Assembly (NCBI GenBank): GCA_964016885.1 | Contig: OZ024743.1 | Location: forward strand, 198,958,001 to 199,022,000 | Reading direction: 5' to 3' | DNA length: 64,000 nt | Source: Eledone cirrhosa | Lineage: Eukaryota | The notes under the pieces: generated by a model | The model's input: only the letters and a program-made list of their open reading frames with translations | What the model was told of the DNA's origin: nothing | Database searches by the model: none | Position numbers and translations under genes: made by a program | Shown: positions 1 through 64,000 of the stretch, one piece after another | Numbering within the stretch: the stretch's first letter is position 1 | How the letters are laid out: each line of letters starts with the position of its first letter

Positions 1-2264
1 CCTGCCAGAAAAAGAAAGAGGGAGAGGGGGTGGAGGAAACCCAGTCGTGCGTTGATAGTGCCAGCTACAGCTGGGTAGGAGGTCAAGGAAGTATACTAGG
101 GAGGGGGAGGGGGAGGAAGTCGAAACAATAAGTAAAACAATATGGGGTAAATATATAGAAAAATACTGAGAATGTTAAAAAAACTATTAAATATAAAAAA
201 AAACAAACAATTTCTGGTTACTATTTCTTAAGGACAGCTATCAAGTCTCTCACTGGTACTGCTAGACTAAAGAAAAGTTTACTAGGTGGGACGGAATTAT
301 AATGAGACCCTATTAAGAGTTAGTAGTAATCACCCGAGTATATCTTACGGTGACGGGTCAATAAGTGTGGGGCAAGATACTAAAGAAACTACCACGAAAT
401 AATAATTCTGAGTCCCGAGACTAATACGAAATAATTGTTTCTACCCTAGGCTCAAGGCCAGCAACCACCCTGTGCAAAAAATAAACTAATACGAAATAAT
501 AATTCAGAATCCCGAAAAAGAATACTAATACTATCTCTAAGGGTGCCGCTACGATACAAAAATTCTAGTGAAAAATACATAAATGCTCGTACGAAGTATA
601 TGAAAAATTTGATACGGAAAATTAATTCAGAGTTCCCCCCCCCCCCCCATCAAACTCTCCTACAGCACCACACCAAACTTTGCACAAAACATCGTCTCCC
701 CTAACAACAAAAAACTCAACCCCTATGGAAGAAATAACCTAAATAGCAGTGGAGAGCCGACCAGGAGGTGCAACTGTCCTGATGGATCCATTTTCCCCCT
801 CAACAACAGATGCAGAGAGCGTAATGTGATCTACCAGTGCAACGTGAGGACGGACACCTCCAACAAAGCTTATATAGGATTAACCGCACGTTACTTCAAG
901 ACCCGGCTATACCAACACAGACATACCTTCTGAAACCCGGCCCGGCGTCACGCCACCACACTTTCGGGCCACATCTGGGACCTCAAGGATAACAATATTA
1001 CCTATGATCTCACTTGGAGCTTACTGTCCAGAGCCAACTCTTACACGGGAGGACGCCGTCCGTGCAATTTCTGCTCGGAGGAAACTTTACAAATGCTGTT
1101 TTCGACGGACCAACTCCTAAACAAAAAAGATGAACTGGTAACTGCATGCAAACACAGATTGCGTAGGACTTACCTCAATATTACCCCATAATTACCGGGG
1201 GGGGGGGGGTAGACGAGGGCTGTAACACCCCACTTGCCGACTTTGTAATGGGTAACTCTTGCTTGCAAAGGTAGACGTAAGATCTTCTCTTCTTTTATAT
1301 CTTTTTATCGCTTCCTCTATATTTCCTTCTTCCCCCAATCCCTCCCTAGTCCTTCCACCCCAGTCCTCTTTCTTTGTCGTCGTCCTTTTCACTTTCTCGC
1401 CCACCCGAGGTAGCCCCTCGGTCATTTGTTGCCTCAGTACCCCCACCCCTTCCTCTATTCTATGATAGAATTGGCCGACTCCGCTTTTTATAGCAGATGT
1501 GATAGACCCCGGAAACTTGCCATCTTATCCGATGGCTGCCCCTTTTCCGTGCTTTCTACATTTCTTAGTGGTATCTTTGCTTTAATTTCTCGTATATCAG
1601 TATTTTTTTTTGGGGGGGGGGGGGGGGGAGACTCTGAATTAATTTTCCGTATCAAATTTTTCATATACTTCGTACGAGCATTTATGTAGTTTGCACTAGA
1701 ATTTTTGTATCGTAGCGGCACCCTTTAGAGATAGTATTTGTATTCTTTTTCGGGATTCTGAATTATTATTTCGTATTAGTTTATTTTTTGCACTGGGTGG
1801 TTGCTGGCCTTGAACCTAGGGTAGAAACAATTATTTCGTATTAGTCTCGGGACTCAGAATTATTATTTCGTGGTAGTTTCTTTAGTATTTTGCCCCCCCC
1901 ACTTGTTGACCCGTCACCGTAAGATATACTCGGGTGATTACTACTAACTCTTAATAGGGTCTCATTATAATTCCGTCCCACCTAGTAAACTTTTCTTTAG
2001 TCTAGCAGTACCAGTGAGAGACTTGATAGCTGTCCTTAGGAAATAGTAGCCAGAAATTGTTTTTTTTTTATATTTAATTGTTTTTTTAACATTCTCGGTA
2101 TTTTTCTATATATTTACCCCATATTGTTTTATTTATTGTTTCGACTTCCTCCCCCTCCCCCTCCCTAGTGTACTTCCTTGACCTCCTGCCCCAGCTGTAG
2201 TTGGCACTATCAACGCACGTCTGGGTTTCCTCCACCCCCTCTCCCTCTTTCTTTTACTGGCAGG
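1..2264. repeat. Long inverted repeat (arms 1-648 and 1612-2264; left arm may continue beyond the window edge)
   Basis: cctgccagaaaaagaaagagggagaggggg... at 1 mirrors ...ccccctctccctctttcttttactggcagg at 2264, and the match continues to the poly-C/poly-G runs at ~635-648 and 1612-1628. Confidence 0.95.
649..1191 (+). pseudogene. PLE GIY-YIG endonuclease C-terminal fragment (Naiad-like), one in-frame TGA at 931-933
   Basis: Manual translation: IKLSYSTTPN...RCNCPDGSIFPLNNRCRERNVIYQCNVRTDTSNKAYIGLTARYFKTRLYQHRHTF*NPARRHATTLSGHIWDLKD...CNFCSEE...LLNKKDELVTACKHRLRRTYLNITP*. The CNC..PL...C linker, VIY...YIG, FKxR..H, TxLSxHIWxLK, CxxC and LLNK..EL..C.H motifs are characteristic of this clade. Confidence 0.88.
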
Positions 2265-2369
2265 TTCAGCTACCCCTTCCTTCCACAAATTGCCATGATA
2301 GAATTATGTGTATCAACAACAAACTTTTGACCAATCCTTGTGACAATCACTTTTACCATATATGGAATT

Positions 2370-2465
2370 ACCCCCTGAGAAGCTCGGCTATTCATATACC
2401 AGGATAAAAATGTTCATTTACTCCACAATTAGCCGTCGAAACGGCTTTAGCTCAGCCATCGGGGT
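2370..2465 (+). ncRNA. Type I hammerhead ribozyme, family A, mutated copy in PLE UTR
   Basis: ACCCC-CUGAGAA-gcuCGGCUA...UAGCCGuc-GAAA-CGGCU(uuagcuc)AGCCA-UC/GGGGU. It has a C3.A8 mismatch and a stem III mismatch relative to the intact copy at 57949. Confidence 0.7.
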
Positions 2466-2559
2466 CCTACTCGTTCCTATTACCCACTCTACTACCCTAA
2501 GTATTGAGTACTTTGGTGCGTTATGGTCCACCTGGTTCCTTACTACATTTCCTTCGTTA

Positions 2560-2669
<110 letters not shown>

Positions 2670-3111
2670 TACATATATATATATACACACACACACACAC
2701 ATATGTGTGTCTATGTGCGTGTGTGTGTGTGTGGGGGGGGGGTGATCGCTGGTTTTTCTTCATGAGGTGAAATCGATTCAAATTAGTACGCAGTAGGTAA
2801 TTGTAGAGAATGTATATTTATATGACTTATTTTCTCCTGCCAAAAAGATATAAATGTGCACCCTCGTTTAGCTGACGCATAATATATAGGCAAAAAAAAA
2901 ACACGAGTACACTTGAAGCGCGTGATTGTGATATGATTGGCTGTCGTTAAATAATTAAATAATGACAGACGACTTCTTAGATAACACTCAATACGATTTC
3001 AATACACGATTGAGCTGTTGGATGATGGCAGTTCTTGATACATCAGTCGTTTTGTCGCATAAAGAATCACTTGTAATGAGGGGTCAAATAATTAGTTTTG
3101 AACAAATAAAT

Positions 3112-3254
3112 GTTTCTACTTTAGGCACAAGGCCAGCAATTACCCAGTGCATTACTGGTACTTTATTTTATCGACCCCGTAAGGATGAAAGGCAAAGTTT
3201 ACCTCGGCGGGATTTGAACTCAGATCGTAAAGGGACGTAACTATGCTGGAAAGC
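3112..3254 (-). mobile_element. tRNA-derived SINE (5'-truncated) with 14-bp TSD
   Basis: Reverse complement of the SINE family (B box gagttcaaatccc). TSD ttgaacaaataaat at 3098-3111 and 3255-3268. Confidence 0.9.
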
Positions 3255-3583
3255 TTGAACAAATAAATATAGCCAATTATGTCTGTGTGTGTGTTCAGTA
3301 ATATTTTGACCACTTCTACACCGAAATCTACCCATCTGATTCTATCCCTATTTATAGTTTTCTGTCAGTGTCTCTCTCTCTCTTTCTATTTTTCTCTGAT
3401 TTAAACGTACATGTGTCTGTGGAATGCTCAGTCACTTGCACGGTAATTTCACGCGAAAGCAGATTCGTAGATCGAACAACTGGAACACTCATTGTTTAAA
3501 CCAATGCAAGTTCAGTTCCATCTTTGCCGTGAGTGTTGTATGCTGTGTGGGTTATATAATGTGTGTTTGTCTGAGTGCGGATT

Positions 3584-3631
<48 letters not shown>

Positions 3632-4264
3632 TGCGTGAATATGTACGTGCATGTTTATATATATATATATATGTGTGTGTTTGTGTGTGTGTATGCGTGT
3701 AAAATGAGATAGAATTAAAGAAACATGGATGTGATGTTAATGCATCTGCTTCTAATTTACTGATAGATTTGGATAGGTACCAAATTATATTTATAGAAAT
3801 ACAAACACACAGGCACATACACATACATACTAGCATAGATACATAAACGGCCACATGCACACACACACATACAAGGTATATATATATGTGTATGTATGTA
3901 TGTGCATGTGGGTGTATGTATATATATAAATGTATGCATGTATGCATTATGCATGTATGTATATATGCATGCATGGTTGTATGTTTTCTCTTTCTCTTAA
4001 TTTCGAGTATATTTTTGACCGGCCACCTTCCTGGTGGCAAGGTTGTAAAAGAAAAGAAATTGTCATCCCCTGAATCGCAAGAAAGTTTTGCAAATTTTGA
4101 AGGTGCCAGCTATGTATGTATGTATGTTTGTATGTATGTATGCAAAAGCCGATATATAGATACACGTGTATCTTTTGTAAGTGCGAAGTTGTGCGGAGGT
4201 AAAAAGATTTTTCCTTGAACCTGAAATAGCATAAAAGTTATTCCTCCTTACTATTGCGAGAGTG

Positions 4265-4401
<137 letters not shown>

Positions 4402-4669
4402 TCATTCACCAAAACAGATATTTTTAGTCACATATGATTGGGCTAGTAGTTAGACGTCATTTGCACACGTACCTTAAACATACATACATCCAGACATTCA
4501 CAACTATTCATGCAAATATCCACGTTCAGACATAAGGTATCTAAAATTATATTACTCCCAAACTAATAGTGAGAGATGTTTTGGAGTAAACTACTAGGGT
4601 CGATTCCATTAACTCTCCCCCTCCTTAGGATTACTGGCCTTTTGCTTATGCTAGAAAGAATTATATATA

Positions 4670-4707
4670 CTAGCAGAAAAACCACCCAGCGGGTGGTTTT
4701 CTGCTAG
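4670..4707. repeat. Hairpin palindrome bounded by CTAG, resembling a folded-back Helitron 3' terminus
   Basis: ctagcagaaaaaccaccc-agc-gggtggttttctgctag. Confidence 0.5.
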
Positions 4708-5040
4708 CAAGTGTAGTGTGCATATTGATATTATATGCAAGTATATATGCATGTAGATATGATACATCAAATAAAATCGAAATTGACAATATACATAGAA
4801 ATTGAACGAAGACTGCGTTACACTGTCTTATGTAATCTGTAACGTAATCCATGATACATTAAAAAAGACGTCATCTATACTATAAAGCTGACGGCCGTAT
4901 GTAAGTAACAAACTTTCCGCCAAGTGGCTGGACCAAACGGCACCAAATTTGCACCATAGATGTAACTTTTTCCAAGTAAGAAAGTGAGGGTATTTTTGTC
5001 TACTGAATTTTGTTAAAAGATTAAAGACATTATTTAAATT

Positions 5041-5210
5041 AGTATCGTAGAGTGTCGGATGCCATGCTTTCCAGCATAGTTACGTCCCTTTACGATCTGA
5101 GTTCAAATCCCGCCGAGGTTGACTTTGCCTTTCATCCTTACGGGGTCGATAAAATAAAGTACCAGTAATGCACTGGGTAATTGCTGGCCTTGTGCCTAAA
5201 GTAGAAACAA
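5041..5210 (+). mobile_element. tRNA-derived SINE nested in the Helitron
   Basis: A-box-like agtatcgtagag, B box gagttcaaatccc, tail gtagaaacaattatt. TSD attatttaaat on both sides. Confidence 0.9.
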
Positions 5211-5630
5211 TTATTTAAATATTCACTTCTTTAAAATTTTCAAATATCAACACTTCCGGTTATACGACATTCCTAACGTCTTCACGAATCAAAGTATCAT
5301 CTTCCTGTTTTCTTTCGGTTGCAACGTTTTTCGAAATATTTACTTCTGCGTTCACAGATTGATTTTTTTAGTTTCAGAGATCCTGTTAAGGGTGAAAGCA
5401 GCGATTCTTTGCTTAAACTTTAATCTGTTATTTTAATATATATATATAATTATATATTCGTGTACAGATATTTTTGCATACACAAAAACAAAATATAAAC
5501 AAACGTATTTATTTCCCCAAAGCACAGACGGCTTATCGTCATTGTTACTGCCGATATGCCACCCAAATTGTCCTAGCCTGGCCACAAGATTAGATTTTCC
5601 AGAAGAAAAAATGTTACTAGAGCAACAGAG

Positions 5631-5820
5631 AGACTAAGCTTCACGATTACCATCAACAAAGCTCAGGGTCAAACCCTAAAAGTGGCTGGCCTTCATCTTG
5701 GAAAACCATGGTCAATTGTATGTAAGATGCTGTAGGTTGAGCTCGCTAAACAATCTCTTCATCTTTGCTCCCGAGGGCCGAATAAAAAATATTGTATACT
5801 CTGAGGCTCTAACAATGTAA
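5631..5820 (+). pseudogene. Helitron RepHel PIF1-like helicase C-terminus (motifs V-VI), frameshifted
   Basis: RLSFTITINKAQGQTLKVAGLHLGK /fs/ HGQLYVRCCRLSSLNNLFIFAPEGRIKNIVYSEALTM* matches the TINK(S/A)QGQ..HGQLYVA.SR..KNIVY.EAL pattern. Confidence 0.85.
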
Positions 5821-6561
5821 TTTGTGTATTTTCTGACACTTTGAATTTACATGATGGTTGTACAAATTATTGTGAAGTTTGTTAAAAAGTTTGATCTCTG
5901 TTCAACCTTTATTGTTGTAACTATCTACTCAGCCAGTACGTTAACTTCTTTAACGTACTGGCTGAGAAAAGAAACCTATAATGAAAGAACATCTTAAAGT
6001 TTACCCAAGCCAAATGTTGTATTTATTAACATTTCTATCTGCAGGTTCTTAGCAAGCTTACTGGCGCTTTAGTATGGCATTCAATTCTCATATAGTTTTT
6101 GATTGATATGGTGCATATATCGCAGGTATTCATATTTAACATTTAAACATTAGAGAACGATTGCTGATGTATATTGTACGACAGAATTAGCTGAAAAATA
6201 TTTTGAATGAACAAATAAAAGAGATATAAAAGAGAGATGTTTGTTGGTTGGTTCCTTCACGTATCACACGAAAAAAACGGAAAGTTACAATCGGAAAGTA
6301 TGTACAGGATTGGGATAAGAGTATATCCAGGAAAGTTTATTGATACTAATTTTAAAACACCAGAGAAGAAGAAAAATATACCACATATGCTAAACAACCT
6401 GACTGCTATTTCTAGCAGATTGGGAAGCAACCATAAGGGATTCTCTCTGCGAGTTCGTTGTCAGTGATGATCGTATTTCGCGGCCTATGTCTCCGATTCC
6501 AACGGTGGTTTACACACACACACACGCACACACAGGAACACTCACACAAGCACACACACAC

Positions 6562-6593
<32 letters not shown>

Positions 6594-6815
6594 GAACACT
6601 CACACACACATATATATATACACAAACACACACAAACATGTATACCCACACACACAGTACACACATATATATATGAATGTTTATTTAAGCGATCGCTAAC
6701 CGGGAGTGTTGACATTTGAAAATTTTAAAGAAGTAAAATCTTTAAATAAACAATAAAGTATATTTAATCAACAGCTACACAATTTAGTAGATAAATTATG
6801 TAATATTCATTCTTA

Positions 6816-6902
6816 TTTGCCTTTCATCCTTACGGGGTCGATAAAATAAAGTACCAGTAATGTACTGGGTAATTGCTGGCCTTGTGCCAAAAGTAGAAAC
6901 AA
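6816..6902 (+). mobile_element. SINE 3' half
   Basis: tttgcctttcatccttacggggtcgataaaataaagtacc...gtagaaacaatt. Confidence 0.85.
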
Positions 6903-7490
6903 TTATTTATTCGAAGTAATCCAACTTATTTTACAAACGGGATAAAAAAATTATATTCTGGATGCAGTCCCGCACTCCTTTCTTTATTATAGTTAAGATA
7001 GTGTCGATAGGCAGAGTCGTTAGAGCATCGGACAAACGCACAGAAATATTTTTTCTGGCTCTCTATTTTCTGGTTTCAAATCCCGTCGAAGTCAACTGTA
7101 ATTTTCAATCTTCCAAAGTACTCTCAGTCGCTTAACGCCAAGGGAACCAGGGATAAGTACTGACCAGATGAACCTTCGGCTAAGAAAAGATTTTAGATAT
7201 AAACTATATTTTTTTAAATTGAATAGTAGTCCGTGGTATGATTTATCTGCTCAGCAGTGTGACAAACATAAAATATGTTATGGTTAATGTGCGGATAATT
7301 TTTGACTTACCCTGAGGTAAACAACTACAACAACAATAATAACCATAACAATAGAATGTATGTTCCAACTGATATATGTTTGTGGACAGCACAGATATTA
7401 AAGATTGAGTACATAGAGCTAGAGAAAGAATATCAGCCGGTTGATTCTTTGATCAGCTGCTATTATACTTTACTTAACAACAACTGAAAC

Positions 7491-7572
7491 AAGAAGAAGA
7501 AGAAGAAGAAGAAGAAGAAGAAGAAGAAGAAGAAGAAGAAGAAGAAGAAGAAGAAGAAGAAGAAGAAGAAGA
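7491..7572. repeat. (GAA)n microsatellite
   Basis: Directly visible. Confidence 0.98.
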
Positions 7573-7947
7573 GGAGGAGGAGGATGGGGGATGAGGAGGA
7601 GAAAAAGAAAATGAGGGAAGATGGAGGAAGAGCGTTGATACGATAAACGAAAACAAAACGAAGACAAACAATATATATATAGTGGAAGAACAAACAAAAA
7701 ACAACAAAAACAAAGTATATCAATATCAAAATATTCCATACATATTTCTTTTTGTTTAATCCTATAAAATGCTTTACAACAACAAAAGCAACAACAATAT
7801 TAGCAACAATTGAGTCGAGCAAGATATCTAATCGGTTAAATATACAATATGGTAGATATCCTGTACTTCCGTAGTTCTGGAGAAGAGAAACCTCAGCTGA
7901 TGTAGGAATATATATATATATATATATATTTTGCATATGTATATATG

Positions 7948-7978
<31 letters not shown>

Positions 7979-8015
7979 TTACATATTTATATATATATAT
8001 ACATGTATATATATT

Positions 8016-8065
<50 letters not shown>

Positions 8066-8116
8066 TATATATATATATTTATATATATATATTTATATAT
8101 ATATATATTTATATAT

Positions 8117-8196
<80 letters not shown>

Positions 8197-9167
8197 AAGT
8201 GTCTATAGCAGATATACTGGATATAGTGGGTCTGTTAAATGATCTCTCTTAACACAAGACAGTCTAATGTGTTTTGACTTACTTAAAGAATGGCAATACT
8301 TCAGAACAAAAATCAAACAACACACACACACACATACACACACACACATACACACACACCCTCCCCACACATAATCACATACACACACATATACGCACAC
8401 ACACACACCACATGCATCTGATCTCATACAAAACATGGGGGGAATAAATAAATCAAAATAAGGAAGTCTCGAAAGAAAATACACACAAACACATATTGTT
8501 TTACACCTCTTTACACACACAAGCACACACACGCACACACACTCCCCCACACATATATATACATATATATAAACATATATATATATATGCATATATATAT
8601 ATGTATATATATATGCATATATATATGTATATATATATATATATATCATTTTAACACCAGAAGAATGGGATATTCTTCATGTCTGAAAACCTTACTGGTT
8701 TCACTCACTTCACTAAACAAGAAGGCATTAGAATAGAATGAATACTTGGTATTATTGCGGAGATACAATTGCATACATTCACTGTTACAAAGGGTCTTGT
8801 TATAAAATAGCCCAGGGTGCTTCGTAGCCAGCATTAAGATACAAGGAACAATTCTACCAGCCCTCTTCATTTAGAATAATGATTTGTGTACGGTGGTAGA
8901 TAAGCAACACACAAACAAAACATATGTTTCCGGTTCTCAAAAATAAAAAAAGAAAAGGAATGAAAGGGCCCACTCTGTCCCTATCACCAACACCACCGCC
9001 ACAAAAGAAAAAAGGAAGCTTTAATTCTTTGAGAGAATATTTTGGCTGGATTTTGGACTATTTCTTCCCCTAACAGATTGTAGGAAGGAAACACCAGCAG
9101 AGATAATTGAATTTAGGACTTAGAATTGTAACAATGAATATAGTGTTTTGGGGTTATTGTACTGTTG

Positions 9168-9275
<108 letters not shown>

Positions 9276-11117
9276 TTATTTATGTATATATATATATGAA
9301 AATATATAGAATTCCAAGATGAAGAAATTTATGACATTGTATTAGTCTTACACGTGTTTCAACAAGAAAGAGATAAACATAGAAATGATAAAAAAAAAAC
9401 AGTCGAGTATTGGTGTCAGTTCTTCCTCTATATTTCTTTCTCATTTCCTCCCTCCCTCGCTCCTTCATCGCACTATCTTAAATATATGCAGGACATATAT
9501 GATAATGTGTCCCAGGATGCTCTATGTTTGAATGAAAGGTGATATGACCATGGTTGTAACGCGTTTGGTTATATATCTGAATGGAAGATAAAATAAAATA
9601 TTGATCTCGGTGGGATTTGCATTTAGAATGAGAAAATCCAGAGCAAATTCCGCAATTACAGTTCTAGCAAACTACAATAATTTTTAAAGTTAAATATTTA
9701 AACATTGTTGTTGTTTTTGAATAACCCAAAGTTTACATTGAGTAGCCTTATGATCAAAGCCGTGATTAAATCATTTTTCTGCTTTTAAACACCATTGTTC
9801 TGATAAACAACATTGTCAAATGTATCATTCCCCCTTTCTTAAGACAATAACCTGAAACTTGAGGGATATTTTGTTATATATATATATATATTACAGCAGA
9901 TAGAGAAATCCTGTAGAGTTCTAACATGGGGTCCGTAGAAGCAGTTTGGGAGTCAATGTGCTATGCCGAAAATTTCGAGGGTTTTGATAAAATCATAATA
10001 TACCTCATACTATTACTCATTCGTTTTTCTCCAAATATCTTGCTTTGGATTGTATTTCTCACTGTATGGCAACCCGAAACGGCAGTAATTGTAATGGGGC
10101 GGTCCCTGAGAAAATTAATTTACATAAAAGACGTTCTTGGTATTAAAAAGCATGGGAAACATTGCTTTTAGTGCAGATCTGTCAACTTTCCCCATCCGAC
10201 GGGGCGATCTCCCACCCACTTTGGATTGTGTGAGGGATATCCTCTCTTGTGAAAATAGGTATAGCTTTCATTATGTAAAATCTCCCCATTTTGCTCATTT
10301 CTCCCGGTTTGGGGCACTTTTTTTCCTGGTATTCCCCACTTAGAGGTTGGCAGCTCTATTTTAGTGATCACTCGAACTATTATCATGTGCTTTCCCCATG
10401 TAGTTTATTATTTTCTTAGATCTACTCAAATATAAGCTAAAATGATTGACATCTGAATTTTAACATCTTGCAATCGAGAGATTTGCGTAAATGTACTTTT
10501 GCATGTCTGTCTAACGCATGTGAGGTTTGCATATGATAACAAAATGCAAAATATAACAACATACATTTGTAATGATATTACAATAAATTGTTAATATAGA
10601 CATATTTGGACTTCTTTAACCTCTCAGCAGTGATTCATATATCTCCTTTATATATCGAAATATGTGTATGTGATAAAGTACATTCTCCTTATGTTATATG
10701 AGCGATATAAATTGTGATAAAGATATCAAAATTCATATAAATCGATAAATTTAAGTATCGTAAATTTCCTGGCAAATCCAAAGTATATTATGTTTGTTGT
10801 TATTGCTGTTTTGAATATAGTTTTTTTTTTAATCTTTACGTTAGAATTTGAAACGTAGGAGGCAAGCTGTGAGATAATTATTATCTGATAACTTCAAGAG
10901 ATTCTTCATAAAAACTGCAGCTGTAAAGACAATTATTATAACAAATATCTAAACAAAAGTACAAACAAATAGTCTTTAAAAATACTAAATAAAAAAAATT
11001 TCTAAACTATGTTTATTTATTGCAATAAAAGACATTACCATTATTTAGTATCTGAAGAATCTTAATGGAAGAATCAAAATGTCAGACAATCTTTAACATG
11101 TGTCGCTTTACACACAT

Positions 11118-11192
<75 letters not shown>

Positions 11193-11314
11193 TACACATA
11201 CACACACACACTGTACTTTTTTTTCGAATATTTTATATTTACTGTTACATTACCTACTGTTTCAGCTTGCTTTTATAATATATACATATATATATGTATG
11301 TGTGTGTATGTGTG

Positions 11315-11424
<110 letters not shown>

Positions 11425-11428
11425 TATA

Positions 11429-11626
11429 GAAACGAGTAGGACCCCGACGGCTGAGCTCAAGCCGTTTCGACGGCTAATTCTGTACAGAATTAGCCGTCGA
11501 AACGGCTTGCGCTCAGCCGTCGGGGTCTTGCTTAGTCCTATTACCCACTCTACTACCCTAAGTATTGTAAGTATTGAGTACTTTGGTGCGTTATGGTCCA
11601 CCTGGTTCCTTACCACTTTTCCCTCG

Positions 11627-11627
<1 letters not shown>
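11429..11627 (+). mobile_element. Short fold-back derivative of the PLE 3' terminus in (TA)n
   Basis: 44-bp-arm palindrome at 11440-11527 centred on ctgt|acag, followed by the same terminal ~100 bp as 2461-2556. Flanked by (TA)n on both sides. Confidence 0.85.
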
Positions 11628-11722
<95 letters not shown>

Positions 11723-11726
11723 TATA

Positions 11727-11788
11727 GAAACGAGTAGGACACCGACGGCTGAGCTCAAGCCGTTTCGACGGCTAATTCTGGACTAAAT
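11727..11788 (-). mobile_element. Inverted PLE terminal fragment (3' half of HHR A) in (TA)n
   Basis: Reverse complement of atttagtccagaattagccgtcgaaacggcttgagctcagcc..., as at 57993-58050. Confidence 0.8.
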
Positions 11789-11789
11789 C

Positions 11790-11822
<33 letters not shown>

Positions 11823-11824
11823 CC

Positions 11825-11879
<55 letters not shown>

Positions 11880-11881
11880 CC

Positions 11882-12356
<475 letters not shown>

Positions 12357-12369
12357 ATTGGCAGTATAA

Positions 12370-12559
12370 GGGCGGTGAATTGGCAGTATCGGTAGAGCAT
12401 CGGACAACATGCTTTGTAGCATAGAGTTACATCCCTTTATGATCTGAGTTCAAATCCCGCCGAGATTAACTTATATTTTCATCCTTACGGGGTCTATAAC
12501 CTTATTTTATCGACCTCGTAAGTATGAAAGGCAAAGTTAACCTCGGCGGGATTTGAACT
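12370..12559 (+). mobile_element. SINE 5' part followed by an inverted SINE fragment (12502-12559)
   Basis: ggcggtgaattggcagtatcggtagag...gagttcaaatccc...ggggtctataa, then reverse-complement ttattttatcgacctcgtaag...gggatttgaact. Confidence 0.8.
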
Positions 12560-13258
12560 TATGCCCCCTCAGAATGTTCTGAGCCCCGAGAACCAAACCC
12601 AGGTGATTGCCTGCTCCACACACTTACATATATCTCCCTAAGCTGTTGTTCAATCTTCCATTTGATCTTTATGAATCTATATTAGAACTGTGATAAATAT
12701 GAATTTGATGAATGGGGTGAATGGCTCTACTAGTATAAGTATAATCAATCTGGATTAAAGTATATGATGTTTACAATAAAGGAAAATAAATACAAATATA
12801 TACTGGTATATTTCTCTGAAATCTTGTCAAGAATTTAGTTACTTGCTTGCTGGAAAGAGTGTCGGAGGACACTACCTCCACGGCCCGCTGGAAGAAGAAG
12901 AAGAAGGAGAAGAAGAAAGCGTCATTGGAATGGTACTGGTGTAACATGAAACAATGTGTGTACAAATACCTATTAACTCTTCTATGATACCAATAGATTT
13001 CAAACTAGATTATTCACAAGGGGTACACGGATACAGCTAATCAAGACCACCGACTGCACCAGAAAGAAACGTATTCATGGATGTGTGTGGAATGATACAC
13101 GTGTAAAATAAAATAGAGTATAGAAAAAGAAAATTAACTGAAATTAGAATCAAAATTCAATGTTATTTGTACCAAGCATCTGTGGTCTGTTATTGTCATC
13201 TGTTCAAATATGTTTAAGAAATTTTTAGCAGCCATGCCTGAGTCTAAGTTAAATCCGG

Positions 13259-13316
<58 letters not shown>

Positions 13317-13358
13317 GTAAATATATATATATATATGTAAATATATATATATATGTAA

Positions 13359-13390
<32 letters not shown>

Positions 13391-13827
13391 ATATGGATGG
13401 ATGCAGGTATTTGTTTAAGAAATTCGTGTAATATGATCAAATAAAATACATATGATATACAAGTAAACACACACATGTTTGTACGTATAAATATGTACAG
13501 GTGTGAGTGCGTGTGTGTGTATCTGTGCGTGTTTCTCTATGACAGTGTACGTGCGTACAAGCGTTGGGGTGTTATTTGGAATAAAATTGTCTGCTATTTC
13601 TTGTAAGTCATATAACCAAGCCTGAACCTTCCTATTTGGCTTGGTGAGGAGTTGACATCAGTTGTGGGTGCTTTGGTATATATAGCATTTAGCCATGAAT
13701 TTAAGTTTTGTCTTCAAAATTCATTACACTGCAATACTATATACCTGCTACTTAAACATACAAACATAGTCTTCTGTGTCTAACGTAGGTACGTGCATAT
13801 ATATATATATATATATATATAATTTCA

Positions 13828-13896
<69 letters not shown>

Positions 13897-28584: not shown

Positions 28585-29334
28585 GAGAGAGAGAGGGGGA
28601 GAGAGAGAGAGAGGGAGAGGGAGAGAGAGAGGGAGAGAGATATGGAGAGAGAGAATGGAAAAAGGGATGTCGGGCGATGTAAGCATGAGAGCAAATACAG
28701 AAGGTGTGCTTTGTGGCCAGACATTTATGGTATGTATGGTGTGTGTGTGTGTATGTGCGTATGTATGTGTGTGTGAGTGTGTGTGTGTGTGTTTGCAATG
28801 CGTGTACAAATATATGAACATGTTTATGAAAGTGTAAATTTGAATCTTTGTGAAAAATCCACAATTATCAGACGCCTAGGTACATATATACCATAGGTGT
28901 GAGTGATATGTTTAGAGTAACCAATATAAACAGAATAACTCACTGACGTTCTAAAAACTTCTATTATTTAGCTTAATTCACTATGAAATGCACACACACT
29001 AACTTATTTAAATATATTTATGAATATACTTTCATAGGTAATATATATAGAGAGAGGGAGGCCGTGCTGCTGTGAGTGGGGGTACAAATCATGAGTGTAT
29101 TCAATGCATTGGGGAGATGTAGAGTGGTTATAAGGTAGGTATGGACCTGAACGTGAGGCCAAGCGGTGCTCGAAGCCTCTCTGCCCAATGTAGTTTCGTT
29201 CTATTGTTATTTGTGAGTTTTCTGCGTTACTTATTAACATTTCTTTAATCCATTAATTCCCCACATTTCTTTCCGTCGTATTTTGGTGATCTCACTGTAT
29301 CGGTTGTGTCATTTGGCAAGGAAGCTTTCAATAT

Positions 29335-29547
29335 AATGTGCCCCGTGATCAGAATGTGTAACATCCGGACAGTGCTTCCGATGTATATGGTGTCACGTCG
29401 TTTACATGTGACTCTTTAGACTACATATATTCTCATGCACACTTCTGCGTTGTTGATGGGACAGTTAGGAAGTGAGCATATATTGTTGAATGGAGGTATG
29501 GGCCAGTCGAGCAGTCTCCTCGGGGGAGGTGACGAGTGCGTCAGTTG
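29335..29547 (-). pseudogene. GIY-YIG endonuclease remnant of a second, unrelated Penelope-like family
   Basis: Manual translation: QLTHSSPPPRRLL...ICSLPNCPINNAEVCMRIYVV*RVTCKRRDTIYIGSTVRMLHILITGHI, fitting C..CP..C / VV(Y).vtC..(C)..YIGST.R.LH..I.(E)H. Confidence 0.72.
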
Positions 29548-29556
29548 TATGTACAG

Positions 29557-30004
29557 ACATATTAAAATTTAACATATATTTCAAATATAGATACCTGGCA
29601 AAATGTATTTATACTCTTTAGATTTTCTTAAACATGACATCTATATTTTTGAATGCAATATAAATGTGCTCCTAAATATTTTTAGTAGAGTTTTCTACTA
29701 TAGAAACGTTTTGCCTTCTATTTCTAACTGTCGATAAACATATTCATGTCACTGAGACAGCGATAAGGTGCCCTGGATTCTCCAAAACCCACGTGTGTCA
29801 TTCGTCAGTCCCTGTTCTGTATCTTGCTTGTAATTCCAGATAGCTCAATTTTATCATTCGCTGACGATCATTAGATTGGCTATTGAACTACATTATATAT
29901 ATTGCTGAAACATATTCCAAGAGCAATAAAGGAATATATACGAAGGAGTATAAATAATTTTTCCAGGTATCTATATTTGGAGTTTTTGTTAAATTTTGAT
30001 ATGT
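29557..30004. mobile_element. Degenerate MITE / fold-back with ~50-bp imperfect TIRs
   Basis: acatattaaaatttaac..caaatatagatacctggcaaaat versus atttttccaggtatctatatttgg..gttaaattttgatatgt. Confidence 0.55.
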
Positions 30005-30142
30005 TACCTCATGGAAGTATGTGTTCTTACATTCTTTACAGATTATCTCCTGGTAATGTTTGATATGTTATTTTATATATATATATATTTTTTTTTTTTA
30101 AATGACGTAGACAATACAATACAATAAGAGGGAACATAATAA

Positions 30143-30193
30143 TAGTACCACTGATGATGTTGCAGATGTGCAACGAAAGAACTTTGATAGACT
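30143..30193 (+). ncRNA. Degenerate hammerhead-like motif before (TA)n
   Basis: CUGAUGA-u-GUUGCA(gaug)UGCAAC-GAAA is intact, but stems I and III are poorly formed. Confidence 0.4.
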
Positions 30194-30787
30194 ATATATA
30201 TATATATATTTATATCTGAATTTTTAACCGTTGGTCAAACAATGATAAACATTGATTGCCAAATAAATTAACTATGGAGATATAAAAGATACAGAAGCGA
30301 AAACCAACCAAACAGTGAGTGTGTTCTGTTATTATTTCTGGCAATATGACCCTCCCCAAGTATAACAATATTTGTTTTGACACACGATTCCATATCAAAA
30401 CCCTTGCAAAACAAATATATGTATATATATATATATATTTATATACAGAGAGAGAGGGGGGGGAGAAAGAGAGAGAGAGAAAGTAAAAGAGAGAGAGAGA
30501 AAATCAGACAGGAAAGCCAGATGGGAAGAAGTATCGTAGGAAATTATTTCAAGATCTACATAAGTTTCGGAATGAAATGCAAACACTTCAAAGCTCGAAC
30601 AAGCATGTGTATTTAACTGAAGTTAGAACCACTTGAGACCAATTCCACATTGTTAAGTTCCCTTATTCCCACTTAACAGTTTAGACCATAAAATATTCTC
30701 TTGAGATTCTGAGATTCCAAGAAATTAGCTTTTTTTCTGGACAGCAGATCGAATTTCGCATGCGGTTATATATATATTATTATTATT

Positions 30788-30970
30788 GGTGGTGGATTGG
30801 CAGTATCGGTAGAGGTTCTGACGCCATGCTTTGCAGCAAAGAGTTACGGCCCTTTATGGTCTGAGTTCATATCCCGCCGTGGTTAACTTTGCCTTTCATA
30901 CAGGGTCGATACAATAAAGTACCAGTAATGTATTGTTTAATTGCTGGCCTTGTGCCAAAAGTAGAAACAA
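30788..30970 (+). mobile_element. Full-length SINE in (ATT)n
   Basis: A box tggcagtatcggtag, B box gagttcatatccc, tail gtagaaacaattatt. Confidence 0.9.
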
Positions 30971-31207
30971 TTATTATCATTATTATTATTATTGAATACC
31001 ATGGTTGACGGAGGCTCGGCTCTGTAAGGTATAGTAATTTTTAACCGCTATAACAATTGTAAATTGTTTAAAACTTTAACCAAATTGTAGATAAAAATAC
31101 CCTCCTCCTCGTGAGAGGGGTCTTTCTGCCCGTTATTTGGCCCTTTGCGGTTAAATAACCGCTTATTGGGGTTTTGTGCCCAATATTCATTTTAAACAAA
31201 AAAAAAA

Positions 31208-33290
31208 ATGGCTACGAAAAAGAATTTTTCACAAGTCACTCCCACTCATTCCGTCTTCTTCCTCAATCGTCACTACATCAGAGAGAAGATTGTCTCTCTA
31301 CCTCCCTTCTCTAAATGTATCTCTCTCCCTCCCTTCTCTTTCGCAAGCGACGCCATTAAAAAAAAGAAAAATATAGTTTCTGATAGCCTTCACCAAGAGC
31401 ACGTGCATACGGTGGAACATTTCTCCACGACAACGATGAAAAATGTGTGCGGTAAATACGCAAAGCCGTTTGATCCGTCTGACGTCATGAAGAATAGCAG
31501 CAGCAGCCGTAATAAAAGCAGCAGCAGCAACAGTGACAAGGAAAGCACTAGTAGCAACAACATCATCAGCAGCATAAACAACAGCAGCAGCAGCAACAAC
31601 AACAACAACCACAGCAACAGCGGCTGCGGCGGTCGTAGTACCAGCAGCAACAACAAAAGTAACAGCAGCTCTGACGACAACAACAACAAGGAAGAAAAAC
31701 CAATCTCGTTTGCAGGTATCGCAAAGAACCTGGAAACCATCCTTATAACAAATGAGGAATTACAGGAAGCAAAGAAGATGGTGACGAAAACCGGACACCT
31801 AGCAATCTGCAAGGCAGCCGAAAATTTTTCAAAACCCAACAGCACTGTACGGTCACGTACAGTACAGTAAGCACAAAATCCCGTAGGGTTGAAAGAGCCA
31901 CAGAGGCTCAAATACAAAAAGCCTTAGGGTCTGTGTGGCAGCGGAAAACGCATATCAACCGAGGCAAGAAATATTCTTTGCCACACCCCAGGAGGCAAAG
32001 TGACCCTAAGGAGCGAGTAAATGGTGATGGTGCCCGCCTAGTGCGGGCAAAAAATTGTGAGGGTCAAACTGATCCACGTCCTTCCCCGGGATGGCCCCTT
32101 CTTGGCTGGCCGCGTCTGTCCTCGTCGGAATCAAGGACAAAACAACTGTACTGCAAGTACACAAAAAAGTACGAGAAGATTGGGTCAGCAACACCATTGA
32201 GATGTTAATCCAAACCAACCAGGAGTGCATCGAAACTATCCCGGATGTGATAGACTTCGATAACGGCACTCAACTGCCCATAAGTGTTGAGGGCAAACGC
32301 CCGAAATGCTTTCGCTGTGGATCGAAGACTCACCTCAGGGCCTTCTGCAATGAGAAGACCCTGAAAAAGGAGAAAACCCTCCTCGTTCCGAAACAGGCTC
32401 CACTGCTAGCAGCAACAGAACAGGCGGCAACCAGGAAGGATAGGTCCGTGGTACCCATACCCACGCCACGGAAATCAAGAACAGCAGCAGAAGTGGAAGT
32501 ATTAACAACAACAACAGTAAAACCAACTGCAGCTGCAGCAGTGACTCCACTGCAAACATCACCAACAACAACAAGCGAAAGAGTGGAGCTGGTACCCCTC
32601 CCCGACCTCACAGAATCGAACATGGAGTGTGAGGTGGGAGATGGATGCAAAAAGGTCGCAAGAAGGCACAAACGCAGAAGCAGCACATCGTCGCCTTCGA
32701 AAAGGGAGGAAAGAAATGAAAAAAGGGTAAAGGCTACTGCAAAGAGACATACAGCAGCGACACCACAACACCATCACCACCTACACTAGCACCACCATCA
32801 CCACCGGCGGCAACCCCACCGCCAACTACAACAACACCTTCAACACCACCACCACAGGCACCAACATCGCAAACACAGCAACAAAACTCACACACCCAGC
32901 AACAATGACAAGAATATAGCAGAACCACACCCCACCCCCAGAAAAACAAATGCACAGCAATAAATACACACAAGAAAGTAATGACTTACATAATTGAACA
33001 CACAGACATTTCACAGCACGACTACATAATACCAGCACCAATCAAAACACCAACGAACATAAGACTGCTAAAAAATATCACAGAAACAATACACAAACAT
33101 TAAAACGAAATTCCCCAACGCAGTTGGTGATTTCAGAGACCTAGAAGGGACACTCAACCGGAGAGTATATTCGGATATACTCACAGAAGAGCCGACGACC
33201 AGCCGAGGGGACGATACAACGGCCCCTTCACGAGACGATCAAGTGAAAAGGGATTGAGAAACCATCCTTCTTCTACGAGAAGTAAGGTAA
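31208..33290 (+). pseudogene. Tx1 copy A ORF1 (nucleic-acid-binding, zinc knuckle), frameshifted
   Basis: ORF pieces 31208-31870 and 32091-32789 contain VEGKRPKCFRCGSKTHLRAFC (CX2CX4HX4C), low-complexity S/N and P/T tracts, and a basic stretch. Confidence 0.8.
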
Positions 33291-33324
33291 GTGGTCTTTC
33301 CCATCTTTTCTACTCCATTTCAAC

Positions 33325-36300
33325 ATGACCTCACTCAATAGGCAGCATAAATGCGCGTGGTTTGGGGTCGTCATGGAAGCAGGGCCACCTGGTCAACGAC
33401 CTTAGGTCACTAAACATAGATGTAGTGGCCATCAGCGAATCCATAATCTCCGAAGCACGGGCCTTCGCACCGATTTTCGGCGGCTACGATGTGTACGCAT
33501 CTCCCAACCGTCCGGGATCGGGGGGTGGAGTTGCTGTGCTTTTTCGGAGAGGTTTGGATCTCGCCATACGGGCCATCTTCCTGGACCCAGAAGGTAAGTT
33601 GGTGGTGCTGGACGTGACCAGTGGAGACGGGCAAGCTTTCAGGCTAGTGGCCGTCTATGCCCCGACAGGAGCAGGGCGGCCTGATTTCTTCCGGCGTCTA
33701 GAGACCTTTCTTGGAACGTCCTGCTCTTGGTGTTAGTGGGCGACTGGAACGGGATCTTAGATGCACGCTGGGACTGTGTGGGATTAGCGGATAGGAGAGG
33801 ATGGTGCAAGAGCCTCACCAACATGCTCAGGCGTTTTAAACTGTCTGACAGGTACCGATTGGATTTCCCGAATGTGCCAATATGGACTTGGACAAACCGC
33901 ATAGGGTCATCCAGATCATATCTAGATAGAGTATTTTGTAGGGAAATAGATTGGCTGTCCACAATTCAAGATAGTCAGCTACACGGACCACAAATTCGTG
34001 ATCTGTGTGCTTGACTTAGATAGGCTTCATAGACGAGGACCCGGCTACTGGAAGCTAAACACGTCCTTACCAGCGCGCAAGGCCTACAGAGACCGGATTA
34101 GCGAACTAGTTAAGCGGGCGTTGACGGGGGCCATCGTCAACAACAAGTGGTGGTTTGCTCTGAAAAGAGCGATTAGAATAGAGACCATTAGGTTTAGTAA
34201 GGCATTAGCAATAGAGAAAAATAGAGCAGAGGGAGAACTAGTTAGAAAATTAGACGAGGCGCTTAGCAAAGGCATCGCGACCGACGTACTTGCGGCGAAA
34301 TTGGCCCTTGACCAATTCTTCAATGCAAAGCACGAAGGCTGCGTTTTCAGAGCTAGGGTGCGTGCTCGCAGACACGAGGGGACGAAAGCCATTCAATGGG
34401 CCCGATTGGCAGAGGCGCGTCGTGGCAACAAAGCCACGATCCGGTCTTTGGTGGAACGACGGGCGCATGCTACTCGATTCCGAGCAAATGTGTGAAGCTT
34501 TTCAGCGACAGTTCGCTCAGATGTTCGGGGGCAGCGGCGGGCCGGTTCGATGGATGGACTTTAGTGTCTACCTCGACGGACTGCCGCGGCTCTCGGCCAC
34601 TGAGGCGGAGTGTTGCCAAAAGCAGATAACAGCCGCTGAAGTACGGGAAGCAATGACTGGCTGCACAAGGTATAAATCGCCTGGTTTGGATGGTCTGCCC
34701 TATGAACTTTACGTACAGATGCCAGACTTGTTCGGAGGCCTCTTGGCGGACGTCTACTGCAACTGGCAACAGAACGGGATAATTCCGAGCTCTGTGAGCC
34801 GAGGAGCGGTGGCGCTGCTGAGAAAGAATCCGAACAAAGGGGATAACATATATAATTTCAGGCCCATAACTCTGCTAAACACAGAGTTCAATATTTTGGT
34901 CAAGGATCTAGTAAAAGGTTGGCGCTTGTCGTTGGTGGTCTGGTGGGATAGGCGCAGACATGCGCCATTCCCGACAGATCCATCCACGACTACCTCCACC
35001 TCATGCGATACATCGTAGAGAGAGTAGCTAGGGAACCTGGCACGGGTGGGTCCTTGATCAATTTAGATCAGTCGAAAGCTTTCGATAGGGTCGACCATCG
35101 TTACCTAGCGGCAGTCTTGAGGGTGGCTGTCTTTGGGCCCGTCTTCAGAGGCTGCATCGCTGCCATGCACAGCGACATCTGCTCTGTGGTGAGAGTGAAC
35201 GGTCACCTCTCGGAACCGTTCAACATCATGCGCTTGGTCCGCCAAGGTGTCGCCTCTCGTCCCTCATGTACGTATTGACTCTCGAGCCATTATTGCACAA
35301 ACTGGAGACGTTGAGGGGGCGTCCCGCGCGAACTAGAATGCGGAAGATCCGTGTCAGCATATGCGGACGATGTCACCGTAGTGGTGTCGAACGCCAAACA
35401 CATCGAGGCGATCGGCACTACACTAAGAGAATACGAAGCGTTGACAGGAGCAATGATCAACCAGGAAATGTCAGTGGGCCTGCAGCTCGGCACCTGGAGA
35501 GGTAGGTCCATGCCGTCCAACAGCGTAGTCGGGCGCTGGACGGACGGACCGGTTAAATTGCTAGTAGTCTGGTTCTGTCCGGACCTCCAGACGGACAAAA
35601 TCTGGGACGAAGTGACAAGCAGGGTGGCTTCACTCACCCAGAAATGGGCAGAGAGGAAGCTATCCCTGAAAGGTCGAGCCGAGGTGACTAACGCGTACAT
35701 CGCGTCCGTCATCTACTACCGCCTGGCCGTCGTACCTTGTCCTAACCCTCCCCTGACTGCGCTGGAGCGTTTCCTCTTTCGCTTTTTGTGGAAGGGACGC
35801 GCTGCGATGGTCAGGCGGTCCATCTGCTGTCAACACCCGCTACGTGGCGGGATGGGCATGCCGTGGCTGATGATGCGCAGACACGCGCTCAGGCTACGAC
35901 ATCTCCACCTCTTCCTCGACGGTAATCAGGTGTTGTCTCCGTTTGCTAGACGCGTCTTTCCCCAGCTCGTCTCTTTGACGGCGCTGCAGTCCTGGGTCAA
36001 GCGAAGACCGAGAGGGAGCGCTTGGAGACTGGAATGTCTTCAGGGGCTCACAGCCTTCGACCAATCGGGCAATGTGATCGGTGGAAACTCCACCTTGGCG
36101 TTCTATAGGGGATTAGTGGAGGGAAAGTGCGACGACGTACATGGGGAAACTCTAGGCGTCGATGAAAATCAACTAGCCAATCTCTTCAGTTCAGGATAAA
36201 CTCTACAGGCATTAAGGTGCCATCAGCCGGGCATGTCCGAGATGCGCGCAGGGCGACGAAACCTTCCTGCAGGCACTCGTCCAGTGTCCGAGCATTGCTG

Positions 36301-36653
36301 ACTTGTGGGTTTATTTCGAACACCTGCTGTCGCGTGTAGGACGGATCCAGCTATCAGCTGAGTCCATCGTGAGGATTTCCCCGCCATCTTCCTTTAGCCG
36401 AGAAGGGCAGGGAGTTTTTATCTGTCTGGTGGCCATGGCGAAAGAAATAGTATGGTGGACACGTTTGAAAGGGCTGAAGACGAGCACTTACCTCTTCGGT
36501 GATGCCCTGATCAACTTTTTCAAATTTCATTTAAAAAGGAAAATCAGGGTAGAGAGGGAAGTGCTCTCTTCCCAGCATTTTGTTGAAAGATGGGTGAGAG
36601 AGGTAAGAATGGCCCGAGTGAATGGGCGTACTCTAAGTATGTCTGTAAATTAA
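33325..36653 (+). pseudogene. Tx1 copy A ORF2 (APE endonuclease + reverse transcriptase + CCHC), multiple frameshifts
   Basis: Motifs GGVAVLF, VYAP, GDWN, LDRVF, GPGYWKLN, SPGLDGLP, RPITLLN, LDQSKAFDRV, AYADD, GGMG and CPRC...VQC. Confidence 0.92.
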
Positions 36654-36903
36654 AGGTGGAAAACTGGGAGAGGGCACTTGCCCAGGTGGTCAGGGTCACT
36701 GTGGCTTTTTAATGGGCTTTCTCCACGAATGTCCCTCGGAAGTCTCCTCCCTATTGGGGAATTCTTTTCATTGTTCTATTATTACATCCTCTGATTTTTT
36801 GTTATTTTACACGCAGAAATGCCCATTTGTACCGTCCGGTATTGTCCTTTACTGTCTGTCCTTAATGTCTACTTTATGTAAATCCTTGTGGTTAATAAAG
36901 AAA

Positions 36904-37038
36904 GCATAGTTACGTCCCTTTACGATCTGAGTTCAAATTCCGTCGAAGTTTCTTTGCCTTTCATCCCTACGGGGTCGATAAAATAAAGTACCAGTAATGC
37001 ACTGGGTATTTGCTGGCCTTGTGCCTAAAGTAGAAACA

Positions 37039-37040
<2 letters not shown>
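36904..37040 (+). mobile_element. SINE (5'-truncated) at the Tx1-A 3' end
   Basis: Joined via agcat microhomology; ends gtagaaaca(att)n. Confidence 0.88.
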
Positions 37041-37071
<31 letters not shown>

Positions 37072-37073
<2 letters not shown>

Positions 37074-39800
37074 AGTTGCATTTATCTTGCTTTATGTTCA
37101 TACGAGTTATCACCAAGTCACGACCAGTGACCTCAAGAGACAACAATGTCCGCCATGTTCAAGAAAGTACATACATACACACACATGCATCTTTAGGTGA
37201 TGTACTTATGTTGATAGAATCTTCCTTAGTATATGGGCAGTTCCCATCAGTACTATCTTTTGCATTTCTCCTATACGCGGTTTTCCTGGGATTTGCGATA
37301 AGTAATCATTAGACCCCTTAGGTATCATTCCTAGAGCGCCTACAACCACTGGTATTGTTTTAGTTCTCAATTTATACATTTTTCCAATTTCCATCTCCAG
37401 GTCCTCATACTTGCTTAATTTTTCAAATGTTTTTATAGATACATTCGTGTCTATTGGAACGAACATATCAATTAGCAGGCATACCCTCTTTTTAAAGTCC
37501 TTCAGTATTATTTCAGGTCTATTTGCATCTATTTTTCGGTCTGTTTGGATGCTAAAGTTCCACGAGATTGAGATGTAATCTTTTTCAAGTATGGGAGGTG
37601 GTTGATGCTCCCACCAATTCTTTTGACGGGGCAGGTCAAAATGCTTACACATTATCCAATGTATGTATTGTGTCTGTCATGCCTGTTTAGGTATTCGGTT
37701 GGATCTATAGGACTGCACATTGAAATTATATGATCAATGGTCTCTAGTTGTTTTTTACATGCACTGCATAATGGGTTGCATCCATTTTTTATTATGTTGG
37801 CTTGGTAATTTTTTGTTGGCAGACACTGATCTTGTGCTGATATAATCAGTCCTTCAGTCTCCGATTTCAGTCCAGAGGATGCCAACCACTGATGGGTTAA
37901 AGTTTTGTCAACATCAGGATTGTTATCTCTTTCTGGGTATTTTCCATACAGAAGCTTTTCTTGCCATTTCTTAGCCAGTTTCTGTAGCAGTTCTTTCTTT
38001 GCAGTTACTTTTACCTGCTTTGCTTTTTCTGTGTTTTCCATTTCAGCAGTAAATGGGACTTCTGAAAATTATAGTCCATTACTCTATCTTTGTGCATCTT
38101 TTGTAATGGAGTATGATCTTTTGATGCTTTCGTGTTTCAAAACGAGTTTGATCATCCAATCATGTGATTCCCTTAGATATGTAGATAATACAATTGTTGC
38201 AGTTTTCAACGCAATATCTAAGTGGATTAACCCACGTCCTCCTTCTTTCCTAGGGAGATATATTCTATCTGTATCTGCCTCAGGGTGATGCATTCTGTGC
38301 ATGGTTAAGAATTTTCTAATTTTTGTATCGAGCCTACGGATCTCTGTGCTTGACCAGTTGATGACATTGTAACTGTAGGTTACTACTGGTATGGCAAGCG
38401 TGTTTATGGCATCGATCCTATTCTTTGCATTCAATTCCGTTCTTAAGATTGCTCTTACTCTGCGGTAACATTCCTTCCTTATCCTTTCCCTCATTGTCGA
38501 GTGCTTGATTCCATCTCCTTCACAAACACCCAGATATTTGTAAGTTTCCTCTTGATCAAGTTCTCTTATCACATTCCCCCGATCAAGATTAATGTCTGAA
38601 ATTTTCAGCAGCTTTCCACTGGTGAACGTTGCTTTGGCGCATTTATCTAGTCCAAACTCCATTTTAATGTCATCACTGAACTGCTCCACAGTGGATAATA
38701 GCCCTTGCAATTGTTCATCACTTTTTGCAAATAGTTTCAGGTCATCCATGTAGAACAAGTGATTAATGGTTTTGTCATTGACTTTATATCCATGTTTTGT
38801 TTCATTGAGCATTTTACTTAATGGTATAAGTGCGATGCAGAATAAAAGCGGTGATAAAGAGACACCCTGAAAAATTCCACAATTAATATTAACTTCTCCA
38901 GCTTCCAGTGATTCCTTTTCACTATTCAAAAGGAGTGTCGTTTTCCATGACTTCATACTGAATGACAAGAACCTCCTGACAACAGGAGATATTTTGAAAA
39001 TCTTTAAACATTTTTCAATCCAACTGTGTGGCAAACTATCGAATGCTTTTTTATCCAAGCAATTGATAGATTTTTGTGTCTATTATGACAATCTTCCAGT
39101 ATCATTTTGTTAACCAAAAGCTGATCCTTACAGCCATATGAGCCTCGTTTATTGGGAAATAGGTCATTTGTTATCAGGTGGTCATATGTATATTCAGTTA
39201 GGACTGATGTTAAAATTTTTTACATTGCGGTCAAGTAAGTTATCGGTCTGTAATTTTTGGGATTGTTTGTCTCATCATTCTTCGGAAGCAGGAATGTAAT
39301 GCCGTTAACTAGCCATTATGGTATCTTTTCTGGCTCCTTAACTATTTCATTGTAAAGTTGGGCTAACAGCTCATGAGACTCTGTGAAGGCATTTATCCAG
39401 AAATTTGGTATTTTGTCTTTTCTTGGGGATTTCCATTTGCTGTTTTTTCTAAGAACCAAACACATCTGTTCAACTGTTATATTTTCCCATATTTGTTCCT
39501 CAAGGTGAGCTTTATCTTTCATTTGTCTGTCTATCCCTTTGGCATGTATATTATGGACTTTTTCTTCGGCCCAGATTTTTTCCCAGAATTCTTGCACTTC
39601 CTCCTTGGGTGGTATTGATTTAGCAGTTATTGTTGACTTGCCAATTTTTCTGTAGAAGTTTCTTTGGTTGTTTTTGAACATATTATTGACCTTATAGAAT
39701 CTAGATCGTTTTTTAAAGCGCCTTATACGAGCAGCTTTGGCCGACACTTTTTGCTTGATTATTTCTATCAGCATGTCTATGTCACTTGTTGATTTTATAC
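37072..39800 (-). mobile_element. R4/Dong-clade non-LTR retrotransposon (RT + restriction-like endonuclease), 5'-truncated
   Basis: Flanked on both sides by (TAA)n in its own orientation, matching the known TAA-repeat targeting of Dong elements. The 3'UTR is 37072-37205. Confidence 0.9.
37206..39790 (-). pseudogene. Dong/R4 RT-CCHC-RLE polyprotein, frameshifted
   Basis: Motifs WKSPRKD.IPNFW, KKAFDSLPH, GIFQGVSLSPLLF, HLFYMDDLKLF, YKYLG, YLPRKEGGRGL, AQDQCLPT, CSAC..ETIDHIISMC, RHD, NRPEII..ID..P..EKLSKY and PVVVGALG. Confidence 0.93.
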
Positions 39801-39852
<52 letters not shown>

Positions 39853-40065
39853 GGCGACCTACGTAGTAAATCGTATCATCGTGAGCTCCGCAAAGGTTTG
39901 TTGTTTTCGTTTGTTTAAAATTGCCATTTATGGAAATGTTTTATTGTTAACTGTATATAAGTGCACATACATTGTTTTCCGAAAAGGACACTCAAAAAGA
40001 TTGGGCCTTGAGCCCAAAATTTAAACTTTTATAATTATTAAAAAAAAACTTTCTTTTAAAATGAC

Positions 40066-40569
40066 GTGGATGACTCACAGCCACACGAAGCTGACAGCCT
40101 TCCTCACAAACTAACACCTCAGACCGACACCACCATTGTAAATATTACTACGTTTGCCAACACTAAAAATATAAGCAGTAGCAATATTTTTAATTTGTCT
40201 AAGGCAGGCATTTATTTCCCGCCATTACCAATGACTAGAGGTGTTAAAGCCGCCAACCCCACCACCACCACCACCACCACAGCGACAACAGAAACAAAAG
40301 AAAGAAAGAAATTAACTCGTGATATCAAAATGAATTCAACCAAAATGAACTCTTCCACACCGAACACCACTGACGCCACCACCACCACCACAACTGAAAC
40401 TAAAATTAATAATAACAAAAATAACGATAACAACAACAGCAACAATGAAATTAAGAAAACCATCCTGAGTTTTGCCAGAGTAGCAAAATAGGGCGAAGCA
40501 TTTCAGGTAACTCAGGAGGAATTAGAAGAAGCCAAAAAAATGGTAAAGAAAGATGGGTACAGGGTCAGC

Positions 40570-40600
<31 letters not shown>

Positions 40601-42024
40601 CTAATAAAATGGAGCATCGGCGCCTATGCACCGCGTCTTATCGAAAAATTAATATAAAATCGCGCCGAGTGGAACCGGCATCCGAGTCCCAAATCCAAAA
40701 ATCTTTGGGACATGTGTGGGCAAAAACCCCCACATCAGACGTGGGCAGAAATATGGAACCGTGGACGTGTTCTTTGAAACACCACAGGAGGCTAGAGAAC
40801 ACTCCATGGCCCCATTAAGAAGTGACGACTTCACACTCGTCCCAAGCTATTGTGGCCAGAGACTCGTAAAGATCAGGGTGACCCACGTTCCACAGGCCAT
40901 CGAAATTCCCTGGCTAATAGCTGCCGTCCTCGCGGACATCGAAGCCAACACCAAGATAATCGAAATAGCGAAAGAAAAGCAGGTCCGGATCTGGGATGGA
41001 ACTCCTGATCCAAGCGGACCAAAAAAGCATTGAGGAGATCCCAGAGGTAATAAACCTCACTGACGGCAGCCACCTCACCGTAATTGTCGAGGGCAGAAGG
41101 CCTAGGTGTGTCGTTTGTGGTGAAGGAACCCACCTAAGGGCTTTCTGCCCTCAGGCTAAAAGGTTGAAGCCACCTCTCCTACCCACTCCAGTGACTCAAC
41201 CATCAACACCACCAGCAGCAGAGATGGCAGCAACAACTGAAGCAGCAACAACAGAAGCAACTGTAACAGCAACAACCCCAGCAACAGTAGCAAAACCAAC
41301 ACCACCACCACCCAACGTGACAGAACTAGCACCAGCGCCTACACCAGCCACTACGCCACAACCAAAACAAACGCCTGTGGAGGATTTTCTACTCCCCGAC
41401 CTATCACAACTGGAGACTGATTGTGAGGACGAGAAGTGGGAAACGGTATCAGGAAAAAAGAAAAAAAGAAACCAAAAAAGAAAAAATTCTCTTCCTTCCC
41501 CCTCCAAAAACAAAATACAGAAGGAAACAAATAAACTATCAAACAAAAAAGTTTGGACAGATATGCCACCATCCACACCAGCATCACCAACCCCATCACC
41601 CCAAACACCAACACCATCACCATCATTTACCCCAACACCACCATCACCTACACCACAAAAGTCACCAAAAAGCGAAACAGAAACAAACCCTCAACAAACA
41701 CAAACAAAACAAAACAACAAAAAAGATACACACTACACAGCATTAAATTTGAACAACAACCAATTATTACACTACATCCAACGCAACACCAGCATCACAG
41801 AAAAAGACTACACAACAACCCAAAAGTTCACACCTCCTCCACTCATACAAATCACTCGCATCACACAGAAAACGTACATGACACTAAAACAAAAATTCAC
41901 CAAAGACATCGGAGACTTCCGACAAGCACTCTCCAGGTGGATTTATAAGGACATCCTTCCTGAGGAGGCCACAGGCAGTGAAAAGGATGGAGAAACCGTC
42001 CTTCCTCTACGAGCAGTAAGGTAA
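40066..42024 (+). pseudogene. Tx1 copy B ORF1 (zinc knuckle), frameshifted
   Basis: Pieces 40066-40491, 40540-40818, 40716-41033 and 40996-42024 contain VEGRRPRCVVCGEGTHLRAFC. The start codon is uncertain. Confidence 0.8.
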
Positions 42025-42058
42025 GTGGTCTTTCCCATTATTTCCAATCTATTTCGAC

Positions 42059-45000
42059 ATGACCTCATTCAGAATAGGCAGCATAAATGCGCGTGGCTTG
42101 GGGTCGTCATGGAAGACGGGCCACCTGCTCAACGACCTCATGCCACTAAACATAGATGTAGTGGCCATCAGCAAGACCAGAATCTCCGAAGCACGGGCCT
42201 TCGCACCGGTCTTCAGCGGCTACGATGTGTACGCATCTCCCAGCCGTCCGGGATCGGGGGGTGGGGTTGCTGTGCTTTTTCGGAGAGGTTTGGATCTCGC
42301 CATACGGGCCATCTTCCTGGACCCAGAAGGTAAGTTGGTGGTGCTGGACGTGACCAGCTGAGACGGGCAAGCTTTCAGGCTAGTGGCCGTCTATGCTCCG
42401 ACAGGAGCAGAGCGGCCTGATTTCTTCCGGCGTCTGGAGACTTTTCTTGGAACGTCCCGCTCTTTGGTGTTAGTGGGTGACTGGAACGGGATCTTAGATG
42501 CACGCTGGGTATTTGTGGGATTAGCGGATAGGCGAGGAGGGTGGAAGAGTCTCACCAACCTGCTCAGGCGTTTTGAACTGTCTGACAAGTATCGATTGGA
42601 TTTCCCGAATGTGCCAATGTGGACTTGGACAAATCGCATAGGGTCATTCAGATCATATCTAGATAGAGTATTTTGTAGGGAAATAGATAGGTCTAGCATA
42701 GGCTGTCCACAATTCAAGATAGTCAGCTACACGGACCACAAATTCGTGATCTGTGTGCTTGACTTAGATAGGCTTCATAGACGAGGACCCGGCTACTGGA
42801 AGCTAAACGCGTCCTTACCAGCGCGCAAGGCCTACAGAGACCGGATTAGCGAACTAGTTAAGCGGGCGTTGACGGGGGCCATCGTCAACGACAAGTGGTG
42901 GTTTGCTCTGAAAAGAGCAATTAGAATAGAATCCATTAGGATTAGTAAGGCTTTAGCAATAGAGAAAAATAGAGCAGAGGGAGAACTAGTTAAAAAATTA
43001 GACGAGGCGCTTAGCAAAGGCATCGCGACCGGCGTACTTGCGGCGAAATTGGCCCTTGACCAATTCTTCAATGCAAAGCACGAAGGCTGCGTTGTCAGAG
43101 CTAGGGTGCGTGCTCTCAGACACGAGGGGATGAAATCCGTTCAATGGGCCCGAGTAGCGGAGGCGCGTCGTGGCAACAAAGCCACGATACGGTCTTTGGT
43201 GGACCACGACGGGCGCATGCTACTCGATCCCTGGCAAATGTGTGAAGCTTTTCAGCGACACTTCGCTCAACTGTTCGGGGGCAGTGGCGGGCCGGATCGA
43301 GGGATGGACTTTAGTGTCTATCTCGACGGACTGCCGCGGCACGCGGCCACGGTGGCGGAGTGTTGCGAAAAGCCGATAACAGCCGCTGAAGTACGGGAGG
43401 CAATGACTGGCTGCACAAGGGGTATATCGCCTGGTTTGGATGGTCTGCCCTATGAACTTTACGTACAGATGCCAGACTTGTTCGGAAGCCTCTTGGCGGA
43501 CATCTACTGCAACTGGCAACAGAACGGGAGAATACCCAGCTCTGTGAGCCGAGGAGCTGTGGCGTTGCTGAGAAAGGATCCGAACAAGGGGGATAACATA
43601 GATAATTTCAGGCCCATAACTCTGCTAAACACAGAGTTCAAGATTTTGGCCAAGGTGCTAGCAAAGTGGTTGGCGCTTGTCGTTGGTGGTCTGGTGGGAT
43701 AGGCGCAGACATGCGCCATTCCCGACAGATCAATCCACGACAACCTCCACCTCATGCGATACATCGTAGAGAGGGTAGCTAGGGAACCTGGCACGGGTGG
43801 GTCCTTGATCAATTTAGATCAGTCGAAAGCTTTCGATAGGGTCGACCATCGTTACCTAACGGCAGTCCTGAGGGCGGCTGGCTTTGGGCCCGTCTTCAGA
43901 GGCTGGATCGCTGCCATGCACAGCGACATCTGCTCTGTGGTGAGAATGAACGGTCACCTTTCGGAACAGTTCAACATCATGCGCTCGGTCCGCCAAGGAT
44001 GTCCCCTCTCGTCCCTCTTGTACGTATTGACTCTCTAGCCATTACTGCACAAACTGGAGACGTTGAGGGTCGTCCCGCGAGAACTAGGATGCGGAAGATC
44101 CGTGTCAACCAGGAAAAGTCAGTGGGCCTGCAGCTCGGCACCTGGAGAGGCATGTCCATGCCGTCCAACAGCGTAGTCGCGCGCAGGACGGACGGATCGG
44201 TTACATTTCTAGGGTTCTGGTTCTGTCCGGACCTCCAGACGGACAAAAACTAGGACGAGGTGACGAGCAGGGTGGGTCCTCTCACCCAGAAATGGGCGGA
44301 GAGGAAGCTATCCCTGAAAGATCGAGCGAAGGTGGCTAACGCGTACATCGTGTCCTTCATCTACTACCGCCTGACCGTCGTACCTTGTCCTAAGCCCCGC
44401 CTGACTGCACTGGAGCGTTTGCTTATTCGCTTTTTGTGGAAGGGACGCGCTGCGATGGTCAGGTGGTCCATCTGCTGTCAACACCCGCTACGTGGAGGGC
44501 TGGGCATGCCGTGGCTGATGATGCGCAGACACGCGCTCAGGCTACGACATCTCCACCTCTTCCTCGACGGTGATCAGGTGTGGTCGCCGTTTGCTAGACG
44601 CGTCTTTCCCCAGCTTGTTTCCTTGACGGAGCTGCAGTCCTGAGTCAAGCAAAGACCGAGAGGGAGCGCTTGGAGACTGGAATGTCTTCAGGCGCTCACA
44701 GCCCTCGACCAATCGGGCAATGTGATCGGTGGAAACTCCCCCTTGGCGTTCTATAGAGGATTAGTGGAGAGGAAGAGCGACGACGTACTTGGAGAAACTC
44801 TAGGCGTCGACAAAAATCAACTAGCCAATCTCTTCGGAAGAACTTTCGGGCCGGGGCCTATGGACAACTTCCAGAAATCCCTAGCCTGGCAGTGCTACCG
44901 AGGAGTTTTGCCAGTTCGGGATAAACTCTACAGGGATGCAGGTGCCGTCAGCCGGGCATGTCCGAGATGCGCGCAGGGCGATGAAACCGTCATGCACGCA

Positions 45001-45346
45001 CTCGTCCAGTGTCCGAGCATTGCTGACTTGTGGGTTTATGTCGAACACCTGCTGTCACGTGTAGGACGGATCCGCCCTCTTCCTTTAGCCGGGAAGGGCA
45101 GGCAGTTTTTATCTGTCTGGTGGCCATGGCGAAAGAGATAGTATGGTAGACACGTTTGAAAGGGCTGAAGACGAGCACTTACCTCTTCGGTGATGCCCTA
45201 ATTAACTTTTTCAATTTTCAATTGAAAAGGTAAATCAGGGTAGAGAGGGAAGTGCTCTCTTCCCAGCATTTTGTTGAAAGATGGGTGAGAGAAACAAGTA
45301 TGGCCCGAGTGAATGGGCCTACTCTGAGTATCTGTCTGTAAATTAA
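42059..45346 (+). pseudogene. Tx1 copy B ORF2 (APE + RT + CCHC) with stops and a deletion of the YADD motif
   Basis: MTSFRIGSINARGL, SYTDH, GPGYWKLN, RPITLLN, KAFDRV, VRQGCPLS and CPRCAQGDETVMHALVQC. About 110 bp containing AYADD is missing at ~44107. Confidence 0.92.
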
Positions 45347-46183
45347 AGGTGGAAAACTGGGAGAGGGCACTTGCCCTGGTGGTCAGGGTCACTGTGGCTT
45401 TTTAATGGGCTCCCTCCACAAATGTCCCTCGGAAGTCTCCCCCCTATTGGGGAATTTTTCATTTTTATTTTTTTATTACATCCTCTGTTTTTTTTACTCG
45501 CAGAAATGCCCATTTGTACCGTCCAGTATTGTCCTGTACTGTCCTTAATGTCAACTTTATGTAAACCCTTGTGGTTAATAAAGAAAGCATTATTATTATT
45601 ATTATTATTATTATTCAATTTTGGTAAACAATGTTAAAATTACACACATACAAACACTCACACACACATAAATATATATATGTCATAGAGAGAGTGTGTG
45701 TGTGAGAGAGAGAGAGAGAGGAGGAGATACACAAATAGATAGATAAATTAATAGATAAATAGATAGATAGATAAGTATTGTGCTTACGAGTGTACATGTT
45801 GTGCGCATGCCTGTTTAAATTTAAAAAAAATGAAAACCTCGTAACCATTTTAATGTTGAACACCACACTTTATGTAAAACCACATCTGGTTCTTATATCT
45901 ATTGTGTATATTATGTTCCCCACGCTAAGTGAATGAAAATGAAAGCTTTCAATATTTGGCTACTAAGTGTTAATAAGTTAATCACTACATCGGTATTCTT
46001 AATTGTGTCACGAAGATTAATACATGTTTATTTTCTGTCAAAGCTTCTTATATTTTCAAAGAAATCAAAAGTCGTAGAAACGCATCGGAGAAAAAAAACA
46101 TAGAATATTCGAGCTAAGACATATCGCCTCACTGGTCATTTAATGATTTAGATATGGTAACATTAAATTATATTCTAATGTAT

Positions 46184-46510
46184 TCTTCTTCGACCACTTA
46201 TTCAAGTGGGTCCTGTCAGAAGCAACCGTCTCCAACTGATCCGGCTGGATCCCCGAGCGAGATCAGCCAAGCTCATGGATGTAATCCAACTATCTTGATT
46301 GGGGGTCTACCCCCGGGTCTCACGCCGGTTAGTTTTGCCCGTATAATCTGCCCAGTAATTCTTTCCTGAGACATTCTAACCATACATCTGTAATATCGGA
46401 GCTGTGCTCTCTCAATTCGGAGAAGTAGCGGCTCTACCTGGAGTGACTCTCTGATCTCCAAGTTACGCACTTTATCGAGTAACGTTACTCCACAGACCCG
46501 TCTGAAACTT
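46184..46510 (-). mobile_element. RTE-clade LINE 3' fragment
   Basis: VCGVTLLDKVRNLEIRESLQVEPLLLRIERAQLRYY...RPGGRP is a typical RTE C-terminus, with a (GAA)-like tail. Confidence 0.82.
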
Positions 46511-47695
46511 ATAAATTCAAAATAATGTCTGAAATTAAAATAAAAAATTAGGATTTGGTAAAGATTTTATACTTATTAGGGATACAGATTTTAATCCACT
46601 CTAAGACTGTGGTGGGCTCATAGAATTGCTAGAGCATAGGATGTAATGCATTCTGTTATATGTCCTGGTCGTTTATGTTTTGAGTTGTAAGCAAATTGAG
46701 GTAAACTTTTCCTTTCATTCTTCCAAGGCCCGTTAAAACATAGTATCACTCAAGTACTAAGTTAGTTATAATCGACTTTTCTCTTCCCCAAAAATTGCTG
46801 ACGTTGTGCTTAATCTAGAAAATATTTTTATGCGCGCTATGAAATCCTTGCTATTGTACTATTATAATTGTCATATTGCATGAGTCGCCGGGAAAAGCAT
46901 CATAAGATGGGATTGAAGCTTGCGTTTAAATATTAATTTAAAACTTATACTAGTTTGGATCCCGATTGTGAGTTCATTAATTTAATTTCCGGTGGAACAA
47001 TGTATCCGTTATTTTACGTTGCTCCATCCACTTAAGTGGAAGAAAATATCTGTAATGGAAAGGCCCTGGCTTCTTACGCCATATGTCACACTCAGACTCA
47101 CAGAGATCTTCGTTAAGAGAATGTGTTTCTGTATAATACTTATCCCCTTAAGGTTTAATTCTACGAACAATTTGTTCTGTTGATTAGATCAGTGGAGTAC
47201 TCATTGTTGGAACCGATACATCCTATATATATTTTGAATGTAATTTCACTATGCAAAGTCCAGTCTTTACCGTGATGATCGATTACTATAAAGAAATTCA
47301 TCAGAATGTTGAAATATTACAATAGGTATAAATCAAAATAGAGTTAATTTCTTTTATAAAAGTCTAAATTTAAGTAGTAATAAATACTGACCTTTTAATA
47401 AACCTAATGGAAAAACGTTTAACTCAGTAATTTAATGACGTATTGAAGGGACATTTCGACAAAATAGGAAACGAAACATTATAGTCTAAACCAACTAAAT
47501 AAGTATTTCTCCGTATATCATAGGTATCATGTTAAAGGCAGCGAGATTGGCACAAACATCTACTCTCCGTCTATAACCAGTATAAGTAAAAGAAACCTTT
47601 CCTGTACAAACATGCAATAATCTTTTACTCTATATAACAGCTAAACGGAATTGGAGGACGGAAACTGTGTCGACACCCGTTGTATACATACATAC

Positions 47696-47786
<91 letters not shown>

Positions 47787-47864
47787 TATGCGTGCGTATT
47801 TATATATGTATGCTTATATATATATATATATATATAAGTATGCGTGCGTATTTATATATGTATG

Positions 47865-47900
<36 letters not shown>

Positions 47901-48342
47901 AAGAAATTAGAGGGAATATTTATTTATAAACCCCCATTCCTGAGACGCGTAACCATTAAGCCAAGGTTAATCACACTACAACAATTATAACAACCATAAC
48001 AATAACAATTTGAAATATGCTTACAGTGTTGTTTTGAAATGCTAACCTTCGTGACAATTCATCCTAAAACTTAGTTCAGTTTCCAAATTTCTGGTAGTTA
48101 AATGTCTGTAAATCCTGCTTTATTGCTAACTTTAACAGTTACAGGGATTGTTGAGTGTATACGAGCATGTATATGTGTATGTATGTGCGTTTTGTGTGCA
48201 TTAATTAATTTATATAGGAATAAACAAATTATGTTTGAACATGCGTCTCAATACATTGGTATTTTAGGGAAAATACCAATGTATTTAAATATATGTACAA
48301 ATGCTAGGTTACATGTTACATCACACATTATTATATTTTGAA

Positions 48343-48525
48343 GGGCGGTGAATTTACAGTATCGGTAGAGGATCGGACATGCTTTCCAGCATAGTTACGC
48401 CCCTTTACGATCTGAGTTCAAATCCCGCTGAGGTAAACTTTGCCTTTCATCCATACGGGGTCGATAAAATAAAGTAACAGTAATGTACTGGGTAATTGCT
48501 GGCCTTGTGCCAAAAGTAGAATCAA
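48343..48525 (+). mobile_element. Full-length SINE with TSD
   Basis: TSD attattatattttgaa on both sides; B box gagttcaaatccc. Confidence 0.9.
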
Positions 48526-48589
48526 TTATTATATTTTGAACCCTTGCTGGCACAAATAAGACTACTGAAACTGAATCTGACGAGGAAAA

Positions 48590-48850
48590 TAAAGAAGAAC
48601 CATACCACATCGTCCTTCACGTGGTGTAAAAGGAGACGCGTTCAGATCTTAAGTAGAGGGGCCTGTTTGAAAAATACATTGCATTCTCCATTTCATGCTG
48701 CAAACATTGGCGGTGGGTCTGTGACCTGTACTGGAAGGCGTGGGGTGGACGCACAAAAATTGCGTATCCCGAGACCCCAAAGTGGATCTGGAAGGGAAAA
48801 AACCTTGACAGTTAGAACCTGAAACATCACAACTTTGACAGGTAAAGAGA
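48590..48850 (+). mobile_element. Possible RTE-type LINE 5' fragment (APE N-terminus)
   Basis: TLTVRT*NITTLTGKE resembles the APE start L.VGTWNV.TLTGK. Confidence 0.45.
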
Positions 48851-49550
48851 AAAATATGGGTGACAAAATATATCGAGGGCTGTAAACTTTTTGTATTTCA
48901 TAATATTAATTACTAATCTTAGCACAAGATCCAAATAAATATCCCTAGTATTAGAACAAGTTCAGCAATTTGGAGAAGGGGAAAATTCAATTATATTGAT
49001 CCTAGTTCTTAACTGGTACATATTCTCTCGTAACCCTGGAGGATGAAAAGCAACACTGATCTCGGCGGAATTTGAACTCAGAAAGAGATGAGTCAGAACA
49101 ATTACCGCAGTAGGATGTATTAATTTTCTTGTTTGTCATTCATTTCCACGATGTTCCTTTTATTAAATGATATAAACCATGCAGTTTTGGAATTAACAAT
49201 TACAGTAAGTACAAATGAATAAATAAGTAAATAAGTGTCGATGTTCTCTCTCTTTCACTCGCTGCCCCTGTCTCTCTCACTCTCCCAATCTCTCACTATC
49301 ATAAGTAAATGAGGACCCACGCGCTGACTGCCCTGTGGCCCCGGCGGAGAAAATAGAGAAGGCGTTTCCCCGGAGGAAGTTGGGGGAGATGCGCTGGAAA
49401 AATAATGTTTTCATTCACTTATACATTGTATAAAGAGATTTCTACGTTTTGTGTGTGATTGCTAATATAGTCTTATAAAGGTAGCTTAGAACGTTTAATT
49501 TTTAACTGTACAAGACGTACCAACTCATCTTAATTTTTAAGTCCCTCTTT

Positions 49551-49745
49551 TCATTTATCAATAATTCCCGGGAGTATGTTGAAGGAGACGTGTTGGAAGA
49601 GCCATTCCTGTTCGTGAGGTTTACACCTGCTGCGGGTAGCCAGCTCCGTGCCGATGGTGGTGAGTAGGGAGATGTTCCTAGGGCCAAGGACACCAGAAGT
49701 CCACACTGCTACGGGTTCAACCGAAAACTTGTCGGAGAGCATGTT
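49551..49745 (-). pseudogene. CRE-clade non-LTR element, RLE C-terminal remnant
   Basis: EPVAVWTSGVLGP...IGTELATRS...EQEWLFQHVSFNILPG resembles F.Pva.ET.G..G...iG..l...tgd.re..wL.QRlS.ai.RGN. Confidence 0.6.
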
Positions 49746-49959
49746 ATCCGAGACCCTACAAATTCTGTCGACCCTATATCCAATATATATTTCGTAATAC
49801 TTGATAACACATATACATATTAAAACTTACTGATTTATTTAATGATTTTCAAGAAAACAAACCATCTCTAATATCCGGACTGTAGTTGATTCATGTTTCT
49901 TTTTTATGGTTTAATCAAAAGGAAAACTTTATGAGAATTACGTTCACAGATCTTCCTCC

Positions 49960-50290
49960 GAGATTGGTGAGGTTGATATGGTTACTGTTCATTTTGAACA
50001 TCTGAAAGTTAGTAACTGCAGGAAAAAGCATAGCAGGAAAGGGAATTCTGGAGGCTTGACGCTGTGAGGAGAAAGAATTCGGAAGAAGAAGAAGAAGAAG
50101 AAGAAGAAGAAGAAGAAGAAGAAGAAGAAGAAGAAGAAATGGTTAGTGCGTAAGTGGTTGGGGAAGAGAAAATACGCTATGAGTGATTAATAGAAGAGGT
50201 ATTGATGATTGTTAGGGATGGTCATGAGTGAGTGTGGTAAGCAATTAGCTAGCTCCAAGGAACTAGAGTTGGTTTTCTTGTAGATTAACT
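49960..50290 (-). mobile_element. CR1/L2-like LINE 3' remnant interrupted by (GAA)n
   Basis: SSLELANCLP... plus a degenerate SFF...WNSLP...FP...N.QMFK C-terminal pattern. Confidence 0.5.
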
Positions 50291-51415
50291 CCCAATTCAG
50301 ATCTATGATAAGATGCCTTCCAGATGTGGCAATTGAGTGTGACCTTTTAAAAACACACATCGTATGACGTGATTTGATAGTTGTTTGGTTGATATTTCTA
50401 GCTAATTGTGACACTTTATTTGACTTGAGAAACAACGAAGGAACAAGACTATGAGATTTAAACCGGTATGGTGTTGTCTCAATTGTTAAGTAGGAGACAG
50501 AGCCTGATTTATATCCAAGTTAAGCATTTTGTAATATATTCTGTATTTCAGGGTAGTTTGAGGATAATTTGGCTGTTCTTTCAAGCACGTCAAGCTACTA
50601 TGGGGAAGTTCCCATTTAGACGTAGCTGTTTCTTATGAATCCTTACAAATCTAGCAGCATGAAATATATATTTTGGGTAATGAATAAGAAAGAAAAAAAA
50701 ATGTTTTCTTTCATGGTTTCTTCATTCACAAATCAAAAAAGAAATTGAATAAAAAAAAATATATATATATATATTTTCAAATGCGGAAAATGAGATGAAA
50801 ATGAGATTTTCTACTTTAACAATCTTATATTCTGAATGCGTCTAAAATTTCATTTCATCTTTAACATAAATTTCCCATTTTGAAAAATCTTTTTATGTAT
50901 CGAAAACTTATATTATAATTTATCATTTTGCCATGGAATTTCACTTTTAGAATAAATAGAGATATCAAAAGTAAAATTCTTTTAAAAAATTATAAAAGCA
51001 AAAAAGAAAAACAGAGCTAATTTGGGATTTGAACGTGCGAATAAAATTCTTTAGGCTTTAATACGTATATATAAATACCGGTATTAAATTTCAACCAAAT
51101 TTTTTGTAACATAAATAAAAAATCAAACAAAAACCTAACTTTCTTATGCTACTTATTACATTGATGCTGCTGCTACTGCTGTAGTTGCTGCTGCTGTTGA
51201 TGCTGTTGATGCTGTTGATGCTGTTGATGTTGCTACTGCTGTTGTCGACGCCGATATCTCCCCACCCCTCTCTCTCTCTCTCTATTTGGTGATGTTACTA
51301 TCTCGTGGTTGTTGTTTTTGTTGTTATAATCGCGTATTTCTTCTTCCATAATCGCGTATTTCTTCTTCAGAAGTTCTGTTATATTTGTTGTCATACTATG
51401 TCTCCTGTATTATTT

Positions 51416-51437
51416 CTTGTTGTTGTCGTCATCGTCG

Positions 51438-51511
<74 letters not shown>

Positions 51512-51603
51512 CTTCTTCTTCTTCTTCTTCTTCTTCTTCTTCTTCTTCTTCTTCTTCGTCTTCTTCTTCTTCTTCTTCTTCTTCTTCTTCTTCGTCTTCT
51601 TCT
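51416..51603. repeat. (GTT)n(CTT)n microsatellite
   Basis: Directly visible. Confidence 0.97.
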
Positions 51604-51646
51604 TTCACTTCCATTTATTTCGTCCTTTTTACATATTCTCCATTTG

Positions 51647-52525
51647 GATCAAAGAGTGAAAGAGTCAAAGAATCAAAGAGCGAAAGAGTCAAATAATCAA
51701 AGAGCGAAAGAGTCAAAGAATCAAAGAGTGAAAGAGCGAATGAGATGAAGAGTCGAAGAGTCGAAGAGCGAATGATTCAAAGAATGAAAGAGTCAAAGAG
51801 CGAATGAGTCAAAGGATCAAAGAGCGAAAGAGTCAAATAATCAAAGAGTGAAAGAGCGAAAGAGTCAAAGAATCAAAGAGCGAAAGAGCGAATGAGTCAA
51901 AGAATCAAAGACGAATGAGTCAAAGGATCAAAGACGAATGAGTCAAAGGATCAAAGAGCGAAAGAGTCCAAGAATCAAAGAGTGAAAGAGCGAATGAGTC
52001 AAAGAATCAAAGAGCGAAAGAGTGAAAAATTCAAAGAATCAAAGTGCAAAAGAGTCAAAGAATCAAAGAGCGAAAGCGTCAAAGAGACAAAGTGTCAAAG
52101 AGCGAAAAAGTCGAAGAATCAAAGAGTGAAAGAGCGAAAAAGTCAATGAATCAAAGAGCGAATGAGTCAAAGGATCAAAGAGCAAAAGAGTTAAAACATC
52201 AAAGAGTGAAAGAGCGAAAAAGTCAAAGAATCAAAGAGCGAAAGAGCGAAAGAGCGAAAGAGTCAAAGAACTAAAGAGTCAAAGAATCAAATAGCGAAAG
52301 AGCGAAAGAGTCAAAGAACTAAAGAGTCAAAGAATCAAATAGTGAAAGAGCGAAAGAGTCAAAGAGTCGAAAAGTGAAAGAGCGAAAGAGTCAAAGAGCG
52401 AAAGGGCGAAAGAGTCAAAGAGTCAAAGAGCTAAATGATGAAAGTGCGTAAGAGCCAAACAACAAAAGAACCAAAGATCCAAACAAAGAAAGAACGAAGG
52501 AGCGAAGGGACCAAAGAGTGAAAGA
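51647..52525. repeat. Purine-rich minisatellite built of 8-bp units (aaagagtc / aaagaatc / aaagagcg / aatgagtc)
   Basis: ~880 bp of shuffled 8-mer variants. Confidence 0.92.
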
Positions 52526-52875
52526 GCAGGCAGTCGTTCTTGTGCAAGAGATGTATATGTCTGATAGTTATTCTCACAAATAGAACAAACCATATATTCC
52601 ATAACGAAAGCAGGCACAGAGGACAGTTAATGGTAGAAGTAATTGAATAGGCAAAGAAATAAGAAATAAACAAGATTTTTTAGAATTTCAAAATGGATGT
52701 TTATTTGGCAAAAAGATTCTATTAATGGAACAAAATCAAATAACTTCTCGCATTCTCTCGTCTGTATCTCACTCACACATACACAATTACTCTCTCTCTC
52801 CCTTCACTCTCACTGGGCATATATAGATGCACGGTTGTAAGCATGTATGAAAATAAATAAATGTATTTATGTATG

Positions 52876-53005
<130 letters not shown>

Positions 53006-53016
53006 TGGATACACAG

Positions 53017-53083
<67 letters not shown>

Positions 53084-53250
53084 AAGTCCATAGAATCATT
53101 AGATAAAATATATACAGTATTTCTTCTAGACACAGACAAACACACACATGCACAAACACACATATATATCACATATATATATATGTACATGTATACACAT
53201 ATTCACGCGAACACACGCAATATATGTACATATATACGGACCAACGGACC

Positions 53251-53282
<32 letters not shown>

Positions 53283-54478
53283 GAATGTGTAAATGACTGC
53301 AATATTTCCTTCCTTACATGAATTCAGTATTGTTTGCTTTACAAAATATGTATTTCTTCTTAACATCTTTCGATATTTTGTTTAACTTGGTCATGTACAC
53401 AGACGTCCACGTACACACATATTCATGAACGCACGCGAGCATGCGCTCGTGTTTGTTCATATATACATGATATATATATATATATATGGTGTGTGTGTGT
53501 GTGTATGTGTGTGTGAGTGTGTGTGTATATTTGTGTGAGTGTGTTTATATATATATATGTACGTTCATACACACATACACACATATATATGTATATATAT
53601 GTATGTGTGTGTATTTATATATATATATATAGTTTTGACTGCTGTTTCTTGTTAACAGTCATTCGTCTCATTCTGACGTCACTAGCCCTGTTCTTCATAT
53701 GTGTTTATTATCTTAATTCCACACGAGGTGTAACTAGCCTGCTTTTAAATTCCTTCTTGGCATATTTTAGCTGTGGTCCTTAGTTATCGTGTTGAGCTCT
53801 ACTGATGAACGATCCCAACCGTGACTAACCCCACTGAAAAGTTTCGTGAAATAGTCTTTTTAAGACTATATAGAGCATTTGTAGATTTTTCCAAATTGAA
53901 GGATAAGTATTTACCCTTAATTTTATTCTGAGTTAAGACTCGATTGATTTTTCCCCTGGATTACACAAAATCTGTGGATAAAATTTCTATCATGGCTTTT
54001 TTTGAATTGAGATTGAATTATTTTTTCCCATATCTTACGTTAAATATTTTCCATCTTGACGTAATAGTCACTTATATGTATGAATTACTGTTGGCTTCTT
54101 GCTCACATTAATTTCTCTATTTTCATTTATATATATATATATATATATATATAGTCGGGACTGGAGGAATTTTAGTATAGTTTATATGCTATTTTTCTTC
54201 TAACTTATATTTTAGACTTAGCTGCGTTTAATTGATTATTTGTCTAGTTAATTTCTACGGGCTAAAAGAAATGACTAGATAAATTTCATCTAACTGTTCC
54301 TCGCGGAAAATAGTCTGTATCATTTGTCTATTATTTCTTCAAAGATACATTTTATACTTATAGCCTCGTTTAAATGATTATTTATCTGGCTGAGTTCTAC
54401 GGACTAGGGTGAAGAAAGACTGGATATGTTTTATCTAATAATTCTTTAAACTTGCAATTTTATATATATGTATACTTA

Positions 54479-54627
<149 letters not shown>

Positions 54628-55171
54628 CTGCCTGTGTGTGTATGTTCGTTCATAGTTATTCATAAACACATATATGTATATGTAGAATTATTTAAGCGTG
54701 TGCATGTATTCAAAATGTACTTATTGAAATTTGAAAAGTACGCTAAAACATATAGTGACACATAGAGATAAATATCAAAACATACAAGTACACACGTATA
54801 CACACGTAAACTAGTGTATTTGATTTTAATAATCAAGAGCTATTTGTCACATGTGATTTGTGAAGTTAAGATAGACTTATGTAAGAAAAACATCTAAACT
54901 TTGATGTAAATGCTACGCATATGCACGCTCACACACACATACACACATTCACGGGCGTTCACATACACATATATATATATGCATGAACACATGCATGTAC
55001 ACATACTTACATACATACATGCATGTATATATGCATGCATACATACCCAGTCATACACAAACATATATATGCATTTGCATAAACCTATTCACACAGGCAG
55101 TCACACACACACATGCGCACACAAACAAACACATTCTACGGATACTCTTCACACTACAATATATACGCCTA

Positions 55172-55234
55172 CAAGGTGTTCCAAAAAAATCTATACACAT
55201 TTCAATGGGTATACATTTTTGGAGGACACTCTTG
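55172..55234. mobile_element. Tiny Tc1/mariner-type MITE
   Basis: TA|caaggtgttccaaaaaaatctatac...gtatacatttttggaggacactcttg|TA, an imperfect hairpin. Confidence 0.5.
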
Positions 55235-55674
55235 TATATATATGTATATATATATATTGTTATACTTTGGGAGGGTCATGTTGCCAATAAGAAACACACG
55301 CACCAGTTGCTTTCACTTCAATTTATTATGAATTAAATTTATAAATTTAGGAATCTATAAATTTCCGGTTGGTTGGTTGGTTCCAGACGATTGTTCATAT
55401 ATTGTCAAAGTTCTTTCGTCACACATTATGTGACCTCTTCAGTGACTGGGGATTCTTTTCTTTGTTTTTGTGCCTCTCCTTTGCTTAGTTTGCGCATGTG
55501 TTACATTCAGGTGTCTGTGTGTGTTTATATTTGTTTATTTATTTGTTTATTTACAGGTTACTGGTTGGTTGTTTGTTCTATGTGTGTGTGTGTTTTCATT
55601 CCCAAAGCATAACAATATCGGTTTCAACACACGTTTTCAGATAAAGAACCTTGCTAAACAAATTCAGAAACGAA

Positions 55675-55768
<94 letters not shown>

Positions 55769-55988
55769 ATATACATAAATATAAGTCTATATACGTACAT
55801 ACATATATGTATACAGACGTACAGTAGTATGTATATATATATACATACATGCACACATATATATATGTACGTATGGATTCACCGAACATTTATTATAATG
55901 CTCGGTGTGTTTGTAAACAAACATCCCGAATTAAGCCGTACAGTGTCTAGCAACCATCGTTGCTCATTTGTTCAACACTGACAAAAGA

Positions 55989-56031
55989 ATGCTGTACTAG
56001 TTTCAAGCTTGTTAGCTATCGTCAGCAACGT
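55989..56031 (-). ncRNA. Minimal hammerhead ribozyme, inverted copy
   Basis: Reverse complement of 56349-56391 with one stem I difference (CAGCAU). Confidence 0.75.
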
Positions 56032-56348
56032 ATACCTTCCTGCCAGATAGTTGAACGTCCGAAAGTATATACTTTCCTTATGCATATTAACGGCTGAGTA
56101 TATGTATGTATATATATACATACTACTGTACGTCTGTATACATATATGTATGTACGTATACATACTTATATTTAAGTAACAGCCGTACTAAGAGTGGGAA
56201 ATGAATTTTCGTTTCATTTTTTCCGTTTATCTTTTTCGGTGCACCCGGCCGATTAACCGACTCGATATGCAAATTGGGCTACTCAGCCGTTAATATGCAT
56301 AAGGAAAGTATATACTTTCGGACGTTCAACTATCTGGCAGGAAGGTAT

Positions 56349-56391
56349 ACGTTGCTGACGATAGCTAACAAGCTTGAAACTAGTACAGCGT
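56349..56391 (+). ncRNA. Minimal type I hammerhead ribozyme (family D) with palindromic stem III
   Basis: ACGUUG-CUGACGA-uAGCU(aaca)AGCUu-GAAA-CUAG-UA/CAGCGU. Confidence 0.8.
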
Positions 56392-56667
56392 TCCTTTGTC
56401 AGTGTTGAACAAATGAGCAACGATGGTTGCTAGACACTTTACAGCTTAATTCGGGATGTTTGTTTACAAACACACCGAGCATTATAATAAATGTTCGCCG
56501 AATCCATACGTACATATATATATATATATGTGTGTGCATGTATGTATATATATGTATACATACTACTGTACGTCTGTATACATATATGTATGTACGTATA
56601 CATACTTATATTTAAGTAACAGCCGTACTAAGAGTGGGAAATGAAATGTCGTTTCATTTTTTCCGTT

Positions 56668-56700
<33 letters not shown>

Positions 56701-58133
56701 GTTTTCGACGGACCAACTCCTAAACAAGAAAGATGAACTGGTTACTGCATGTAAACATAGATTGCGTAGGACTTACCTCGCCCTCAAACCCCATAATGAC
56801 CCGGGGGGGGGGGGGTAGACTAGGGCTATAACACCCCACTTGCCGATTTTGCAATGGGTAACCCCTGCTTGCCAAGGGAGACGTAAGATCTTCTTTGTAT
56901 TCTTTTATCGCTTCCTTTATTTCCTTCCTTCCCCCCTCTCTCCTTAGTCCTTCTACCCCAGCTCTTCTCCTTTGTCGGCGTCTTTTCTCGCCCACCCGAG
57001 GCTGCCCTTTGGCCCCTTGTAGCCTTAGTACCCCCATCCCCTCCCCTAGTCTAGGATAGATTTGGCGGACTCCGCCCTTTATAGCAGTTGGTTTAGACCC
57101 CGGATACTTGTCCCCTTTTTCCGACCGCTCCCACTACTCTCTGTGCCCTCTATATTTCTTAGTGGCACTTATGCCTTATTTTTTCGTTTCAGTATTTCTT
57201 TCTTCGCTTTTCTTTTGGGCGGGGTGGATTCTGAATTTATTCTTCCGTATTCTACTTTTACTTCGTACGAACTTTCATGTAGCTTGTTTTAGATCTTTTA
57301 GAGTTAGCATTAGTATATATTTTTCTCGGGACTCAGAATTATTATCTCGTATTAGTTCACTTTGCTGCACTGGGTGGTTGCCGGAATTGTGCCCGGGATG
57401 GAAACCTTTATTGTTTATTTCGTGGTAGTCTCTTTAGTATTTTGGCCCCTTTTGTTGACCCGTCACCGTATCATTTACGTACTTATACCTCTTAAAAGGG
57501 TCCTCGCCTATAACGTCCCACCTAGTTCTTTTACTTATTTCGTTATTTCTTTATTTCTTTCTTTACTTCTTTCTTTCTTTCTTTATTTATTTTTTCTAGA
57601 CTAACAATAGCTAGAGACCTAGGTCGTAGAATTTAATTTACTTTACTTTTTTCTTTACACTCATTTGTTTTTCTTTACACTTATTTGCTTTTCTTCACTC
57701 TCAGTATTATTTCTACCCCCCATTGTTCTACCTACCGTTCCGACTTCCTCCCCCTCCCCCCTCCCCCTCTCCTGTATCTTCTTTGACCTCATGCCCAGCT
57801 GTAGCTGGCACTACAAACGCTTGATTGGGGCTACTCCACCCCTCCCCTCTTTCTCCTACTGGCAGGTTTAGCCACCATCTCCCCTACTAATTTGCAACCA
57901 CAGAATTACTACTGATTTTTGACAATCACTTTGACCATATATGGAATTACCCCTTGAGAAGATCGGCTATTTAAATACCAGGATAAATTTTCATTTAGTC
58001 CAGAATTAGCCGTCGAAACGGCTTGAGCTCAGCTGTCGGGGTCTTACTGGTTCCTATTACCCACTCTACTACCTCAAGTATTGAGTACTTTGGTGCGTTA
58101 TGGTCCACCTGGTTCCTTACCACATTTCCTTCG
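56701..58133 (+). mobile_element. Naiad-like Penelope element 3' end, second subfamily, in (TA)n
   Basis: Starts with FSTDQLLNKKDELVTACKHRLRRTYL (as at 1099-1176). The UTR is collinear with 1190-2556 and ends ccttcg|ttat(at)n. (TA)n lies on both flanks. Confidence 0.88.
57949..58042 (+). ncRNA. Type I hammerhead ribozyme, family A, U3-A8 core, structurally intact
   Basis: ACCCC-UUGAGAA-GA(u)CGGCUA(37-nt loop)UAGCCGUC-GAAA-CGGCU(ugagcuc)AGCUG-UC/GGGGU, with predicted cleavage after C58037. Confidence 0.78.
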
Positions 58134-58518
58134 TTATATATATATATATATATATATTAGCTTATATCTCTATTTATTTACTTGTTTCTAATACGTAAAC
58201 ATCTCAATGAAAGGACAAGATATATTTATAATTTATCTTCTCAGAAATGTATTAAAATATATTAAATTTGGAATTGCTGATGTTGTATCCTGAGTGGCAG
58301 AAACCATTTTTGGGGTATTATATAAGTTAAAACCCACTTTTATAGCCGATATGGCATACAAGTTTAATACATATATATGTGTGTGTGTGTTTGTGAGTGT
58401 GTGTGTGTTAAGTGTTTCCGTGGAAAAGGCAAAGGAGAGAAGAGTACTCTATGTATAGTACAGAGCTATTTAATTATGTAACAAACAACACAATATAATT
58501 ATTATAATTACGAAGATT

Positions 58519-58700
58519 GGGTGGATTGGCAGTATCGGTAGAGGGTCGGACGCCATGCTTTCCAGCATAGTTACGTCCCTTTACGATCTGAGTTCAAATC
58601 CCGCCGAGGTTGACTTTGCCTTTCATCCTTACGGGGTCGATAAAATAAAGTACCAGTAATGCACTGGGTAATTGCTGGCCTTGTGCCTAAAGTAGAAACA
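58519..58700 (+). mobile_element. Full-length SINE with 18-bp TSD
   Basis: TSD attataattacgaagatt at 58501-58518 and 58701-58718; A and B boxes present. Confidence 0.92.
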
Positions 58701-58792
58701 ATTATAATTACGAAGATTTCTATCTGCTGAACGGATTCAGGCGCGTCTATTAGAACCGTCTGACTTCGTGAAACCTTGGGTAATGGAATAAT

Positions 58793-58831
<39 letters not shown>

Positions 58832-59285
58832 CTCTTTGTGTGTGTGTTTGTGTTTGTGTGTGTGTGTGTGTATTGCAGGCATACAAACAGGCATACGCAC
58901 AGGCATACACACACAGTCATATATGTATAGTTGAAGAAATAACACAAACACAGGTATGCAAATCCAAAGTGTTGTTATGATCACGCTTATGAGGAAATAG
59001 TGGAGATTTCGACATATCAGGCAGAATTCTTTCGTCAGGAAATGGAGAGTTCAGAAAGAGAACAGATAGGCAGATGAGGGTTTGAAAAAGTTTAAGAAGA
59101 TTGTGGCTTCAAGGCTAGAGGTCCGGCATTTGGGAGTGGTTACCGAAGTGTACGGTCCAGGATTAGCAAGGGTGTGCTTGTGTGTATTTCGATTGGTATG
59201 CATGATTGCTTGTGTCTGTGTGTGTGTGTGTGTGTGTGTACATGTGTGTGTGTCTCTGAGTCTTCTATCATTGATGTGTGCATAC

Positions 59286-59356
<71 letters not shown>

Positions 59357-59436
59357 GGAGGGGCGTCTGTGAGATTTGTGTTTTTTGTGCATGTGTGAGC
59401 ATGTGTGTATGTGAATTTGTATTATTTCTATGTACC

Positions 59437-59845
59437 TGGATTGACAGTCTCGGTAGAGTCGTACGCCATGCTTTGCAGCATAGAATTACGGTTCTATATG
59501 GTCTGAGTTCAAGTCTCGCCGAGGTTAACTTTGCCTTTCATCCTTACGGGGTCGATAAAATAAAGCACCAGTAACGTACTGGGGTCGATTTGATCGACTT
59601 TCCCTTTCCCCAAAATTACTAGCCTTGTACCTATACTAGAAATCATTATTTCTATGTACGTGGTGGATTGGTAGTGTCGGTAGAGGGTCGGACGCTATGC
59701 TTTGACGCATAGAGTTACGGCCCTTGACATTATGAGTTCAAATCCCGCCGAGGTTAACTTTGCCTTTCATCCTTACGCGGTCGATAAAATAAAGTACCAG
59801 TAATGTACTGGATAATTGCTGACCTTGTGCCAAAAGTAGAAACAA
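59437..59845 (+). mobile_element. Two tandem SINEs (long-tail and short-tail subfamilies)
   Basis: The target attatttctatgtac appears three times (59421, 59645, 59845). The first copy has an extra ~30-bp segment before the tail. Confidence 0.88.
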
Positions 59846-60221
59846 TTATTTCTATGTACGTGACGGTGTTTGTCTGTGTGTGTAACCGTTTTTGTGTGTT
59901 TCTGTTGGTGTGTGTGTGTATTTTCACACGTATGTCGAAATATTTGTGTTTTATGTGTATATGCCTGTGTTATATAGTAGAAGGAAATGTGTCCTATGTT
60001 GCAGTGTGATGGGATTGAACGTTGGACCTCGTGGTGGAACCTAAACCCCGCATCCCTGCTTGCACCTTACACATTTCTCGTATTCATCCTTTTATTCTAA
60101 ACGACTGTCACCTCCTGCTAGTTTCCTCTTTAATCCCCCCCTCCTCCTATCATTTCCACTACACATCCCTCCCTCCCTTTCATTCCATCTATCACCTTAC
60201 CATTCTATATCCTCACCTCTA

Positions 60222-61027
60222 TCACCACTACATCATCAACACCACCATCACCAACACCAACACCACCGCCATCACTACCCCCACCAACGCCATCACTACC
60301 CCCCCAATCATCTCACACCCCACCGCCACCACCGCCACCACCACCATCACCACCTCTGACACCACCTCTACCACCGCCACCACTACCACCACCATCATCA
60401 CCACCACCATCATCACCACCACCACCAACACCACCACCACCACCACCTCCACCACCATCATCACCACCATCAACACCACCACCACCACCACCATCATCAC
60501 CACCACCATCAACACCACCACCACCACCAACACCACCACCACCATGATCACCACCACCACCACCAACACCACCACTACCACCACCACCACCATCATCACC
60601 ACCACCATCATCACCACCACCACCAACACCACCACTACCACCACCACCACCATCTTCACCACCATCATCACCACCACCATCATCGCCACCACCACCACCA
60701 CCATCACCACCACCATCATCACCACCAACACCACCACCACCACCATTGTTACCACCATCATCATCACCACCACCACCAACACCACCACTACCACCACCAT
60801 CATCACCACCACCACCAACACCACCACCACCAGCACCACCACCACCATCGTCACCACCACCATCATCACCACCAACACCAACACCACCACTACCACCACC
60901 ATCATCACCACCACCACCAACACCAACACTACCACCACGACCACTATCATCACCACCACCATCTCCACCACCATCATCGCCACCACCACCACCACCAGCA
61001 CCACCACCACCACCACCAACACCACCG
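60222..61027. repeat. Degenerate (ACC/ATC/AAC)n trinucleotide array
   Basis: Directly visible; it produces the spurious Thr-, Val- and Pro-rich ORFs. Confidence 0.95.
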
Positions 61028-61629
61028 TCTCTTTCTTACTCCAGTTCATCAAGATCTCTCACACTTCTCATCTCACTTTCGCTGTCTTCTCCTCCCCAAT
61101 TCCAATCCCCACCTCGGCCCAACCCCCACAACATTTTCACACAGACCCTTTCTATCATCTATCATCATCATCGCCTTCCTCTCGTCTCCTCCCCACACTT
61201 ACAATAATAATCCAACCCCCCACATCACCGTCAGTGATACTCCTCTCACATACACTTCTTACATTTCACGCACTCATCTCGCTCCTTTACACACACATAC
61301 ACACACCTTTCTTTCCCTTTCTCACACCACCACTCTGCCTCCACTCTCTCTCTTTCACTCTCTGGCCCCCCTCTCTCTATTTCACACACTCTCTTTCTTA
61401 CTCCTCCTCCTACTTCTACTTTTCCAGTTGCTATTATTTATTAACGTCCTGTTGTGCGATATCATTCCTTCAACTCTGTAAAGGAGATCTCCCTCGCTTC
61501 AAACAACACCATTCCTCACTAAATAGGACTCCAAACTAGCTGTGTGGGGGGTTGGGGGGTGGGGTACATAATAAACACAATTATGCTGTTTCTGTTGCTA
61601 TTTATTGCTGCTGCTATTGCTGCTGCTGC

Positions 61630-61731
61630 TGATGATGATGGTGGTGATGATGATGATGATGATGATGGTGATGTCGATGATGGTGGTGATGTTGATAATT
61701 ATAACGATAATAATGATGATGATGATGGTTG

Positions 61732-61787
<56 letters not shown>

Positions 61788-61806
61788 ATGACGATAATGA
61801 TGATGA
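61630..61806. repeat. (GAT)n microsatellite
   Basis: Directly visible. Confidence 0.95.
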
Positions 61807-61889
61807 AGATTACTTAATTAGCGCAACTGGGGATCTTGGGTGATAGACGTTTCATAATCGATGAAGTCGACCTCATAATTGATGACTAG

Positions 61890-62040
61890 TGAGTTCAAAT
61901 CCTGCTGAGGTCATCTTTAATTTTCAACCTTCCGGTTCAATAAAATAAAGAAAAATCCCAGTTAAATACTGGGATCAATATAATCGATATTTACCTAGCC
62001 CAAAATTGCTGGCCTTGTGCCAATGCTAGAAAGAATTATT
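61890..62040 (+). mobile_element. Diverged SINE (long-tail subfamily)
   Basis: gagttcaaatcc...aattgctggccttgtgccaatgctagaaagaattatt. Confidence 0.75.
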
Positions 62041-62144
62041 GCAGACAAATATATATTTAATCAACCCCAGGTGACATGAAAGTTTGACTTTGATGGCAAT
62101 TGAACTCAAAACATTTTAAAAAGTCATCGTCATCGTTATCATCG

Positions 62145-62198
<54 letters not shown>

Positions 62199-63015
62199 CC
62201 ATCATTATTATCATTATCATCATCATCATTATCATCATCCCTTTGTTTCAGCATTCCATGCTGGATAGGTTGGACGTTCCATATTTGGCATGGTTTCTAT
62301 GGCAGGATATTCTTTACAATATGTACAGAGTGTATTTTATCGTACCAACAGATCTAGCTCTTTATAAATTACACTCTGTGCATTTTATCGTGGGATTAGT
62401 ACTAAAACTTTACAGATTGTTCTGGGTGTTTGTTATCATGGCATTAGCGATGAAACTTTACAGATTGTACTGGGTGTATATTATCCATAATGTGAAAGCA
62501 TAAACTATGGATTCATATAATGGAAATTTCTATATAATCTGCATTTTCTGCCACAAGATTATACTTGCAGTAATAATATTAAAGCCTAGCCCGGACACAA
62601 CCGACATATTGGGGGAGGACAAATACTATAGTTTATCACGACCCCAGTACTTGTCAAGAACATTAATTTACTGGCCTAAGAAGGACCAGAGTTAAAGTTG
62701 GCTTGAGCAGAATTTGAACTCAGAACGTAAGTAAATACTGCATATGGTTTAGTCTACAAGATTGCTGATTCTTAGAATCTAAAGTGAGGTGAAAAGCACA
62801 AAGTCCCACTTGTGAGGTGGAAGTGTGCATCCAATAATCCTTCCATTGTCTTATTTCTTATAAAAGACAGCCTACAATTTTCAAATAAATTTGAAAATAA
62901 GGAAGAATTTGGCAGGAAATAAATATTACTTATTTAGGCACATGGGCAAGAGGATAACATATAAAGTTAGCCTCGATGGCATTTGAATTCAAAACGTTAA
63001 GAGCTAGTATAAATA

Positions 63016-63275
63016 CTAAAGTCTTTCTCGAGCTTGGAAACTCATCAGGCCGGTGCTTATCCCGGTTTCCGTGGCATGAAGCGACTGAGAGCACAGGACT
63101 CCTCCCTGGACAGGATGCCAGTCTATCGCAGGTTTAAACCCCCAGCTATTGTTGGTATTCGTTTTAAGCTGAGTATACTGGAGCAATGTGGAATGAGGTC
63201 TTTTGCTCAAGAACACAACACACAATCCAGCCCAGGAATCGAACCCACGACGTTATGATCGTAATTCCAACACCC
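63016..63275 (-). mobile_element. Second SINE family (CORE-type, tRNA head)
   Basis: Minus strand: B box gggttcgattcc, gtgttcttgagcaaaagacctcattccacattgctc, cctgcgatagactggcatcctgtccaggg, and tail gcttcatgccacggaaaccgggataagc. A related tail lies at 7121-7195. Confidence 0.72.
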
Positions 63276-64000
63276 AACACAGAACAAATACTGCCAGATA
63301 TTAATCTGAGACTCTACCAGTTCTGCCAATCCACTTTCAATGATTATTTAATGGTTTCTAATCCAAGCACAAGATCAACAATCTGGTAGAAGGGAAAAAT
63401 CTATTAGATCGACACAAGTACTTGACAGGTACTTTGGTATATCGACCTCGAAAGGAAACTAAGCAAAGTTGTCCTAATATGAACTAAAGAGCTGGAACAA
63501 ATACTGCTACGCAATTGTCCGCCATTCTAACAGTTCAGCCAATCCATAACAAGAAATAGGTTTGACATATATTGAAGAAAACCTTAATAACAGAAATGAA
63601 ATACTCCCATTGAAAATAACTTACACTTGAGCAAACAACTCTGCAGTGACGAGTCAAAAATGGAGCTTCTATGATAAAAATAACCACTAAATCTCCATCA
63701 AATGAAACCTTTCCATTTATAAGACACATTAATTAACATAATTCAAGAAACGCTCAAAATGATGAATTGGCCATATTTGGAACGCTTTTCGTTATAGATT
63801 TACTCGACTAACCCTCGAAAGACCAAGTCGATTTTAATGAAATTTCAGCATGAGATCTCGATAAATAAAAGTAAATAGGCGAAGGCCTGTAGTCTGGTAT
63901 GAATAAAGTAAAAATATTCCCGTAAAGAATCATTCCCACTTGAGTAAATTATATTTTTGCTGAAGAAAACAAACTTATTTATAAAATCAAGCAAGCATGG

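Follow-up and report, generated by a model that had tools for sequence, protein, structure and literature searches.

The 64,000-nucleotide window analyzed here (the whole stretch from position 198,958,001 to 199,022,000 of the forward strand of contig OZ024743.1, Eledone cirrhosa assembly GCA_964016885.1) carries a 5'-truncated copy of a Penelope-like element (PLE), which retains the end of the endonuclease open reading frame (ORF), about 1.15 kb of 3' UTR, a pLTR with a hammerhead ribozyme motif, and a tail. Further copies and short palindromic insertions of the same family lie elsewhere in the window (Table 1, numbered from the first base of the window).

Table 1. Coordinates of the element copies, the hammerhead parts, and the associated features in the window
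Feature	Position	Strand	Evidence
Copy of an older C3·A8 subfamily that keeps a GIY-YIG remnant; its hammerhead region lies at 2370-2465, and an inverted arm occupies 1-644	647-2557	+	sequence, translation, tree
Pair of short head-to-head insertions plus a solo arm, each with its start in loop II	11426-12145	.	sequence
Three short head-to-head insertions of older subfamilies (14157-14326, 19616-19810, ~21735-21883)	14157-21883	.	sequence
3' end of the RT-GIY-YIG ORF: 39 codons (LLNKKDELVTACKH, with the CxH motif), then stop	56699-56818	+	translation matches the end of P0001
5'-truncated Hydra-clade Penelope-like element, youngest subfamily, (TA)n-flanked	56700-58134	+	92-99% identity to the L071 intact tandem unit; sequence
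Stem I 5' strand (57949-57953) and extension (57943-57948)	57943-57953	+	fold; C-G/G-C swap 57950/58041 in the oldest relatives
Catalytic core U3 U4 G5 A6 G7 A8 A9 (UUGAGAA)	57954-57960	+	sequence; genome counts
Stem II (57961-57969/58007-58014) with 37-nt loop II	57961-58014	+	fold; A-U/G-C compensatory change 57965/58011
Initiator-like TTAGTC, A57997 the likely transcription start	57995-58000	+	arm starts; untemplated G
GAAA, stem III (58018-58023/58031-58036), near-palindromic loop III, GUC	58015-58037	+	sequence; predicted self-dimer
3' strand of stem I, with G58038 as the first nucleotide of the product left by cleavage; short arms of the element end near 58056	58038-58057	+	junction arm ends; short arms
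~80-nt tail between two element ends	58058-58134	+	short and long arm ends; mechanism from the available text of PMC11167929

The hammerhead motif of the window copy has three helices around its core and an open stem I, which is the arrangement of a type I hammerhead. Stem I pairs ACCCC (57949-57953) with GGGGU (58038-58042) and can be extended by pairing of 57943-57948 with 58049-58054; stem II has eight pairs and one bulged U; the GAAA lies at 58015-58018, and stem III has 6 bp closed by a 7-nt loop. The cleavage triplet is GUC with C17 at 58037, and 97 nt separate C17 from the element end (~58134), where (TA)n begins. The conserved hammerhead positions U4, G5, A6, A9, G12, A13, A14, A15.1-U16.1, and H17 are all present, and positions 3 and 8 form a Watson-Crick pair as U3-A8. 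The earlier note had described these helices, the GAAA, the GUC triplet, the UUGAGAA core, and a long stem II loop, all of which are found as described. An alternative core register lacking N7 can be discarded, since position 7 is variable (by eye, some 77 G, 14 U, and 9 A in the first 100 listed matches), while U4, G5, A6, and A9 are intact in 30/30 loci chosen by an anchor placed only upstream. The end of the extended stem I also coincides with the short-arm end.

The hammerhead is the predicted minimum-energy structure of the window copy, with an ensemble probability of ~0.47; the fold energy is no better than that of shuffled sequence (z of -0.9), and hence the case for a hammerhead rests on the family and not on the energy of a single copy. 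The segment comprising stem III and its loop (58018-58036) is nearly palindromic, with a predicted dimer of -26.3 kcal/mol versus -4.9 kcal/mol for the hairpin. A 5-bp complement between loop II and the tail (ACCAG/CUGGU), a candidate tertiary contact of stem I with stem II, occurs only in the youngest subfamilies, and a loop II-tail pseudoknot was dropped as not conserved. The window copy carries a genuine type I hammerhead motif with a U3-A8 core.

Rfam returns no hammerhead match for this motif; over the whole window it yields only microsatellite-driven miRNA matches among the 150 listed of 319, and local scans are likewise without a hammerhead. The same holds for all five of five loci with canonical C3-G8 cores, so the U3-A8 pair alone is not the cause of the miss, which is likely explained by the long loop II.

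The identity of the carrier can be read from a tandem copy elsewhere in the genome (L071), whose 3,118-bp unit contains an intact ORF (719 aa, counted from the first Met). This ORF has YRDD at 348 followed by a C-terminal VIY..YIG at 591, DKT (not DKG) at 117, RLRWR at 35, a CxCx5C linker (CNCPDRSIC) at 572, CNLC at 670, and CKH at 698; it lacks GxK[FY] and, with only one Cys between VIY and YIG, CCHH. Three pieces of the ORF gave no Pfam match. As set out in the available text of Craig et al. 2021 (PMC8557442), Hydra-clade PLEs have a single ORF with a reverse transcriptase (RT) followed by a C-terminal GIY-YIG domain; the C-terminal GIY-YIG, the DKT, and the CxCx5C linker match the diagnostics given there, and insertion in (TA)n with a hammerhead in the pLTR is likewise as expected for the clade. 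Hence, judged by its diagnostic motifs, the carrier is a Hydra-clade element. That the motif is a type I hammerhead lying within a PLE's pLTR is borne out, and the label "Naiad-like" has to be given up: Naiad elements share the (TA)n preference, pLTRs, and inverted arms with the carrier; unlike it, by the account in PMC8557442, they have an N-terminal endonuclease, a DKA motif, and no canonical hammerhead. The L071 ORF has no N-terminal GIY-YIG and has DKT in place of DKA, and the element has a full hammerhead.

The two element ends that bracket the tail are likely two reverse-transcription start sites. The tail region also holds a near-duplicate, CTGGTTCCT(A)TTACC, at 58045-58075 and 58106-58123. 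Beside the element lies a separate repeat (56100-56230 versus 56540-56670, 97% identical over 71 nt) within inverted arms (55828-56100/56280-56552), and farther away, stop-free frames of 130-446 codons cluster at 31196-45141 and may be exons or the remains of a retroelement.

The second copy with a hammerhead region in the window (2370-2465) reads CUGAGAA in its core, as reported earlier; it has a stem III mismatch (AUC triplet) and is not predicted to fold as a hammerhead. Two of the short insertions, 11426-11633 and 11938-12145, are near-identical, down to a shared junction and a shared 7-nt insertion in the tail, indicating local duplication after insertion. In the insertion at ~21735-21883, one arm lies at the equivalent of 58037/8. 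Outside the window, a small contig (G000:C440; L145 and L353) has an old U3·G8 relative every ~26.5 kb, four times over, which is a large tandem duplication.

Genome pattern searches with the flank fixed returned 5,434 copies, of which 3,974 (73%) are U3-A8, 1,409 (26%) are C3·A8 and so have no Watson-Crick pair at positions 3 and 8, 46 are U3·G8, and 5 are C3-G8. In an independent DNA run, whose contigs (of unspecified kind) served only to gauge depth and variant shares, C at position 3 accounts for 24%, and no variant of position 8 exceeds the 5% threshold. The earlier note had proposed a family consensus and helix covariation as checks: the majority of genomic copies are U3-A8, and stems I and II each show one compensatory, double-sided change between subfamilies. 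The youngest subfamily additionally gains an A-U pair at 10.2/11.2. In an alignment of 169 copies the core is unchanged at 10 positions across 11 subfamilies, an invariance partly built in by the search patterns for the old subfamilies, and loop II and the upstream flank show ~1.5 extra states per column between subfamilies. The predicted probability of the hammerhead fold has a median of 1e-11 to 0.05 in most subfamilies versus 0.47 in the youngest, and an alternative hairpin is predicted to beat the hammerhead in most of them.

Of the 177 full-hammerhead copies, 42 span 110 codons or more of the endonuclease region and were used for a tree. This tree is a ladder, leading from a divergent outgroup through U3·G8 and older U3-A8 copies and ten successive C3·A8 copies to young U3-A8 subfamilies, among which that of the window copy sits. 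A single C3·A8 clade (p-AU of 3e-4) and a single clade of all U3-A8 copies (p-AU of 2e-62) are both rejected, each group having been named after the tree was seen. Within-subfamily divergence declines along the same series, from 0.092 in the old U3-A8 through 0.073-0.025 in C3·A8 to 0.029-0.014 in the young U3-A8 subfamilies. As C3·A8 forms the trunk between older and younger U3-A8, the U3-A8 of the window is a restored pair. The earlier note had described C3·A8 as a mismatch; with 1,409 copies and a position on the trunk, it is an amplifying state of the lineage and not decay, the element having kept multiplying while mismatched. For the deepest part of the tree the order of core states is unsure, given that its G8 rows came from G8-targeted searches and that the divergent sister family is mostly U3-A8 (about 87 U3-A8, 6 U3·G8, and 4 C3-G8 among the first 100 matches of an unbiased search, counted by eye). 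The composition of the sister family also weakens a simple route from C3-G8 through U3·G8 to U3-A8.

Most copies of the family do not contain the whole motif. Exact matches to its 3' half number 52,348 in the genome versus ~5,400 for the core, a tenfold difference. Among 117 arms sampled on one contig (C1), 98 start at 57991-58008 with a mode at 57997-57998, 18 are full, and one starts at 57981; among 100 arms anchored in the tail, 65 start at 57991-58008, 20 at 58009-58035, and 5 at 58038-58039, with 10 full. About 85 to 90% of copies start inside loop II at an initiator-like site. The short copies consist of two arms set head to head in (TA)n, with the end lying ~20 nt past C17 in one arm and ~95 nt past it in the other. 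These two ends match the two internal sites at which reverse transcription of an Anolis PLE begins in vitro, as described in the available text of PMC11167929.

The left edge of the arms is the A of TTAGTC or TCAGTC. Both hexamers resemble the initiator consensus. In the 63 arms that hold A57997, 14 continue upstream, 16 have a preceding base that is explained by the partner arm, and 18 have the reference T; the remaining 15 are informative, and 9 of them have an untemplated G before A57997, as expected from the copying of a cap. The Penelope start site also falls in the pLTR, according to the available text of PMC2377424. We hold with good confidence that the main RNA starts inside loop II, and this main RNA class would have been uncut at C17. 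The earlier statement that the ribozyme processes the transcripts of the element has to be narrowed on the same grounds, as most retrotransposed templates were evidently uncut there.

This start site bears on a model proposed by Cervera and de la Peña (available text of PMC4209133), under which cleavage would be obligatory: unit-length RNA cut at both ends would be ligated to a circle, the template of long and tandem copies, with the short insertions as by-products. Such a model would account for the conserved core and for the tandem copies L071 and L072, which extend upstream of 57997 through a complete hammerhead. We consider it improbable, as the RNA behind ~85-90% of insertions began in loop II and had its C17-G1.1 bond unbroken, a C3·A8 phase was tolerated, and read-through or template jumps would also yield tandems. 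In this last regard, the units of one tandem (L291; G000:C1:27009150-27010400) restart at 57997; each of its 254-nt units runs from the 57997 equivalent to just inside the ORF, which suggests that the RT jumped templates at the 5' end of the RNA and used a third priming site.

A second, rarer boundary lies at the predicted cleavage site. A pattern search for junctions in which both arms match downstream of the cut site retrieved 748 ultra-short head-to-head insertions (control, 5), and all of the first 50 were analyzed. In these, 40 of 100 arm ends lie at 58038, with both arms exactly at 58038 in 15 insertions and 5 further insertions blunt, CCCCGGGG, which are ambiguous due to CG microhomology. 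The 27 junctions of this set without microhomology have 54 arms, 36 of which end at 58038, 5 at 58039, 3 at 58040, and 4 at 58044, with none of the 54 at 58037; the excess at 58038 has a binomial p of about 1e-30. In the 100 tail-anchored arms, the four that end at 58037-58038 form two pairs (p of 4e-4); of 140 arms partnered with an upstream-starting arm, none ends there. There are a few mixed junctions (window 21753, L317, and L338). G58038 is preceded by T or A in 33/37 cases and by G in 4/37, so that an untemplated G is found in 9/15 cases at A57997 versus 4/37 at G58038 (Fisher p of 6e-4). Coupled arms without an extra G are the pattern expected from run-off at an uncapped 5' end at G1.1.

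The very high copy number and similar size of the short palindromic elements might suggest a non-autonomous, MITE-like family spawned by a few masters, such that the boundary peaks would not be independent. This is very improbable and largely refuted, as the junctions differ base by base and occur on backgrounds of every subfamily age. For the 58038 class in particular, the events are spread over at least four tail backgrounds with different inserts and are therefore independent.

A more serious alternative would keep the conserved hammerhead fold and attribute the 58038 boundary to pausing of the RT once past the G run that lies at the base of stem III, or to a minor start at C/G, with a ribozyme that is nearly inactive in vivo. 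Position 58038 indeed opens a G4 run two bases from stem III, making a polymerase pause conceivable, and 1,409 copies were amplified despite a mismatched 3-8 pair. Further, a dead C3·A8 ribozyme would predict a drop of the 58038 class, and it persists in tails typical of the C3·A8 era (3 events in 10 sampled arms versus 12 in 31 for the youngest U3-A8 tail), including one event with a tail seen here only with C3 cores (L314). The absence of a drop counts against cleavage, an argument softened by the fact that one C3·A8-era tail is also common to a U3-A8 subfamily. Mutants of the Anolis PLE hammerhead, too, left insertion unimpaired in vitro (available text of PMC11167929). Against pausing, the two arms stop together, and none of the partners of upstream-starting arms stops at the site; 58037, the unpaired base beside the stem, ends no unambiguous arm; in RNA beginning at 57997, the predicted helix runs through 58042; the class has no cap-like G; and the site was predicted beforehand from the ribozyme fold. 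On this balance, we regard pausing or a minor start as unlikely, if by no means negligible, and ribozyme cleavage at C17 in vivo as probable from the genomic junctions. The 58038 class likely records such cleavage in about 2 to 4% of the templates of short insertions.

We infer how the element might work from what the analysis shows: a hammerhead fold, the number of copies in each core state, a Hydra-clade carrier, a ladder of subfamilies, and sharp 5' boundaries at 57997 and 58038. We consider it fairly likely that the U3-A8 type I hammerhead, located in the pLTR of a high-copy Hydra-clade PLE, cuts a minority of RNAs after C58037 in the germ line. With transcription starting in loop II, the 5' pLTR of the RNA would hold only the substrate half, and a complete ribozyme could assemble only within the 3' pLTR, by pairing in trans, or in a dimer. 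The element protein might start reverse transcription at the two internal sites, ~20 and ~95 nt past C17, using opposite nicks in (TA)n; both cDNAs would then run off the RNA 5' end and be joined head to head. A capped RNA end would give the common 57997 class, and a 5'-OH end produced by the ribozyme would give the rarer 58038 class. Cleavage is likely to be partial, protein assisted, and not needed for most insertions, which would explain how the lineage survived a C3·A8 phase and later regained the pair. In the available text of PMC11167929, the Anolis PLE hammerhead is similarly protein assisted and dispensable in vitro.

More tentatively, and in our view less likely than not, the hammerhead could define a terminal redundancy like that of retroviruses, with the C3·A8 core also being active. 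RNA from 57997 to the self-cleaved C17 (58037) of the 3' pLTR would carry a 41-nt repeat at both ends, and cDNA primed in the 5' pLTR would run off as a strong-stop product. This product might integrate as the dominant short element, or it might transfer to the 3' repeat, whereupon the whole element would be copied and the ribozyme rebuilt; the released downstream product would yield the 58038 class. If true, the genome would preserve, to the base, a fossil record of how the ribozyme acted in vivo over a natural series of 3-8 pair states.

A U3-A8 core is by itself no news. The earlier note had presented it as a variant that standard CUGANGA motif searches would miss, and it had already been published: about 1,300 U3-A8 motifs are reported for Schistosoma PLEs (Cervera and de la Peña 2014, PMC4209133), and others for further natural hammerheads (Perreault 2011, PMC3088659), in the available texts of both. 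What the Eledone family adds is its difference from the described Hydra-clade relatives, together with two 5' boundaries sharp to the base, a number of arms above 50,000, and 3-8 states in a dated order, by which a start site and cleavage become readable from DNA alone and directly testable. A literature search over titles and the beginnings of abstracts, with most subscription papers outside its coverage, found no PLE insertions bounded at a hammerhead cut site, no start site inside a ribozyme, and no amplifying C3·A8 state. The role of the hammerhead in endonuclease-bearing Penelope elements is stated to be unclear in the available text of PMC8557442, and the single biochemical study on the subject is that of the Anolis element.

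By that same account, the Eledone family shares with Hydra-clade PLEs the DKT, RW(R/K), the CxCx5C linker, the lack of CCHH, CxxC and CxH, as well as (TA)n targets, an inverted 5'-truncated arm, a tail, and a hammerhead near the 3' end. The hammerheads of the clade listed in File S2 of Craig et al. are all C3-G8 with a loop II of at most 10 nt, unlike the U3-A8 or C3·A8 cores and 37-nt loop II found here; the 6-bp stem III, 80-nt tail, and 3.1-kb unit are further differences. The minimal hammerheads of the Schistosoma Cercyon PLEs, as portrayed in the available text of PMC4209133, resemble those of Eledone in core covariation, pLTR location, long stem II, and palindromic loop III; they differ in that stem III is here long enough for a monomer, no extra base lies between A9 and G10.1, and the C3·A8 state was amplified on the trunk of the lineage. 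Palindromic inverted junctions and initiator-like motifs in pLTRs have also been noted before and explained by antisense self-priming (available text of PMC3846280). Another parallel is with Poseidon of Anolis (Frangieh et al. 2024, PMC11167929, as far as its available text describes it), which likewise has two element ends with the tail between them downstream of the hammerhead, AT-rich targets, and a largely uncleaved template. Poseidon, however, belongs to another clade and has a canonical C3-G8 core, and while no RNA-seq reads are reported to end at its cut site, in Eledone DNA insertions pile up at precisely that position.
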